A DNA stretch of 60,486 nt, filler included, from a bacterium UBP13_UBA5359 (GTDB lineage Bacteria; UBP13; UBA5359): NCBI GenBank assembly GCA_002410925.1. It is 4 parts of 4 records of this genome, joined end to end, with 100 filler letters (N's around TTAATTAATTAA, not from the genome) between each part and the next. Parts side by side here need not be neighbours in the genome. Positions count along the whole stretch, not along the records: positions 14,117 to 39,776 come from DHPR01000039.1; 3 more parts are not named here. One strand, 5' to 3'. The stretch's first letter is position 1; each line of letters starts with the position of its first letter. Positions 1 to 60,486 of the stretch are shown piece by piece. Position numbers and translations under genes: made by a program. The notes below the pieces were generated by a model that saw only the letters and a program-made list of their open reading frames with translations, was not told the origin of the DNA and made no database searches.

Positions 1-1
1 C

Positions 2-628
2 GCCTTTAGCACTGGGCTCCTAGAGGATTTTGACGCTGTAAACCAAAAAACAATATCACTCAGGCGTAAATCATTGAATATTCATTCAAATGATTTAGTA
101 ATAGGATTTGTTGGCAGGATAGCTAAGGTAAAAGGTCTAGATGTTTTATTAAAGGCTGTTAGTAAACTTAACAGATCTGATATTAAGGTTATTTTATCTG
201 GGCCGGATTTTGGGGCAATGGAAGCCCTTAAGGAGTTAGCTGTTATCGTAGGTATTGCTGATAAGGTGCATTTCTTAGGTTCTCAGAGTAAAAAAAACCT
301 TCCTTATATATTTCATATGTGTGATATTTTAACGCTTCCTTCTTATGGAGGAGAATCTTTTGGTATAACGCTTATAGAGGCCATGGCCTGCAGAAAACCT
401 GTCATCGGTTCTGCAACGGGTGGGATACCAGAATTAATTAATGATGGTATGAATGGCTTTATTTTTAAAGTTGGATCTGTTGATCAACTTGCAGAGAAGA
501 TTAATACCCTATCTAGAGATCCTAAAGCTCGCACTGTTATGGGATCTAACGGAAGATCTATGGTTGAGGCTTGCTATACTTGGGATATTGTTGCAGATAA
601 ATATATGTCCCTATTTCATGGTCAGTGA
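2..628 (+). CDS. Glycosyltransferase family 4 (GT-B), 5'-truncated by window edge
   Basis: Frame open from base 2; GFVGRIAKVKG and ESFGITLIEAMACRKPVI motifs. Confidence 0.9.
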   Translation, partial: AFSTGLLEDFDAVNQKTISLRRKSLNIHSNDLVIGFVGRIAKVKGLDVLLKAVSKLNRSDIKVILSGPDFGAMEALKELAVIVGIADKVHFLGSQSKKNLPYIFHMCDILTLPSYGGESFGITLIEAMACRKPVIGSATGGIPELINDGMNGFIFKVGSVDQLAEKINTLSRDPKARTVMGSNGRSMVEACYTWDIVADKYMSLFHGQ

Positions 629-647
629 ATTAAGGAGAATCTATCAA

Positions 648-1628
648 ATGAATGTTTCAATAATAACAACGGTTTTAAATGAAGCGGATAATATCGAAAG
701 GTTTTTGTGTTCAGTTTTAGCGCAGACACTAATGCCGTATGAGATTATAGTCGTTGATGGCGGATCGACCGATGGAACCGTTGATATTATTTCTGATCTG
801 GCTGCTAAACATAGCAATCTAAAATTAATTGTAATTAAAGGAGCTAACCGTTCTATGGGGCGTAATGCGGCAATAGATAATTCACTAAGCGATATAATCG
901 TTTGTGTTGATGCCGGCTGCTACTTTATGCCTGATTGGCTTGAAAATTTACTAAAGCCGCTTAGAGATGATTGTGTCGGGCTTGCTTTCGGCCTTTGTAC
1001 AGCTCAGACTCGTAATATTTTTCAAGAGTGTTTATCTGTTTTTGGCGCACCTCGTTCTGAAGATATCGATGCCAATACATTTTTACCATCAAGCCGGTCT
1101 ATCGCTTTTCGTAAGGAATACTGGAAGAAGGCTGGCGGTTATCCGGAGCAATACTATAAAAATGAAGATACTCCGTTTGATATAGCCTTAAAGAAGGTAG
1201 GATGCCATTTTGCTCTAGCAAAAGAAGCAAAATTTCTATGGGAGCCTAGATGTAATTTCCAAGAGTTGTTTCGGCAGCAATATAATTATGCGGTGGGTGA
1301 TGGTGAAGGCAGAATTCTTTTTCCTGTCTATTGGAAAACTTCTGCTTTTTATCTTGGCATTTTGCTATTAATTAGTATTATTTTAATGCAAAAGATGTGT
1401 TTTTTTCTATTGGTACCTTTGATAATCATAATAGGTTACCATTTTAGATACTTTTATATTGGGAAGAAACGCTTAGGGAAAAAGAATATATTTTGGCCGA
1501 TGCTAAAAGTTATAACGGGTATGGATTTAGGAAATGTATTGGGATTCTGGAAAGGGTATATCTGGTCGATTGTAAATAGGCGTTCCTTTTGTAATATGAA
1601 AGATCGAATACAAGACATTGGGCGATAA
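648..1628 (+). CDS. Glycosyltransferase family 2 with C-terminal TM segments
   Basis: MNVSIITTVLNEA..EIIVVDGGSTDGT, VDAG; AGGAG RBS before ATG 648. Confidence 0.9.
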   Translation: MNVSIITTVLNEADNIERFLCSVLAQTLMPYEIIVVDGGSTDGTVDIISDLAAKHSNLKLIVIKGANRSMGRNAAIDNSLSDIIVCVDAGCYFMPDWLENLLKPLRDDCVGLAFGLCTAQTRNIFQECLSVFGAPRSEDIDANTFLPSSRSIAFRKEYWKKAGGYPEQYYKNEDTPFDIALKKVGCHFALAKEAKFLWEPRCNFQELFRQQYNYAVGDGEGRILFPVYWKTSAFYLGILLLISIILMQKMCFFLLVPLIIIIGYHFRYFYIGKKRLGKKNIFWPMLKVITGMDLGNVLGFWKGYIWSIVNRRSFCNMKDRIQDIGR

Positions 1629-1629
1629 T

Positions 1630-2715
1630 ATGCATATTGGACATATAACCACAGATTATCTACCTATTACCGGTGGTGCGGAAGCTTATGTGAATGATCT
1701 GATTAATATTCTGCAGCCGGCTGAGCAGATGATATATCAGCTTGATACCGGTATAGTGGCTAATAACATTAGGCCGGTATGGCATCTGCCTGAAGGAATA
1801 CGCAGGCGCCCTATCGATGTTTGGCTGTATGGACTCTTTCTTATGCGATACATTAAGGAATTGAAGCATCAGGATGCGTTGATTGTTCATTATGGGCTGT
1901 ATTATCCTTTATTATCATGGCATAGCAAATCAGTAGTGGTTTCCCACGGAGTGGAATGGATAGTTCCTCCGAATACTATCTCACATTGCATTAGAAGGTG
2001 GGCTGCCAAAAAGGCATTTAAGAGTGCATACAGGTTAGTGGCAAATGATAGTGATTTTTATCGCCAAATGGGATTAAATATTGCTCCGGGTGAATTATTA
2101 TTTCAAGAGGTTGCTCCCGGTCGCTGGTTTATTCCTAATTGCGTGGATACCAATATATTCAAACCCACTGTAATAATGCCGGAATTAAAGAGTATAAAAG
2201 CTATTCTTCTGCCTAGAAATATACATCCCCGCAGGGGGATCCATTTGGCCATAAGGGCATTGCCTAGGATGCTTCAAGTGCATCCTGAATTAAAGCTGGT
2301 AGTAGCCGGGCAGTTTGTTGATCATGCTTATCGAGTGGAGATAGCACATATTATAGATGAATTGAAGTTGCATGATAGCATAATATTTTTGGGTAGTATT
2401 CCCAGGCAGGATATGCCTTCTCTCTATTCATCAGCTCTATTGACTGTAGTGCCAAGTATCTTGGGAGAAGGAACATCGCTTGCTGCTTTGGAAAGTATGG
2501 CCTGTGGTACACCGACTATATCTACCAGCATAGGCGGCTTGGCAGATCTTCCTACAGAGAAATGCTTGCTGGATGAACGGTCTTTGGCGGAAGTAGTTGT
2601 AGATGTTCTGCAGCGTAGGGATGAAGTGGCAAAATGCCAGAAAGAGATAGTGAGACAGCACTTCAGTATATCTAATTGGAGAAACGCATGGCGAAGAGTT
2701 TTAGGATTAGATTAA
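1630..2715 (+). CDS. Glycosyltransferase family 4
   Basis: GGAEAY N-terminal motif, IPNCVD, EGTSLAALESMACGTP. Confidence 0.88.
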   Translation: MHIGHITTDYLPITGGAEAYVNDLINILQPAEQMIYQLDTGIVANNIRPVWHLPEGIRRRPIDVWLYGLFLMRYIKELKHQDALIVHYGLYYPLLSWHSKSVVVSHGVEWIVPPNTISHCIRRWAAKKAFKSAYRLVANDSDFYRQMGLNIAPGELLFQEVAPGRWFIPNCVDTNIFKPTVIMPELKSIKAILLPRNIHPRRGIHLAIRALPRMLQVHPELKLVVAGQFVDHAYRVEIAHIIDELKLHDSIIFLGSIPRQDMPSLYSSALLTVVPSILGEGTSLAALESMACGTPTISTSIGGLADLPTEKCLLDERSLAEVVVDVLQRRDEVAKCQKEIVRQHFSISNWRNAWRRVLGLD

Positions 2716-2991
2716 TATTAATCTAATCCTGCGTATTGTATATGTGAAGAAAAAGACGCTTTTTTTTACCGGTCTTGTTTACAATGTCGATAACCAAGCT
2801 GCAGGATAGCGCTTTGCCGTAAATCTCTGCGACCTTGCTTATGGCTTTCAGGCTTTTTGCATTTTCTATTTTTGTGTTTATAATGATGATAATATTAATG
2901 GTTATTGGCCTCTAACTCATTAGGATTGATTTCAAAATGAGGGTTTATTGTTTATAGAGTCTTAAAATAGCCAGCGTAGGAGTTATTGAAT

Positions 2992-4074
2992 ATGGCGTGC
3001 TCAAAAGTTACTGTCATAAAGACCAGCCCGGAAAGTATTCTAACCGATATATCCTCCATGATGAAGACGGCAGATATGGAACAGGCTCTGGATAAAAACG
3101 CCGTTACGATACTCAAGGATAATATCTCCTGGCACTTTCCCTATTTAAGCGCTAATACCACCCCCTGGCAATTGGAGGGGACCATTCTGGCGCTGAAGGA
3201 GGCGGGCTATAAGGATATAGTATCGGTACACAACAACACGGTGGTCACCAATCCTTACAAGGGAGAGGAGCTCAACCGGCTGGCTCCGCTGTATAAAAAA
3301 TACGGCATAGAGGAGCTTTACAACTTTATCCCGGAAGATATCAACTGGATTGCCTACGAGCCCAAGGCTGAAATGCGTGTGCTGCACAAAGTGTTCCCTG
3401 AAGGTATTATGATACCGGAATACTTTATCGGCAAGAATGTCATCCACCTGCCAACGGTTAAGACGCATATCTACACTACCACCACCGGCGCCATGAAGAA
3501 TGCCTTCGGCGGACTACTCAATACCAGGCGCCATTATACGCACAGTGTTATCCACGAAACGCTGTGCGATTTGCTGGCTATTCAGCAGGAGATACACAGC
3601 GGTATCTTTGCTGTCATGGACGGCACCATCTGTGGTAGCGGTCCCGGACCCCGGACGATGATACCGCATGAAAAGGATTATATGCTGGCCTCTTCCGACA
3701 GTGTGGCCATTGATGCCGTAGCCGCAAAAATGATGGGGTTTGACCCCATGACCATTCCCTACATACGCATGGCGCATGAGAGCGGATTGGGTACTGGGGT
3801 TATAGAGGAAATTGAGATAGCGGGCGAGGACATATCCGGCATCGATTTTAAGTTCAGCGTTGGCGATAATACGGCCAGCAAGGTAGGGGATCTCTGCTGG
3901 TTTGGGCCGTTGAAGGGATTGCAGCGCCTCTTCTTTCATACTCCGCTGGTGAATATATTCATCTTCGGCTCCTTCTTCTATCATGACTATATTTGGTGGC
4001 CGTTGAAGGGCAAGCGCATTCAGCGCCGACGTGTGGCCTCTACCAAATGGGGCAGACTTTTTGAGAAGTATTAG
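2992..4074 (+). CDS. DUF362 domain protein
   Basis: LKDNISW, LPTVKTH..TTGAMKNAFG, DGTICGSGPGP, D.VAIDAVAAKMMGFDP pattern. Confidence 0.8.
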   Translation: MACSKVTVIKTSPESILTDISSMMKTADMEQALDKNAVTILKDNISWHFPYLSANTTPWQLEGTILALKEAGYKDIVSVHNNTVVTNPYKGEELNRLAPLYKKYGIEELYNFIPEDINWIAYEPKAEMRVLHKVFPEGIMIPEYFIGKNVIHLPTVKTHIYTTTTGAMKNAFGGLLNTRRHYTHSVIHETLCDLLAIQQEIHSGIFAVMDGTICGSGPGPRTMIPHEKDYMLASSDSVAIDAVAAKMMGFDPMTIPYIRMAHESGLGTGVIEEIEIAGEDISGIDFKFSVGDNTASKVGDLCWFGPLKGLQRLFFHTPLVNIFIFGSFFYHDYIWWPLKGKRIQRRRVASTKWGRLFEKY

Positions 4075-4149
4075 AGATGGGAAGGTTCTCTATGAGAGAA
4101 TTGCCTGATCGTATACAAAAAATTAACCGATGGCTGGAAAAGGCGGGGC

Positions 4150-5259
4150 ATGGCTACAAAACTGGCAATTAACAACCAACAACCAACAACTGCGTCTGAA
4201 GAGCGCAGCATAGTAGCTGTCTATGATGTGAATTCCGGAAAGGAGCAAGATTGCCATCAGAGTATCCTGGAGGCCGTGGCTCAGGCGATGGAGTCGGCCT
4301 GCTGGCGTGAATTCATAACGCCAAAAGCGGATGTATCCTTGAAAGTCAATTTGGGATGGGATTGTTTTATGCCTGGAGCGGTTACCTCTCCCTGGGTTCT
4401 GGAGGGTGTGGTAAGGGTCATTCGGGATTATGCCGGGCGCATATACGTGGTGGAATCAGATCAGGTTCTGGTAAGTGCGGACAAGGCATTGCAATGCAGC
4501 GGCATAGGCGAGATGTGCCGCCTGCTGGGAGTGGAATGGGTTAATATGAGCCGTTTGCAGGAGAGGGCGGTATCGCTTGAAGAGGGATATATATTCAAAA
4601 GCGTAATGGTGCCGGAAATCCTGTTGCGTACAGAGGTTATAACTATTCCTGTAATGAAAACGCATAACAAGACAGTGATCACCGGTTCATTGAAGAATCA
4701 GTGGGGGTGCATAGGCAAGCTGCGGCATAATTATCATCCGGTGGTGCATCAGGCCATTGCCGATGTCAATCGGGCGGTGCACCCGCGTTTTGCCGTCATG
4801 GACGGCACCGTAGGCATGGAAGGTAATGCACCCAAATCAGGAAGGCCGCGTATAGCCGATTTAATTCTGGCCTCCGGCGATCTGGTGGCTCTGGATACGG
4901 TGCAGAGTTTAATAACAGGTTTTGATCCCGGCGCTGTAAAGCATCTGGAGTTCTCTTCTGCGGCCGGATTAGGGGCAAATAAGCTTGAAAGCATCGAGAT
5001 AAGGGGCAGAAACATCGATGGCTTGAATCTGGCCTTTATGCCTGCCGTTGATAATCTGGTATCCAGAGTGGAAGTGATGCTGCGTTCATCCATATGGCGC
5101 AGGCTTGTCTTTGATACCGGGCTCTTCGATTTTTTCTGCTGGGGCGCTAATATCTGGTATGCAATCTGGCTTGCCTTGCATGGGCATGCTCTGCGAAAGA
5201 TTGCTATGGATAGCCCGTATGGACGGCAATGGCGCGGTAAGGGGAGAGATAGCGGATGA
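4150..5259 (+). CDS. DUF362 domain protein (paralog)
   Basis: LKVNL, IPVMKTH..ITGSLKNQWG, DGTVGMEGNAP, DLVALD. Confidence 0.8.
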   Translation: MATKLAINNQQPTTASEERSIVAVYDVNSGKEQDCHQSILEAVAQAMESACWREFITPKADVSLKVNLGWDCFMPGAVTSPWVLEGVVRVIRDYAGRIYVVESDQVLVSADKALQCSGIGEMCRLLGVEWVNMSRLQERAVSLEEGYIFKSVMVPEILLRTEVITIPVMKTHNKTVITGSLKNQWGCIGKLRHNYHPVVHQAIADVNRAVHPRFAVMDGTVGMEGNAPKSGRPRIADLILASGDLVALDTVQSLITGFDPGAVKHLEFSSAAGLGANKLESIEIRGRNIDGLNLAFMPAVDNLVSRVEVMLRSSIWRRLVFDTGLFDFFCWGANIWYAIWLALHGHALRKIAMDSPYGRQWRGKGRDSG

Positions 5260-6578
5260 ATGATGTCCTGGTTATAGGAGGAGGCATAGCAGGGTTGGCA
5301 GCGGCTATGGAACTTGCCGAGCAGGGGTATTCAGTTGTAGTGTATGAGAAGGAGCCTGTTTTGGGCGGATTGGCAGCTGCCGTTGAATTTGATGGTCGTA
5401 TCATCGATAAGTACTATCATTTTCTCTGTGGCGGTGATGATGACTGGGTGAAACTCTGTCGGCGGCTGGGAATAGAAGACCGGCTTGAATGGAGGGCTTC
5501 GCATACCAGCATCTTTTACAACGGCAGGTTATATCCCTTTGCCACTGCGCTTGACCTGCTCTGCTTCAGTCCGGTTGATATTCTTGGCCGCATAAGGATT
5601 GGAATAAATGCTCTTTCTTCCAGATTTATAGATGATTGGAGAGGGCTGGACGGCATCACTGCTAAAGAATGGCTTATCTCGCGTATGGGATTGCAGACGT
5701 ATGAAGTAATCTGGGAGCCCTTGCTGAGGATCAAATTTGGACATTGCCATGAACAAATTTCAGCAGCCTGGATCTGGCATCGTATATTTCGTTTGGCGGA
5801 GTCCAGAAAGGGAATTTTTAAGTATGAAAGGCTCGGATATTTGCAAGGCGGCATGCAGACTCTCTGGCGGGCGCTTCTATCTCGTATAGAAAGTCTGGGC
5901 GGAAAGGTAATTACCGGAGCGGCGGTTGATGGTATAATAGCTGATGGCGACAGGGTGGCTGGCGTTATTGTCGGTAAAGAAGTGGTATCTGCCCGGGCGG
6001 TGCTGTCGGCTGTTCCGTTGCCCGTACTGGCAGGGCTGTTGCCGGCCGGTCAGAGGGAGTTTGCGGATAAGCTGTGCGCTATAGATTTTATTGGCGTTGT
6101 TTGTGCTGTGTTGAAGATAAAAGGCAGATTGACGGATAGCTTCTGGATAAATACCAATGATCCCGGGATAGCTTTTAATGGCTTTATCGAATATTCCAAT
6201 CTCAATCCCGGATTCTTTGGCGATGGTTCGGGCGCTGTATATGTGCCTTTTTATCTTGAGGCTGATTCTGATCGCTTCAACAGAAGCGATAAATCGCTGA
6301 TTGAAGAGTACGTTGGGGCGTTGGGCAGAGTGCGGCCTGGTTTTAGCGCTGATGATGTGGAGGTGGCGGCGGTTTATCGTGACCGCTATGCGCAGGCGGT
6401 ATGCACTGCCGGCTTTGCCGGTAAAGTACCGCCGCATGCCGCTCCGCTGAAAGGCCTGTATCTGATAGATTCTACGCAGCTCTATCCTTCGGACAGGACG
6501 GTCAGCGGCACAATAGGGCTGGCCCATGATGCTGTGGCAATTATGAGCCGGTGGATGACTGAAGGAGGGATAGAATGA
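5256..6578 (+). CDS. FAD-dependent oxidoreductase (HemY/amine oxidase-like)
   Basis: GGGIAGLAAA..YEKEPVLGGLA dinucleotide fold; coupled to rmlB. Confidence 0.8.
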   Translation: MNDVLVIGGGIAGLAAAMELAEQGYSVVVYEKEPVLGGLAAAVEFDGRIIDKYYHFLCGGDDDWVKLCRRLGIEDRLEWRASHTSIFYNGRLYPFATALDLLCFSPVDILGRIRIGINALSSRFIDDWRGLDGITAKEWLISRMGLQTYEVIWEPLLRIKFGHCHEQISAAWIWHRIFRLAESRKGIFKYERLGYLQGGMQTLWRALLSRIESLGGKVITGAAVDGIIADGDRVAGVIVGKEVVSARAVLSAVPLPVLAGLLPAGQREFADKLCAIDFIGVVCAVLKIKGRLTDSFWINTNDPGIAFNGFIEYSNLNPGFFGDGSGAVYVPFYLEADSDRFNRSDKSLIEEYVGALGRVRPGFSADDVEVAAVYRDRYAQAVCTAGFAGKVPPHAAPLKGLYLIDSTQLYPSDRTVSGTIGLAHDAVAIMSRWMTEGGIE

Positions 6579-7579
6579 AGCTTCTGGTTACTGGCGGGGC
6601 TGGATTTATCGGCAGCAATTTCATCAGATACTATCTTGATGCCTATCCGCAGGATGAGATAGTGAATTTTGATGTGCTGACTTATGCCGGCAACCTGGAG
6701 AATCTGGCAGGTATAGATAAGAACGAGCGCTACGCCTTTATCAAGGGCGATATAACCGATGCGGCAGTTGTAGCCGCAGCCATGAGAGGTGTCGAGGCCG
6801 TAATCAATTTTGCGGCTGAATCTCATGTGGATCGCAGCATTGAGGAGCCGGAGGTATTCGTAACCACAAATACGATGGGTACGCAGATACTTCTGGAAGC
6901 GGCCAGGGCACAGGGTATCTGCAGGTATCTGCAGGTTTCTACGGATGAAGTATACGGCAGCCTGGGGCAGGAGGGATGCTTTACCGAAGAAACGCCGTTG
7001 GCGCCTAACAGCCCGTATTCGGCCAGCAAGGCCGGTGCTGATCTGCTGGTGAGAGCTTATTGTCATACTTTTGGCATGGATACGGTTATTACGCGCTGCT
7101 CCAATAATTACGGGCCTTACCAGTTCCCGGAAAAGCTTATTCCGCTGATGATTGCCAATGCTCTTGAGGATAAGCCGCTTCCGGTTTACGGAGATGGTCT
7201 GAACATCAGGGATTGGCTGTATGTTGAGGATCACTGCCGGGGAATAGATGCCGCTTTGCATAAGGGCAAGGCGGGAGAGGTGTATAACTTCGGCGGCGCC
7301 GGTGAGCGTTCCAATATTTGGATAGTCAAATCCATTCTGTCGTTGCTTGGCAAGCCTGAAAGTCTTATCAGCTATGTCAAGGATCGGCCGGGGCATGACA
7401 GACGTTACGCCATAGATTTCAGCAAGGCGGTTCGTGAGCTGGACTGGCGGCCTGAAACCGATCTTAACGAAGGGCTGCGTTGCACGGTGGCATGGTATTT
7501 GGATAACCGCGAATGGTGGGAGCGCGTGCGCAGTGGCGATTACCGGGAATACTACGCCAGGATGTATGGCAACCGATAA
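6575..7579 (+). CDS. rfbB: dTDP-glucose 4,6-dehydratase
   Basis: TGGAGFIG, AAESHVDRS, STDEVYG, YSASK, DRPGHDRRY. Confidence 0.96.
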   Translation: MKLLVTGGAGFIGSNFIRYYLDAYPQDEIVNFDVLTYAGNLENLAGIDKNERYAFIKGDITDAAVVAAAMRGVEAVINFAAESHVDRSIEEPEVFVTTNTMGTQILLEAARAQGICRYLQVSTDEVYGSLGQEGCFTEETPLAPNSPYSASKAGADLLVRAYCHTFGMDTVITRCSNNYGPYQFPEKLIPLMIANALEDKPLPVYGDGLNIRDWLYVEDHCRGIDAALHKGKAGEVYNFGGAGERSNIWIVKSILSLLGKPESLISYVKDRPGHDRRYAIDFSKAVRELDWRPETDLNEGLRCTVAWYLDNREWWERVRSGDYREYYARMYGNR

Positions 7580-7611
7580 CCGCGCCCACAGGGCGTATAG
7601 AGGAGGCTGTG

Positions 7612-8067
7612 ATGATAGAAGGAGTCAGCACCAGAAGGCTTAATCCGATATCCGATGAGCGGGGCTATCTAATGGAGATGCTGCGCAGCGATTGGGAAGA
7701 GTTCGGCAAAGTAGGTCAGGTCTATGTAACGGCGGTTTATAAGGGAGTGGTTAAAGGTTGGCACTACCATAAGATACAGACGGACAGGTTCATCTGTCTG
7801 CAGGGCATGGCTAAAGTTGTGCTCTATGACAGCCGCCCTGAATCGCCTACATATGGTCGGATTAATGAGTTTTTCATGGGTGAGAAAAATCCGTTGCTGC
7901 TGGTCATACCGCCTATGGTGATGCATGGTTTCAAGGGGATTGCGGGTGATACGACACTGATAGTCAATGTGCCCACAGAGCTTTACAATTACTCCAATCC
8001 CGATGAGCACCGCCTGCCGTATGATACTGAGCAGATACCTTATGATTGGGGTATAAAGATGGGGTGA
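7612..8067 (+). CDS. dTDP-4-dehydrorhamnose 3,5-epimerase family (RmlC-like cupin)
   Basis: DERGYLMEM, GVVKGWHYH, IPPMVMHGFK; GGAGG RBS. Confidence 0.85.
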   Translation: MIEGVSTRRLNPISDERGYLMEMLRSDWEEFGKVGQVYVTAVYKGVVKGWHYHKIQTDRFICLQGMAKVVLYDSRPESPTYGRINEFFMGEKNPLLLVIPPMVMHGFKGIAGDTTLIVNVPTELYNYSNPDEHRLPYDTEQIPYDWGIKMG

Positions 8068-8072
8068 GGAAG

Positions 8073-8453
8073 ATGTATAAAATAAGTGTCGAGGGGCAAT
8101 TTGACGCCGCTCATTTCCTGCGCGGCTATCAGGGAAGCTGTGAAAACCTGCACGGGCATACGTATACGGTCAGGGCTGTGGCTGCCAGGAATAAGCTGGA
8201 TCGCCTGGGTTTGGTGTTGGATTTCAAGGAGATGCGGCGTATTCTTCACATTGCCATTGATGAAATGGATCATACGCTGCTCAACGATCTGGAAGTCTTT
8301 AAAGATCGCAACCCTTCGGCTGAACATATTGCTGCTCATGTATACGCGGTTATGCAGCCTCTGGTGGAGCTTCAGGGGGCTGATCTTCTGGAAGTGACCA
8401 TCTGGGAAACACCGGGTAATTCTATTACCTATTCAGAGGAGCGTCAGGAATGA
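8073..8453 (+). CDS. queD: 6-carboxy-5,6,7,8-tetrahydropterin synthase
   Basis: FDAAHFL..CENLHGHTY, DHTLLND, PSAEHIA, WETP. Confidence 0.93.
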   Translation: MYKISVEGQFDAAHFLRGYQGSCENLHGHTYTVRAVAARNKLDRLGLVLDFKEMRRILHIAIDEMDHTLLNDLEVFKDRNPSAEHIAAHVYAVMQPLVELQGADLLEVTIWETPGNSITYSEERQE

Positions 8454-9133
8454 GGAGCGTTGTATTACTCTCAGGAGGGTTGGATTCCACGGTATCATTC
8501 ACCAGGGCCATGCAAGAGGGCGAATGTGCCGTAGTTATCCATTTTGACTATGGACAGCTGGCAGCTGGTCCGGAGGCCGAGGCAGCTCGCAGGATGGCGG
8601 CAAGGTTTTCCATTCCCTTTCAGTTGATTGATCTTCCCTGGCTGGGTAGAATATCTCAGGCGGAGATAACCGGCGGGAAGGTTACGCCGGCTGTCCGGAA
8701 AGATCTGGAGGGTTCACCTGCGGAGAGATCTGTTCGCCGTTTATGGGTGCCGAATCGCAACGGCCTTTTCATAAATATCGGGGCGGCATATGCCGAATCT
8801 CTGGAAGCCGATCAGATTGTTACCGGTTTCAATGCTGAAGAAGCGGCTGTTTTCCCTGATAATTCTCTGGAATATGTCGAGGCGGCCAATCGTGCGTTAT
8901 GGTACTCTACGTTGAGCCATGTGCGTGTGCATAGCTATACTCAGGGGCTGACTAAAAAGGAGATTGTCGCTCTGGGAAGATCTATAGGCGCACCTTTAAA
9001 GGATATATGGAGCTGCTATGGGGGCGGCCCGGCCATGTGCTGGAATTGCCCGTCCTGTATGCGGCTGCGGCAGGCATTGGAGGAAGATGGAAGCTGGGAT
9101 TGGTTTTCCGGTGAAATAAAGGGTGGTGAATAA
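8450..9133 (+). CDS. queC: 7-cyano-7-deazaguanine synthase
   Basis: SGGLDS PP-loop, VPNRN, FPD, WSCY..CxxCxSC zinc site. Confidence 0.93.
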   Translation: MRSVVLLSGGLDSTVSFTRAMQEGECAVVIHFDYGQLAAGPEAEAARRMAARFSIPFQLIDLPWLGRISQAEITGGKVTPAVRKDLEGSPAERSVRRLWVPNRNGLFINIGAAYAESLEADQIVTGFNAEEAAVFPDNSLEYVEAANRALWYSTLSHVRVHSYTQGLTKKEIVALGRSIGAPLKDIWSCYGGGPAMCWNCPSCMRLRQALEEDGSWDWFSGEIKGGE

Positions 9134-9692
9134 AGTGCTGCATCGCTATATAACGGAAGAGATTGAGTATACCGGAGAGCAGTTGAGATCTCTCTGGGCG
9201 TTTAAGGAATTTGATTTGCAGGGCGATTCAATAGTGGCTTTTGCCGGGCCCTGTCATGTTCGCGGCCTGCGTATGGTAGATCAGGCAGACGTCAAAGATG
9301 GCCTGCATATTTACAGCGAGAGCATGCTTCATTTTATTGCCGAGCATTTTGATATGGACCTGGAAAAGACGATATGCAGGCAGCGCTTGCTAGTCAGCCT
9401 GGCGCAGGATCTGCTGATGAGGCAGGTCAGGGCGTTACGGGTGCAACGAGAAGGAGATGATCTTTATGCTGAAGGCTGCAAGATGTCTGTTTCTATAGCC
9501 ACGCTGACTCCGGTTTCCACCATTATGCACTTCGGCATTAATATCAGCAGCGCCAATACTCCTGTGGCTACCAAAGGTCTGGATGATTTTGACATAGTGG
9601 CCTATATGTTTGCCGAGGAGTTGCTGGATAGATATGTAGCGGAAATGGAAGAAATACAGCTTGCCAGGGCAAAGGTGCGAGGGGTGGAATGA
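9123..9692 (+). CDS. DUF366 family protein (lipoate/biotin ligase-like fold)
   Basis: YTGEQLRSLW, GDSIVAF.GPC, MLHFIAEHF, REGDDLY, KMSVSIAT, HFGINI. Confidence 0.8.
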   Translation: MVNKVLHRYITEEIEYTGEQLRSLWAFKEFDLQGDSIVAFAGPCHVRGLRMVDQADVKDGLHIYSESMLHFIAEHFDMDLEKTICRQRLLVSLAQDLLMRQVRALRVQREGDDLYAEGCKMSVSIATLTPVSTIMHFGINISSANTPVATKGLDDFDIVAYMFAEELLDRYVAEMEEIQLARAKVRGVE

Positions 9693-9693
9693 A

Positions 9694-10443
9694 ATGGCTT
9701 TGAAGGCGGCGGAGGTATTCTCCTCCATCCAGGGGGAAGGCTTATATGCCGGAGCGAGGCAGGTTTTTTTGAGGCTTTCCGGTTGCAATCTTAAATGCCG
9801 TTACTGCGATACGCCGGAAACCAGAGAGGCGCCGTCGGTAGTAATGGTGGAAAGCAAGCCGGCCGGCGGTGATTTTTATGAAATCGCCAATCCAATTGCC
9901 GTAGAGATGATGGCTGATATCCTGATAAAGATATATGGCCGCAGGAAGCTGCATCATTCTTTAAGTATAACGGGAGGCGAGCCGTTGTTGCAGGTTGATG
10001 CTCTTCTGAAGTTGCTGCCGCCTCTTCGTGAGAAGGGTGTACGTATTTATCTGGAGACTAACGGCACCTTGCCGGAGGCCATGCGTCGGCTGGCTCCGGT
10101 CACGGATATAGTGGCTATGGACATCAAGCTGGAGACTGCCGCCGGAGTGAAGGTGCCGCATGAGGTGCAGCGTCGTTTTATTGAAGAAGCCAGGGGGACG
10201 GATCTCTTTTTGAAGATGGTCGTAACGGCAGGAACCGATAGGGTTGAGTTCATGGATACGGTGCAGTGGCTGGCAAAGTTTGCTGCGGATATACCTCTGA
10301 TATTGCAGCCGGTAACTCCCTTTGGCGATATACGCGGGTGGTTGCCGCCTCATATGCTGATTACGTATATTGACGCTGCTTCCGAAGTGCTGGAGAGTGT
10401 CAGAGCCATCCCCCAGATGCATAAATTATTGGGACAGCTATAG
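9694..10443 (+). CDS. queE: 7-carboxy-7-deazaguanine synthase (radical SAM)
   Basis: FSSIQGEG, CNLKCRYC, TGGEPLLQ, ETNG, PQMHK. Confidence 0.92.
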   Translation: MALKAAEVFSSIQGEGLYAGARQVFLRLSGCNLKCRYCDTPETREAPSVVMVESKPAGGDFYEIANPIAVEMMADILIKIYGRRKLHHSLSITGGEPLLQVDALLKLLPPLREKGVRIYLETNGTLPEAMRRLAPVTDIVAMDIKLETAAGVKVPHEVQRRFIEEARGTDLFLKMVVTAGTDRVEFMDTVQWLAKFAADIPLILQPVTPFGDIRGWLPPHMLITYIDAASEVLESVRAIPQMHKLLGQL

Positions 10444-10479
10444 GTTATATAAAGTGTCACTCAGAGGAGAGTAAGCTGC

Positions 10480-11538
10480 TTGAAACCGACAACCGACAAC
10501 CGACAACCGGCAATCAACCTGCAAAGGGATAAGCAGAGGCAGCCGGACAAAAGAATCGGTATTACTACGACTATACCCATTGAGGTTATATATGCCGCCG
10601 GTGCCGTGCCGGTGGATCTGAACAATATCTTTATTACCGGCTCTGATCCGCAGGCTATGGTGGAGCAGGCTGAATTTGAGGGGTATCCTCGTAATATATG
10701 CGCCTGGATAAAGGGCATATACTCCACAGCATTGCAACAAAATATAAAGAAGATTGTGGCTGTTACGCAGGGAGATTGCAGCAACACTTGTGCGCTGATG
10801 GAGACCCTGGCTGTTAAGGGGCTGGAGGTAATTCCCTTTGCCTATCCGTATGATGCCGATTACGACTTGCTCTCTCTTCAGATAGAGAAGCTTATGATCC
10901 GCTTTGGCGTAGGCTGGAATGAGGTCCGTGAGGCAAAGGCCTGCCTGGATGATATCAGAGCCAGGGTTCATCGTATTGATCAGCTTACCTGGGAAAACGA
11001 CAGAGTGGGCGGTTTTGATAATCATTACTATCAGGTTAGCTGCAGCGATATGAATGCTGATCCGGGAGCCTTTCGCCGCCAATGCGATGATTTTCTAAAG
11101 CAGGCTGAAGCTGTGCAGCCGCACAGGGAGGAGCTCCGACTGGCTTATGTCGGCGTGCCTCCTATTGTCAGTGATATTTACCAGTATCTGGAAGGAATGG
11201 GAGCCAGGGTTGTTTACAATGAAGTACAGAGACAGTTCTCCTTTCCTCGGCCAGTGGACGATCTTGTTGAACAATATCGGCGCTTTACCTATCCCTACGG
11301 GATATTTCGTCGTTTAGAGGATATCAAGCTGGAGATAGCCAGGCGCCATGTCGATGCTGTAATACATTACACGCAGAGCTTCTGTTTTCGCCAGATAGAG
11401 GATCTCATTCTGCAACAGGAACTGAATATTCCCATACTTGCTTTGGAGGGTGAGAACCCTGGTCCGCTCGATGCTAGAAGCCGCTTGCGTATCGATTCAT
11501 TTATAGAGATGCTGCGCGGAAGAGAGAGACATAAGTGA
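10480..11538 (+). CDS. 2-hydroxyacyl-CoA dehydratase family protein (HgdB/FldB-like, single subunit)
   Basis: TTTIPIE, CAWIKG, GDCSNT, QSFCFRQ Cys motifs, RLRIDSFIEML C-terminus; exact start uncertain. Confidence 0.82.
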   Translation: MKPTTDNRQPAINLQRDKQRQPDKRIGITTTIPIEVIYAAGAVPVDLNNIFITGSDPQAMVEQAEFEGYPRNICAWIKGIYSTALQQNIKKIVAVTQGDCSNTCALMETLAVKGLEVIPFAYPYDADYDLLSLQIEKLMIRFGVGWNEVREAKACLDDIRARVHRIDQLTWENDRVGGFDNHYYQVSCSDMNADPGAFRRQCDDFLKQAEAVQPHREELRLAYVGVPPIVSDIYQYLEGMGARVVYNEVQRQFSFPRPVDDLVEQYRRFTYPYGIFRRLEDIKLEIARRHVDAVIHYTQSFCFRQIEDLILQQELNIPILALEGENPGPLDARSRLRIDSFIEMLRGRERHK

Positions 11539-12383
11539 AAAGAGTATCAGGGATGGACGGCATGCATGTGAAACCGGAGATTAACAACAGAGAGCTAGCA
11601 ACCGACAGGAGCGCCTGCAGTGTGCTGCCTGAGGTTGGGCTGGATTTAGGGAGCAGGCGGGTTAAGTTAGCCTTTCGTACCGCTGAAACCGGCGAGTTGA
11701 AACTTTATAAATACGATACGCTTACATTTTACAGGGAATTTGCTGTCAGAAGCCGGGAGGGTTTCAGCATAAATTTTGAAAAACTGGGCCTTGATCCGGT
11801 AGGTAAAATTGTTGTTACCGGGTATGGTCGCAACAACCTTAAGCTTCAGGGAGCGCAGGTGGTGACGGAAATCACTGCTCATGCCGCCGGAGCTTCGGTG
11901 CAAAGCGGCCTGGATAATTTTATCTGTCTGGACCTGGGTGGTCAGGATAGCAAGATAATACGTGTTGAAGGCGGCACAGTGGCGGATTTTCAGACCAACG
12001 ATAAGTGTGCTGCCGGTTCCGGCCGCTATCTTGAGAGCATGGCCGCCATTCTGGGCGTGGATCTTTCCGAATTGGGCAAATACTGGGAGAATCCGGTACG
12101 GCTTAGCAGTACCTGTGCCATCTTTGGTGAATCCGAAATGATCGGAAGAATAGTCGAAGGATACCCATGGGAGGAATTATGTGCTGGTATTAACCGTTCC
12201 GTCTATGTTAGAATAAGGCCGTGGCTTCTGGCATATAAACCGGAGGTCATAGTTTTTACCGGTGGTGTAGCCAGAAATCAGGCTATTGTTCGTATGATAA
12301 GGGAACATCAGGGTATCAGGGTTATCGTCCCTGAACATCCTGAGTATAATGGCGCCATCGGGTGTCTGCATGTGAACATGTAA
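11535..12383 (+). CDS. Acyl-CoA dehydratase activator (HgdC/BadF-type ASKHA ATPase, 4Fe-4S)
   Basis: GLDLGS, TGYGR, DLGGQDSK, NDKCAAGSG, SSTCAIFGESE. Confidence 0.9.
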   Translation: MKRVSGMDGMHVKPEINNRELATDRSACSVLPEVGLDLGSRRVKLAFRTAETGELKLYKYDTLTFYREFAVRSREGFSINFEKLGLDPVGKIVVTGYGRNNLKLQGAQVVTEITAHAAGASVQSGLDNFICLDLGGQDSKIIRVEGGTVADFQTNDKCAAGSGRYLESMAAILGVDLSELGKYWENPVRLSSTCAIFGESEMIGRIVEGYPWEELCAGINRSVYVRIRPWLLAYKPEVIVFTGGVARNQAIVRMIREHQGIRVIVPEHPEYNGAIGCLHVNM

Positions 12384-12488
12384 CGGATTTTTGTGCAGAG
12401 TTCACCATTTTTAATTATTATTGATAGCCGCCCGCGGTATAGGCAGCGCCACGAAAACTGAAGAGGGTGGCGGGCTTGGAGTAATTGT

Positions 12489-13856
12489 ATGGAAAAGCAA
12501 GAGACGGAGATTAAAAACCGACAACCGGCAACGCGTTTAAAGAGCGCAGTGGCAGAGCAGATCGAGCTGATAAAAAGGGGAACTGCAGAGATCATTCCCG
12601 AGGCGGAGCTGGTAAAGAAACTGGAACGTTCCGCTTCCACCGGCAAATCATTGCGAATAAAGTTCGGCATAGACCCGACAGGGTCGGAAATACATCTGGG
12701 ACATACCGTTCCCATAAGAAAGCTGAAGCATTTTCAGGAACTTGGCCATGAGATAGTTTTTCTGATAGGGGATTTTACTGCTCAGATAGGAGACCCAACC
12801 GGCAGAAGCGAATCCAGGCCGCCTTTAACCAAGGAGCAGTGTTTGGAAAACGCTCGTACGTATTTCGATCAGATTTCTGTGATACTGGATATGAGTAAGG
12901 TTGAAATTGTTTACAATTCAACCTGGCTGGAGAGTCTGAATTTTTCCGACGTTATTAAGCTGGCTGCCAATTTTACCGTAGCTCGCATGCTTGAGCGTGA
13001 GGATTTCAGCAAGCGATATTCCGAAGGCAGGGCTATAGGGTTGCATGAGTTTCTTTATCCGATGATGCAGGGATATGATTCTGTGGCTTTGAACGATGAT
13101 GTGGAGATAGGGGCCACGGAGCAGACTTTTAATCTGCTGGCAGGAAGGCAGCTACAGCAGGCATATGGACAGGAACCGCAGGTTGTTATAACCTTGCCGA
13201 TTCTGGTAGGCCTGGATGGAACGCAGAAGATGAGTAAATCCGCCGGCAATTATATCGGTATAACCGATGCTCCAGAGGATATGTATGGCAAGATCATGTC
13301 CATTTCCGACGAACTGATGATCGATTATTACGAACTGCTTACCGATATAGACGAAGCCGAAATAGAAGGAATAAAGCAAAGTATAGCGAACGGGACACTC
13401 CATCCGCGCGATGCCAAAATGCGATTGGCACATGAAATAGTCTGCATCTACCATGGCCGGGAAGCGGCGGATTGGGCGCAGGAGCGCTTTCGGTATATTT
13501 TTCAGCAGGGACGCAGTGCTATGGCGGCCGGTGCCGAAGCTCTGGTAAAGCCGGTGGAGATAACTATTTCGTCGGAGGAATTGAGTCCGGACGGCACAAT
13601 CTGGATTTGCAAGCTTATGGCATTGGCAGGCCTTACTGCCAGCAATGCTGAGGCAAGGCGTCTTGTAGAGCAGAATGCCGTTAGTGTGAATGGTGAAAAA
13701 ATTAATGATCCCAAGTCTGCTTTAAAGATAGACAAGCCTCTTATGCTGCAGGTAGGAAAGCGTAAATATGTCCGGGTAACTCTCTCCATGTCTGCTGCGC
13801 CGAAGCTCGCAGAGCAAGGAAGAGAGCCTCGAAATGCAAAAGCGCCTCAACGCTAA
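12489..13856 (+). CDS. tyrS: Tyrosine--tRNA ligase
   Basis: GIDPTG..HLGH, YPMMQGYD, KMSKS, C-terminal S4-like domain (QVGKRK). Confidence 0.96.
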   Translation: MEKQETEIKNRQPATRLKSAVAEQIELIKRGTAEIIPEAELVKKLERSASTGKSLRIKFGIDPTGSEIHLGHTVPIRKLKHFQELGHEIVFLIGDFTAQIGDPTGRSESRPPLTKEQCLENARTYFDQISVILDMSKVEIVYNSTWLESLNFSDVIKLAANFTVARMLEREDFSKRYSEGRAIGLHEFLYPMMQGYDSVALNDDVEIGATEQTFNLLAGRQLQQAYGQEPQVVITLPILVGLDGTQKMSKSAGNYIGITDAPEDMYGKIMSISDELMIDYYELLTDIDEAEIEGIKQSIANGTLHPRDAKMRLAHEIVCIYHGREAADWAQERFRYIFQQGRSAMAAGAEALVKPVEITISSEELSPDGTIWICKLMALAGLTASNAEARRLVEQNAVSVNGEKINDPKSALKIDKPLMLQVGKRKYVRVTLSMSAAPKLAEQGREPRNAKAPQR

Positions 13857-13959
13857 GCAGCCAGGCTTAAAGCCCTGACTTCGGCTTTCGGCTCCTGCCT
13901 GCAGAGCATTCAAACGGATTGAGTTCCAAAAAAACTTTATGGATATCTTGAATTCGGGC

Positions 13960-13988
13960 TTGACAGTGAGGAGCGGATGGTGTAACAT
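13960..13988 (+). promoter_or_regulatory. Sigma70-type promoter pointing into contig end
   Basis: TTGACA-17 bp-TAACAT. Confidence 0.55.
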
Positions 13989-14016
13989 ACGAAAGCTGCA
14001 TCACGGAAAGCGAGAT

Positions 14017-14116
14017 NNNNNNNNNNNNNNNNNNNNNNNNNNNNNNNNNNNNNNNNNNNNTTAATTAATTAANNNNNNNNNNNNNNNNNNNNNNNNNNNN
14101 NNNNNNNNNNNNNNNN
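14017..14116. other. Artificial contig-join linker
   Basis: N run with central TTAATTAATTAA (stops in all frames). Confidence 0.95.
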
Positions 14117-14118
14117 TG

Positions 14119-15120
14119 GTGGCCATGCTAAAAGGGGCGGGGAGCGGTGAAAATGTAACATTGCGAGCGGATATGGATGCTCTTCCGCTACAGGAGATGA
14201 ATGACCTGCCTTATCGTTCCGCCAGGGAAGGCGCTATGCATGCCTGCGGCCACGATGGGCATACCGCTTTACTGTTGGGAACGGCTCTGGTTCTTAGCCG
14301 CCTTAGGCATACTTTTAACGGCTCGGTACGTTTTGTCTTTCAGCCGGGAGAGGAGATGGTGGCCGCCGGCAGGGACTTGGTGTCTCGGGGCATTCTGCGT
14401 GATCCGGAGCCCAAAGCCGTCTTCTCTTTGCATGCCTTGAGCGGTATTCCGATGGGAAGTATCGCTTCACGACCGGGCGTTATCATGGCTGCAGCCGATT
14501 TTTTCAAGATAGTTATTCACGGAAAGGGTGCGCATGGGTCCATGCCGGAAACCGCTATCGACCCTCTGCTTACAGGAGCACGCGTAGTTGAAGCGTTGCA
14601 AGCAATAGCTTCCCGCGACGTAAATCCTTCGGATGCGGTAGTGATGAGCGTATGCCGTTTCAGCGGCGGCACTAACGGCAATATTATACCGGATAGCGTG
14701 GAGCTGGAAGGTACTACTCGTTATCTGAATGAAGAGATGGGGCGCCGGATTCCTATACACATGGAGCGGATAATCAAGGATGTGTGCGATTCCATGAAGG
14801 CATCTTATGAATTCACCTACAATATGCCGTACATACCTACCGTCAACGACCCCGAGGTAGTGGAGCTGGGCGCCGAAGTAGCAAGGGAACTTTTGGGAAC
14901 CGGCGCATGGACGGAAATAGAAACACCTTCCATGGGTGGAGAGGATTTTTCGTATTATATCAAGGATTATCCCGGAGCCCTTTTCAGGCTTGGCATGGGC
15001 GAAGATTATCCCGGTTTACATAATCCCTATTTCGATTTTAATGACAAAGCCTTGCGTAACGGCATTCTTTTTATGTCTGCTGTTACGCTTAAAGCTCTCT
15101 CTTCAGCGCCCCTTCTGTAA
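14119..15120 (+). CDS. M20 family amidohydrolase, 5'-truncated by gap
   Basis: [33 protein letters not shown]. Confidence 0.92.
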
Positions 15121-15243
15121 CAGCAGATTCGATCAACAAATATAGGCTGACCCCTTTATACTTCCAGTATCTGCGACTCGCTCTTGGCCAATACGGGTAT
15201 AAATTTGTAAGGAAGCCGAAAAAAGCTACCGATAGTACAGGGG

Positions 15244-16641
15244 ATGATGATGATAGATGAAAGCAAGAGGTTGCAACTGCCTGATTACGTTCTTGATGTC
15301 TGCCATGCTCTTCATGACGGCGGCTATCAAGCATATGTGGTAGGCGGGGCTCTTCGCGATATTTTGCTTGACCGGCCTGCCGAAGATTTCGATGTGGCCA
15401 CCGACGCTCTTCCGGAAGAGGTGGAGAGGCTGTTTCACCGTGCCGTTCCTACCGGAAAGGCGTTTGGTACCATTACCGTTATATCACAGGGGCAACCTGT
15501 TGAAGTAACTACCTATCGTCTGGAGGGTCGTTATTCTGATATGCGGCGTCCGGATAGCGTTGTCTATTCCGGTTCGCTGGAAGAAGACCTCTCCAGAAGA
15601 GATTTCACTATCAATGCTCTGGCATACTCTCCATTTGAAGGCTCTATCAGAGATTACTTCGATGGAATAGGCGATCTTAAAAAGGGTCTTATCCGTACCG
15701 TCGGCGATCCCGATGCTCGATTTCGGGAGGATGCTCTGCGTATGCTGCGGGCAGTGCGCTTTGCTGCTGTTTTAGGAAGGCGGGGGCATTCTTTTAGCAT
15801 AGAAGAGAGCACCTGTAATTCCATCTTCGAACAGCACCAATTACTGTCCAATATCAGCGTTGAGCGTATCAGGGAGGAAGTGAACAGGATACTGATTGCG
15901 CCAAGAGCACCGTTTCGTGGTTTCAACACCCTTTATAATACCGGTCTGCTGAAATATATTATGCCGGAATTAGTGGTGGGGGTGAACGTTATTCAGCCGC
16001 ATCATATGGGCAGAATGGATGTTTTCAGGCATAATCTTCTGGCGGCCTGCCGCATATCTTCCAGGCTGGAATTACGGTTGGCTGCTTTACTGCATGATGT
16101 AGGCAAGCCTTATACTCAGACAGCCTTTAAAGGGATTGTACATTTCTATGGGCATGATGAGTTCAGCGCCAGGCTTGCCGGGCGAATGCTCTCTTATTTA
16201 AGGTATCCCAATGCTGTTACGGCTCTGGCAGTGCATCTAATAAAGCATCACATGGAGATAGCTCATTTGGATATCGGCAATGATGCGGCTTTAAGACGGC
16301 TTTTTCGTAAAGTGGGCGAGAGACACATGGATGATCTTCTGGAATTGCACCGGGCGGATCTTCTGACCAGCATGCCGTCGCGTGTGGCGATGAGGCGATA
16401 TCTGGAGATGAAACGCTGGATAAGCAAATTAAGAGAATCAGCCTCCGTCTTTAAACTCTCCGACCTTGCTGTAGATGGTCATGACATCATGGCGCATCTG
16501 GGTATCGTGCCCGGTCCGGAGGTGGGCGCCATACTGGAGCGTTGTCACGATATGGTATTGGAGAACCCGGCTCTCAACACTCGTGGCAAATTGCTGGAGA
16601 TTGCCGAAGAGCTATATGACCAATTCCATCGCACTGCATAA
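15244..16641 (+). CDS. cca: CCA tRNA nucleotidyltransferase with HD domain
   Basis: VGGALRD..DFD, EDLSRRDFTINA, EDALRMLRAVRF, LLHDVGK. Confidence 0.88.
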   Translation: MMMIDESKRLQLPDYVLDVCHALHDGGYQAYVVGGALRDILLDRPAEDFDVATDALPEEVERLFHRAVPTGKAFGTITVISQGQPVEVTTYRLEGRYSDMRRPDSVVYSGSLEEDLSRRDFTINALAYSPFEGSIRDYFDGIGDLKKGLIRTVGDPDARFREDALRMLRAVRFAAVLGRRGHSFSIEESTCNSIFEQHQLLSNISVERIREEVNRILIAPRAPFRGFNTLYNTGLLKYIMPELVVGVNVIQPHHMGRMDVFRHNLLAACRISSRLELRLAALLHDVGKPYTQTAFKGIVHFYGHDEFSARLAGRMLSYLRYPNAVTALAVHLIKHHMEIAHLDIGNDAALRRLFRKVGERHMDDLLELHRADLLTSMPSRVAMRRYLEMKRWISKLRESASVFKLSDLAVDGHDIMAHLGIVPGPEVGAILERCHDMVLENPALNTRGKLLEIAEELYDQFHRTA

Positions 16642-17210
16642 ATGGCAAGCATCAGGCTAATTCTTTATAGCGCAAAAAACAACTCTTTGCCTGGCGGATA
16701 TCGAATTCAATCATATTCGCTGGATTAACTCTCCTCTCTTCGACTCATGTCATATTCCTCAAAGTAATGAAATAGCAGGGGAAGCATTTATTCTTCGGAC
16801 CTATTCCTTGGCAATAATATTATCTAAACTTCTATCCATATATTTAGATGCGGCAAAAGAACGTAAATCGTTCTTTATATAATGATCTGCTCCCAATGCA
16901 GTCAAGAGCGATTTCACATCATAAAGGAATTTAGCCCAATCCACAGTTTGCTCATACGCTTTCATATGGTTCAGTTTGCCGACTTTCCAGAAGCGCACAT
17001 ACGAATGTGCCATACGAATAACCTCAAGAGCCTGAGCGGAATATTTTGAACCTGCGTTTCTATATCAAGAACAAGAGATGGCAGGATTTCCGGAATAGGC
17101 AAAAGACGGCACTTGTTTAGATGTTTCTAAAGAAGAATACATGCATCCGACCGGTTTTTATCAGTTGGAACAGGCTTTCTTCTATGATATAATCTTGCAG
17201 GTGATGTTTT

Positions 17211-17570
17211 ATGTTACGGGAGTTCCTGCGATCCAAGATACATAGAGCTACGGTTACCGATGCCGATCTCAATTACGAGGGCAGTCTGACGGTGGATATG
17301 GAGCTTATGAGGGCAGCCGGCATGTTGCCGTTTGAAAAGGTGCATATTCTGAATGTGAACAACGGCGCTCGTTTAGAAACATATCTAATAGAGGGTGAGG
17401 CCGGCTCCGGCCGTATCTGTCTTAACGGTGCCGCTGCGCGGCTGGGGCAGCCCGGAGATAAGCTTATAATTCTCTCTTATATTCACCTTGAGGATAAGGA
17501 GATTTCTTCTCATAAGCCGATAGTGATTTATGTGGATGGCGATAACAGGATAGCCAAAGATGCAGAATAG
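17211..17570 (+). CDS. panD: Aspartate 1-decarboxylase
   Basis: [28 protein letters not shown]. Confidence 0.96.
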
Positions 17571-17581
17571 GAGTCACAGGC

Positions 17582-18490
17582 ATGTCTGAAGCCGATATTA
17601 TCGTCAGGATAAACGAGTTGCGTCATAAGCGCAACGCTGTGGTTCTGGCTCATAATTATCAATTGGACGAGATTCAGGATATAGCTGATTTTGTCGGCGA
17701 TTCGCTTGATCTAAGCCGCCGGGCGGCGGCAGTTGAACGTCCGGTAATTGTTTTCTGTGGAGTATATTTTATGGCCGAAACGGCCAAGATACTCTCTCCG
17801 GACAAGACGGTGCTTATACCGGACAGGGAAGCCGGATGCCCTATGGCCGATATGATAAGCGTAGAGCAATTGAGAGAGTTAAAGGCCAAACACCCGAAAG
17901 CTCTGGTTGTTGCTTATGTTAATTCAAGTGCCGCTATCAAGGCGGAAAGCTATATCTGTTGCACATCCGCCAATGCTGTGGCGGTGGTGGATTCCGTTCC
18001 CTCTGATGAAATCATCTTTGTGCCGGATAAATCTCTGGGTGATTATGTTGCTCGCCGAACGGATAAGAAGATGATTATCTGGAATGGCTTCTGCCCTACC
18101 CATCATCGTTTTCTGCCGGGGAAGCTTCGTGAATTGAAGGAGGAGCATCCGGCGGCCATTGTCATGGCCCACCCTGAATGTAGCTATGATATCGTATCTT
18201 TAGCGAACGAAGTTCTCAGTACAGGCGGTATGCTTCGCTTTGCGCATGAAAGCCGTAACCGAGAATTCATTGTCGGTACTGAAATAGGACTGCTGCATCG
18301 CCTGCGCCGAGAGAATCCGGATAAGGTATTCTATGCAGCCTCTGAGGCAGCTGTCTGCCCCAATATGAAGAAGATTACTCTGGAGAAGCTATTGTGGTCG
18401 CTCGAAGATATGCAGTATAAGGTAGAGGTGCCGGAAGAGATACGCATCAGTGCCCGCAGAGCTCTGGATAGAATGCTGGAGGTCGGCTGA
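17582..18490 (+). CDS. nadA: Quinolinate synthase
   Basis: [33 protein letters not shown]. Confidence 0.96.
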
Positions 18491-18496
18491 GGGCTG

Positions 18497-20086
18497 ATGT
18501 ATCCCCGCTATATCGTCAGCTTCGATACCTCTTGTATGCCATGCCATGAATATGATTATCTGGTGGTGGGCAGCGGAGTGGCCGGTTTGATAACGGCCAC
18601 TCTTCTAGCTGACCATGGACGGGTGGCTCTCCTTAGTAAAGAAGAATTATCGGAGAGCAATACTCAGTACGCTCAGGGAGGCATAGCTGCAGCTATCGGT
18701 CCGGATGATAGCCCGGAACTTCATTATCGTGATACCATAAAGGCCGGTGCAGGTCTATGCAGTGAAGAGGCGGTTCGCATCTTAGCAGATGAAGGTCCGG
18801 GATACCTCTATCAGCTTATAGAGGCGGGAGCCGTCTTTGATCGCACGGATGGTTATTCGCTGACACGAGAGGCGGCACACAGCCGTAACCGGATACTGCA
18901 TGCCAAAGGGGATGCCACCGGCGCAGAAATTGAACGTACTTTACTCTGCAATATCAAACGCTTTGACAATATAACCATTTTACCGGGAATCATGGCCGTA
19001 GACCTCTTGACGGATAATGGACGGTGTCATGGCCTGATAGCTCTGGATACCTCTTCCGGAGGGATGAGCGTTTACACGGCTGGAGCGATAATTATGGCCA
19101 GCGGCGGAGCAGGCCAAATCTATTGCCGCACTACCAATCCGGATGTATCTACAGGAGATGGGGCGGCTATGGCTTTTCGTGCCGGAGCCCGGTTGGCCGA
19201 CCTGGAATTCTTCCAGTTTCATCCCACTGCGCTCTATCTGCCGCGCGCACCGATGTTCCTGATTTCCGAAGCCGTGCGAGGCGAGGGCGGCATCCTTCGC
19301 AATGTGCGGGGTGAGCGATTTATGCCCATGTATCATCAAATGGCGGAACTGGCCCCGCGCGATATAGTGGCGCGGGCCATCGTCAACGAGATGGATAAGA
19401 CCGGGGCGGATTATGTTTATCTTGATCTTCGGCCTATCGGCACCAGGGTGACAGACCGCTTCCCTACTATATGCCTGACTTGCAAGCAATTTGGACTTGA
19501 TCTGACCAAAGATTTCATACCCGTTGCTCCCGCGGCACATTATTATATGGGCGGCATATTGACCGATACCTGTGGCAGGAGCAGTCTGCCAGGCCTTTAT
19601 GCTTGCGGCGAGGCAGCCTGCACCATGGTGCACGGTGCCAATAGATTGGCCAGTAATTCGCTGTTGGAGGGATTGGTTTTTGGTCATCGTTGTGCTGCGG
19701 CTGTATCGGAAGAGAGCGCCAGGCAGCCTCTTCTGCCTCATCTATCAAACAAGGTTGAAACGAGTGGAGGCAGGCAGAGCGTCTCTGTTATGGATTTGAA
19801 GCGCCTGATGTGGGAGGCGGCCGGTATTATACGCTGCCGCCAGGGGCTGGCAAATGCGGAACACGGATTGAACGATATGCCGCTGGCATCTTCAGCAGAG
19901 CCTGAGCGGGGGATGCTGGAATTGGTGAATATGGCTCTTCTGGCACGTCTTATCGTTAAGGCGTCTCTAAAGCGGACCGAGAGCCGTGGAGCACATTTTC
20001 GCCTTGACTATCCATATAGAAGCAAGGAATGGCAGAAGCACATCGTGCTGTCGCCGGAGGAGGAGGCAGAGATAGATGCGAATTGA
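18497..20086 (+). CDS. nadB: L-aspartate oxidase
   Basis: AQGGIAAA, EAAHS, QFHPT, SEAVRGEG, HGANRLASNSLLE. Confidence 0.95.
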   Translation: MYPRYIVSFDTSCMPCHEYDYLVVGSGVAGLITATLLADHGRVALLSKEELSESNTQYAQGGIAAAIGPDDSPELHYRDTIKAGAGLCSEEAVRILADEGPGYLYQLIEAGAVFDRTDGYSLTREAAHSRNRILHAKGDATGAEIERTLLCNIKRFDNITILPGIMAVDLLTDNGRCHGLIALDTSSGGMSVYTAGAIIMASGGAGQIYCRTTNPDVSTGDGAAMAFRAGARLADLEFFQFHPTALYLPRAPMFLISEAVRGEGGILRNVRGERFMPMYHQMAELAPRDIVARAIVNEMDKTGADYVYLDLRPIGTRVTDRFPTICLTCKQFGLDLTKDFIPVAPAAHYYMGGILTDTCGRSSLPGLYACGEAACTMVHGANRLASNSLLEGLVFGHRCAAAVSEESARQPLLPHLSNKVETSGGRQSVSVMDLKRLMWEAAGIIRCRQGLANAEHGLNDMPLASSAEPERGMLELVNMALLARLIVKASLKRTESRGAHFRLDYPYRSKEWQKHIVLSPEEEAEIDAN

Positions 20087-20894
20087 GGATCTAGTAGCCC
20101 TGACATTGGAAGAGGATATAGCCTTTGGAGATATTACAACCCGCCTTACGGTGCCTGTCGGAACAGAAGTCGAGGCCAGGATAATAGCCAAGACTGAAGG
20201 AGTTTTAGCCGGTATTGATATAGCCGGCGAGGTCTTTCAGCAGGTGGATCTCTCTCTGGATTATATTCCTTTGCTGGCAGATGGCACTGACCTTGTATAC
20301 GGCTCCATCATAGCCGGAGTACAGGGGTCTGCTGCCGCCATACTTACCGCCGAAAGAACGGCGCTTAATTTTTTACAGCATCTCTCCGGCATAGCTACTC
20401 TTACCAGAGCCTATGTCAGGGCCTCCGGCGGTAAGATAGATATTCTGGATACCCGCAAGACCACACCGCTGTTGCGTTCCCTGGAGAAGGAAGCCGTCAG
20501 AACGGGTGGCGGCTACAATCATCGCTTCGGTCTATTTGATGGGATACTGATCAAGGATAATCATATACGGGCGGCGGGAGGCATTGAAGCGGCTGTGACC
20601 GCAGCCAGGGCCGGAGCGCAGCATCTATTGAAGATCGAGGTTGAGACACAGAGCTTGGCTCAGGTAGAGGAAGCTCTGGCAGTCGAAGCAGATATCATTA
20701 TGCTGGATAATCTTTCCACCGGCGATATGCGTCGGGCTATAGAAATCATTGGCGGCAGAACTCAGGTTGAGATATCCGGCGGCGTTACGCTGGAGCGCAT
20801 ACCGGAACTGGCAGCGCTGGGTGCCGATTTTGTCTCCGTAGGCGCTCTGACACATTCCGTCAAAGCGCTGGATATAAGTTTGGAGATCGTGTGA
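20076..20894 (+). CDS. nadC: Nicotinate-nucleotide diphosphorylase (carboxylating)
   Basis: ERTALN, DTRKTTP, NHRFGL, IKDNH, MLDN, SGG. Confidence 0.96.
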   Translation: MRIEDLVALTLEEDIAFGDITTRLTVPVGTEVEARIIAKTEGVLAGIDIAGEVFQQVDLSLDYIPLLADGTDLVYGSIIAGVQGSAAAILTAERTALNFLQHLSGIATLTRAYVRASGGKIDILDTRKTTPLLRSLEKEAVRTGGGYNHRFGLFDGILIKDNHIRAAGGIEAAVTAARAGAQHLLKIEVETQSLAQVEEALAVEADIIMLDNLSTGDMRRAIEIIGGRTQVEISGGVTLERIPELAALGADFVSVGALTHSVKALDISLEIV

Positions 20895-20946
20895 TTCGGG
20901 TGCCTTAGCGCCTCTTCCTGCCTGAGCAAAAGGGAGTATACAGATA

Positions 20947-21576
20947 ATGAATTTTAGGGATGAGAAAAACGAGGTTGCTTATTTTATGAGACGCCTATAC
21001 GAGCAGCGCCTCACCACCACATCAGGCGGCAATATCTCTCTGCGCATCGGCGATGATAAAATATTGATAACCCCCTCAGCTCTGGATAAAGGGCGTATCA
21101 GCCCCGAACAGATAGGCGTAACGGCATTATCCGGCGATAATCTTACTCCTCATCTCAAGCCCAGTATAGAGACCGGCATGCATCTGGCTATCTATCGCAG
21201 GCGTTCGGATATCAAGGCGGTAGTGCATGCCCACCCGGTAGCGGCAACAGCTTTCACGCTTTGCCCGCATCAACTGAACTGTCGTCTTGTAGCCGAATCC
21301 CGGGCTGTGTTGGGCCAACCGGTCTATGCCCCGTATGCCCTTATGGGAACAGCGGAACTGGCCGAAATTGTGGCTGACGCTGTGCTGCAGGGGGATTCTA
21401 TTCTCATGGCCAATCACGGTGTTCTGACTGTTGGCCGCAGTCTGTTGGAGGCGTTCGATCGCATAGAGATCTTGGAGGCGGCTGCTCGTTTGACTGTTCT
21501 GACGAAGCTTCTTGGTACTGTTGAAGAGCTATCTCCGGCCCAACTGGCAGCCATCGATGCTCTGGTAGGCAGATAG
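20947..21576 (+). CDS. Class II aldolase/adducin family protein
   Basis: GGNIS, PSIETGMH, VHAHP, NHGV. Confidence 0.9.
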   Translation: MNFRDEKNEVAYFMRRLYEQRLTTTSGGNISLRIGDDKILITPSALDKGRISPEQIGVTALSGDNLTPHLKPSIETGMHLAIYRRRSDIKAVVHAHPVAATAFTLCPHQLNCRLVAESRAVLGQPVYAPYALMGTAELAEIVADAVLQGDSILMANHGVLTVGRSLLEAFDRIEILEAAARLTVLTKLLGTVEELSPAQLAAIDALVGR

Positions 21577-21633
21577 CTTTGTCTATATTCGGTAGATAAG
21601 GCAATTCTGTTCTCGGCTGTACAGGGGGAAGTT

Positions 21634-22311
21634 ATGGAAGCATTTTGGTTATCATTAGGTATGATTTTTCTGGCGGAACTGGGTGATAAAACGCAACTGG
21701 TGGCCATGACACTGGCGGCTCGTTTCAATGCTCGGACGGTATTGGCCGGTATCTTTGTTGCCACTTTGCTGGTGCATGTTTTTTCAGCCCTGATAGGGGG
21801 CGCCATGGGTAAGCTTTTGCCCGCTGATTGGATAAGCTTTCTGGCCGGGACGGCCTTCGTTTTTTTTGGGTTCTGGACATTAAGAGGCGATATCCTGAAA
21901 GAAGAGGAGAAAGGCAGACATAAGATATCTCTATCACCCTTTTGGCTGGTAACGCTCACCTTCTTTCTGGCAGAACTGGGAGATAAAACTATGCTCGGCA
22001 CCATTGCTTTGGCTACAAGTCATCCCTTTATGCCTGTTTGGCTCGGCTCCACTCTGGGCATGGTCCTGTCAGATGGTTTGGCTATATTGGTAGGGCAGGT
22101 GATGGGCGCGAGATTGCCGGAGCGAGCCATAGCAATTGGTGCTGCCGTCGTCTTCTTTGGATTTGGATTGTCCGGTATGGCTTCAGGAGCAAGCAAGCTG
22201 GGCACTGCTGCCTGGATTACGGGTGTGGTGTTGCTGGCCGGTTGTCTTTTGGCGTTTCTGTATCTGTCGCGTAAAGGGAGAGATCAGGTAAAGGTAGTTG
22301 ATAACCGATAA
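21634..22311 (+). CDS. TMEM165/GDT1 (UPF0016) cation transporter
   Basis: Two ELGDKT motifs, multiple TM helices. Confidence 0.92.
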   Translation: MEAFWLSLGMIFLAELGDKTQLVAMTLAARFNARTVLAGIFVATLLVHVFSALIGGAMGKLLPADWISFLAGTAFVFFGFWTLRGDILKEEEKGRHKISLSPFWLVTLTFFLAELGDKTMLGTIALATSHPFMPVWLGSTLGMVLSDGLAILVGQVMGARLPERAIAIGAAVVFFGFGLSGMASGASKLGTAAWITGVVLLAGCLLAFLYLSRKGRDQVKVVDNR

Positions 22312-22412
22312 CCGAAAGGGTGCTTTTACTTCATAGCGGCTCTTTTTACAAGCCTTTTCATTTATTGTATACTTGGGGAGAAAGAGGAGTTTTCTCTTTT
22401 CAGGTGTAAACT

Positions 22413-23642
22413 ATGAGATGTTTTTGTCTGGTAGCCCGGCTGATGAAGTTTGCAAAGACACAAAGGTATGAAGGCATGATGGGAAAGCACCAATGGCGCT
22501 GTATGCAGGTGCCGGGCGTAATTCTGGCTATAGCTTTGTTTTTTGTTCATGTAGCGGCTGCCGATGCCGGCAATGCTGCAAAAGGGGCTGAATTGATGGA
22601 ATTGCATCGCGTCAGGTTGTTAAATGAAGCGGGCGGTGCCATAGAGGGCAGCCGAGACGGTGGTGCTTCCTGGATCAGGCTGGGTACGGTTTTGCAGCCG
22701 GTTGAGCAGATCAACGATAACGGCTATACTGCCAGCGCCTGGGCTGTCGATGGGCATGTGGCCGCCACGGCGGTCAACGCTATTCATATCAAAGTTGGAT
22801 TAAGCTCTCAGGGAAGAGGCAGAATCTTTAGCTTGCTGCCCAGGGATATGTTTGCTCCGCCTGCGGGATACAGCTCCTATCTCAATTTGCAATCCTCCAT
22901 ATATACCGATATCCCCTCCGGGGGAAGTCTTTTTGGAGATGGCTTTGCACCGGTTGTCGGCAGCAAGGTATTTTATCTCTCTGGAACAACCGGCGATGAA
23001 GGCCGGCTGCTGCCGGCGGCTGATTATGTGCCTGCCAGGGGCGATAGATTGATGATTGTTACCGAGCTGCCCGAGCTATGGCCGAGAGAGATGCTTTTTG
23101 AAAACCGCGAAGGCGGCAGAGTTACGATGACCTTTGCCGACGGCAGCAGCCAGACCGTTGCCACGGTAGTCAGGCCGGTACACGGTGTCGGGCGGTTTCA
23201 GGGCAGCACCTTTACCGGCGGCGGGCGGATCAGGGCCAATCACTGCGGTGTTATCTGTGTATCCACCTCAGCTATGGGAGATCTGGGCGGATTTCAGATA
23301 ATTCCGTTGGAACACTCCCATAGCCCGGAAATGCAAGGGGCCTGGTCAAAGACACAGTGGATGATAGTGGCGCCTCTGGATGATAATTCTCTTCAGGGCA
23401 GGGCGCCTCTCTTTTCATCTTATATATATCCCAGCTATTCATCGGAAGATCTCTATGCAGAAAACTGGAAAGAACGTATGCTCAGTCGTTTTCTGGTAAC
23501 TGTGAAGCTTTCAGATCGAGAGGATTGGCAGCCGATGCCGCTCTTTCGCTTTCACCCGAATGTAAACAGACCTTTGCCCGATTGGGCTGCGAGCGCACTT
23601 GAAAAAGTAACAGAGATAAAGATCTCGTTTCCGATAATGTAG
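22413..23642 (+). CDS. Hypothetical exported protein (true start probably further downstream)
   Basis: Long ORF; signal-like ILAIALFFVHVAAADA segment; Gly-rich conserved-looking motifs. Confidence 0.7.
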   Translation: MRCFCLVARLMKFAKTQRYEGMMGKHQWRCMQVPGVILAIALFFVHVAAADAGNAAKGAELMELHRVRLLNEAGGAIEGSRDGGASWIRLGTVLQPVEQINDNGYTASAWAVDGHVAATAVNAIHIKVGLSSQGRGRIFSLLPRDMFAPPAGYSSYLNLQSSIYTDIPSGGSLFGDGFAPVVGSKVFYLSGTTGDEGRLLPAADYVPARGDRLMIVTELPELWPREMLFENREGGRVTMTFADGSSQTVATVVRPVHGVGRFQGSTFTGGGRIRANHCGVICVSTSAMGDLGGFQIIPLEHSHSPEMQGAWSKTQWMIVAPLDDNSLQGRAPLFSSYIYPSYSSEDLYAENWKERMLSRFLVTVKLSDREDWQPMPLFRFHPNVNRPLPDWAASALEKVTEIKISFPIM

Positions 23643-23651
23643 GAGGTAAAC

Positions 23652-24026
23652 ATGGCAACGCTTCGTATAATGGGGATTGCATTTATAAGCATCCTGCTGG
23701 TGGGCTTAGTTAACTGGGGTTTCTTTCATCCACCTGCAAAGCCTTCCAGTGTAGAGCAGAAAATTGTAGAGCACTACAACAAAAAGTTACAGGAACTGAG
23801 TGAAGTGCAACAGGGCCTGCCAGCGGCCGATCCTGTTGCGACGGTATCCGCTGCCAGGCGAGATATTGCAGCCGCCAACGGCGTGACCGCAGAGCAGCTT
23901 GATGCCATATTGAAAAAGTCCAAAGCCTGGAATGAATATGCTGCCAAGCATCCTGAAGTTGTGGAAAAGAGCGTTATAGAACGTCACGGGCAAGATGGCG
24001 CTTCTCAACAGGAGTATGGGGATTGA
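23652..24026 (+). CDS. Hypothetical membrane-anchored protein
   Basis: AGGAGG RBS, N-terminal TM helix. Confidence 0.7.
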   Translation: MATLRIMGIAFISILLVGLVNWGFFHPPAKPSSVEQKIVEHYNKKLQELSEVQQGLPAADPVATVSAARRDIAAANGVTAEQLDAILKKSKAWNEYAAKHPEVVEKSVIERHGQDGASQQEYGD

Positions 24027-24246
24027 TAGGATTTCAAATTACCGGACATAAGACCGGACATAAGAATTAATGGAGATGTCGGCGGCAGTAACGCCGACAT
24101 CATATTTGGATTGCTTATACGTGTTTCCGGCACTAAAATTGCCGATGCCGGCTCTAGAAGAGCGTGAACGACCGTATTCATCTGTTTGCGCCTTTCAGCT
24201 GTCCGGAAATAGTCTGGCGGCTTTCTCAGGTTAAAAGGATAAGCGG

Positions 24247-24969
24247 ATGAAATTGAAATACAGGTTCAGATCAGGGTTGGATATAGATATTCTGTTGGCA
24301 ACTCTTTTGCTTCTTATATTCTTTATGCTGCCGTTTTTCATGGGGCTTATGGATATAAGCCTTCTATCGATGTTTGATATTCTACTTTACGTATGGTTTA
24401 AACTCTGGCAATCTCTAATAATTCTCTTCTTCTGGCTGCTGCCCTTCTCTTTACCGCAGCTTCAATCCTGGTTGCCCTGCTTTGATGCTTTTATGGCTGT
24501 TTTGCTCTTACCGCTGGGTTTTTATCTCTTTCTAACCTGGACGAAAGAGCGTGAACTGATACCGGTAGCATTCTCGCTTATCGGAGCTTCGCTAATTTGG
24601 CTGGGAAGCATAATGGCTGGAACAGAGCGATCAATTCTCTTGTGGAAACCCGATTATGCAGATATAGCCGCTGGAGCGGCGGAGGTGCTGTTGCGATGGG
24701 GAGCGGCAGAGAAGATGCCCGGTATAGGGTCTTTTCTTCTTCTGCTGGGAGAGGGGATACTGCTGGCCGGTCTTGTGGCAACGGTAATAGTGCTGGCGGC
24801 GGAACTGGCGCAGAGGCGCTTCAATCATCACAGCATTGCCCTGAGCTATTCTATGTTGCCGGCTATAGCTGCCATGATCTGGTTGAAAGCCTGGATTCCG
24901 GCAGCGCTGCTGGTATTTTTATGGGCGCTTTATCATGATAAGGCAGGAAGATATATTCATGAGTGTTAG
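24247..24969 (+). CDS. Hypothetical integral membrane protein
   Basis: Highly hydrophobic 240-aa ORF. Confidence 0.6.
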   Translation: MKLKYRFRSGLDIDILLATLLLLIFFMLPFFMGLMDISLLSMFDILLYVWFKLWQSLIILFFWLLPFSLPQLQSWLPCFDAFMAVLLLPLGFYLFLTWTKERELIPVAFSLIGASLIWLGSIMAGTERSILLWKPDYADIAAGAAEVLLRWGAAEKMPGIGSFLLLLGEGILLAGLVATVIVLAAELAQRRFNHHSIALSYSMLPAIAAMIWLKAWIPAALLVFLWALYHDKAGRYIHEC

Positions 24970-25120
24970 AACATGGAGGCGATTGGTGGTATAATTCCTG
25001 AGGCAGGTAACCCGAGATAGCCTGAAGACCCGATTTCCAACATGACTAGAAGGCTTGAGATGTCTGCCGGAGCGCAGAGTAATCCAGTTTTTAGACCGAA
25101 AAGCTTTTCAGGAGGATAAC

Positions 25121-25804
25121 ATGACGGAGATAGTTGATATCTTTGCCGAGAATAATATGACTTTGATTCTTTCACTGCCGGCCAATGATCCGGCTCTGGC
25201 CAGGGCTGCAATTGCCGGCGGAGCGGATATGGTCAAGACACATATACATCTAAAACATCAAGCCAGCGGGACGGGCTTCGGCAATCTGGAAGAAGAGCGC
25301 CAGGCGCTTCTTAGCATTCTGGAGGCGGTGGATGTTCCGGTAGGCCTGGTCATAGGAGCGGCAAAGACGGCAGATGAAGCGGAGATGGATGAAGTGGAGA
25401 GCATGGGATTTGCTTACATAGATGCCTACGCTCATCATTTGCCGGCCTGGATGATGGCCCGGAGCCGGTTGCCGCGTATGGTAGCCGTTGAGGAGAGATA
25501 TATAGACCTTATTCCGCAGTTTGAGAATCTGGGTATGGATATGGTAGAGGCCGCAGTGGTGCCGCACCAGGAATACGGTTTGCCGTTGAATTTATATGAC
25601 CTGGGTATCTATGGGCATATTTGTGAAATGACCGACCTTCCGGTTGTAGTGCCTACACAGAAAGCTATTCGTCCCGATGAGATAGCCATGCTGGCCGATG
25701 CAGGTATATCGGCATTGATGATCGGCGCTATAGTGACCGGCAGCACATCCGACAGCATTGAGAAGGTAACAGCGGAGTATCGCCAGGCTATAGATAAGCT
25801 TTGA
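25121..25804 (+). CDS. Hypothetical TIM-barrel-like protein
   Basis: GGAGG RBS; alternating beta/alpha pattern ending in ALMIGAIV. Confidence 0.6.
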   Translation: MTEIVDIFAENNMTLILSLPANDPALARAAIAGGADMVKTHIHLKHQASGTGFGNLEEERQALLSILEAVDVPVGLVIGAAKTADEAEMDEVESMGFAYIDAYAHHLPAWMMARSRLPRMVAVEERYIDLIPQFENLGMDMVEAAVVPHQEYGLPLNLYDLGIYGHICEMTDLPVVVPTQKAIRPDEIAMLADAGISALMIGAIVTGSTSDSIEKVTAEYRQAIDKL

Positions 25805-25891
25805 AAAAAGGCAAGCCCGTGTGCTTGTCTGAGAAATCCTAAAACCGATAACTGCGCTCGTAGGCGCAATTAAAGCAGGAGGTAAATAATC

Positions 25892-26836
25892 ATGAAATTA
25901 GGAAAGATCTATGAAACAGCCGTACGCGCAGGGATGGAGGCCGATCCGAGAGGCCTGCCGGAGGTATACCGCTATATGGAAAAGGTCAGGCAGGATTATG
26001 AAGCTTTGCCTGAGACAAAGAAGGAACGCTTCGACAAAGAGAGGCTCACCAATCCGTATGCCGATACCCGGCTGCTTTATGGCGATTCCGACCTGGAAGT
26101 AAAATGCTTGATTGCCGGCATAGATATGGAGATGGGCGAGGTTATGCTGGCTGAGCGGCTGAATGAAAAAGGTGCCGGTATCGACCTCATTCTGGCTCAC
26201 CATCCTGAAGGAAGCGCCATGGCTCAGTTCTATCAGGTTATGCATATGCAGGCGGATATTATGGCTGGATATGGTGTGCCTGTATCCGTAGCCGAGGCAG
26301 TGCTGCCGGGCAGAATAAGTGAGGTTGAGCGTCGCGTGATGCCTGCAAATCACCAAAGAGCCGTTGATGCCGCCAGGCTGCTGAACTTGCCGATGATGTG
26401 CATCCATACCCCCTGTGACAACATGGTTACCGAATATCTGCAGAAGATGCTTGATGCTGCAGAGCCCTACTACCTGGATGATCTGATCGAGCTGCTTAAC
26501 GATGTACCAGAGTACGATATAGCAAGTAAGAACAATGCCGGTCCCAGGATAGTATTGGGCGATGGCAAGCGCCGATCCGGCAAGATTAAGGTGGATATGA
26601 CGGGCGGTACCGGTGGCCCCAAGGAGTACATGGAGGCTCTGGTTCGCGCCGGCGTAAGCACCATTGTAGGCATGCATATCAGCGAAGAGAATTATAAAGC
26701 TGCCGATGAAGCACATCTCAACGTGGTTATTGGCGGACATATTTCCAGCGATACCATCGGGATGAATCTTTTGCTGGATAAAATAGAGCCTGTGAAAGTG
26801 GTAGAATGCTCCGGCTTCAGACGAATCAAGCGCTGA
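25892..26836 (+). CDS. NIF3-like (NGG1p-interacting factor) metal-binding protein
   Basis: NPYADTR, GIDM, AHHPEG, HTPCDN, GHISSD. Confidence 0.85.
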   Translation: MKLGKIYETAVRAGMEADPRGLPEVYRYMEKVRQDYEALPETKKERFDKERLTNPYADTRLLYGDSDLEVKCLIAGIDMEMGEVMLAERLNEKGAGIDLILAHHPEGSAMAQFYQVMHMQADIMAGYGVPVSVAEAVLPGRISEVERRVMPANHQRAVDAARLLNLPMMCIHTPCDNMVTEYLQKMLDAAEPYYLDDLIELLNDVPEYDIASKNNAGPRIVLGDGKRRSGKIKVDMTGGTGGPKEYMEALVRAGVSTIVGMHISEENYKAADEAHLNVVIGGHISSDTIGMNLLLDKIEPVKVVECSGFRRIKR

Positions 26837-27126
26837 TGGAGCGTAACAATCCCTTTTATCATCTAAAGAAAGGCTGTGTGGAGAGAGAGATCAGCCTCAG
26901 ACATCTGACGGTGTCTGAGGCGCTTTCTCTTCTGGATAAATATCTGGATGATGCCTTTCTGGCAGGCCTGCCCACAGTTAGAATCATTCACGGACGACAC
27001 GGCGGCACTCTGCGCCGGGAGGTCAGAAAGTTTTTGGATCAACATCCTCATGTGAAATCATGGCGCCCTGCCGACATCTTTGAGGGTGGTTTGGGAGTGA
27101 CCGTAGCGTATTTATATGAAATTTAA
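26836..27126 (+). CDS. Stand-alone Smr/MutS2 C-terminal domain protein
   Basis: LDKYLDDA, IIHGRHGGTLR, EGGLGVT; TGATG coupling. Confidence 0.85.
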   Translation: MERNNPFYHLKKGCVEREISLRHLTVSEALSLLDKYLDDAFLAGLPTVRIIHGRHGGTLRREVRKFLDQHPHVKSWRPADIFEGGLGVTVAYLYEI

Positions 27127-27167
27127 GCGTTGCTTGAATTTCAGAGGCTGAAGCAGGTTGCCCAAGC

Positions 27168-27914
27168 TTAGGTTTCCGGCATATTTAAAAGCCTGGGTGC
27201 CTCGTTGAACCAGTGGCTCTTGAAAGATTCGGTATCGTTCCAGGTGATGACAAAATCCATCAATGGAGCGTTGGGATGCCGTTTCTGCCAAAGATAAACC
27301 CAGGCGGCGGCATAGCTGTATGCCCAATGTTCATCGAGCAAGCGTTGGCGGCACTCGCTATCACTGCTGATAGCAGGTAGAAGGTGTTGCTTCAGTTCAT
27401 TGGGAATATCGGGGTCGGATAGAAATTTCTTCTCTATATTTTTAGCTGTGACAATGCTCATTTGCAAGGGGCCAAAGGTCTTGCCGATAGGCAATCCCTT
27501 GGAGCAGGCATAGTTCTGCAGATCCGTCCAGATATTGGCGTAACTGCGTTCGAGCACAGTAATGGCGTACAGCAGCTCAGGATTGCGCAGATGAAATCTT
27601 TTTGCAGCCAGCTGTGCGCGCTGCGAATTGTAATTTTTATCGGGGGTTTCGTCTCTTAAAGCCATTACCACTCTATGCTCCATGCCGCTCTGTATGGTTG
27701 TGGCAGGTTGCGCTTTAGATAGAGTGGCGCGCCACTTCCGGTTCTCATCGGGACGCAAGGTATAATAATAGCTGTCGAAGATAGCAATAGAAAAGCCCTC
27801 TTTAGCCATGACATAGAATTTGTTTTCGTATTCTATTCTGGCTGTAGCCGGCAACAGCAGCAGAAGCACGGTTATAACGGCAGTTTTTATTAATACCGTT
27901 GTATTACGGCTCAT
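27168..27914 (-). CDS. Exported protein, possible lysozyme-like/SLT fold
   Basis: Signal peptide; PELLYAITVLERS and GPLQM resemble SLT motifs. Confidence 0.55.
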   Translation of the reverse strand: MSRNTTVLIKTAVITVLLLLLPATARIEYENKFYVMAKEGFSIAIFDSYYYTLRPDENRKWRATLSKAQPATTIQSGMEHRVVMALRDETPDKNYNSQRAQLAAKRFHLRNPELLYAITVLERSYANIWTDLQNYACSKGLPIGKTFGPLQMSIVTAKNIEKKFLSDPDIPNELKQHLLPAISSDSECRQRLLDEHWAYSYAAAWVYLWQKRHPNAPLMDFVITWNDTESFKSHWFNEAPRLLNMPET

Positions 27915-28256
27915 GGTTGGATTCTCTCCGATCAACCCGATCTATGTATGCCCAACGGGATGCATACCCCTTTCTAACCTAATTATAGCATATAACAATC
28001 ATAATGAGTCATGAATTATTCTTATATATTCCCAGTATTGTTATCTGCTGAAACGGATGATTTAATATGCTGAAAGGCAACAATCAGAGCGCTGAATCTT
28101 TTGATATATCAACGGTTTAAGGTTAATAATTGAAGAATAAGTCGGTATTTTGAAAATAAAGACGCTTCTCCTTAAAGACTTAAGAGAGTGTTGGCCTTAT
28201 ACTATGGTTAAGGTCTTTAAAGATCGATGAGTATATATTCGGTGGGAGGAAGATCG

Positions 28257-29159
28257 ATGCTGGACGGTAAAGAGATCAAGGTGGCGGTAATCGGATTGGA
28301 TACCAGCCACAGTGTGGTATTTACGGAGCTGATGCAATCTCCTGATTGCTCTGCCGAAAAGAGAGTTTCGGGGTTGAAAGCGATAAGTTGCCTGCGCTTT
28401 CCTACACCTTTTCAGAGTGAGGAAGGGTTGGATGCAAGGCAGAAACAGATGGAAGGCTGGGGCGTAAAAGTAACCACTGATTTCGATGAAGCCGTAGCCG
28501 ATTGCGATGCTGTAATGCTGGAGATCAATGACCCTGCCTATCATCTGGAATATTTCAGCCGCTGTGCCGATCTGGGCAAGCCGATATTCCTGGATAAGCC
28601 CATGGCCGGCAATATTGCGGAGGGCAGAAAGATCTATGAATTGGCAAAGAGCAAAAACTTGAAGGTATTTTCCACATCGACGCTGCGCTTTGTGCCTCAG
28701 CTGCTGGAAGCCTGCGTACAGATGCCCGAGCCCTATTTTACCACTACTTACGGACCGTTGGGCGTGGCTCCGGCAGGCAGTTCCATAATCTGGTATGGAG
28801 TTCATTCCTTTGAAATGCTGCAGCGGGCCATGGGAGCGGGCGCAGCCACAGTTAAGACCGTAGAGGATAAAGCTGGAGCGGTCTCGGTGGTGGAATATGG
28901 CGACGGACGCCGCGGTGTAGTAGAGCTCACCGTAGGAGCCGGCATATACGGCGGCTGTCTGCGTAGCAAAGAGAAGGCGGCGCCCTACGTGGTGGATATG
29001 AGCCGGCATTATCCCGATTTGCTGCTTGAGATAGAGAAATTCTTCCGAACGGGAGAGGCGCCGATCCCCTTGGAAACCACCTTCGAAGTTATGGCTATGC
29101 TGGATGCAGCAGAGCGCTCCTTTAAGGGCGGAAAAAAAGAATCTGTGGAGGTCGCATAA
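28257..29159 (+). CDS. Gfo/Idh/MocA oxidoreductase
   Basis: VAVIGLDTSH, FLDKPMA, WYGVH. Confidence 0.85.
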   Translation: MLDGKEIKVAVIGLDTSHSVVFTELMQSPDCSAEKRVSGLKAISCLRFPTPFQSEEGLDARQKQMEGWGVKVTTDFDEAVADCDAVMLEINDPAYHLEYFSRCADLGKPIFLDKPMAGNIAEGRKIYELAKSKNLKVFSTSTLRFVPQLLEACVQMPEPYFTTTYGPLGVAPAGSSIIWYGVHSFEMLQRAMGAGAATVKTVEDKAGAVSVVEYGDGRRGVVELTVGAGIYGGCLRSKEKAAPYVVDMSRHYPDLLLEIEKFFRTGEAPIPLETTFEVMAMLDAAERSFKGGKKESVEVA

Positions 29160-29161
29160 TC

Positions 29162-30217
29162 ATGAAGAAGATAAGAGTAGGTATCATAGGCCAGGGCAGA
29201 AGTGGCCGGGAGATTCACGATCAGTCATTTAGAAAGCTGGTTTCCGATAAGTATCAGGTAGTGGCGGTGGCAGATTCGTTGGAGGAGCGCTGCCGCAGAG
29301 CTGAAGAGGAGTTCGGCTACGCAACATATACCGATTACAGAGAGATGCTGAAGCGTGATGACCTGGATTTGGTTGTTAATGCTTCTCCCAGTCATCTGCA
29401 TGTTCCTATAACTGCCGAAGCACTGGATGCCGGTTTCAATGTATTAACAGAGAAACCGCTGGCTCGCAAGGCTGCTGATGTGGATATGCTGATTGCAAAG
29501 GCTAAGGCCGCGGGTAAGTTCTTTGCCGTCTTTCAACAATCACGTTTTGCTCCCTACTACCTGCAGGTAAATAAGATTATCGATTCCGGTTTGTTGGGAC
29601 GTATAGTCATGGTCAAGATTGCCTTCAACGGTTTTGCCCGTAGGTGGGATTGGCAGACGCTGCAGGATATGGATGGCGGCAGTTTGCTTAATACCGGTCC
29701 CCATCCGCTGGATCAGGCACTGCATTTTGTCGGGCGTGATGCTATGCCACAGGTATTATGCCTGATGGATAGAACCGATAATTCTTTCGGCGACGCCGAA
29801 GATCATGTCAAGCTTATTATGCATCGTCAGGGCAAACCTACGGTGGATCTGGAGATATCCTCATGTTGTGCTTATCCGTTGTACACTTATCAGGTATTCG
29901 GTACCAGAGGCGGTCTTACCGGCAACATGACGCATATCGACTGGAAGTACTTTAATTCTGAAGAGATGCCGCAACAGGATTTAATCAGAGAACCTTTGCC
30001 CGGGCCGAGCTACTGCGGCGAGGAGCTTAAATGGCATGAAGAGAGTTGGGACGTGCCGGAAGATGAATCCAATCTTTTCTATACCATGGCCAGGAGATTT
30101 TATAACAACATTTATGATGCTCTGCTAAAGGGCGCTCCCCTGGAGGTTAAATTGGAGCATGTGCGGCAGCAGATAGCTGTGATAGAGGAGTGCCACAGGC
30201 AGAACAAGATGGATTAA
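29162..30217 (+). CDS. Gfo/Idh/MocA oxidoreductase
   Basis: GIIGQGRSG, EKPLA, GGSLLNTGPHPLDQ. Confidence 0.9.
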   Translation: MKKIRVGIIGQGRSGREIHDQSFRKLVSDKYQVVAVADSLEERCRRAEEEFGYATYTDYREMLKRDDLDLVVNASPSHLHVPITAEALDAGFNVLTEKPLARKAADVDMLIAKAKAAGKFFAVFQQSRFAPYYLQVNKIIDSGLLGRIVMVKIAFNGFARRWDWQTLQDMDGGSLLNTGPHPLDQALHFVGRDAMPQVLCLMDRTDNSFGDAEDHVKLIMHRQGKPTVDLEISSCCAYPLYTYQVFGTRGGLTGNMTHIDWKYFNSEEMPQQDLIREPLPGPSYCGEELKWHEESWDVPEDESNLFYTMARRFYNNIYDALLKGAPLEVKLEHVRQQIAVIEECHRQNKMD

Positions 30218-30242
30218 GAGTATAACGCAACAGTGTAGGCGG

Positions 30243-30288
30243 AAGGCGGCCCCGGTAACGGCAAGGATACCGGGGCTGCCTTTTGTTT
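30243..30288 (+). terminator. Intrinsic terminator
   Basis: AAGGCGGCCCCGGTA/TACCGGGGCTGCCTT stem followed by T-rich tail. Confidence 0.75.
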
Positions 30289-30316
30289 GCTATGCCTTGA
30301 AACTCCCCCGCTCTTC

Positions 30317-30345
30317 TTGACGTATGTCTCCTTTCCTCGTAGAAT
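30317..30345 (+). promoter_or_regulatory. Sigma70 promoter for aroF
   Basis: TTGACG-17 bp-TAGAAT. Confidence 0.6.
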
Positions 30346-30423
30346 AAATCTATCTTGATTTTTCCGGCAGATTTTTCGTCAAACAATTTAAAAAGTGATC
30401 TCGGCAAGGGAGGGTAAAGGGAT

Positions 30424-31455
30424 ATGATCATAGTCATGGAGCGCGGCAGCGGCGAGGAGCAGCTGCAAATTGTAATTGGTGAGATCAAGGCTTTTGGCTA
30501 TGATCCTCACGTCATACGCGGCACCGATCGGACAGTGGTCGGCGCCGTAGGAGATGAAAGGGGTAAGACCCGGCTGCAGGCGCTGGAGAGCTTTGACGGC
30601 GTGGAGCAGGTTATTCCCATTCTGAAGCCCTTTAAGTTGGCCAGTACCGAGGTCAAGCAGGAGCGCAGTATCGTTGAACTGGCCAATGGTCTCAAAATAG
30701 GCGGAGGTCATCTGGCCGTCATGGCCGGACCATGCTCAGTAGAAAGTGAAGAGCAGCTGCTGGAAACCGCACGGCGGGTAAAGGCCGCCGGAGCCAACGT
30801 TTTGCGTGGCGGAGCCTTTAAGCCACGCACCTCACCCTATGCTTTTCAGGGTTTGGCAGAGGAAGGCCTCAGGTTGATGTCCAGGGCCAAAGAAGAGACC
30901 GGATTGCCGATTATCACGGAAGTTATAGCACCAGAGGATGTGGATCTGGTAGCCGAATATGCAGATATCGTCCAGGTAGGCGCCAGGAACATGAGCAACT
31001 TTGCCTTGCTGCGCCGGCTGGGAGGTATCCGCAAACCGGTTATGTTAAAGCGGGGGATGTCCGCTACTGTCGAGGAATTTCTGATGTCTGCCGAATATAT
31101 TCTGTCGGAGGGCAATTACAATGTCATTCTTTGCGAGCGTGGTATCCGTACCTTTGAGACGGCTACTCGCTTCACCTTCGATATCAATGCCATACCGCTG
31201 TTACATAATCTTACCCATCTGCCGGTAATTGCCGACCCCAGCCATGCCACCGGACAATGGCGCCTGGTGGAGCCGATAGCCAAAGCTGCTCTGGCCGCCG
31301 GAGCCGACGGCCTGATGATTGAAGTGCATATCGATCCGGTTCACGCCTTTTCCGACGGAGCGCAATCGCTGCGGCCGGACACTTTCGGAAAGATGATGAA
31401 GAACATCCTGCCCTATGCGGAGCTGAGCGGATTGAAGCTGCCCGAATTTGATTGA
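30424..31455 (+). CDS. aroF: DAHP synthase, type I-beta with N-terminal ACT-like domain
   Basis: [37 protein letters not shown]. Confidence 0.94.
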
Positions 31456-31479
31456 CACGGTATCACAATATGGTATGAT
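31452..31479 (+). promoter_or_regulatory. Promoter for ssrA
   Basis: TTGACA-16 bp-TATGAT with TG extension. Confidence 0.6.
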
Positions 31480-31499
31480 TTATAGAGTGACTTCATCAT

Positions 31500-31847
31500 G
31501 GGGGCGACAGGTATCGACGGGAAGTGATGGGGTCGGAGTAGCGAGTCGAGGTTCCATAAGCTCGTTAAACTGTGGGAAAACTATAAACGCCAACGATAAT
31601 TTGGCTCTGGCCGCTTAATATAAGCGCCTGTCCTTCCGGCTACGTCGATCGGGCCGAGCGGGGCATCAACTAAGATCGACTACCCAAAGGCCCATTCCTG
31701 TAAGCCCGAGGGGAATTTTACAGGATAGCTGTAGTTCTATCCCGCCTGCGGGAGCGGACAAGGCGAAACTCAAAGCGCAGGATACACTCGTAGAAGCTCC
31801 GATGACAGCCTTTTCGGACAGGGGTTCGAATCCCCTCGCCTCCACCA
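31500..31847 (+). ncRNA. ssrA: tmRNA; tag peptide (A)ANDNLALAA coded at 31589-31618
   Basis: GGGGGCG acceptor with G3.U pair, GGTTCGAATCCCCTCGCCTCCACCA 3' end, tag frame ending LAA-TAA. Confidence 0.96.
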
Positions 31848-31854
31848 AGCTGAC

Positions 31855-31897
31855 AAACCTACTTTTTTAACTTAGTTAAAAGTGGGTTTTCCTTTTT
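31855..31897 (+). terminator. Terminator after ssrA
   Basis: AAACCTACTTTT..AAAAGTGGGTTT hairpin plus T tract. Confidence 0.55.
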
Positions 31898-32138
31898 GGC
31901 TTTAAGATGGCCATTTTGTATAAATTTTATCCTTAAAGTTATAAAAATGAAGAATTGTTTTTCAATTCAAATTTATAACCTAAATTACCGTAGGTTTAAG
32001 CTGCAGTTATGGATATAGGGGACGTACGCGCGTTGTCTCACGAAAGAATGACACCGAAATGGTAATCGTTGTACCTTGATTAATTTGACTAAGTGAATTA
32101 TTATAGGGCAGCAAAGCAAGTGCTAAGGAGCAGTAACA

Positions 32139-32493
32139 ATGCCCAGGCAGGCCAGACTGGATGCACCAGGAATGCTTCACCATGTAATGGTGAGAGGCAT
32201 CGAGCAGGGCAAGTAAAAAGCATACCCGAACTATACAGGATTTGATAAAGAGAAGACAAGAAATAGAGATAGAAATAGAGAATACTTGCGAGCAGGCAGG
32301 AATAACTATCTTCGAACCGAGAGCCGGCAGCAGGCGAAGGCCGGTATCCAGGGTCAGAAGGGAATTGGTCTACAGGCTGGCAGGTGGTTACGGCATGCCG
32401 CTGCCGATGCCGAAAGCGGGACGTGAATTGGGCGTTTCCGTTTATATGGATCGAGCTTGGATACGCTCTTTTCTTTCTGATTTCACCTCCTGA
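32139..32493 (+). pseudogene. Internally deleted RAYT/Y1 (IS200-like) transposase
   Basis: MPRQARLDAPGMLHHVMVRGIEQG N-terminus joined to a C-terminal HTH remnant (GSRRRPVSRVRRELVY..RELGVS); catalytic core absent. Confidence 0.8.
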
Positions 32494-32629
32494 AGTCTTT
32501 CAACTACAAGGATAGTGATTAATTCTGGTGCCTGCAATGGCTTTTGCATTTGTGGGGATTTTATCGTTGCAAAAGTGGGGAATTCTCTTTGTAACTTTGT
32601 CCCTTTTTATTTTGCACTAAACACCCTAT

Positions 32630-32812
32630 TATGCAAATGCTTCGTAGCTTGTTTGCCTTTCTAACATGGAGAACCTGAATGCAGTATTCATTGCAGACGG
32701 AATGCCTCAGTCGGAACGCCTTAAAAAATTGAACATAATTGCAATCAGTCAGATGAAACTGTCGACGGACGATCACAGAATAATAGCTCTAGATGAAAAA
32801 AGTCAGGATTAA
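32630..32812 (+). pseudogene. C-terminal remnant of a KilA-N domain-containing protein
   Basis: YANAS*LVCLSNMENLNAVFIADGMPQSERLKKLNIIAISQMK resembles the conserved tail of that family (recognised from memory); internal TAG. Confidence 0.6.
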
Positions 32813-32830
32813 ACGAAAAAGCACGAGGAG

Positions 32831-32933
32831 AAAAGCATAGCAACCGTAAAACAAAATGTTGTGCGGCTGCTATTTTGGCTCTAATACTACAAATTAAATA
32901 TTTCAATCCACAGGGCGTTTCCCTTAAAGCGAT
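32831..32933 (-). ncRNA. Putative crRNA-like regulatory RNA: solitary type I-C repeat, promoter-matching spacer and terminator hairpin
   Basis: Minus strand ATCGCTTTAAGGGAAACGCCCTGTGGATTGAAAT then ATTTAATTTGTAGTATT (identical to 32976-32992, preceded by TTC). Confidence 0.75.
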
Positions 32934-32960
32934 AATAACATAAAAGGCTCCGTCGAGCAA
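32932..32960 (-). promoter_or_regulatory. Putative promoter for the crRNA-like RNA
   Basis: Minus strand TTGCTC-17 bp-TATTAT with TG extension. Confidence 0.5.
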
Positions 32961-32990
32961 GAAGGCAATAAATTCATTTAATTTGTAGTA

Positions 32991-33019
32991 TTGACAAATG
33001 GGAAAGAAGATCATATAGT
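32991..33019 (+). promoter_or_regulatory. cas operon sigma70 promoter
   Basis: TTGACA-17 bp-TATAGT; AAAGGAG RBS at 33063-33069. Confidence 0.75.
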
Positions 33020-33076
33020 AAAAATATCAGAAAATCAGCCGAGCGCTCTGATTATCAAAAAGAAAGGAGTGGTCAT

Positions 33077-33682
33077 GTGGTCGAAAAAGTCTATCCTATC
33101 TCTTTTGAAATTGCCGGTCAGGCTGCCATGTTTACAAGGCCTGATACAGGCTCCTCCCCGGTATCGTATCCCGCGCCTACCAAATCCGCATTGAAAAGCA
33201 TGTTCGAGTGTGTTGTTATGTCCAAGGAAGCCTATTTTGAGCCTCAAAAGATTGAGATTTGCTCTCCGATCGTATTCCATAAGTATTCCACCAATTATGG
33301 CGGTCCTTTGCGAAAAAATGGAACAGGGAATTTTCAGCTTTTTGCGACGGTTTTGGAGAATGTCTGCTACAAAGTATACGGAATCATCAAGGCATATCAA
33401 GCGCCTCACAGTGATAATAACCCACAGCACAAGCTTCAAGAAGTATTCCTTCGGCGGATAGAATCAGGACAGTTTCATACGACCGTTTTCCTTGGCTGGA
33501 AGGAGTTTACCCCTTCTTATTTTGGCCCATTGCGGAAGAATACCTCGGTTGATTCCTCCATCAATCTCATAATCCCTTCCATGCTTTCAACAATGTATAG
33601 TCGCCCTACGGAAGGCAGCCTATCACCGATTTTTATACAGAACGTGGAAATCTGCAAGGGGGTGATGTTCTATGCTCAATGA
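33077..33682 (+). CDS. cas5: CRISPR-associated Cas5 (type I-C-like)
   Basis: IAGQAAMFTRPD..VSYPAPTKSA N-terminus; RR..GQ..FLGWKEF C-terminus. Confidence 0.9.
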   Translation: MVEKVYPISFEIAGQAAMFTRPDTGSSPVSYPAPTKSALKSMFECVVMSKEAYFEPQKIEICSPIVFHKYSTNYGGPLRKNGTGNFQLFATVLENVCYKVYGIIKAYQAPHSDNNPQHKLQEVFLRRIESGQFHTTVFLGWKEFTPSYFGPLRKNTSVDSSINLIIPSMLSTMYSRPTEGSLSPIFIQNVEICKGVMFYAQ

Positions 33683-35822
33683 ACTTTATGAGCTCAGTAG
33701 ATCACTGGAACGTCACGGCCTCTTACAATCCACCACCCATCCCGATGTCGGCAATGTCGGCAAGGGATATTGCCTTCTGGTTGAACTTGATGATAACGGA
33801 ACGCCTCGGGGCCTTCGAATTCTGCAAAAGAAACAGACTGCCACGCTTTGGAAGCACAGCAAGGGAAATCATAACAGCTTCCCCGCGATTCGCACGCAAA
33901 AACCTCTACTGTCGGCTAGTGAGAGCAAAAAAATTGGCGATGACGCATGGGAAAAAGCAAAGCTATCCGAGAAGCTGATGCTGCTGTCCAAGCTGGATTA
34001 TTCTTCTATCAATCCAGAATGCACCGATGTTAAAATTTCAGAGTGGTCGGCAAAACAATTGGAACCGGTTTTGGCTTCGGAGCAGCCGGAGTTGGCCGCG
34101 CTGAAGCAACTGATTTCTGTGTTCCCTCGGGAAGAAAAGCAGTCTATTTTTATTCAGAATCTTACGCAGCTTCTCCGGCAGGAAATTCTGCGATGCGGGC
34201 AGGAGGATTTGCTTGACTTGATCAAAATACTGCTGATCGGCACTTACGAATCAAAAAACGGAAAATATATCGCCGGCTGCATGACTTATTATGATATGTA
34301 TGAAACCAGGAAGTACGAAAATCTGGTACTTTCATCTGAAACGCAGCGTGCTCTGATCCAACTTCTCAATAGCAAGCACGTCGAAGAAGGTTCCGAGCAA
34401 CAAGCAGCCACTATCATCTCCCCCTTTTCGGGTACTAAAGCTGTGGGAGTCGGAGATAAGTATCCAAACCCCAATATCCCTCTGCTGGGCCTCACTTACC
34501 TGTACTCCAAGAAATCCGATACTCCATGCCTTACCCGCTATACTATGACCGGTACGAAGGCTTTTCAGGCCGGAACAAATGAAATCCGTGCCATCAACGA
34601 CGCCCTTGCGTTTCTGACGGACGATTCCAGAAAAGGCAGGTCATGGCAAGCTATGAGCGATAGTAATCGCGAAAAACCGAACCTGCTGCTGGCCTATCTG
34701 CCGGAAGACCCGCAAAACAATGCTTATCTGGCCAAAATCCTTGGCGACCCATCCGATTCTGATGATCCGGAAGAATATCGGGAAAGGGCAGAGGTTGTTT
34801 ATGAAGTGCTGTGCAAACAGGTGCTTGGAAGCCTTGAGGACGTTTTGCGCAAGAATCCAAATACAAAAGTCAATCTGATCCTTTTGGAAACGCTGGATGC
34901 GGGAAGAAAGCAGGTTGTGTATGAAACCTTCTTTACAGCAGAGCGACTTCGCGAAAACCTGCTCACATGGAAGGCCGCGTCTCAAAACACTCCGCCCATA
35001 GAGATAAGAGTCCGAGATAAAAAAGGGAACATTCTTATAAAGCCGATTTGCCCCACACCCAGCAAAATCTGCCAGCTGTTTAAAATTAACTATATCCAAT
35101 CCGGCTCTGGAAAGCCAATGAAGCAAAGCGACGCCTCGCTTCACGAGATATATCGTCTCTATATGCCGGATTTGCAGACGGATCGTTCCCAACTGGTAGA
35201 GCGGTTTTTTCAGCTGACCGTACAAAAGAGTCGTTGGCTGCTGGGAGATATGGCATATCAACTGATTGTAGATTATGTACTGCCACCCACAAAGCAATCC
35301 CGAACACAGGCAAGGCAGGCCGCCATGTTTGCGTCATTGCTTTCTATTTTGCTTTATTTGACAGGAATCAGAAAGGAGAATTATATGTTGGATGTACCTT
35401 TTAACGTAGGGCAGTTTTTGAAACTGGCAGACATGCTACACAAGGAGTACTGTGTTCAGGTCAGAAACAGCGGGGATAAACAGGCTTCACTCCCAGCGCA
35501 ACTTATAGGAAACGAAATGCTGGCAATTATTTCAGAGAATCCCGTGGAGGGACTTAACCGCCTGTGTGACAGGATGAAGATCTATCTTGCATGGGCAGAG
35601 AGCGCCATCGGTGAAAATGCCGGACTGGCAAAATGGATCCTCGCCCGTTTTGAGGAAGTCAGCATGAAAATTGTGGCTGCGAAAAGTGAACTTCCAGAGC
35701 AGTTCAGCCCCGCTCAGCAGGTCCAGGTGTTTTTGGGATATCTAGCCGTTATCCCATACAAAAAGAAGGAGAAGAACTCCTTAAATAAACCGAATATGAA
35801 GGAGAAGAACAGCAATGAGTGA
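33672..35822 (+). CDS. cas8c: Divergent Cas8c-like large subunit
   Basis: Position between cas5 and cas7; C-terminal PFNVGQFL..QQVQVFLGY helical domain typical of Cas8c/Cas11. Confidence 0.7.
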   Translation: MLNELYELSRSLERHGLLQSTTHPDVGNVGKGYCLLVELDDNGTPRGLRILQKKQTATLWKHSKGNHNSFPAIRTQKPLLSASESKKIGDDAWEKAKLSEKLMLLSKLDYSSINPECTDVKISEWSAKQLEPVLASEQPELAALKQLISVFPREEKQSIFIQNLTQLLRQEILRCGQEDLLDLIKILLIGTYESKNGKYIAGCMTYYDMYETRKYENLVLSSETQRALIQLLNSKHVEEGSEQQAATIISPFSGTKAVGVGDKYPNPNIPLLGLTYLYSKKSDTPCLTRYTMTGTKAFQAGTNEIRAINDALAFLTDDSRKGRSWQAMSDSNREKPNLLLAYLPEDPQNNAYLAKILGDPSDSDDPEEYRERAEVVYEVLCKQVLGSLEDVLRKNPNTKVNLILLETLDAGRKQVVYETFFTAERLRENLLTWKAASQNTPPIEIRVRDKKGNILIKPICPTPSKICQLFKINYIQSGSGKPMKQSDASLHEIYRLYMPDLQTDRSQLVERFFQLTVQKSRWLLGDMAYQLIVDYVLPPTKQSRTQARQAAMFASLLSILLYLTGIRKENYMLDVPFNVGQFLKLADMLHKEYCVQVRNSGDKQASLPAQLIGNEMLAIISENPVEGLNRLCDRMKIYLAWAESAIGENAGLAKWILARFEEVSMKIVAAKSELPEQFSPAQQVQVFLGYLAVIPYKKKEKNSLNKPNMKEKNSNE
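35385..35822 (+). CDS. cas11: Putative internally initiated Cas11 small subunit (145 aa)
   Basis: AAAGGAG 6 nt upstream of an in-frame ATG at the start of the C-terminal domain. Confidence 0.65.
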   Translation: MLDVPFNVGQFLKLADMLHKEYCVQVRNSGDKQASLPAQLIGNEMLAIISENPVEGLNRLCDRMKIYLAWAESAIGENAGLAKWILARFEEVSMKIVAAKSELPEQFSPAQQVQVFLGYLAVIPYKKKEKNSLNKPNMKEKNSNE

Positions 35823-36690
35823 AATCATCAACAGAGGGACAGGCCTGCTTTTAATTGATGTGACCAATTCAAACCCCAACGGGGATCCCGACCGCGAAAA
35901 CGATCCCCGAACCAGGCAAGACGGACGGGGAGAGATTTCTCCGGTCTCTTTTAAGAGGAAGCTGCGCGATCTGGTGGAAGCCAAGGATTCGCCTCTTTGG
36001 AAGGAATTGGCGGAAGAGCTGAATTTGCCGGAAGAAGGCTTCGGTATATTTGAAACCAACACGGTGAAATTTGCCGACTTGATCAATATGAAGACCGAAG
36101 ATTTTCTCAGCCAGTATTGGGACGCTCGAGTGTTTGGAGCTACAGTGCTAGAAAAAAAAGATGATGACAGTAAAAACAAGCACATTGCTTCCGGCGTAGT
36201 TCAGTTTGGATTAGGCGTTTCTGTCGATCCTGTTAAAATTGAACGTCTTTCAACTACTAAAGTCATAAACGAAGGGGAAAACAAAAGCAAAAAAATGGGA
36301 CCACTCGCATACCGAGTTATCTCCTATGGCTTGTATGCTATGCCGTTTTTTATCAATGCAACGGCGGCGCAAAAAACTCGTTGCACGAAAAAAGATATTG
36401 AACTGCTTCTGCGGCTGATCCCCCATGCGTACAAAGAGACAGCCTCATATGTTCGTCCGCAGGTGGATATCCGATACGCATTCTATGTGGAGCATAACCG
36501 CGCTCGTGGTACTTATAACGATTTTCGCATCATCGAGGCGCTTACCCCCGTTCGAATAGCGGGTGGAACCGGCCCGGCTACATCCTGGAAAGAGTATGAT
36601 GAAGCGGCGTTTCAACAAAGTATCGCACAGCTCAATGAAAAGCTGGACGGAAAAACCGCCCCCGTGGCGGATCTGACGGAAACTTTATGA
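35815..36690 (+). CDS. cas7: CRISPR-associated Cas7 (Csd2-like)
   Basis: NSNPNGDPD..PR, SFKRKLRD, WDARVFGAT, GVVQFG. Confidence 0.92.
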   Translation: MSEIINRGTGLLLIDVTNSNPNGDPDRENDPRTRQDGRGEISPVSFKRKLRDLVEAKDSPLWKELAEELNLPEEGFGIFETNTVKFADLINMKTEDFLSQYWDARVFGATVLEKKDDDSKNKHIASGVVQFGLGVSVDPVKIERLSTTKVINEGENKSKKMGPLAYRVISYGLYAMPFFINATAAQKTRCTKKDIELLLRLIPHAYKETASYVRPQVDIRYAFYVEHNRARGTYNDFRIIEALTPVRIAGGTGPATSWKEYDEAAFQQSIAQLNEKLDGKTAPVADLTETL

Positions 36691-38840
36691 TTCCGCTTGC
36701 ACACAGTGCCCGAGGCGGCAGGCCGGCACAATCCTACCGTGCCCATGTACGCGGGGTAATCAAAAAGGTGCACGAAAATTTGGAGGCAATAGCTCCGTAT
36801 ATCGCCAAAGAGAAGGCTGAGCTTTATGGAGAGATTCTGAATCCGGCGGCAGTGCTTCATGATGTGGGCAAGCTGGCAGGGGAAAATCAAGATGTCCTTT
36901 ACGGAAAGAAACAAGCGAAAAGGCTTCCAATTGAGCATCGGGACGCAGGTGCAAAATATTTGTTGAGAGACCAGCCGGAATGTCCGGAGGCTACTCTGGT
37001 ATACTCGCATCACCGCCCGGGACTGCCGAATATGTCTGCGCAAAAAATTGCAGATTCGCCTTTCCGTTTTTTGACCGCCATGTCCGACACTGACAAAAAC
37101 CTCTGCAAATATCTGCAAATTCATGCTGAAGAGATTGGCAAGCTTCCGCCACCCACTGATAAAAAAGCGGCAAAGCTTTCAGCACTAGAATACCGCATTC
37201 TGCTGAGCTGTCTGGTGGACGCCGACTATTCGGATACAGCCGGTGAACAGCCGGCAGGTGCGGAAGCGCGCTGGGAAGAACGGGGGCTTCGATTGGACAG
37301 GTATGTTCAGAACTTGCAAGATCACGCAGAGCAAGAGAGCGAACGCAGCCGTCTGCGTAACTTTCTCTATTACAACTGCAAAGGCACCGCAACAGACGCC
37401 GTGATGGAATACTGCGACAGTCCTGTAGGTACAGGGAAAACCACGGCAGTCATGGCGCATATGCTAAAGGCTGCGCAGGCGCATCATCTGCGGCACATTT
37501 TCGTGGTATTGCCATACACCAATATCATCTCCCAGACGGTGGAGGTACTCAGGAAAGCTGTTGTGCTGGACGATGAGGATCCTGAAGAAGTTATGGCCGA
37601 GCACCATCATCAGGCGGATTTTGAGAATCTCGAGTATCGGCGTCTGGCGGCGACCTGGACAGCTCCCATTATTGTCACCACGGCGGTTCAATTCTTTGAG
37701 ACGTTGGCCGGAAATCTTCCGGCTAAGCTGCGCAAGCTGCACCAGCTTCCAGGCAGCGGCGTCATTTTTGATGAGTACCACGCCGCTTTGCCTGCCGGTC
37801 TGATGCTGCCCGCATGGAAATGGATGACCGAACTCGCATCTCGATGGACATGCCGTATCTGTATGTGTTCCGCCACAACGGTAAAATTCTGGGAGAATCC
37901 TGCCTTTCAAAAACAGGCTCGGCTGTGTGCCTTACCCTTGCTGCCTCCAGGGATTTTGGAAAACCTGAACGTCTTTGAGCAATCAAGGATTGACCTGAAT
38001 GCATGGAGTGGCAGTATTCCGCATTTTCATGGAGCGGCGGAACTTGTGACATACCTGAATAATTATCATGGTTCTAAAATCGTCGTGCTGAACACCGTCC
38101 AATCCGCCGCATCTTTTGCCCAATTTTTACGTCAGCAGGGATGCGATGTATTGCATCTTTCCTCTGCCCTCACACCGGAGGATAAAGAATGCACGATGGC
38201 CGAGATTGAGCGAAGGCTGTGTTCCCAATCGGAATCCCTCAAAGATTGGACGCTGGTGGCCACAAGCTGCGTAGAATGCGGTATGGATTTTTCATTCCGC
38301 TACGGCTTTTGCGAGCTGTGTTCCCTGCAAAGTTACATTCAGTTGAGCGGGCGTATTCGTAGAAACAGCGAGAAAGAATATGGGGATGCAGTGCTGGTTG
38401 CATTTACGATTGCAGAGGACAATTTCACTGCTAATCCAAGCTTCAAAGATTCAAAACATGTATTTGAGAAAATGATTTCTTCCGGAAGGCTTCCTGCCCT
38501 ATCCATCACCGAAGCGATCACGGAAGCATTTCAAGAGGAATGCAAGATGCGCGGGGTATTGTTGGAAGAGATCTGCAAAGCCGATCGCCTACACGAATTT
38601 GAAATCGTTGCCCAAAAGTTTCGTGTGATTGACGAAGAAACGATGACCGTTGTGGCCGGAAAAACGCTTATCGCAAAAATTCAAGCAGGTGAACAGGTTT
38701 CCTCCAAAGAGTTTCAAAGAGGCAGCGTCAACCTTCGCAAGAGTGTTTTGACCCGACTTGGGCTGTCCGACAGCGAATTACCTATGCTTTCAGATTTGCA
38801 GTATGACGCCTTTCTCGGATATATGAAGGATCTGATATAA
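36687..38840 (+). CDS. cas3: Cas3 HD nuclease-SF2 helicase
   Basis: LAHS, LHDVGK, SCLVDAD, PVGTGKT, DEYH, SAT, QLSGRIRR. Confidence 0.92.
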   Translation: MIPLAHSARGGRPAQSYRAHVRGVIKKVHENLEAIAPYIAKEKAELYGEILNPAAVLHDVGKLAGENQDVLYGKKQAKRLPIEHRDAGAKYLLRDQPECPEATLVYSHHRPGLPNMSAQKIADSPFRFLTAMSDTDKNLCKYLQIHAEEIGKLPPPTDKKAAKLSALEYRILLSCLVDADYSDTAGEQPAGAEARWEERGLRLDRYVQNLQDHAEQESERSRLRNFLYYNCKGTATDAVMEYCDSPVGTGKTTAVMAHMLKAAQAHHLRHIFVVLPYTNIISQTVEVLRKAVVLDDEDPEEVMAEHHHQADFENLEYRRLAATWTAPIIVTTAVQFFETLAGNLPAKLRKLHQLPGSGVIFDEYHAALPAGLMLPAWKWMTELASRWTCRICMCSATTVKFWENPAFQKQARLCALPLLPPGILENLNVFEQSRIDLNAWSGSIPHFHGAAELVTYLNNYHGSKIVVLNTVQSAASFAQFLRQQGCDVLHLSSALTPEDKECTMAEIERRLCSQSESLKDWTLVATSCVECGMDFSFRYGFCELCSLQSYIQLSGRIRRNSEKEYGDAVLVAFTIAEDNFTANPSFKDSKHVFEKMISSGRLPALSITEAITEAFQEECKMRGVLLEEICKADRLHEFEIVAQKFRVIDEETMTVVAGKTLIAKIQAGEQVSSKEFQRGSVNLRKSVLTRLGLSDSELPMLSDLQYDAFLGYMKDLI

Positions 38841-39170
38841 AAATCTAATTAAATCGATGAGAGGTATCTGATTTATGAAAAGTACTTAATCTTTGGCTGT
38901 CAAATCTGACTTATCAGTTTGACCATGAGCGTTATATGGGCTGAGTGTTGGCATCTATATTCATCTAACTTTCCAAATCAAATCCATCATTGACAAAAAA
39001 TATTTTCACCAGACGGCTTTATTTGGCCTTGAAATGCCTGAAAAAGTGATCTTCGAAAATCTTCGGGAATCGCGGTTACAATTTTTGGGACTATCGTCGT
39101 TAATTTTTGTCTCATGCCGATGCTTGAAACTGGAAGTATTTTTTTATAACCATTTGGTTTTTTGCGCTTG

Positions 39171-39591
39171 TTCGATCTGACTTTAATCGCCAGAGCATCC
39201 ACTAGCACGAAAGGGTACTCCTGCCCGCTAAGATCTCTTCCGTTCCAGACTTCCACCAGCGGGTCCAGCTTCTTGTATAGATGAGATACCGTTGATTTGG
39301 GGAACTCTGTTCCGCATAACTCCTCGACAATGGTATTGACCTTACAGATGGACACTTCGCTGACCGCCCTCTCTATCAAAGACAGTACCAGAGCTTGTTC
39401 GCTTCTTTGTATTCTCTTGAACAGCTCCGAAGAGAAGCTACCGTTTCTCAACTCTGGAATACTCAACTTCCGGCTGCGATAGCCGTTACGATACCCTGGT
39501 CTGTTTTTGTCCTTTCATAAGGCGTAGCCCCGACGTATTCTTGTGCCGAGCCGGCAATATCTGGTTTAGCACATTTTTCAACAGCCTGGCC
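39171..39591 (-). pseudogene. IS256-family transposase remnant (frameshifted, truncated)
   Basis: ARLLKNVLNQIL, IPELRNGSFSSELF, RSEQALV, VEELCGTEFPKSTVS, YPFVLVDA. Confidence 0.82.
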
Positions 39592-39671
39592 GAACGCGTA
39601 GGGGACATACGCCTATTGCAATCATGGTGGCATAGTGGTATAAAGCCTGGCCGAACGCGTAGGGGACATAC
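39583..39671 (+). repeat. Two exact 28-bp direct repeats separated by 33 bp
   Basis: AGCCTGGCCGAACGCGTAGGGGACATAC at 39583-39610 and 39644-39671. Confidence 0.9.
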
Positions 39672-39677
39672 ATTAAC

Positions 39678-39776
39678 TAATTTGATAAGTGAATTATTAT
39701 AGCGCAACAAAGCAAGTGCTAAGGAGCAGTAACAGTGCCCAGGCAGGCCAGGCTGGATGCACCAGGGATGCTTCAT
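39678..39776 (+). mobile_element. Second copy of RAYT transposase 5' region, cut by contig end
   Basis: Near-identical to 32081-32179; GTG CCC AGG CAG GCC AGG CTG GAT GCA CCA. Confidence 0.8.
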
Positions 39777-39876
39777 NNNNNNNNNNNNNNNNNNNNNNNN
39801 NNNNNNNNNNNNNNNNNNNNTTAATTAATTAANNNNNNNNNNNNNNNNNNNNNNNNNNNNNNNNNNNNNNNNNNNN
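39777..39876. other. Artificial contig-join linker
   Basis: N run with TTAATTAATTAA. Confidence 0.95.
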
Positions 39877-39903
39877 CCGGCTCAGGCCGAGGAGGAAGAG
39901 TGA

Positions 39904-40530
39904 GTGTTAGGACGGAGTTTGCGTAAGTATTTTCTTACGGGATTAGGCATATTGCTGCCATTGGTTATCACGGTTTACGTTATAACCGTAGTCTTTTCTC
40001 TGATAGGCGGGCCGCTGGGGCGCATCTTTGCTCTTTTTCATCTGCCACCTTTTCTGGCTACGCCGGCCGGGTTTATTACCACGCTGGCATTGATAGCGGC
40101 AGTCGGCTTTATTGCTACCAATGTTTTCGGGCGCCAATTACTGCTGACGATAGAAACGGTGCTGAACGGTTTGCCTTTGGCAAAGAATGTTTATGCGCCT
40201 ACCAAGCAGTTGGTGGAGTTTCTCTTTTCAGATAAAACAGCAGCATTCAAGCGAGTGGCCTTAGTGGAATATCCGCGTAAGGGTGTTTATACCATAGGCT
40301 TTATTACCGGCGACGGCATAGAGGAGATAAAGCAGAAAAAAGAGGCCGATATAGTGAGCGTTTTTCTGCCAACCACCCCAAATCCTACCTCGGGCTGGCT
40401 TGTATTGTTGCCGCGTGATGAAGTTATGCTGCTGGAAATGACTGTTGAAGACGGCTTGAAATTTGTTGTTTCCGGCGGTGTTCTATCGCCTTCGTGGAAG
40501 TCGTCAGCGAGAAGCATTGCCGTAGATTAA
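39904..40530 (+). CDS. DUF502 membrane protein
   Basis: FLTGL..LLPLVIT, VEYPRKG, FLPTTPNPTSG. Confidence 0.9.
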   Translation: MLGRSLRKYFLTGLGILLPLVITVYVITVVFSLIGGPLGRIFALFHLPPFLATPAGFITTLALIAAVGFIATNVFGRQLLLTIETVLNGLPLAKNVYAPTKQLVEFLFSDKTAAFKRVALVEYPRKGVYTIGFITGDGIEEIKQKKEADIVSVFLPTTPNPTSGWLVLLPRDEVMLLEMTVEDGLKFVVSGGVLSPSWKSSARSIAVD

Positions 40531-41594
40531 TCAGCTTCCGGATAGGAGCCGAGGATCTTTATAAAGAGCGCATGCTCTTTCATTTCCTTGAGGGATTCTA
40601 CTATATCCGGATATGTATGATGCCCTTGGACATCTATAAAGAAGATATATTCCCAGGGGCGTTTTTTTGTAGGACGTGATTCTATCATAGTCATATTGAC
40701 TGCATGCCTTTCAAAGGGATGCAATGCCTTATAGAGAGCGCCGGCCTGGTGCCGGACAGAAAAGATTATAGAAGTTTTATCGCGCCCGCTGGCCTCTGTC
40801 AGCGGAGTGTGACTTATGACCAGGAAACGTGTTCGATTGCTGGAACTATCTTCAATATGTTCCGCCAGAATGTTAAGACCGAAATGGTTGGCTGCCAGCT
40901 TGCCGGCAACAGCCGCACTACAGGAATCAGCCGCCGCACACTCAGCTGCTCTGGCATTGCTGTAAACTTCGCAAAGCTCTATCCCGGGGAGGTTCTTTCT
41001 CAGCCATGTTCTACATTGCGCCTCTGTCTGGGGATGTATATAGAGCTTTGTAACCTTTTCGATATCCGTTGTGGATAGAAGATGGTGCGTTACCTCTACA
41101 AACAGCTCGCCGCATATTGCCAAATCAGAATCCACAAACCTGTCTAACGTATGGTTTACCACTCCCTCGGTTGAGTTCTCAACGGGAACTACTCCGTAAT
41201 CCGCTCTTCGTTTCTCCACCATAGAAAATACAGAATCGATGGAATCGCAGGGAAGCAATGAAGCACCGTTGCCGAAGTGCTGCAGACATGCCATATGCGT
41301 AAAGGTAGTCTGAGGCCCCAGGTAGGCTACCTGTAATGGCTGTTCGAGAGCGAGCGTAGCGGACATGACCTCTTTGTAGATACTTTGCAGGGCTTTGTCC
41401 GGTAACGGACCTTGATTGAGATCGGTTATCCGGTTATAGACCTGCTTCTCTCTTACCGGATCATAAAAGCTCTTCATTCCGGCCTGAGCCTTGATTTTAG
41501 CGATATCAACAGCTATGGAGGCTCTGCGACTCAGAAGTTGTATGATATTCTCGTCCAGAGTATCGATTTTTTTTCGTAATTCTTCAAGACTCAT
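40527..41594 (-). CDS. pheA: Chorismate mutase/prephenate dehydratase
   Basis: LRKKIDTLD CM domain, PVENSTEG, NRTRF, IESRP, LGSYP. Confidence 0.95.
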   Translation of the reverse strand: MSLEELRKKIDTLDENIIQLLSRRASIAVDIAKIKAQAGMKSFYDPVREKQVYNRITDLNQGPLPDKALQSIYKEVMSATLALEQPLQVAYLGPQTTFTHMACLQHFGNGASLLPCDSIDSVFSMVEKRRADYGVVPVENSTEGVVNHTLDRFVDSDLAICGELFVEVTHHLLSTTDIEKVTKLYIHPQTEAQCRTWLRKNLPGIELCEVYSNARAAECAAADSCSAAVAGKLAANHFGLNILAEHIEDSSSNRTRFLVISHTPLTEASGRDKTSIIFSVRHQAGALYKALHPFERHAVNMTMIESRPTKKRPWEYIFFIDVQGHHTYPDIVESLKEMKEHALFIKILGSYPEAD

Positions 41595-41730
41595 AGCAAC
41601 TTAAATATATATTATGAACCGATTGCCGTCAACATCTACAAACCAAGCGGAAATATATGGTATAATGTTGGCGTTCAGGTAGCGGACAGAAAGCTGTCCG
41701 AATATTTTTGTTATAGGAGGTGATATCCCC

Positions 41731-42582
41731 TTGCTTTTAAAAGATTGGTTTGCCAAGAGACCAAGATATTCGTCTACGGGCCTTGAAAACAGCCGTTCGA
41801 GAGTCCCTGATGGCTTGATGACCAAATGTCCTGGTTGCGAGGATGCGATATATAATAAGGAACTGGAAAAGAGCCTTAAGGTTTGCCCCAAATGCTCTTA
41901 TCACTTTCGTCTTTCAGCCAGAGAGCGCCTGGATATCACCATAGAGGCAGGATCTCTGGAGGAATATGATAGCGATATGTTATCTGTAAATCCATTGGAT
42001 TTTCCTGAATACGAGGATAAGCTTATCAAAAGCAGGCATAAAACCGGTCAGATTGATGCCGTTATAACGGGCCAGGCATCCGTTGCAGGATACAGGACAG
42101 TAATTGCCGTGACAGATTTTGCCTTCATGGGTGGGAGTATGGGGTCGGTTGTAGGTGAAAAGGTTGTAGCGGCTATGGAAAGAGCTGTTGATTACAGGCT
42201 GCCGATGCTTGTCATATCTGCTTCCGGGGGAGGCGCCAGAATGCAGGAAGGCATTCTCTCTCTGATGCAGATGGCCAAGACCGGTGCCGCTGTAGCCAAG
42301 TTACGAGAAGCCGAACTGCCTTATATCGTTATTTTGACCGATCCTACCATGGGGGGTGTGGCTGCCAGCTTTGCTTCACTGGGGGATGTCATAATAGCCG
42401 AGCCGGGAGCGCTTATAGGCTTTGCCGGTCCTAGAGTTATTGAACAAACTATACGACAGAAGCTGCCGGAGGGCTTTCAACGCTCTGAATTTCAACTTAA
42501 ACACGGATTTGTGGATATTATCGCTGCGCGTAAAGATATGGTTGCTACTCTAGCGATGTTGTACAGCTTTTATCTGGATTGA
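41731..42582 (+). CDS. accD: Acetyl-CoA carboxylase carboxyltransferase beta
   Basis: KCPGC..CPKC zinc finger, FMGGSMG, GGARMQEG, GFAGPRVIEQT. Confidence 0.96.
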   Translation: MLLKDWFAKRPRYSSTGLENSRSRVPDGLMTKCPGCEDAIYNKELEKSLKVCPKCSYHFRLSARERLDITIEAGSLEEYDSDMLSVNPLDFPEYEDKLIKSRHKTGQIDAVITGQASVAGYRTVIAVTDFAFMGGSMGSVVGEKVVAAMERAVDYRLPMLVISASGGGARMQEGILSLMQMAKTGAAVAKLREAELPYIVILTDPTMGGVAASFASLGDVIIAEPGALIGFAGPRVIEQTIRQKLPEGFQRSEFQLKHGFVDIIAARKDMVATLAMLYSFYLD

Positions 42583-42594
42583 GGTGGCTTTTAT

Positions 42595-43557
42595 ATGGTT
42601 GGATTGATGGAGATAGAGAGGCCTGTCAAGGAGCTTGAAGGTAAGATAGCTGAATTGAAGAACCTTGCTGAAACAGAGAAGATAGATCTTAGCGATCAGA
42701 TAAGCACTCTGGAAGAGAGAGCCGAAAAGCTTAAGAAACGTCTTTATAAAAATCTTACGCCCTGGCAGAAAACTCAAATGGCCCGGCATCCGATGCGTCC
42801 TTATACGCTTGATTATGCTCAGGCTTTATTTGATGAATATATTGAGTTGCATGGCGATCGTTGCTGTGGAGATGATAAATCGATTGTCGGCGGTTTTGCA
42901 AAGCTGGATGGCAGGCCGGTAATCTTTATCGGCCATCAAAAAGGGCGCAATACGAGAGAAAATATCGAGCGTAACTTTGGCTCTGCTCATCCTGAGGGAT
43001 ATCGCAAGGCAATGCGGCTAATGGAACAGGCCGAACGCTTCAAACGGCCGATATTGACATTTATCGATACCCAGGGAGCTTTTTGCGGCATAGGGGCAGA
43101 GGAGAGGGGGCAGAGCGAAGCCATAGCCAGTAGTCTTTGCTTTATGTCACGGTTGAAAACTCCAATTATTGCCGTGATAATAGGCGAAGGCGGAAGTGGA
43201 GGCGCCATAGGCCTGGGCGTCGGCAATCGTATACTCATGCTTGAAAACTCCGTATACTCGGTTATTTCTCCTGAGGGTTGCGCCGCCATTCTCTGGAAAG
43301 ATGCCGGAAGAGCGCGTGAGGCTGCCGAGATATTAAAACTGACAGCGAGTGATCTTAAGCAATTGGGCGTTATCGATGAAATAATTCCCGAGCCAATCGG
43401 CGGGGCGCATAATGATTACGAAAAAACGATAGCCGCGGTAAAAAGGGCTATCAAACGTCATCTAAGCGAGCTATCGGTTATGTCCGCTGAAGAACTGGTT
43501 GCGAATCGTTATGATAAGTTCAAGCGTATGGGTGTTGTAGGCTCTATTATGCCCTGA
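42595..43557 (+). CDS. accA: Acetyl-CoA carboxylase carboxyltransferase alpha
   Basis: ARHPMRP, PEGYRKA, GEGGSGGA, SPEGCAAILW. Confidence 0.96.
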   Translation: MVGLMEIERPVKELEGKIAELKNLAETEKIDLSDQISTLEERAEKLKKRLYKNLTPWQKTQMARHPMRPYTLDYAQALFDEYIELHGDRCCGDDKSIVGGFAKLDGRPVIFIGHQKGRNTRENIERNFGSAHPEGYRKAMRLMEQAERFKRPILTFIDTQGAFCGIGAEERGQSEAIASSLCFMSRLKTPIIAVIIGEGGSGGAIGLGVGNRILMLENSVYSVISPEGCAAILWKDAGRAREAAEILKLTASDLKQLGVIDEIIPEPIGGAHNDYEKTIAAVKRAIKRHLSELSVMSAEELVANRYDKFKRMGVVGSIMP

Positions 43558-43700
43558 TACAGTCTGTATAAGTCGTAGCGGCCATAGCTGTTGTCTTGTC
43601 TTTTGCCAGAGGCTGTGCTAATATACTGTTTTGGGCGGAAGTGTTGATATGCGTCAGCTTTCTTTCTTTTTGTTCAATATAATTCACCGTGAGGTAAAGA

Positions 43701-44663
43701 GTGAAACAGATAGGCCTGTTAACTAGCGGCGGAGACGCCCCGGGTATGAATGCCGCCATTAGAGCCGTGGTCAGATCAGCAATATATAATGGTCTTAAAG
43801 TAACGGGAATAGAACGCGGCTATGCAGGTCTCCTCTGCCAGGAGATGCGACCGATGAATCTGGCATCCGTCGGCGGAATTATCAACAGAGGCGGCACCAT
43901 ACTGCAATCATCGCGTTCGCCGGAGTTCCGTGCCCCGGAAGGACAGAAAAAGGCAGTCGATATACTTAAAAGCAACAGCATAGACGGGTTAGTTGTTATA
44001 GGCGGAGATGGCTCTTTTCATGGCGCCGATGCTCTTTACCGCAATTGGGGCTTTCCAACAATCGGCATTCCCGGTTCTATAGATAATGATATATCCTGCA
44101 CGGATTATTCCATAGGCTTCGATACCGCTGTCAATACCGCTCTGGAAATAATCGATAAGCTGCGCGATACCGCAGATTCGCACGAGAGAATATTCGTTGT
44201 CGAGGTTATGGGTAGAGAGAAGGGATGTATAGCTCTTGAGGTCGGTCTCTCCGGTGGCGCGGAAGCTATTCTTCTGCCGGAGATGGAATATTGCCCGGAA
44301 AAAATTGCACAGCGTTTGCGTGCCGGGTATAAGCGCGGCAAGCTCTCGAGTATAATAGTTGTTGCCGAGGGAGCCTGCTCAGCCGTTAAGGTAGCTTCCG
44401 AAATCGGAAAACTTACAGGCTTTGAAACGCGTGTCAGTGTTCTCGGTCATGTTCAGCGCGGAGGCTCGCCTACGGCACTTGACCGAATACTGGCAAGCCG
44501 TTTTGGAGCGGCTGCCGTCAAGGGATTGATAAATGGCGATCATGGTTGTATGGTCGGCATAATATCGGATAAAATTGTATATAGCAAGCTTAGCAAAGCA
44601 TGGGAGCATGAGGAGAAAATTAATATGGATGATTACCATTTAGCGGAGATATTGGCTATATAG
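43701..44663 (+). CDS. pfkA: ATP-dependent 6-phosphofructokinase
   Basis: TSGGDAPGMN, GGDGS, SIDND, EVMGR, LGHVQRGG. Confidence 0.96.
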   Translation: MKQIGLLTSGGDAPGMNAAIRAVVRSAIYNGLKVTGIERGYAGLLCQEMRPMNLASVGGIINRGGTILQSSRSPEFRAPEGQKKAVDILKSNSIDGLVVIGGDGSFHGADALYRNWGFPTIGIPGSIDNDISCTDYSIGFDTAVNTALEIIDKLRDTADSHERIFVVEVMGREKGCIALEVGLSGGAEAILLPEMEYCPEKIAQRLRAGYKRGKLSSIIVVAEGACSAVKVASEIGKLTGFETRVSVLGHVQRGGSPTALDRILASRFGAAAVKGLINGDHGCMVGIISDKIVYSKLSKAWEHEEKINMDDYHLAEILAI

Positions 44664-44728
44664 TCGATTTTATCTGCAGGGCAATCAGAAGGAAAGCCTT
44701 GATTGGCAATTATATGGAGTATGGAACT

Positions 44729-46303
44729 ATGGCAAAGCTGAATTTTGTAGAAATAAGACGAGCGTTGGTGAGTGTATCCGATAAGGAGGGCATAATCGAT
44801 TTTGCTCGTGTTTTGAAGGATTTTAATGTGGAGATTATTTCCACCGGGGGGACTGCCAGGGCGTTGAAGGAGGCAGGCATACCTGTGATAGGCATATCCG
44901 ATATTACAGGATTTCCGGAAATGATGGATGGTAGGGTTAAAACGCTGCATCCTAGAGTTCACGGAGGATTGCTGGCCAGAAGGGATAACCCGGAGCATAT
45001 GAATGCTTTACAGGAGCACGGCATACCGGCGATTGATATGGTAGTGGTCAATCTCTATCCCTTTGCTCGGACGGTAGCCAGAGAAGGCGTGTCTCTGGAA
45101 GAAGCAATAGAGAATATCGATATCGGCGGCCCCTCCATGATACGTTCGGCAGCTAAGAATTTTGCCGGCGTTGCCGTTGTGGTTGATCCTTCACGCTATG
45201 CCGAAATAGCTGAAGAACTCAAAGCCAATAAAGGTGCATTAAGTTATGGAACAAGGGAGAAGCTTGCTGTAGAGGCTTTTAATCATACAGCCGCTTATGA
45301 TGGTATGATTTTCAGGTATCTGAGCGGGCGTAAAGAGGTAAGCCATCCTGAATTTCCAAAGCAATTGCCTCTTTCTCTGACAAAGATACAGGATCTTCGC
45401 TACGGCGAGAATCCTCATCAGAGTGCCGCCTTTTACGCAGAAGGCAGTTCTTCGGAGCCTTCAGTAGCTAATGCAAAGCAGCTCTGGGGCAAGGAACTCT
45501 CTTTTAATAATATTATCGACATAGATGCAGCCCTGGAAATAATCAAGGACTTTACCGAGCCGGCGGCAGTGGTAATCAAGCATACCAATCCCTGTGGAAC
45601 GGCGATAGCCGATAATATTACCGAAGCTTATAAGCGTGCTTATGCTGCTGATTCGCTATCGGCATTTGGCGGTATAGTCGGGCTGAGTATGCCTGTGGAT
45701 GTAGATACGGCCAATGAACTGACCAGCACCTTTTTGGAAGCCGTAATTGCTCCGGGATATTTGCCCGAGGCGCTGGAAGTGTTGAAAACGAAGAAGAATC
45801 TCCGGATTTTGAGCGTTACTGATTGGAAAAAAGGATATACTCCAAGCGGATTTGATATAAAGAAGGTTACCGGAGGCATGCTGATACAGGACCGTGATAC
45901 ATTAATTTTTGATAGATCGGCTGCAAAGGTTGTTACCGAAGCTCAACCCGATGAACGTGACTGGTGTGATCTGGCTTTTGCCTGGAAGATGGTAAAGCAT
46001 CTTAAATCCAATGCCATTCTTCTAGCGGCCGACGGCGTTACCGTTGGCGTAGGGGTAGGCCAGATGAGCCGAGTGGACGCCGCTGAGCTGGCTGTTAAAA
46101 AAGCTCAGGGGCGGGCAGAGGGAGCAGTTATGGCTTCCGATGCCTTCTTCCCCTTTCGGGATGCAATCGATGCCGCAGCTGCCGCGGGAATAAGAGCCAT
46201 AATTCAGCCCGGCGGTTCCATTCGTGATGAGGAAGTCATTGCTGCTGCCAATGAGCATGGGATAACGATGGTTTTCACCGGCTACAGGCATTTCAAGCAT
46301 TGA
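44729..46303 (+). CDS. purH: AICAR transformylase/IMP cyclohydrolase
   Basis: SVSDK, STGGT, GRVKTLHP, LRYGENPHQ, ASDAFFPF, RHFKH. Confidence 0.97.
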   Translation: MAKLNFVEIRRALVSVSDKEGIIDFARVLKDFNVEIISTGGTARALKEAGIPVIGISDITGFPEMMDGRVKTLHPRVHGGLLARRDNPEHMNALQEHGIPAIDMVVVNLYPFARTVAREGVSLEEAIENIDIGGPSMIRSAAKNFAGVAVVVDPSRYAEIAEELKANKGALSYGTREKLAVEAFNHTAAYDGMIFRYLSGRKEVSHPEFPKQLPLSLTKIQDLRYGENPHQSAAFYAEGSSSEPSVANAKQLWGKELSFNNIIDIDAALEIIKDFTEPAAVVIKHTNPCGTAIADNITEAYKRAYAADSLSAFGGIVGLSMPVDVDTANELTSTFLEAVIAPGYLPEALEVLKTKKNLRILSVTDWKKGYTPSGFDIKKVTGGMLIQDRDTLIFDRSAAKVVTEAQPDERDWCDLAFAWKMVKHLKSNAILLAADGVTVGVGVGQMSRVDAAELAVKKAQGRAEGAVMASDAFFPFRDAIDAAAAAGIRAIIQPGGSIRDEEVIAAANEHGITMVFTGYRHFKH

Positions 46304-46407
46304 TATGCCCTGATGACAAAGATTTTGTCAGGTATGGAAGGGCTGTTGCCCGTTTAAGAGCTTTAACGCAGGCTTTAACGCAGGTATGTTTCTTGCAATT
46401 ACAATAG

Positions 46408-47755
<1,348 letters not shown>

Positions 47756-47779
47756 TATCAATGGTTTTCCTCTAAAAAC

Positions 47780-47855
47780 GGGCCGTTAGCTCAGTCGGTA
47801 GAGCAGCGGACTTTTAATCCGCGTGTCACAGGTTCGATTCCTGTACGGCTCACCA
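47780..47855 (+). tRNA. tRNA-Lys(UUU)
   Basis: 76-nt cloverleaf, GCGGA-CTTTTAA-TCCGC anticodon arm, GGTTCGA T-loop, CCA end. Confidence 0.97.
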
Positions 47856-47870
47856 AATTTTTCCAGTATT

Positions 47871-47908
47871 AATGCGGGTTTCCAGACTTTAAGGGGACCC
47901 GCATTTTT
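47871..47908 (+). terminator. Terminator after tRNA-Lys
   Basis: AATGCGGGTTTCC/GGGGACCCGCATT stem plus T run. Confidence 0.65.
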
Positions 47909-48292
47909 CGTTAAAAGGGCAATCTTCAGCCCATTTTCAGCCCAAATTTTTCAAACCCATTTTAAAGAGTGAAAAGAACAAAAGTTATCTACCGTAGAAA
48001 CCGGATAGACCCGTTAGGGTGTGTTTATAGGGAGGAGGGACCCCCCCACTTATGCACAATGGTTTTTTCGTATACCCTGAATAAAATGGATACAGTATCC
48101 CCTAAAAAATGTAACCCCGATCCACGTTTGGTATGGGGGGCAGAAGCTTCGAAGGCTTCAAATTTCCGCTTCAGAAATTCATCTCATAGCGGCAGACAAA
48201 ATATACCTATATTCGACCAAAAACATACCATAATTATCACATAAACAGCATAAGATTATACCAAGATTTTACTATAACCCACCGACAACCCC

Positions 48293-48619
48293 TTAACCGG
48301 ACTTCTGAGCGGTCTTGTCCATGGCTTTCTGCAACGACGCGTCAAGTTTATCTACCGCCTCCTGTTGCAGGCCCCGGCTGACGTGCGAATACAAATCAAG
48401 CGTGATAGCTATGCTGGAATGTCAAAGACGCTCACTCACTATTTTAGGATTTGTGCCTCCCCGCATAAGCTGGGTGGCATGTGAATGCCGCAAATCATGG
48501 AATCTTACACCAGGCATACCGGCTCTCTTTACCAGATAGCGAAAACTGCTGCTGAGGGCATCGGGCGGCCAGGGGTTCCCATCGGGAAGAGCACAGGCCA
48601 GATCGTTATCAACGTACAA
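48293..48619 (-). pseudogene. Phage/ICE tyrosine integrase C-terminal remnant
   Basis: RFHDLRHSHAT..VSERL*HSSIAITLDLYSHV; TGA at the G of LGH; N-terminus missing. Confidence 0.85.
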
Positions 48620-48980
48620 AAGGGCTGCCTTGTACAGCTACAGAGGCTTTAAAGCTGTACAGGGCATTGTAGCGCTTCGTCTCTTATGCTAAATTGAGTT
48701 GTGGAGGTTGATCACAATGTCGTTACTGCTTCTCGGCAGCAGCGCCCATGAAGTAACGATATACCGCAAGCCACATCACGGCCTTATGTTTCCCTTCGAG
48801 ATGGAGGCTTACGAATACGACGCCAGGCGGGAGAAAGAGCGCTTCAATCGCGGGAAGGCTCAAAGGTATGTGACTGAACAATGCGGCAAAGGTACAGTGA
48901 TGCCGAATTATTAAGCCTATAGCCAAGAGCCTGTTTGCTTAATGCTTATCGCGGGTCATCTTGTTATACAGAGGGTAAGA

Positions 48981-49268
48981 ATGGGAAAGAATAAAGAGTT
49001 TGAAGCTCTCAAAGTTGAATATTTAGAAGGCTTAATGGAATTGGGAGAGCTAACCGCTTACATGATAAAAGTCGTGGAGCGGGAGGAGCACTCTGTAACT
49101 ATACGATATCAGATTCGAGCGCTCTTAGAGGAGTTTCTGCGAAGGGTACCGAAATTAAGCAGTAGGATTGAAAAGGCTGAAGATTTGGAAGATATAAGAG
49201 AAGTAGACAGAGTGTTACGGCAACAGAGGCACTACTTGAAAAACGAAGTAATGAACATTTACTACTGA
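48981..49268 (+). CDS. Hypothetical helical protein (95 aa)
   Basis: GAGGG RBS; charged amphipathic sequence; upstream of the peptide cluster. Confidence 0.55.
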   Translation: MGKNKEFEALKVEYLEGLMELGELTAYMIKVVEREEHSVTIRYQIRALLEEFLRRVPKLSSRIEKAEDLEDIREVDRVLRQQRHYLKNEVMNIYY

Positions 49269-49285
49269 AGGGAGTTGCCTGGATT

Positions 49286-49462
49286 ATGGCTAAGCTGTTA
49301 AGCAGAGCTAAAGCAGAGCCGATAGGGAAAAGAACTCATAAGCGTAACGGTTCGGTTATGCCTGCGGAACTGAGAATTGCATTCAAGCGGATGGATGCTA
49401 TTTGTGACCGGTTACATGGTCGTGTAGAGGAATACAGCAGGAAGCATTCGTCCAAACCGTAA
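49286..49462 (+). CDS. Small peptide A (58 aa)
   Basis: MAKLL..MPAELRIAFKRMDAICDRLHGRVEEYSRKHSSKP; paralog at 49786. Confidence 0.7.
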   Translation: MAKLLSRAKAEPIGKRTHKRNGSVMPAELRIAFKRMDAICDRLHGRVEEYSRKHSSKP

Positions 49463-49629
49463 TGGCCGGCGGAGATAACGAATCTATGCGTGCAACACGT
49501 GGATACGGGCGCCGGGCCGTTGTTTCTGATGAACTGCGGGACACGGTAAAGAAAATGCGTAATGCCAGCAATAGATTCAATGCCATTGTAAAAGATATGA
49601 GCAAGGAGTTCGGCGAAGATAAAGGATGA
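49462..49629 (+). CDS. Small peptide B (55 aa)
   Basis: TAATG coupling; AVVSDELRDTVKKMRNASNRFNA; paralog at 49634. Confidence 0.7.
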   Translation: MAGGDNESMRATRGYGRRAVVSDELRDTVKKMRNASNRFNAIVKDMSKEFGEDKG

Positions 49630-49633
49630 ACTT

Positions 49634-49789
49634 ATGCCTGTGAATCTTAGAGCAGCCTCTTCTGCCGGTGCTGGCTATAGCTACAAAAAGGCCGTCGTTT
49701 CCGAGGAGCTGCGGGAAACGGTAAAGAAGATGCGCATAGTAAGCGATAGGTTCAATGCCAGAATCAGAGCAGCAGAGAAGAAGGCATGA
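49634..49789 (+). CDS. Small peptide B' (51 aa)
   Basis: AVVSEELRETVKKMRIVSDRFNA. Confidence 0.7.
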   Translation: MPVNLRAASSAGAGYSYKKAVVSEELRETVKKMRIVSDRFNARIRAAEKKA

Positions 49790-49899
49790 AGAACATGCCG
49801 GCTAAACTGCGAATTGCTTTCAAGAAGATGGATGCCATTTGTGATAGGCTCCATGGCAGAGTGCAGGAGTATAGCAGGAAGCATTCCGGCAAGTCCTAA
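49786..49899 (+). CDS. Small peptide A' (37 aa)
   Basis: ATGA coupling; MPAKLRIAFKKMDAICDRLHGRVQEYSRKHS. Confidence 0.7.
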   Translation: MKNMPAKLRIAFKKMDAICDRLHGRVQEYSRKHSGKS

Positions 49900-49952
49900 A
49901 GGTTCATGGTAAGTTAATTTGCGTTACTACCCCCGGCGGTTTCGACCCTGGG

Positions 49953-49986
49953 GCGCGAGGCCTCGAAAGGGGCCTCCGCTTTTTAT
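49953..49986 (+). terminator. Intrinsic terminator after the peptide cluster
   Basis: GAGGCCTC-GAAA-GGGGCCTC stem then TTTTTAT. Confidence 0.7.
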
Positions 49987-50045
49987 CCCGGCATGTTATG
50001 TCGATAGCTGGCCGGGATGGAGCTTGTGATGAGAGGTGCAAAGGG

Positions 50046-50393
50046 ATGGATAACATGGAGAATACTTCGGGACAGGGGGCAGGTGTGATTGTCCCATACG
50101 AAGTGAGGAAATGGAACGGAGGCTGGAACTGGGGCGCGTTCTGGTTTGAATGGCTATGGGGGATAAATCATAACGTTTGGATATCGCTTCTTACCCTTAT
50201 CCCTTATGTGAATCTTGTGATGGCGATAGTTCTTGGTATCAAAGGTAATGAATGGGCTTGGCAACAGCGTAGATGGGATAGCGTGGAACAGTTCCAGAGA
50301 ACGCAAAGGATATGGAGTAACTGGGGGCTTGGTATTTTTATCGCCGTGTTCATAATAGTTATGGTGATTTGCTATATGGCGGGCAGCCAGTAA
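50046..50393 (+). CDS. Trp-rich small membrane protein
   Basis: GWNWGAF, KGNEWAW, QFQRTQRIW motifs, TM helices. Confidence 0.75.
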   Translation: MDNMENTSGQGAGVIVPYEVRKWNGGWNWGAFWFEWLWGINHNVWISLLTLIPYVNLVMAIVLGIKGNEWAWQQRRWDSVEQFQRTQRIWSNWGLGIFIAVFIIVMVICYMAGSQ

Positions 50394-50401
50394 TAGCATC
50401 C

Positions 50402-50700
50402 CTATACCGGCAAATACCTGGCAAAACTGTCGGTTGGCCGGGCGTGAAGATACCGGCTGGTAGTAGCCACTGAAGCATGTCCGAGCGTGGCTTGAACAAG
50501 GTGTATCGGGCAGCCGCGGTCAAGGGCATGACTTGCATGCGCATGACGCAGCCAGTGCGGGGAAACGTTCGTATCGATGCCTGCACGCTTGGCAGCGGCT
50601 CTGACAATCCGCATGACCTGTGATCTGTCCATGGGGCCGCCTTTCTGAGAACGAAAGACCGGTTCATCCTGAGTGGTATTACCACGTAAGGCAATGATCC
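50402..50700 (-). pseudogene. Tyrosine recombinase C-terminal fragment truncated at an IS3-like element
   Basis: PVFRSQKGG..SPHWLRHAHASHALD..LGHASVATTSRY. Confidence 0.85.
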
Positions 50701-50701
50701 T

Positions 50702-50919
50702 TAGAGTGTACCCGAAAGAGTGGAGACTTCAAGAGGCAAAGTGATAAAATAAGCCAAAGGGGGCCTTCAGGGCATGAGAAAAGGACAGAAACAAAATAAG
50801 TATACAACGGAGTTCAAGGAGAGGGCGGCTCTCGCTATACCCCAACGGAGCATGAAGAGTTAAAGGCTCTACTTAAAGAGAACCATCGATTGCGGGAAGA
50901 ACGTGACATCTTAAAAAAA
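50702..50919 (+). mobile_element. IS3-family left end and deleted orfA
   Basis: KYTTEFKERA then frameshift to ENHRLREERDILKK ending in an A run at the contig end. Confidence 0.75.
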
Positions 50920-51019
50920 NNNNNNNNNNNNNNNNNNNNNNNNNNNNNNNNNNNNNNNNNNNNTTAATTAATTAANNNNNNNNNNNNNNNNNNNNNNNNN
51001 NNNNNNNNNNNNNNNNNNN
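50920..51019. other. Artificial contig-join linker
   Basis: N run with TTAATTAATTAA. Confidence 0.95.
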
Positions 51020-51020
51020 T

Positions 51021-51392
51021 TGTAAAATGGAGCACATCCTCTCTGAAGAGGCGGCAGATCGCATTTGCACTCTTCTTGGGCATCCGCAGGAGTGCCCGCA
51101 CGGATTATCTATTCCTGCGGGCAACTGTTGCCGCCAGCCTAAGGAAACGCTGAATAGTTTGATCACCACTGTTGACCGGCTCCACATAGGGGAAGAAGCC
51201 AGGATTGCCTATATTCAGACCGGAAGTGATGAGCGCCTTCATAAGCTGGTCTCCTTCGGCCTTCATCCGGGTGCTGTAATCCGTCTGCATCAGCGTTTTC
51301 CTGCCGTAGTGATCAGGACGGAAGAGACGCAACTGGCTATTGAGGAGGAGATTGCTCGTGAAATTCATGTTCGGAGGAAGGCGGAAGCATAA
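51021..51392 (+). CDS. DtxR/MntR-family regulator C-terminus with FeoA domain (5'-truncated)
   Basis: CKMEHILS..LGHPQECPHG.IP, FeoA-like LVSFGLHPG. Confidence 0.85.
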   Translation, partial: CKMEHILSEEAADRICTLLGHPQECPHGLSIPAGNCCRQPKETLNSLITTVDRLHIGEEARIAYIQTGSDERLHKLVSFGLHPGAVIRLHQRFPAVVIRTEETQLAIEEEIAREIHVRRKAEA

Positions 51393-51805
51393 TGGCTTTT
51401 CTGTTTGCCTTGCTGACTGCGTTGCTGTGGGGCGGCGCTTCAATCATCGAGAAGCTGGCGCTGGCCAGGGTGGCGCCGGTGCAGGCTATAGTAGTTCGTA
51501 GCCTGGGGATATCCTTGATCTTCTTTCTGGTAATGCTGGCTTCGCGTCAGATCGGTTCATTGCGCTTGGTGCCGTGGCAGACGCTGCTGATGGTCGTAAC
51601 CGCCGGCCTGATGGCCGGCGGCATAGGGCAGTGGACATACTACATGGCCTTAAAACACGGCCGTGCCTCGATGGTGGTTCCCGTTGCGGCCAGCTTTCCT
51701 CTGGTGACCTTCCTGCTGGCCACCATTCTGTTACGGGAGACGGTGACGGTGCATAAGCTGTTCGGTGTTCTGCTGATCGTTGCAGGCGTTTTGCTGGTAC
51801 GCTAG
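51392..51805 (+). CDS. EamA-family (single repeat) transporter
   Basis: Hydrophobic; ALKHGRASMVVP, LLRETVT. Confidence 0.85.
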   Translation: MAFLFALLTALLWGGASIIEKLALARVAPVQAIVVRSLGISLIFFLVMLASRQIGSLRLVPWQTLLMVVTAGLMAGGIGQWTYYMALKHGRASMVVPVAASFPLVTFLLATILLRETVTVHKLFGVLLIVAGVLLVR

Positions 51806-51984
51806 GCGTCCGCTTCTTTCTGACTCGGTTTAATGGCCGCCTGGCAGGTTTCAGGTCATGGTCTTGGCGAAATCCGAATACGCACGCAGGGCATGATGGA
51901 AAGAGACCAAATTGAGTTACCTCGCCTCACGTGTTATTATAGTTCTTGAAAATCAACCGTTGTTGCGGACAAAGTGGGATTACC

Positions 51985-53053
51985 ATGCAATTTAAAAAGA
52001 TATTGGAGCTTTTTGAACTGCCGTTGCCTCAGTTGGCTGTTTTGGCTGATGCATTACGCAGCCGGCATAACGACAATCTGCTTGAAACCTGTACCATATG
52101 TAACGTTAAATGCGGCAACTGCAGCGAGGACTGCAAGTTCTGTGCGCAATCAGTGCGGGGCAATACGGAGGTGGAGACTTACCCTCTGATTCCGGTGGGC
52201 GAGATGGTAGAGGCAGCTGATGCAGCGGCTGCTAACGGAGCTGATAGATTTGGCATAGTCACCAGCGGCAGGCGCCTTAACGATAAGGAGGGTAATGCGG
52301 TTTCTCAGGCNNNNNNNNNNNNNNNNNNNNNNNNNNNNNNNNNNNNNNNNNNNNNNNNNNNNNNNNNNNNNNNNNNNNNNNNNNNNNNNNNNNNNNNNNN
52401 NNNNNNNNNNNNNNNNNNNNNNNNNNNNNNNNNNNNNNNNNNNNNNNNNNNNNNNNNNNNNNNNNNNNNNNNNNNNNNNNNNNNNNNNNNNNNNNNNNNN
52501 NNNNNNNNNNNNNNNNNNNNNNNNNNNNNNNNNNNNNNNNNNNNNNNNNNNNNNNNNNNNNNNNNNNNNNNNNNNNNNNNNNNNNNNNNNNNNNTACTTT
52601 CCGCAGATAACATCCACCCATACTTTTGAGGATAGGCTTCGCACCATTGATCTGGCGCGAGAAGCCGGTTTGTCTATCTGCTGTGGCGGGATAATAGGGA
52701 TGGGCGAGAGCCGGGAAGATCGAGCACGGATGGCTCTGGAGCTGGCAAAAATAGCGCCGGATTCCATACCGGTGAATATTTTGATGCCCATACCGGGCAC
52801 ACCGTTGGAAAATTGTCGGCGAATAAGCATCAGCGAGGCATTAAGAACTATTGCCGTCTTCAGAATCGCCAATCCTATGGCCACCGTTCGCCTGGCAGCC
52901 GGAAGAGAGAGCTTTCTTGGTGATTTTATGGGTATGGCCTTCATGGCTGGTGCCAATGCTATGATGATCGGAGGTTATCTTACGCAGCGAGGACGGGCTG
53001 TTGAGAAAGATCAGGGGCTTATTCGAGAGGTGCTGGAGGCATGGAACGCATAG
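51985..53053 (+). CDS. bioB: Biotin synthase (interrupted by assembly gap 52311-52594)
   Basis: CSEDCKFCAQS, CCGGIIGMGES, PVNIL, RLAAGRE, GYLT. Confidence 0.93.
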
Positions 53054-54192
53054 AAGCTTATATGGAAAAACGAGCCGCGGAAGGTACGCTGCGCAAGCTG
53101 AGCGAACTCAAAGCCAGATATCCCGCCAGGGTCATTGAATCTGGGCGTGAGCTGATTGATTTTTCTTCCAACGATTATCTGGGTCTCTCCAATGATGATC
53201 GTTTGATAGCTGCAGCCAGGCAGGGGCTGGATGAATGGGGCACCGGCAGCGGGGCCTCAAGGTTGATGAGCGGCAGTTTAGCGCCGCATCATTGCCTGGA
53301 AGCTGAGACGGCTTGCTTCAAGGGCAAGGAAGATGCTCTTGTTTTTAATTCCGGATACCAGGCCAACATCAGTCTGATTCCTGCACTCGTGAGCAGAGGA
53401 GATGTAATCTTTGCTGATCGGTTTTGTCATGCCAGCCAGATAGACGGGGCGGTGCTCTCCGGAGCAAAGCTTTTCCGATATGAACATAACAACATCGAAA
53501 GGCTGGCATATCTGCTGAAGAGAGAAAGGGAAAAATACCGGGAAGCGCTGCTGCTGACAGAGTCCGTGTTCAGTATGGACGGCGATATCGCACTGTTGGC
53601 GGATATTGTTGAATTAAAGAAGCGTTTCAACTGCAAGCTGCTGTTGGACGAAGCGCATGCTGCCGGGGCGTTTGGCCGGGGTATGGCGCACAGGCTGGGG
53701 CTGACTGCAGAAGTAGATATTCTTATGGGTACGTTCAGCAAGGCTTTCGGCAGCTTCGGTGCTTATGTCGCTTGTTCGCATGCCATGAAGGAATACTTTG
53801 TCAATAACGCGCGAGGTTTCATATACTCCACTTCGCTTCCGGCTACATCTATCTGCGCCAGCATTGCTGCCTTAAAGATAGTAGCCGAGCATCCGGATAT
53901 GTCGGCAAAGCTGCAGGCGAAAGCTGCTTATTTACGAAAGGGGCTTAGTCGGCAAGGTTGGCCGGCAGGCGGCGAAAGTCAGATTCTGCCGGTGATTGTA
54001 AAACGAAGTGAAACGGCTCTTAATCTCTCTCAAAGACTGCGGGCGGCCGGCCTGAGAGTTCTGGCTGTTCGGCCGCCGACCGTTCCCAGGGGAACGGCCA
54101 GGTTACGCTTCAGCTTATGTCTGGCTCACTCCGAACGAGATCTTGATTATACTCTTGAGGTGATGGATGGACTCCGGCAATTTTTGGTTTGA
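53041..54192 (+). CDS. bioF: 8-amino-7-oxononanoate synthase
   Basis: FSSNDYLGL, SGYQAN, SVFSMDGD, DEAH, TFSKA, RPPTVP. Confidence 0.94.
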   Translation: MERIEAYMEKRAAEGTLRKLSELKARYPARVIESGRELIDFSSNDYLGLSNDDRLIAAARQGLDEWGTGSGASRLMSGSLAPHHCLEAETACFKGKEDALVFNSGYQANISLIPALVSRGDVIFADRFCHASQIDGAVLSGAKLFRYEHNNIERLAYLLKREREKYREALLLTESVFSMDGDIALLADIVELKKRFNCKLLLDEAHAAGAFGRGMAHRLGLTAEVDILMGTFSKAFGSFGAYVACSHAMKEYFVNNARGFIYSTSLPATSICASIAALKIVAEHPDMSAKLQAKAAYLRKGLSRQGWPAGGESQILPVIVKRSETALNLSQRLRAAGLRVLAVRPPTVPRGTARLRFSLCLAHSERDLDYTLEVMDGLRQFLV

Positions 54193-54865
54193 CGAACGAG
54201 GGGCTGATTTGCCTTATGTTGTTTGCCTGCCGGGCTGGGGATATGATTGGCGTATTATGTCCTGTTGCCGAGCTGAGGTAAACCGCATCTACATTCGCAA
54301 TACCTTCAAGCCCGGCCTTCTGTCTCAGCTGGCCGATTGGTTGAAGTCGTCCAAATTCGGTCCTGTTGTTATGCTGGGATGGTCACTTGGTGGATTTGCG
54401 GCTGTGGATTTTGCCATGGCCTATCCTGAATTGGTAGCATCGCTGGTTTTGGTGGGAATACGGCGCCGGTACAGCCCTAAGGAGATTCAGTTGGCTAAAG
54501 ACGGGATTGCCTATGACTGTGCTTTTTATCTGGAAGGCTTCTATAGACAGAGCTTTTTGCCGGCTCAGAAGGAAGAGTGGACTGCGTTCAGAACTGGTCT
54601 GCTGGAGGAGTATCTAAAAGTGATGAGCGTTGAGGAATTAATACCGGGGTTGGATTATTTGGCCTTATCTCGCATAGATGAAGCTTCACTCTCTATCCGT
54701 CCTACACTTATGGTGCATGGTGCACGCGATATGATAGCTTTGCCGGATGAAGCATACGAGCTGGCCCGAGTTTCGGATACCCCGCTTTGTATGCTTCAAG
54801 ATGCCGCACATGCTGCATTCTTACATTCAGATTTTCAGGAGATTATCAGGCAATGGCTGAGCTAG
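54167..54865 (+). CDS. Alpha/beta hydrolase, BioH-like pimeloyl-ACP methyl ester esterase
   Basis: PGWG, GWSLGG nucleophile elbow, HG..D, AHA; position in bio operon. Confidence 0.75.
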   Translation: MDSGNFWFDERGADLPYVVCLPGWGYDWRIMSCCRAEVNRIYIRNTFKPGLLSQLADWLKSSKFGPVVMLGWSLGGFAAVDFAMAYPELVASLVLVGIRRRYSPKEIQLAKDGIAYDCAFYLEGFYRQSFLPAQKEEWTAFRTGLLEEYLKVMSVEELIPGLDYLALSRIDEASLSIRPTLMVHGARDMIALPDEAYELARVSDTPLCMLQDAAHAAFLHSDFQEIIRQWLS

Positions 54866-55608
54866 ATATACTTCGTGCTTTTTCTCGCGCCTCTTCCACC
54901 TATGAGAGTCATGCCCGGGTTCAGCGCCTCTGTGCTCAGGATATGCTGGGTATGCTGGATATATCATCTCCCGGGAATGTGCTGGAGGTGGGATGCGGCA
55001 CGGGTCTGCTCACTCGCATGCTTGCCGGCAAATTCCCGGATGCCGGTATATTGGCCTGTGATCCTTCTCAACGAATGTTGACGGAAGCAAGACGCACGGC
55101 TCCTGCCCGGGTGGAATTTATATGTTGCAGCCTGGAGGAGCTTCCCCGGAACTCCTGGGAGCTGATAGTATCGAATGCTGCTTTGCATTGGGCCGGTCCA
55201 CTGCGGGCAACACTTGCCAGGCTGAAAAGCAGCCTGCATCCGGACGGCCTGCTGGCTTTCAGCTACTTTACCAGAAACACTTATCCGGAATTGGCGGAAG
55301 CATTGTCGCAGGCAGCAGGTACGGAGGTGCAGCTGGCCTGCAGCGGCTTTGCCTCAGCTGATGAGACGGCGAACGAGGTAGCTAAGGTCTTTAAAAAAGT
55401 TCAAATAGAGCGAAAGGTTTATATCCATAATTTTACCGATATCAGGGCATTACTAAGGCATATAAAGCTTACCGGTACACGGGGAACAGGCGCCAGGCCA
55501 AAGCTGGTATGGACAAAGGGATTGTTGGATCGGACCCAGCGGGAGTATCTGGCTCGTTTCGGATCTATCAGGGTTGGATATGAGGTTGTCATATGCACGG
55601 CAAAATAA
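54853..55608 (+). CDS. bioC: Malonyl-ACP O-methyltransferase
   Basis: FSRASSTYESHARVQ, LEVGCGTG, SNAALHW. Confidence 0.85.
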   Translation: MAELDILRAFSRASSTYESHARVQRLCAQDMLGMLDISSPGNVLEVGCGTGLLTRMLAGKFPDAGILACDPSQRMLTEARRTAPARVEFICCSLEELPRNSWELIVSNAALHWAGPLRATLARLKSSLHPDGLLAFSYFTRNTYPELAEALSQAAGTEVQLACSGFASADETANEVAKVFKKVQIERKVYIHNFTDIRALLRHIKLTGTRGTGARPKLVWTKGLLDRTQREYLARFGSIRVGYEVVICTAK

Positions 55609-56309
55609 AGGCGCTCTTCATAACAGGAACGGATACGGACGCAGGCAAGACGATCTTTTGTGCGCAGCTGTTGGCATTTTTAAGACGGAAGGGGATAAAT
55701 GCTGTCAGTCAGAAATGGGTGCAGACCGGTTGTGAAGAAACGGATGATGCAGCTCTTCATATTGATACAGCCGGACTGGCGCAGCCGGAAGCGCCTGATT
55801 TGATTACACCTGTTCGTTTTGCATACCCGGCCTCTCCGCATCTCGCCGCCAGACTGGAGGGGAAGGACGTGGATGTTCGGATTATAAGCAGCGCGTTGAA
55901 TAACCTGATGCAGCGTTATGATATCGTGCTTTGCGAAGGATCGGGTGGAGCGCTGGTGCCGCTGGCGGATTCTTTGTTGCTATCGGATTATGCAGCGCAG
56001 CTTGGGCTGCCGGCAATAATTGTCAGTGCCAACAAATTGGGTTGTATAAACCATACTCTATTAACAGTGGAAGCGCTCAAATCCAGGAACATACCGGTAT
56101 TAGGAATAGCATTTATGAGAGTTTTGGCAGAAGCAGATGAAATTATCGCTGAAGACAATGTGGAAACTGTAAGGAAGCTCTCCGGGGTAACCGTATTGGG
56201 AGAACTCGATTGGCTTGAGAGACCGGACACTTATAGTACCGATTTTGACAGGCTGGGGGAGGCTTTCCTGGAAAGATGGGATCTATTCGATGATGGACGA
56301 AATTATTAA
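55593..56309 (+). CDS. bioD: Dethiobiotin synthetase
   Basis: TGTDTDAGKT, SPHLAA, EGSGG, LGCINH. Confidence 0.94.
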   Translation: MHGKIKALFITGTDTDAGKTIFCAQLLAFLRRKGINAVSQKWVQTGCEETDDAALHIDTAGLAQPEAPDLITPVRFAYPASPHLAARLEGKDVDVRIISSALNNLMQRYDIVLCEGSGGALVPLADSLLLSDYAAQLGLPAIIVSANKLGCINHTLLTVEALKSRNIPVLGIAFMRVLAEADEIIAEDNVETVRKLSGVTVLGELDWLERPDTYSTDFDRLGEAFLERWDLFDDGRNY

Positions 56310-57645
56310 AACCGATCTTGCTCACAATTGGCATCCATTCACACAGATGGATGAATTGAGAAAGAGGCCGCCATTGCTTATCGAGCATGCGGAAGGTGTC
56401 AAGCTCTATGCTTCTGATGGCAAAGCATACTACGATACCATAGCCAGTTGGTGGTGCAATGTCCATGGACACTGCCGGAAAGAGATTAGTGATGCTGTAG
56501 CCAGGCAGGCTGCCAAATTGGACCACACTCTCTTTGCTGCCATCACACATGAACCGGCTGCAGTGCTCTCTCGGAGGCTCGCAGCCATCTCTCCTGCGGG
56601 GCTGAATCGCGTATTTTATTCGGACAACGGGTCATGTGCAGTTGAGATCGCCTTGAAAATGAGTACACAATACTGGCGGAATCGAGGGCGGGCTGGAAAG
56701 AAGCGGTTTATCTGCTTTGACAGGGGATATCACGGAGATACGATCGGCGCCATGAGCGTGGGAGGGGTGGATATCTACATCTCTCATTTCAGACACTTGA
56801 TGTATGATTCGATTCGCATTCCCACGCCTTACTGCTACCGCTGTCCGCTGGGCCTGAGAAAGGATGACTGTGGCTGCAAATGTGCCGATCTGTTACAGGA
56901 AACACTACAGAAACATTCCGAAGAAACAGCGGCGATCATACTGGAGCCGATATTGCTGGGCGCAGGGGGCATGATTGTGTATCCCGCTGAATATGTGAAA
57001 CGCGCCGAAGAGCTGGCAAAGAGTTACGATGTGCATTTGATCCTGGATGAAGTAGCCACCGGTTTCGGCAGGACAGGCAAGATGTTTGCCGCAGATCATG
57101 CAGGAATCGCTCCCGATTTTATGTGTGTTTCCAAGGGCTTGACGGGCGGGACATTGCCGCTGGCAGCGACCCTGACAACGGAAGAGGTATTCGATTCCTT
57201 TGCCGAGCCGGTAAGAGGAATAAAGACCTTCTACCACGGTCATACTTTTACGGCCAATCCTATAGCCTGTGCAGCAGCCAACGCCAGCCTGGAGTTGTTT
57301 GAGGCAGAGAATACTCTTGCAAATGTTGCTTATTTACAAGGCCGTTTGTCGGATGATTTTGCGTCATATGCCGATCATCCGCTGGTAGGAGATATTCGGG
57401 TTATCGGCTGCTGCGGTGCACTTGAACTGGTAAAGAATAAAGAGAGCAAGGAACCTCTATCTGTTGAAGATATGGCTAAGATGGATTTTTACGGCCAGGG
57501 TTTCGATCAGGGGATCATTTTGAGGCCGGTAGCCAATGTTGTCTATCTTTTTCTTCCGCTTGCTGTTGGAAAAGCCGATTTGGATAAGATGCTGGAGCGC
57601 TTCAGATTAACATTGACATGTGCCGCGGATAAAAATATACTGTGA
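56290..57645 (+). CDS. bioA: Adenosylmethionine-8-amino-7-oxononanoate transaminase
   Basis: WHPFTQM, SWWCNVHGH, YHGDT, DEVATGFGRTG, SKGLTGG. Confidence 0.95.
   Translation: MMDEIIKTDLAHNWHPFTQMDELRKRPPLLIEHAEGVKLYASDGKAYYDTIASWWCNVHGHCRKEISDAVARQAAKLDHTLFAAITHEPAAVLSRRLAAISPAGLNRVFYSDNGSCAVEIALKMSTQYWRNRGRAGKKRFICFDRGYHGDTIGAMSVGGVDIYISHFRHLMYDSIRIPTPYCYRCPLGLRKDDCGCKCADLLQETLQKHSEETAAIILEPILLGAGGMIVYPAEYVKRAEELAKSYDVHLILDEVATGFGRTGKMFAADHAGIAPDFMCVSKGLTGGTLPLAATLTTEEVFDSFAEPVRGIKTFYHGHTFTANPIACAAANASLELFEAENTLANVAYLQGRLSDDFASYADHPLVGDIRVIGCCGALELVKNKESKEPLSVEDMAKMDFYGQGFDQGIILRPVANVVYLFLPLAVGKADLDKMLERFRLTLTCAADKNIL
57613..57641 (+). promoter_or_regulatory. Promoter for DUF47-pit inside the bioA 3' end
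   Basis: TTGACA-17 bp-TATACT. Confidence 0.6.
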
Positions 57646-57679
57646 TAAGTAGCTGATTGCAGGGGGAGGAAGATATAAA

Positions 57680-58300
57680 TTGGGACTTATACCGAAGGAC
57701 GTGCGTTTTTTTGAGTTGTTTGAACGCGATGCCGCAAACGTTTATCAGGGAGCCATAGAGCTGGAAGCGATGCTGGAGCATCCCGATGAGTTTGAAGAGA
57801 GGCTCAAAAGCATTACCAATTTAGAGCATGAAGGCGACATAATAACTCACGAGATCATGGATCGTCTTAACCGTACTTTTGTTACGCCCATAGACAGGGA
57901 GGATATCCATGCTCTGGCCGGCGGTTTAGATGATATTTTGGACTACATAGAGGCCACGGCCGACAGAATGCACCTATATAAAATTAATGTTCCTACGCCG
58001 GAGGTGAAGGAACTGGCTTCCATACTTACTCAAGCCGTAGAGCAGATCTGCCTGGCTGTAAAAGATCTGCGCGATTTACGCCGGGCACGTCGCATTATGG
58101 ATCGCGGCATAGAAATAAACCGCCTGGAAAATGAGGGTGATCGTATCAGCCGTGCTGCCCTGGCTCGTATTTTTGATGAATGCGTCGATCCTGTCGACGC
58201 CATCAAATGGAAGGAAATTTATGAGCATATCGAGACGGCTATCGATAAATGTGAGGATATAGCTAATGTTATGGAAACGGTGGTAGTAAAGCATGCCTGA
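57680..58300 (+). CDS. DUF47/PhoU-like phosphate transport regulator
   Basis: LEHEGD, TFVTPIDREDI, LENEGD, DKCEDIAN. Confidence 0.9.
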   Translation: MGLIPKDVRFFELFERDAANVYQGAIELEAMLEHPDEFEERLKSITNLEHEGDIITHEIMDRLNRTFVTPIDREDIHALAGGLDDILDYIEATADRMHLYKINVPTPEVKELASILTQAVEQICLAVKDLRDLRRARRIMDRGIEINRLENEGDRISRAALARIFDECVDPVDAIKWKEIYEHIETAIDKCEDIANVMETVVVKHA

Positions 58301-59294
58301 ACTCAGTTTGTTAGTCCTGGCAGTTATTTTCCTGGCCGTTCTGTTTGATTTTTCTAACGGTTTCAACGATACGGCCAATTCTATTGCCACCGTAGTTTCC
58401 ACCAGGGTTATGTCTCCGATGGCGGCTGTGCTGATGGCCGCTGCGCTTAACTTTGCCGGAGCATTTTTCAGCACCTCGGTCGCCGGAACCATCGGCAAAG
58501 GCATAGTGTCGCCGGGAGCTGTCACCATGCTGACTATAGTCAGCGCCCTTATTGTGGCTACTATCTGGAACGTAGTCCTTACCCTGCTTGGATTGCCGAT
58601 CAGCGCCTCACATGCCCTTATCGGTGGTATTATAGGCGCTGCTCTGGTGGCACATGGTCCTTCCGTTCTCCAGATTGGCGGTATTCTTAAAATACTCTTA
58701 TCTCTTCTTATCTCTCCGCTGTTGGGATTGGGCGTAGGTTTCTTCTTCATGGTCTTGCTTTACTGGATCTTCCATCGTACATCTCCTACGCGGGTGAACA
58801 AGCATTTTCGACGCTTGCAGATATTTTCGGCCGCCTTTATGGCTTTTTCGCATGGTTCCAATGATGCTCAGAAATCCATGGGTATAATTACATTGGCTCT
58901 GTTCAGCACCGGAGTCATCAGCACTTTTCATGTTCCTGTATGGGTTATAGCCATATGTGCGCTGGCCATGGCGGTAGGAACTATTACCGGTGGATGGAAG
59001 GTTATTCGCACCATGGGTGCTCGAATGATGAAACTTCAGCCGGTACACGGTTTTGCTGCCGAGACTGCGGCGGCAATGGTTATACTTCTGGCCTCTGCTG
59101 TGGGAGCACCGGTCAGCACTACACATGTCATTGCCACTTCGATTATGGGGGTGGGGGCATCAAGACGCTTATCGGCTGTCCGTTGGGGGGTAGCCAGTAA
59201 TATTGTGCTGGCCTGGGTCTTTACTCTGCCTTTGACGGCGCTGGGAGCGGCTGCGGTTTATTTTATCCTCAATCTCTTTTTTCAAGGCGCATAA
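58293..59294 (+). CDS. Inorganic phosphate transporter (PiT family)
   Basis: NGFNDTANS, HGSNDAQK, PVSTTH. Confidence 0.93.
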   Translation: MPELSLLVLAVIFLAVLFDFSNGFNDTANSIATVVSTRVMSPMAAVLMAAALNFAGAFFSTSVAGTIGKGIVSPGAVTMLTIVSALIVATIWNVVLTLLGLPISASHALIGGIIGAALVAHGPSVLQIGGILKILLSLLISPLLGLGVGFFFMVLLYWIFHRTSPTRVNKHFRRLQIFSAAFMAFSHGSNDAQKSMGIITLALFSTGVISTFHVPVWVIAICALAMAVGTITGGWKVIRTMGARMMKLQPVHGFAAETAAAMVILLASAVGAPVSTTHVIATSIMGVGASRRLSAVRWGVASNIVLAWVFTLPLTALGAAAVYFILNLFFQGA

Positions 59295-59357
59295 TCGGGA
59301 GAGTGTCTGCCCGCTTTATCAGGTATGTCGAGGAGCCGGCAATAGAGGAAGATATGA

Positions 59358-60344
59358 ATGACGGATGTAAGTGAAGGCGTAAGGCTTGTCTGGCCGGGCA
59401 AGCATCCGATAGAGGTTACGGGGCGCTATCGTTTGCAATCTATTCAGCCGGCTGAGGTTATAAAGATGGACATGCCCGGACGCTCTATGCCCCTGTATTC
59501 TGCTTCTATGCCGAATATACCGGAAGATCCCAATCATAATTTTCTTATTCAAGGCGATTGCCGTGAAGCCATGCTGGCCCTGTTGCCTGAATACGAGGGG
59601 CAAATCGATCTGATATATATCGATCCTCCTTACGCTACGGGAGGCGAGTTCGGCCATCCGGAAACGGTCGGTTACAGCGACCGCTGTGTGGGTGCTGATT
59701 ATCTGCAGATGATGTATGAGCGTTTGCAGTTAATGCATAGGCTGTTGGCACCGACCGGCTCTATCTATATCCATCTTGATTGGCGCATGAACTGTCATAT
59801 AAGGCTTATAATGGATGAGATATTTGGAGCGGATTGTTTTCAAAGAGAGATAATTTGGCGCATAGGTTGGGTATCCGGCTATAAATCCTGCGCCAGGAAT
59901 TGGATACGAAATCATGATACCATACTCTTTTATTCCCGAAACAGTCGATCTTTCACCTTCAATAAGACATATCTGCCATACAGGGAAGGTTATCGGCGGC
60001 GTGACGGGCGTAAACCCTTCGGGAAAGGCTGGCCTCTGGAGGATACCTGGAATTGCAGTCAGGAAGACCGCTTGGATTCCATACAGATTATGAGCTTTTC
60101 AAGTGAAAAAACGGGTTATCCTACACAGAAAAATGAGAATCTTTTAACCCGTATTCTGGAGACATCCTCAAATCCGGGCGATTTGGTGGCTGATTTTTTT
60201 TGCGGTAGCGGTACAACCTTGGCAGTCGCTGATAAGCTAAACCGGCGGTGGATCGGATGTGATATCGGAAAAGAGGCTGTGAGTATAGCGGTATCAAGGC
60301 TTGCAGGGGCTGTAACCTTCGATATATACCGCATTGTAGAGTAA
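59358..60344 (+). CDS. Site-specific amino (N6A/N4C) DNA methyltransferase, beta-class
   Basis: IYIDPPY before YPTQK and DFFCGSGTT. Confidence 0.9.
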   Translation: MTDVSEGVRLVWPGKHPIEVTGRYRLQSIQPAEVIKMDMPGRSMPLYSASMPNIPEDPNHNFLIQGDCREAMLALLPEYEGQIDLIYIDPPYATGGEFGHPETVGYSDRCVGADYLQMMYERLQLMHRLLAPTGSIYIHLDWRMNCHIRLIMDEIFGADCFQREIIWRIGWVSGYKSCARNWIRNHDTILFYSRNSRSFTFNKTYLPYREGYRRRDGRKPFGKGWPLEDTWNCSQEDRLDSIQIMSFSSEKTGYPTQKNENLLTRILETSSNPGDLVADFFCGSGTTLAVADKLNRRWIGCDIGKEAVSIAVSRLAGAVTFDIYRIVE

Positions 60345-60486
60345 CTAATGAACAAGTTGCTGTTTGATATCTACCGGAAGGTTAACGGTAATTACTATTG
60401 TACCGTCACTTTGGTTCTCAATATATAGATGCCCCCCCAAATCGGTAGCTATTTCTTCACAGATGCTGAGGCTTAAGCCGGTTTTA

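What the first reader, a model, noticed from the sequence alone, without database searches (positions are those of the whole stretch)
32831..33019. Solitary type I-C repeat encoding a guide aimed at the cas operon's own -35 element (probable Cascade autorepression RNA)
Seen in sequence: the minus strand at 32933-32900 reads ATCGCTTTAAGGGAAACGCCCTGTGGATTGAAAT. It has the I-C repeat 3' end GTGGATTGAAAT, a GTCGC-like 5' end and an AGGG/CCCT hairpin. The next 17 nt (32899-32883, ATTTAATTTGTAGTATT) are identical to plus-strand 32976-32992. That site is directly preceded by TTC (32973-32975) and overlaps the TTGACA of a TTGACA-17-TATAGT promoter in front of cas5. The match stops at position 18. The unit has its own candidate promoter (TTGCTC-17-TATTAT) and a downstream hairpin with a T-rich tail (about 32872-32831). 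Established: TTC is the type I-C PAM, partial pairing lets Cascade bind without licensing Cas3, and CreA/CreR-type RNAs repress promoters this way. Inference: Cascade represses its own transcription here. It is the only I-C-type guide visible on this contig.
Basis: partly seen in the sequence, partly recalled or inferred. Interest (0 to 1): 0.92.

Follow-up and report, generated by a model that had tools for sequence, protein, structure and literature searches.

The report
Self-repressing guide RNA of CRISPR operon
A lone CRISPR repeat next to a set of CRISPR defence genes very probably makes a short guide RNA that steers the defence complex onto its own promoter to hold its production down, a kind of switch already described in other bacteria.

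Summary
On the minus strand a repeat-like unit ending in GTGGATTGAAAT (32933-32900) is followed by 17 nt (32899-32883). These 17 nt are identical to plus-strand 32976-32992. That site is preceded by TTC and runs into the TTGACA of a TTGACA-17-TATAGT promoter in front of cas5.

Comparative evidence supports the interpretation.
- Of 81 non-redundant related cas5-cas8-cas7-cas3 loci, 15 (the window included) carry a repeat-plus-guide whose first 17 nt match a TTC- or TTT-flanked site upstream of their own cas5, with at most 3 mismatches. Guide sequences differ between lineages.
- 15 of 22 mismatches fall at positions 6 and 12, which Cascade does not pair.
- Pairing ends at position 15-17 in all 13 distinct guide-target pairs.
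- The guide can lie on either strand relative to its target, so this is not a hairpin.

The element is a CreR-type regulator built as a type I-C "solitary repeat unit": one degenerate repeat, a short guide and a terminator hairpin. This design has been shown experimentally in Neisseria I-C systems.

No RNA or repression data exist here. Two public assemblies carry a 1-nt deletion in the target. The operon is a divergent I-C module without adaptation genes.

Verdict: real, and a new member of a known kind.

The parts
32955..32960 (-). -35-like box TTGCTC of the guide-RNA gene
   Evidence: Read. Matches 3 of 6 to TTGACA. TTGCT/TTGAT is kept in L028, L002, L003, L029 and L030. Its role as a promoter is inferred.
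32932..32940 (-). Extended -10 box TGTTATTAT of the guide-RNA gene (TATTAT at 32937-32932). Predicted transcript start near 32925.
   Evidence: The box is conserved in five homologous loci. The start site is inferred from spacing, not measured.
32900..32933 (-). Degenerate repeat (psiR). Stem AGGG 32924-32921, loop 32920-32916, stem CCCT 32915-32912. The 11-nt 5' handle UGGAUUGAAAU is 32910-32900.
   Evidence: The last 12 nt are identical to the 3' end of the array repeat next to the homologous operon in L014 and of the canonical repeat in L028. The stem is only 4 bp; 100 of 1000 shuffles do as well.
32883..32899 (-). Guide (psiS), 17 nt identical to the target strand
32874..32882 (-). Non-matching tail of the spacer-like segment. 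There are 26 nt in all between handle and hairpin.
32827..32873 (-). Terminator-like hairpin (32873-32837) plus GCUUUUCUCC
   Evidence: centroid structure. A hairpin follows the guide at this place in 13 of the other 13 loci folded; L029/L030 have a different sequence at the homologous place.
32973..32975 (+). TTC motif (type I-C PAM) directly 5' of the target
   Evidence: TTC in 12 and TTT in 3 of the 15 loci with a target.
32976..32992 (+). Target site, 17 of 17 identical to the guide
32991..33019 (+). cas operon promoter TTGACA-17-TATAGT. The -35 overlaps the last 2 nt of the target and lies inside the 34-nt Cascade footprint.
   Evidence: (11 of 12).
33077..33682 (+). cas5 (201 aa)
   Evidence: Pfam Cas_Cas5d 30.8 bits. 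TIGR01876 43.9 bits, below the cutoff of 85. The best solved relatives are I-C Cas5 chains.
33672..35822 (+). Divergent cas8c (716 aa)
   Evidence: No Pfam, NCBIfam or PDB sequence hit. The predicted fold matches I-C Cas8c chains (8g9t_K, E 1.5e-9). The C-terminus matches Cas11c chains.
35815..36690 (+). cas7 (291 aa)
   Evidence: Pfam Cas_Cas7 181.8 bits. Best NCBIfam is I-C Csd2 at 112.6 bits, below the cutoff of 182.
36687..38840 (+). cas3 (717 aa), HD nuclease fused to helicase

Best explanation
The element is a small gene for a crRNA-like regulator: a CreR-type RNA with the 'solitary repeat unit' build of type I-C systems.

Proposed steps. Apart from the sequence geometry in step 4, each step is inferred, not shown.
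1. The gene is transcribed leftwards from an extended -10 promoter (32940-32932). Transcription starts at about 32925 and ends at the hairpin 32873-32837.
2. Cas5 cuts after the short repeat hairpin. This leaves an 11-nt handle (UGGAUUGAAAU) in front of the guide.
3. Cas5, Cas8c and Cas7 assemble on this RNA.
4. The complex recognises TTC at 32973-32975 and pairs guide positions 1-17 with the promoter DNA. It then covers the -35 box, and probably the spacer region, of the cas5-cas8-cas7-cas3 promoter, so RNA polymerase is kept off.
5. Pairing stops at position 17, so the R-loop stays incomplete and Cas3 is not licensed to cut. The chromosome is therefore safe.

The outcome is negative feedback. 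More Cascade means less cas transcription. Loss, titration or inhibition of Cascade releases the promoter.
For: Shown by sequence.
- Repeat end, guide, TTC, target and promoter geometry are as stated.
- The match is far beyond chance.

Shown by comparison.
- All 27 genome loci and the window keep the order cas5-cas8-cas7-cas3 as far as each locus extends; several are cut short by contig ends.
- Arrays next to such operons have I-C repeats ending GTGGATTGAAAC or GTGGATTGAAAT.
- Of 81 non-redundant loci with at least 250 nt upstream, 22 have GGATTGAAAN within 600 nt. 15 have a TTC/TTT-flanked own target with at most 3 of 17 mismatches.
- Cross-locus controls reach that level in 24 of 2720 pairs. 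23 of those 24 lie inside the two homologous subfamilies.
- 15 of 22 mismatches lie at positions 6 or 12 (binomial P 8.6e-10).
- Pairing ends at position 15-17 in all 13 distinct pairs.
- The target is on the opposite strand to the guide in 10 loci and on the same strand in 5.
- Within the subfamily WIN, L028, L002, L003, L029 and L030, five changes are present on both guide and target.
- The 34-nt footprint overlaps a promoter scoring at least 9 of 12 in 9 of 14 loci.
- A hairpin follows the guide in 14 of 14 loci.
- A short stem ends 0-2 nt before the handle in 13 of 14 loci, with different stem sequences.

From papers (passages read).
- In type I-C, solitary repeat units give RNAs of 48-50 nt with an 11-nt handle and a 3' end in a hairpin loop. 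They pair over 16 bp with a mismatch at position 6 next to TTC, and repress about 21-fold (10.1101/2024.12.27.630466).
- CreR autorepression was shown for I-B, I-E and V-A (10.1101/2023.03.10.532045).
Against: - No RNA data: no RNA run is listed. The transcript, its ends and its processing are inferred.
- Public assemblies vary. Contigs of runs X3 and X5 have a 1-nt deletion at 32982 in the target while the guide is unchanged, which leaves 8 matching positions before the register shifts. X3, X4 and X5 have G>A at 32993, which turns TTGACA into TTAACA. The circuit is therefore not fixed even among near-identical strains.
- Only 15 of 81 related loci have the element. L001, whose Cas5 is 87% identical, lacks it.
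- L021 has a solitary repeat with no convincing target.
- The repeat stem in the window is 4 bp, and 100 of 1000 shuffles do as well. The whole-RNA fold has z = -1.58.
- The RNA's -35 box is weak. The T tract after the hairpin has only four U in a row. Neither promoter nor terminator was listed by the consensus scan.
- The nuclease residues of this divergent Cas5 were not checked.
Confidence: 0.85

Rival explanations
1. The RNA is real, but it is loaded mainly by a second, canonical type I-C Cascade encoded elsewhere in the genome. That Cascade keeps this divergent module silent. The divergent module would then be a reserve effector, released when the main one is inhibited.
For: - 5 of 5 genomes that hold such a divergent module also have one cas1 elsewhere. 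They also have 39 to 176 copies of TGGATTGAAAY, the listed ones spaced like arrays.
- In the 2 genomes annotated (G003, G004; a third fetched region, L110 of G001, was not annotated), that cas1 sits in a full canonical I-C locus above NCBIfam cutoffs.
- The handle of the regulator is the same as that of those arrays.
Against: - No genome is held for the window, so a canonical I-C system in this organism is not shown.
- Loading of one RNA by two diverged Cascades is untested.
- Self-repression alone explains all that is seen.
Confidence: 0.15
2. A decaying leftover of a CRISPR array, such as a terminal repeat with a self-derived spacer, that no longer does anything.
For: - The repeat is degenerate at its 5' half.
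- The closest metagenome relative, L028, has two repeats where the window has one.
- The target carries a deletion in two public assemblies.
Against: - The same build recurs in about eight unrelated guide lineages, each with its own matching target, a TTC/TTT motif and a stop at position 15-17.
- Mismatches avoid the pairing positions.
- The element's own promoter and hairpin are conserved.
Confidence: 0.04
3. A CreA-type antitoxin. On this reading the main target is a toxin gene next to the cas promoter, which makes the cas genes addictive.
For: CreA also represses cas8 in Haloarcula, and target sites lie between divergent promoters (passage). Here too the target lies between two divergent promoters.
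Against: - The only genes driven from the two promoters are the guide RNA itself and cas5. No ORF of 25 aa or more with a family match lies between them.
- The guide has no other target in the window.
- A very small toxin RNA was not searched for specifically.
Confidence: 0.04
4. The 17-nt inverted repeat is a protein operator pair or an RNA/DNA hairpin unrelated to CRISPR.
For: In the window the two copies are inverted and 76 nt apart.
Against: - In L011, L013, L018 and L048/L051 the guide and target are direct repeats, not inverted.
- One copy always follows the repeat handle. The other always follows TTC or TTT.
Confidence: 0.02

Closest known systems
Type I-C solitary repeat units (SRUs) giving crRNA-like RNAs in Neisseria. 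They regulate Nezha, Gabija and 'CRISIS' defence genes (bioRxiv 10.1101/2024.12.27.630466; passages read).
   Same: - One degenerate repeat with a short hairpin, an 11-nt 5' handle and a short guide, followed by a 3' hairpin.
- TTC motif.
- About 16-17 bp of pairing, with mismatches at positions 6 and 12.
- Target next to a -35 box.
   Different: - There the unit lies between cargo genes and cas5c, and it represses the cargo promoter in canonical cas3-first loci.
- Here it lies divergent to cas5 and aims at the cas operon's own promoter.
- Here the module is divergent, has cas3 last and has no adaptation genes.
CreR, Cas-regulating RNAs (bioRxiv 10.1101/2023.03.10.532045; passages read)
   Same: - A degenerate mini-CRISPR upstream of the effector genes.
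- Partial match to a PAM-flanked site at the cas promoter.
- Autorepression logic.
   Different: - CreR was shown experimentally for I-B, I-E and V-A.
- For I-C only creA-like elements found by manual search are mentioned, with reference to a supplementary figure that I could not see.
- Many CreR genes have two repeat-like sequences. This one has a single repeat.
Mini-arrays and repeat-like regulatory elements of Shmakov et al. (bioRxiv 10.1101/2023.03.03.530964; passages read)
   Same: - Standalone repeats conserved in related loci.
- Spacers partly complementary to effector-gene promoters.
- Presence varies among related systems.
   Different: - They were reported as common in I-B, I-E and I-F1.
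- The term 'I-C' has no occurrence in the main text searched. The supplementary tables were not seen.
tracr-L autorepression of cas9 in Streptococcus pyogenes (as described in the introduction of 10.1101/2023.03.03.530964)
   Same: A natural guide with short complementarity (11 bp there) represses the promoter of its own effector.
   Different: That is a class 2 single-protein effector with a tracrRNA-derived guide. There is no Cascade and no Cas3.
Viral Cracr RNAs (bioRxiv 10.1101/2024.10.29.618823; passages read)
   Same: The same kind of guide aimed at cas promoters, including type I-C loci.
   Different: - Those are carried by phages as anti-CRISPRs.
- This unit is chromosomal and conserved next to cas5.
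- No copy was found in the phage collection or in viral contigs.

Membership tests
CreR / crRNA-like regulator (solitary repeat unit) | A repeat-like sequence whose 3' handle nucleotides equal those of the cognate CRISPR repeat | tested here: met
   The last 12 nt, GTGGATTGAAAT, equal the repeat end in the L014 array and in the L028 canonical repeat. No array of the window's own organism is available.
CreR / crRNA-like regulator (solitary repeat unit) | A hairpin directly 5' of the handle, forming the Cas5c processing site | tested here: inconclusive
   A 4-bp stem AGGG/CCCT ends 1 nt before the handle, but 100 of 1000 shuffles do as well. A stem is present in 13 of 14 loci, with varying sequence.
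CreR / crRNA-like regulator (solitary repeat unit) | A guide partly complementary (PAM-proximal part only) to a PAM-flanked site at the promoter of the effector genes | tested here: met
   17 of 17 match, followed by no match. TTC is present. The site overlaps the -35 of an 11-of-12 promoter.
CreR / crRNA-like regulator (solitary repeat unit) | Conservation with co-variation of guide and target in related loci | tested here: met
   15 of 81 loci carry it. There are five two-sided changes in the window's subfamily. Cross-locus controls are given.
CreR / crRNA-like regulator (solitary repeat unit) | The RNA is made and processed in a Cas-dependent way | not testable with these tools
   No RNA run is listed.
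CreR / crRNA-like regulator (solitary repeat unit) | Cas-dependent repression of the target promoter without cleavage | not testable with these tools
   Needs reporter and cleavage assays.
Type I-C CRISPR-Cas | Cas5c-type Cas5 and no Cas6 | tested here: inconclusive
   TIGR01876 scores 43.9 bits against a cutoff of 85. The best solved relatives are I-C Cas5 chains. No cas6 lies in the operon. Catalytic residues were not checked.
Type I-C CRISPR-Cas | Cas8c large subunit with an embedded Cas11c | tested here: met
   Met at fold level only. The model (pLDDT 73) matches I-C Cas8c chains at E 1.5e-9 to 3.6e-4. Its C-terminus matches Cas11c chains. There is no sequence-family hit.
Type I-C CRISPR-Cas | Csd2-type Cas7 | tested here: inconclusive
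   The best NCBIfam is TIGR02589 at 112.6 bits against a cutoff of 182. The best solved relative is 7kha_B at 7.8e-20.
Type I-C CRISPR-Cas | Locus build cas3-cas5-cas8c-cas7-cas4-cas1-cas2-array (recalled) | tested here: not met
   The order is cas5-cas8-cas7-cas3 in the window and, as far as each locus extends, in all 27 genome loci. No adaptation genes lie at the locus. Arrays directly follow cas3 in L005, L014 and L022 only.
Type I-C CRISPR-Cas | TTC PAM | tested here: met
   Inferred from the regulatory targets: TTC in 12 and TTT in 3 of 15 loci.
CreTA (Cascade-repressed toxin-antitoxin) | A toxin gene whose promoter is the guide's target | tested here: not met
   The target lies in the cas5 promoter. 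No candidate gene lies between the two divergent promoters. A tiny toxin RNA is not excluded.

The most novel reading that the evidence does not exclude
The cas5-cas8c-cas7-cas3 operon is a distinct 'satellite' type I-C effector with no adaptation genes of its own. It borrows crRNAs from the arrays of a co-resident canonical I-C system, because the two share the same 11-nt handle. Its solitary-repeat RNA can then be loaded by either Cascade. The main system would hold the satellite silent and release it when anti-CRISPRs inhibit the main system. The satellite would be a built-in reserve effector with diverged protein surfaces. In addition, the strict three-segment pairing rule seen in every lineage (positions 1-5, 7-11 and 13-17) would mark the natural limit between binding and Cas3 licensing.
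Probability: 0.15. Interest if true: 0.7.

Novelty: new member of a known kind. Interest (0 to 1): 0.35.

Why it matters
Self-repression by a guide RNA explains how a costly and potentially self-harming defence complex is kept at a low level yet can be released quickly, for example when anti-CRISPR proteins block it.

This case adds a clean, comparatively well-supported example in a divergent branch of type I-C. It also gives a natural data set of about eight independent guide-target pairs. These show the same rule each time: a TTC or TTT motif, pairing over three five-base segments, free positions 6 and 12, and a stop at 17. That rule is directly useful for designing type I-C transcriptional repressors that do not recruit Cas3.

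The mechanism itself is already in print, so the gain is in breadth and not in principle.

Tried and rejected
- Whole-genome search of the window's own assembly: no genome is held. Arrays or a canonical I-C system in this organism therefore could not be sought.
- Expression: the look-up of sequencing runs listed 20 DNA holders from 12 studies and no RNA holder. This says nothing on expression. The laid runs were contigs only, so no RNA ends could be seen.
- Rfam: only a tmRNA and a tRNA passed gathering scores in the window. No family matched the element.
- First pass for targets requiring an exact prefix of 9 nt or more: it missed L002, L003, L011 and L018. It was replaced by a mismatch-tolerant search.
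- A mistyped handle pattern gave a nearly empty table. It was corrected.
- Doubtful cases left out of the count of 15: L085/L086/L095 (GCC flank), L096 (GTC flank) and L020 (AAA flank, palindromic guide). Handles other than GGATTGAAAN were not counted, so 15 of 81 is a lower bound.
- The 89-aa minus-strand ORF 32745-33014 across the element has no Pfam or NCBIfam hit. The homologous regions differ by indels that are not multiples of three. It was rejected as a gene.
- Viral mimic of the guide: none in the phage records by blastn. No exact handle-plus-guide match was found in viral contigs.
- Sequence searches for Cas8 in the PDB, both single sequence and profile, gave nothing meaningful. Only the fold comparison did.
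- Earlier notes of this scan: nothing by place or by sequence.

Full report
**1. The observation.**
The region was read on both strands.
- The minus strand at 32933-32900 is ATCGCTTTAAGGGAAACGCCCTGTGGATTGAAAT.
- The following 17 nt (32899-32883) are identical to plus-strand 32976-32992. The repeat finder reports the pair as a perfect 17-nt inverted repeat 76 nt apart.
- TTC precedes the plus-strand copy (32973-32975).
- That copy ends inside TTGACA (32991-32996). Together with TATAGT (33014-33019) at 17-nt spacing, this is the only strong promoter-like site in front of cas5 (11 of 12).
- The 12-mer GTGGATTGAAAT occurs once in the window.
- TTC plus the 17-mer has no other near match in the window and none in 100 shuffles.
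- 0 of 2000 shuffled guides match a TTC-flanked site in the upstream region as well.

**2. The surroundings.**
Downstream lie four genes:
- cas5 (33077-33682);
- a 716-aa gene without any sequence family (33672-35822);
- cas7 (35815-36690);
- a fused HD-helicase cas3 (36687-38840).

Cas5 and Cas7 are nearest to type I-C models but score below NCBI's I-C cutoffs (43.9 against 85; 112.6 against 182). Their best solved relatives are subunits of I-C Cascades.

I modelled the 716-aa protein on an alignment of 20 homologues (pLDDT 73). The model matches I-C Cas8c chains (8g9t_K at E 1.5e-9, also 8dfs_I, 8dex_I and 7kha_I). Its C-terminus matches Cas11c chains. The operon is thus a divergent type I-C effector module with cas3 last and no cas4, cas1 or cas2.

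The window is not one molecule. N runs with TTAATTAATTAA linkers at 14009-14128, 39769-39888, 50912-51031 and from 52287 join separate contigs. The cas contig ends about 930 nt after cas3, behind an IS256-family transposase fragment. 'No array on this contig' therefore says little about the organism. No genome is held for it.

**3. Related loci.**
With a Cas5 alignment I fetched 27 loci from genomes and 80 from metagenomes.
- All 27 genome loci show the same order cas5-cas8-cas7-cas3 as far as each locus extends.
- Where an array directly follows cas3 (L005, L014, L022), L005 and L014 have typical I-C repeats ending GTGGATTGAAAC or GTGGATTGAAAT.

A mismatch-tolerant search of the 600 nt upstream of each cas5 gave the following.
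- 81 non-redundant loci have at least 250 nt upstream.
- 22 of them have GGATTGAAAN.
- 15 have a guide whose first 17 nt match a TTC-flanked (12 loci) or TTT-flanked (3 loci) site of the same upstream region with at most 3 mismatches. These are WIN, L028, L002, L003, L029, L030, L011, L013, L018, L046, L048, L051, L061, L062 and L063.
- The same guides laid on other loci reach this level in 24 of 2720 pairs. 23 of those 24 lie within the two groups of homologous loci.

The guides fall into about eight unrelated sequences, each matching only its own locus.

**4. Signature of Cascade.**
- Among the 13 distinct guide-target pairs, 15 of 22 mismatches lie at positions 6 or 12 (P 8.6e-10 against a uniform spread). 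These are the positions that type I complexes flip out and do not pair, as the papers read also state.
- Pairing stops at position 17 in 11 of the 13 pairs, at 16 in L048/L051 and at 15 in L018. That amounts to three five-base segments.
- Guide and target lie on opposite strands in 10 loci and on the same strand in 5. A hairpin or palindromic operator therefore cannot explain them.
- In the window's own subfamily (WIN, L028, L002, L003, L029/L030), positions 3, 5, 12 and 13 have changed on both guide and target, five changes in all. One-sided changes are at position 6 (twice), at 7 and at 10.
- The 34-nt footprint downstream of the motif overlaps a promoter scoring at least 9 of 12 in 9 of 14 loci.

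**5. Anatomy of the RNA gene.**
Alignments of WIN with L028, L002, L003, L029 and L030 show three conserved features.
- An extended -10 box, TGTTATTAT (32940-32932), with a TTGCT-type -35.
- The repeat.
- The guide, followed by a hairpin. In L029/L030 this hairpin has a different sequence at the same place.

A hairpin follows the guide in 14 of 14 loci, mostly with a clear U tract. In the window it is 32873-32837, followed by GCUUUUCUCC.

The predicted start near 32925 lies at the foot of the 4-bp repeat stem. The 5' half of the 'repeat', including the 'GTCGC-like' end, is thus promoter, not RNA.

A stem ending 0-2 nt before the 11-nt handle is present in 13 of 14 loci with varying sequence. 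Alone it is weak evidence: in the window, 100 of 1000 shuffles do as well.

L028, the closest relative (Cas5 95% identical), has a two-repeat form: a degenerate repeat, a 34-nt spacer, a canonical repeat GTCGCACCCCTCGCGGGTGTGTGGATTGAAAT, then the same guide. The window lacks exactly this 67-nt unit.

**6. Comparison with what is known.**
- CreR RNAs were shown to autorepress I-B, I-E and V-A effectors. For I-C only creA-like elements are mentioned, with a supplementary figure I could not see.
- Shmakov et al. describe such mini-arrays mainly for I-B, I-E and I-F1.
- A later preprint shows by small-RNA sequencing and reporters that type I-C 'solitary repeat units' in Neisseria give RNAs of 48-50 nt. 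These have an 11-nt handle and a 3' end in a hairpin loop. They pair over 16 bp with a mismatch at position 6 next to TTC, beside a -35 box, and they repress neighbouring defence genes.

The element here has that build. The handle (11 nt), the 26 nt up to the hairpin and the stem predict an RNA of about 50 nt. It differs in what it targets: the promoter of the effector operon itself. That is the CreR function.

Earlier notes of this scan describe like elements between cas3 and cas5 of canonical I-C loci in other genomes. I did not test them.

**7. Points against, and open.**
- No RNA evidence exists.
- In contigs of four public runs laid on the region, the guide is unchanged. X3 and X5 have a 1-nt deletion at 32982 in the target, which leaves 8 matching positions. 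X3, X4 and X5 have G>A at 32993. That change weakens the -35 to TTAACA and makes position 18 match. X10 does not cover the site.
- The same contigs carry the IS256 fragment behind cas3, so the lack of an adjacent array is not an assembly accident of the window.
- Most related loci (66 of 81) lack the element. Shmakov et al. report the same patchiness for other subtypes.

**8. A wider lead.**
- Five of five genomes with such a divergent module have a single cas1 elsewhere and dozens of TGGATTGAAAY copies, the listed ones spaced like arrays.
- In the two genomes annotated (a third fetched region, L110 of G001, was not annotated), that cas1 belongs to a complete canonical I-C locus.

The divergent module may therefore be a second effector that shares crRNAs, and possibly its repressor RNA, with the canonical system. 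This is untested, and it cannot be examined for the window's organism.

**9. Verdict.**
The finding is real. It is a new member of a known kind, namely CreR-type autorepression by a type I-C solitary repeat unit, found in a divergent I-C branch without adaptation genes. Interest is moderate.

Noticed in passing
window 14009-14128, 39769-39888, 50912-51031, from 52287: Runs of N with a TTAATTAATTAA linker. The window is a chain of separate contigs, so neighbourhood across these points means nothing.
   Followed up: partly
window 31500-31847 (+): A tmRNA gene (Rfam 180.5 bits) lies about 1.2 kb upstream of the cas module. The module sits between it and a repeated element, as genomic islands often do.
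   Followed up: no
window 32090-32179 and 39686-39775: A 90-nt direct repeat (94% identical) flanks the cas module. It holds the start of a short ORF (MPRQARLDAPGMLHH...) that I recall as the N-terminus of IS200/RayT-like transposases; this was not tested. Depth in public contigs is much higher over 32000-32776 than over the cas genes, so the sequence is multi-copy.
   Followed up: partly
window 38987-39466 (-): A fragment of an IS256-family transposase (NF033543, 81 bits, below cutoff) sits directly behind cas3, where relatives have a CRISPR array. It is also present in contigs of other samples.
   Followed up: partly
window 39583-39610 and 39644-39671: A perfect 28-nt direct repeat. Contigs of three public runs skip 61 nt here, that is, they carry one copy only.
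   Followed up: no
L028:2600-3003: The closest relative has a two-repeat mini-array (degenerate repeat, 34-nt partly palindromic spacer, canonical repeat, then the same regulatory guide). The window lacks this 67-nt unit. This looks like loss or gain of one repeat-spacer unit by recombination between repeats.
   Followed up: partly
L046, 600 nt upstream of cas5: Here the regulatory guide is the last, cas-proximal unit of a six-repeat array that runs towards cas5. Two neighbouring spacers of that array are identical.
   Followed up: no
L062 and L063, upstream of cas5: Guide and target form the two outer arms around the terminator hairpin, so a read-through transcript could fold the guide away.
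   Followed up: no
G003 (L108) and G004 (L109): Genomes with the divergent cas5-cas8-cas7-cas3 module also hold a complete canonical type I-C locus and large arrays with the same 11-nt handle. The divergent module may be a second effector using the same crRNAs.
   Followed up: partly
window 32982 and 32993: Natural variants in public assemblies: a 1-nt deletion in the target (runs X3, X5) and G>A in the -35 box (X3, X4, X5). The guide is unchanged in X3 and X4.
   Followed up: partly
L021, about 300 nt upstream of cas5: A solitary repeat ending GTGGATTGAAAT on the cas5 strand has no convincing target within 1 kb. It may aim elsewhere.
   Followed up: no

Follow-up and report, generated by a model that had tools for sequence, protein, structure and literature searches.

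The pattern of codon differences within and between loci shows that four adjacent open reading frames of 58, 55, 51 and 37 codons, encoding the peptides A, B, B′ and A′, are real protein-coding genes under purifying selection and that the sense peptides are the selected products. They form the variable tail of a compact operon that comprises a putative promoter, orf65, up95, the peptide array and a terminator (Table 1). The operon travels as cargo on integrative elements, which accumulate and degenerate at a tRNA-Lys gene, and structure modelling supports a predicted contact between A′ and the three-helix protein up95. The window, i.e., the whole stretch of 60,486 nucleotides that was analysed, is a chain of draft contigs joined by runs of N, from a genome of 2.25 Mb in 40 contigs with a GC content of 0.49. 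The peptide cluster lies on contig C33 (window 39877–50919), whose end is reached 1 kb downstream of the cluster.

Table 1. Features of the peptide operon and of its surroundings, in window coordinates
Feature	Position	Strand	Evidence or remark
tRNA-Lys (UUU), integration site	47780..47855	+	ARAGORN; Rfam 72.8 bits
Tyrosine recombinase fragment (integrase remnant 1)	48422..48619	−	Pfam Phage_integrase, E 3.2e-7
Inverted repeat, 14-nt arms, 93% complementary, 13-nt spacer	48626..48666		Repeat search; ends 1 nt upstream of the putative −35
Putative promoter, TTGTAG, 17 nt, TGcTAAATT (extended −10)	48667..48695	+	Read from the sequence
SD, GGAGG	48703..48707	+	Ahead of the orf65 start
orf65, 65 aa, first operon gene	48717..48914	+	Conserved; no known family
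up95, 95 aa, three-helix bundle, predicted docking partner of A′	48981..49268	+	AF2; co-fold
Peptide A, 58 aa	49286..49462	+	Leader common to first-position peptides, with A-type helix core
Peptide B, 55 aa	49462..49629	+	B-type core
Peptide B′, 51 aa, most conserved unit	49634..49789	+	Model: residues 1–23 disordered, 24–50 helix
Peptide A′, 37 aa	49786..49899	+	Predicted dock on up95 helices 1 and 3
Intrinsic terminator, 8-bp GC-rich stem and T-run	49957..49985	+	Terminator prediction
Second tyrosine recombinase, C-terminal fragment	50402..50632	−	Pfam, E 6.1e-17; homologous gene full length (297 aa) in G002

Four selected peptide genes in a compact operon

The block at 48667–48707 is almost invariant between the window and the related metagenome contig L013, while its flanks are about 73% identical, and it is read as the putative promoter and ribosome-binding site of the operon; the promoter itself was not among the predictions of a simple consensus promoter scan. 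The inverted repeat ahead of it may serve as an operator, or it may terminate the upstream gene on the minus strand; a terminator-like site of that strand is predicted at this repeat. The first gene, orf65, has a 57% identical homolog at the same position in L013 and a C-terminal tail in L011, with a pN/pS of 0.41, and matched nothing in Pfam or PHROGs. The lengths and coordinates that the sequence-only reading had given for the four small ORFs, together with their junctions and the closing hairpin, proved exact: A and B overlap in TAATG, a 4-bp gap separates B from B′, and B′ and A′ overlap in ATGA. The terminator is kept in L009/L016 and L012 and also lies inside the aligned blocks of L011 and L013. 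From orf65 through A′, the largest product is up95, and a 131-aa ORF lies beyond the terminator; no Pfam family was above its cutoff for the operon products or for this ORF.

Selection on the peptides could be read both from the paralogs and from the related loci. In the A/A′ core, 29 of 34 residues are identical; 15 codon differences are synonymous and 5 replace the residue, in exact agreement with an earlier hand count, and the formal test by the Nei–Gojobori method bore out the purifying selection claimed from that count (pS 0.77, saturated; pN 0.106; pN/pS 0.14; Fisher p 5.8e-9), the sense frame being the best of six and the other five frames having no such skew. The last 38 codons of B′ encode an identical protein in five loci (window, L011, L012, L013 and G002), where 17 DNA sites vary, of which 16 are third and 1 is a first codon position; when all 10 pairings of these loci are added up, the differences amount to 88 synonymous and 0 replacement. 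Furthermore, omega is 0.36 for B/B′, pN/pS is 0.04–0.20 for B (three loci: window against L011 and L012), and A′ has a pN/pS of 0.21 over four loci, again with the sense frame the best of six. No part of bacterial genomes is charted as poorly as the proteins of less than 60 residues, most candidates for which are indistinguishable from noise. In the present case, 38 codons with 17 variable sites and zero amino-acid change in five loci make the coding status unusually clear.

It is extremely improbable that the ORFs are not genes, i.e., that they are chance frames, pieces of a single longer gene that became a pseudogene, or reflections of a gene on the antisense strand. Long antisense ORFs do overlap the peptide units (49398–49604 and 49681–49884), and the antisense frame that has its third positions in register with those of B′ mimics constraint, with a pN/pS of 0.07. 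However, this mirror frame contains 12 replacement differences as well as stop codons, while the sense frame has zero of either; a constrained antisense frame was sought in the A′ region and none was found, and the sense frame was the best of six in both tests. The units also retain their own starts and stops in four other loci, and a longer homolog is absent both from the own genome and from pattern scans that do not depend on ORF calls. Fragments of a longer known repeat protein, an alternative that had been raised against the four-gene reading, were likewise sought and not found, the one fusion, in G002, being to an unrelated protein.

The four peptides appear to be members of a single small family that divides into two subfamilies. 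A and A′ are 88% identical over 33 residues (E 1e-16, tblastn), and B and B′ are 55% identical (E 1e-7, tblastn). The gapless motif proposed earlier as common to all four also stood, since A-type and B-type peptides align without gaps in a single register that few shuffled sequences match (of 1000 shuffles, 0 for A against B′, 4 for A against B, 2 for A′ against B and 0 for A′ against B′), and hhalign of the two subfamily alignments gave a probability of 68–70% with E of 4e-5 to 4.8e-5. These comparisons moderately support homology of A and B, that is, A-type and B-type peptides as distant paralogs; no further paralogs were found in the own genome, and the peptide helices did not emerge as copies of the helices of up95 (hhalign probability <1%).

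All peptides are basic, with a net charge of +3 to +9, and hydrophilic, with GRAVY of −0.47 to −1.05, and their hydrophobic residues lie on a 4-3-4-3 seam, L-x3-V/F-x2-M-x3-S/C-x2-F/L-x3-I/V. The amphipathic helix of the sequence-only reading held as regards the helix, which is predicted for residues 24–50 of B′; its amphipathicity is moderate, with a hydrophobic moment of 0.42–0.54 that was equalled by 5 to 158 of 2000 shuffles. These properties make it very improbable that the operon encodes a multi-peptide antimicrobial of the leaderless-bacteriocin type with up95 as its immunity protein. Tandem paralogous genes for cationic peptides, here of 37–58 aa, are also found in aureocin A70, garvicin KS and the cereucins, according to the available text of PMC6131525; against this, two- and multi-peptide leaderless bacteriocins have GRAVY of −0.14 to +0.71 and the multi-peptide ones +0.40 to +0.71 (Table 2 of the same source), the hydrophobic part of the peptides studied here is a narrow seam rather than a broad face, and a transporter gene was found in none of the loci.

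Array plasticity and the tRNA-Lys setting

The loci compared with the window were those of the same-genus genome G002 and of four informative metagenome contigs, a fifth contig (L014) being a remnant that holds B′ alone with an in-frame stop. The window and L010, whose DNA is 98.7% identical, share the order orf65–up95–A–B–B′–A′. In L011, the up95 homolog is followed by a 60-aa fusion of an A-type leader to a B core and then by B′ and A′; in L012 it is followed by B′, A′ and B; and in L013 a 328-aa ORF and orf65 precede the up95 homolog, B′, A′ and the terminator. In G002 (contig C528, identical to L016), the up95 homolog and B′ are followed by an in-frame fusion of the first 26 codons of A′, the terminator and a full-length tyrosine integrase; the truncated A′ is joined there to a 190-aa signal-peptide-like protein, which is the sole long frame. 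From these differences in the number and order of units, the constant core is judged to be B′–A′ behind an up95 homolog, while extra A or B units come and go. Because copy number and order vary across the loci and some units are chimeric, the comparison shows that the array has been remodelled by unequal recombination between units. The first peptide after up95 has the same leader whatever core follows (M-x-K/R-L/M-L-S/K-...-A-E-P-x-G), and the start of B′, MPVNLR, matches the start of the A core, MPAELR (direct repeat D3). Homologs of up95, which share only 33–44% identity, stand beside the peptides in every locus that extends far enough, namely the window, L010, L011, L012, L013 and G002.

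The tRNA-Lys island that had been named as the setting of the cluster was confirmed by the tRNA-Lys gene at 47780–47855, the sole match of an Rfam scan, and in the window the operon is flanked by fragments of both tyrosine recombinases. In L010, the 3′ half of the tRNA-Lys gene (from window 47811) is repeated in an att-like manner at a second junction, where it is joined to other DNA and precedes the island, an arrangement that resembles a second insertion into this tRNA site. G002 carries an intact tyrosine integrase that adjoins an HTH_17 excisionase-like gene and an ankyrin gene, and at its own tRNA-Lys locus the 328-aa gene of the L013 type survives as remnants and orf65 in truncated form. 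The cluster in L011 abuts a large serine recombinase, like one that ends contig C23 of the own genome. Given the recombinase context in the window, G002 and L011, the tRNA half in L010 and the tRNA-Lys remnants in G002, the peptide operon is cargo of integrative elements that have accumulated and decayed at tRNA-Lys. A compositional signal of the island was not found, its GC content being 0.477 as compared with 0.479 for the rest of the contig.

The same setting bears on the possibility, itself quite unlikely, that the peptides are small basic proteins with which the element binds nucleic acid, for instance directionality factors of recombination, cofactors of copy control or nucleoid-like proteins, up95 being the partner with which they assemble. 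Their positive charge would be consistent with such a role, as would the location of their genes, which in G002, the window and L011 stand next to genes for tyrosine or serine recombinases and in convergent orientation with them. Nevertheless, no known DNA-binding fold was recognised, no RHH, HTH or Xis family of Pfam matched at E ≤ 1, and the element in G002 already has its separate HTH_17 excisionase-like gene. A ribbon-helix-helix identity was rejected: the B′ model is one helix (24–50) with no strand, and no RHH family matched at E ≤ 1.

The phylum as sampled consists of three genomes of one genus, and the up95 family is present in two of the three; the third genome, which is 99% complete, gave no match to it. 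Altogether, the family was seen only in one genus and four metagenome contigs, with a remnant in the fifth, a tiny distribution that stands against an unusually clean case for selected micro-proteins. An up95 profile searched by HMMER against 1.84 billion representative proteins gave 5 matches, 4 of which were clusters of the family; the fifth, a 2048-aa protein matched at 44 bits in 5 stretches, was taken as unrelated to up95. In a search of 5.8 billion proteins outside the 'longer' and 'shorter' length bands, A returned A′ alone, B′ returned 2 close relatives and up95 returned itself. Pattern scans yielded 6 metagenome loci, including 1 remnant and 1 spurious locus (L015, inside an ORF of at least 195 aa), and 1 genome locus, that of G002. 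Among viral contigs, the B profile matched 0 of 50 candidates, the up95 profile 0 of 103 and the A profile 1 of 29, this last match (L024) being spurious, as it lies antisense within a 456-aa ORF. Weak matches occurred in G008, G012, G020, G024 and G040 (E 0.1–0.8).

Near-identical DNA was present in sequencing runs of four studies, labelled as fermentation, bioreactor, sludge and soil metagenomes. The four DNA runs compared with the window yielded only pieces of near-identical sequence and a single A>C difference, at 49795, and no RNA runs were among the sequencing runs listed as carrying this DNA. Pfam, PHROGs, NCBIfam and PADLOC put a family name to none of orf65, up95 and the four peptides, and a PDB search with three profiles gave nothing below E 0.049, in agreement with the sequence-only reading, which had not recognised the family. 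The Pfam candidates MamL-1 (E 0.0088) and HisKA (E 0.13) were far below their cutoffs, and a Cas11 small subunit (PADLOC Cas11a) was rejected for up95, as only 1 of 4 family members matched it (E 0.0085, 14.5 bits). Two peptide core strings were found in no searchable paper, supplements lying outside the scope of that search. By these searches, the family is nearly an orphan and a member of no known family tested.

Predicted docking on up95 and possible functions

AlphaFold2 modelled up95 as a three-helix bundle (pLDDT 89.6; helices 2–35, 39–65 and 69–94), and B′ was modelled by AlphaFold as a disordered N-terminus followed by a single helix (24–50, pLDDT about 90 in the helix). The single-helix architecture was modelled for B′ and carried over to the other peptides by their shared motif, so that each peptide is predicted to consist of a disordered variable N-terminus and a single basic helix, about 27 residues long, on which the hydrophobic residues form a narrow 4-3 seam. 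Paralogy, selection and the B′ helix model together uphold the earlier proposal of an expanded family of helical micro-proteins. Foldseek comparison of the models with PDB and BFVD gave nothing at E ≤ 0.001; in the ESM Atlas, the best score for up95 was 0.76, a lead only, and B′ had no usable match. Compared with the toxin-binding three-helix domain of PezA (2p5t_A), up95 scored Z 11.3 with an rmsd of 1.4 over 81 residues, a Z that is within the range of unrelated helical bundles, for which values become meaningful from about 13, and the PezA fold likeness is a weak lead.

That the peptides might partner the upstream 95-aa ORF had also been suggested from the sequence, and co-folding of three chains (up95, B′ and A′), with A′ scored, gave computational support to this. 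A′ on up95 scored 0.85, 0.83 and 0.85 in three runs, and the controls scored 0.00, 0.00 and 0.02. The 0.02 control was the one that kept A′ and replaced up95, and because this replacement lowers the score so far, it is up95 rather than B′ on which the score depends. Of the solved complexes, 116 of 157 attained the mark used, as did 2 of 215 mismatched pairs, these counts being rough since they depend on own alignments and three chains. The runs agreed in at least 95% of contacts, with a partner pLDDT of at least 79. In the modelled complex, residues 2–33 of A′ run along helices 1 and 3 of up95, and the interface holds 6 of the 8 fixed residues of the four-peptide motif (K7, L8, K14, M15, R21 and V26); the B′ chain is not named in the interface. 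The seam of A′ is thereby predicted to lie in the groove that helices 1 and 3 form, so that a four-helix bundle results; binding of A′ to up95 is supported at the level of modelling. The modelled interface of up95 is not significantly better conserved than the rest of the protein (mean BLOSUM 2.29 vs 1.85, p 0.35), and because up95 is weakly acidic, with a net charge of −2, and its L011 homolog has +2, charge neutralisation of the peptides by up95 is not obvious.

The reading that we favour, tentatively and as possible rather than probable, is a module of a binder plus active peptides on an integrative island, resembling a toxin–antitoxin or a chaperone–cargo pair. In such a module, up95 would be the keeper, antitoxin-like or chaperone-like, sequestering the basic peptides in a four-helix bundle; the free peptides would be the active species and would act on a conserved cellular target, either nucleic acid or a conserved host protein; and the module, placed beside the recombinase genes of the element, could serve element maintenance or host manipulation. 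An external conserved target is suggested because the B′ helix is invariant while the up95 homologs have diverged so widely and their modelled interface is not significantly better conserved than the rest. Several copies of the 'toxin' for each keeper would be unusual for a toxin–antitoxin pair, and neither a zeta/PezT-like nor another known toxin family was found with Pfam, NCBIfam or PADLOC, both of which count against this reading. A DNA-binding domain for autoregulation (HTH, RHH, AbrB or Phd/YefM) was likewise not found in orf65, up95 or the peptides with Pfam and NCBIfam at E ≤ 1. If the binder-plus-peptide reading is true, it would add a compact kind of module, with a single small bundle protein that serves several single-helix peptides from a set subject to recombination, and it would provide a first functional handle on the accessory genes of a three-genome phylum, with up95 as a concrete predicted partner whose interface is specified.

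It is doubtful, by comparison, whether the three-helix protein acts as a dock that presents or buffers interchangeable single-helix micro-proteins from the recombining array, each aimed at a conserved host target. Were this the case, shuffling of the array would retune the effect of the element on its host, and the module would be of an undescribed type, specific to a deep and almost unsampled phylum.

The polarity could also be the reverse, with up95 or orf65 as the active or harmful protein and the peptides as redundant small inhibitors (antitoxins) that fold onto it. The co-fold of A′ and up95 fits this arrangement equally, extra copies of an inhibitor would be harmless, which fits the variable copy number, and the disorder followed by a helix in B′ is typical of the toxin-binding parts of antitoxins. 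Usually, however, the antitoxin is acidic and the toxin basic, and here the opposite is seen, the peptides being strongly basic and up95 near neutral. The invariance of B′ is hard to explain if it exists only to fit a protein that diverges to 33–44% identity, and a 95-aa three-helix bundle has no obvious catalytic site. We regard this reversal as unlikely, even with the precedent of SpoIISA, in which two small antitoxins neutralise one protein (as given in the available text of PMC4803016).

Nor is it likely that the peptides are stand-alone, host-directed products, e.g., anti-defence, take-over or regulatory inhibitors, which use one amphipathic helix to bind a conserved host protein while up95 is unrelated or only a regulator. 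Such products would resemble, in function only, phage lambda CIII, a protease inhibitor peptide of about 50 aa that has a central amphipathic helix and binds FtsH. An independent action of the peptides would agree with a B′ core that is invariant across loci with diverged neighbours, pointing to a conserved external target, and with the placement of small genes, in an array of variable content, at the borders of mobile elements; the host genome also has a Cas3 gene and CRISPR-like repeats, so that targets for anti-defence exist. On the other hand, an up95 homolog accompanies the peptides in every sufficiently long locus, the co-fold score depends on up95, the operon lacks a helix-turn-helix gene of the 'aca' type, and neither Lambda_CIII nor any other Pfam family matched the four peptides at E ≤ 1. 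The array is, moreover, composed of paralogs of one family, whereas anti-defence loci typically hold assorted unrelated genes. Should the peptides indeed prove to work by themselves on some conserved host protein, the helix of B′, being invariant, would offer a ready-made probe for that target.

Comparison with known systems

Anti-CRISPR-type arrays consist of small genes whose content varies between related elements and which lie at the element edge. The array described here resembles such anti-defence arrays in being a variable set of small genes at an element edge, and differs from them in that its genes are paralogs of one family and that a three-helix bundle, rather than a helix-turn-helix regulator, is encoded beside it throughout. 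Leaderless bacteriocins such as aureocin A70, garvicin KS and the cereucins are similar in their three to four tandem paralogous genes for cationic peptides, but those peptides are of 30–34 aa and hydrophobic (available text of PMC6131525), whereas those of this operon are of 37–58 aa and hydrophilic, with no transporter gene nearby.

With type II toxin–antitoxin loci, the operon shares overlapping genes of the co-transcribed type, with one promoter block and one terminator, and an integrase context. SpoIISA is neutralised by two small antitoxins, SpoIISB and SpoIISC, and the SpoIISA–SpoIISB–SpoIISC locus is similar to the present one in that a single partner gene is accompanied by two or more genes for small peptides; it differs in that each SpoIIS gene has its own promoter (available text of PMC4803016), while one operon is present here. 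Sequence similarity to SpoIIS was not found with the Pfam and NCBIfam libraries. In the epsilon/zeta and PezA/PezT systems, according to the available text of PMC4803016, a helical protein of about 90 aa is likewise encoded first in a compact operon on mobile elements, the epsilon antitoxin neutralises its partner by direct binding without a DNA-binding role of its own, and the toxin-binding domain of PezA is a three-helix bundle. In contrast to these systems, no zeta/PezT kinase is present here, the partners are single helices of 37–58 aa in several copies, and up95 has no sequence similarity to epsilon or PezA in searches of Pfam, NCBIfam and PDB. As a kind of system, the operon is nearest to the small binder–ligand modules of mobile elements, which are toxin–antitoxin-like, with an unusual multi-peptide side that recombines.

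Variants of the fourth peptide gene

The last of the four micro-protein genes of the tRNA-Lys island, A', differs between related loci. In the same-genus sister genome (G002), the gene is interrupted after codon 26 and its frame continues into an unrelated protein of 190 aa whose start resembles a signal peptide; the fusion is a recombination scar rather than a natural long form. At window position 49795, a contig from one public run has C instead of A, changing Met4 of A' to Leu, and Leu is the residue at this position in all other loci (MKNLPAE...).

Coordinates of the features discussed
Feature	Location	Remarks
N runs	window 14017-14116, 39777-39876, 50920-51019, 52311-52594	
tmRNA gene	window 31500-31847	tag peptide ANDNLALAA
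Cas3-like helicase	window 36687-38840	Pfam Cas3-like_C_2 E 2e-14, DEAD E 1.8e-10
Mutator-family transposase fragment	window 38987-39466	end of contig C32
131-aa ORF	window 49998-50393	directly past terminator of peptide operon
328-aa ORF	L013 440-1426	upstream of orf65, the 65-aa first gene of the operon
A'-fusion ORF of G002	L009/L016 3041-3697	minus strand
824-aa ankyrin-repeat protein	L023 (G002 contig C72) 3225-5699	identified by eye only

Other ORFs around the peptide cluster and its island

Besides hydrophobic segments, the 131-aa ORF contains a stretch rich in Trp (WNWGAFWFEWLWG), and it had no above-cutoff Pfam family. Among the related loci, only the metagenome contig L010 has it, and it looks like a separate variable cargo. 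The 328-aa ORF of the metagenome contig L013, which belongs to neither a Pfam nor a PHROGs family, contains two similar Cys/Tyr/Gly-rich segments, …ACNGYYDEAGTYNGHTYY… and …ACNGEYVEAGTDEGRPYY…, and a fragment of an ORF of this type is retained at the tRNA-Lys locus of the sister genome. The tRNA-Lys island of that genome also holds the 824-aa ankyrin-repeat protein, whose N-terminus is signal-peptide-like, and a further ankyrin protein of 232 aa (Pfam Ank_2 E 6.9e-18) lies in its C528 element, which carries the A' fusion.

Contig joins, Cas3 and the serine recombinase

As the N runs reveal, the window consists of draft contigs joined end to end. Genes flanking an N run need not be cellular neighbours. 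Such runs separate the tRNA-Lys island from Cas3 and, likewise, from the biotin genes, and adjacency in the cell is not implied in either case. The Cas3-like helicase itself adjoins the transposase fragment. On contig C23 of the same genome (last ~1 kb and ~2.3-4.0 kb from its end), a regularly spaced repeat, visible as SDTTYKELK recurring in translation and likely a CRISPR array, adjoins a large serine recombinase of 582 aa. The peptide cluster of the metagenome contig L011 borders a recombinase gene 91% identical to the one on C23.
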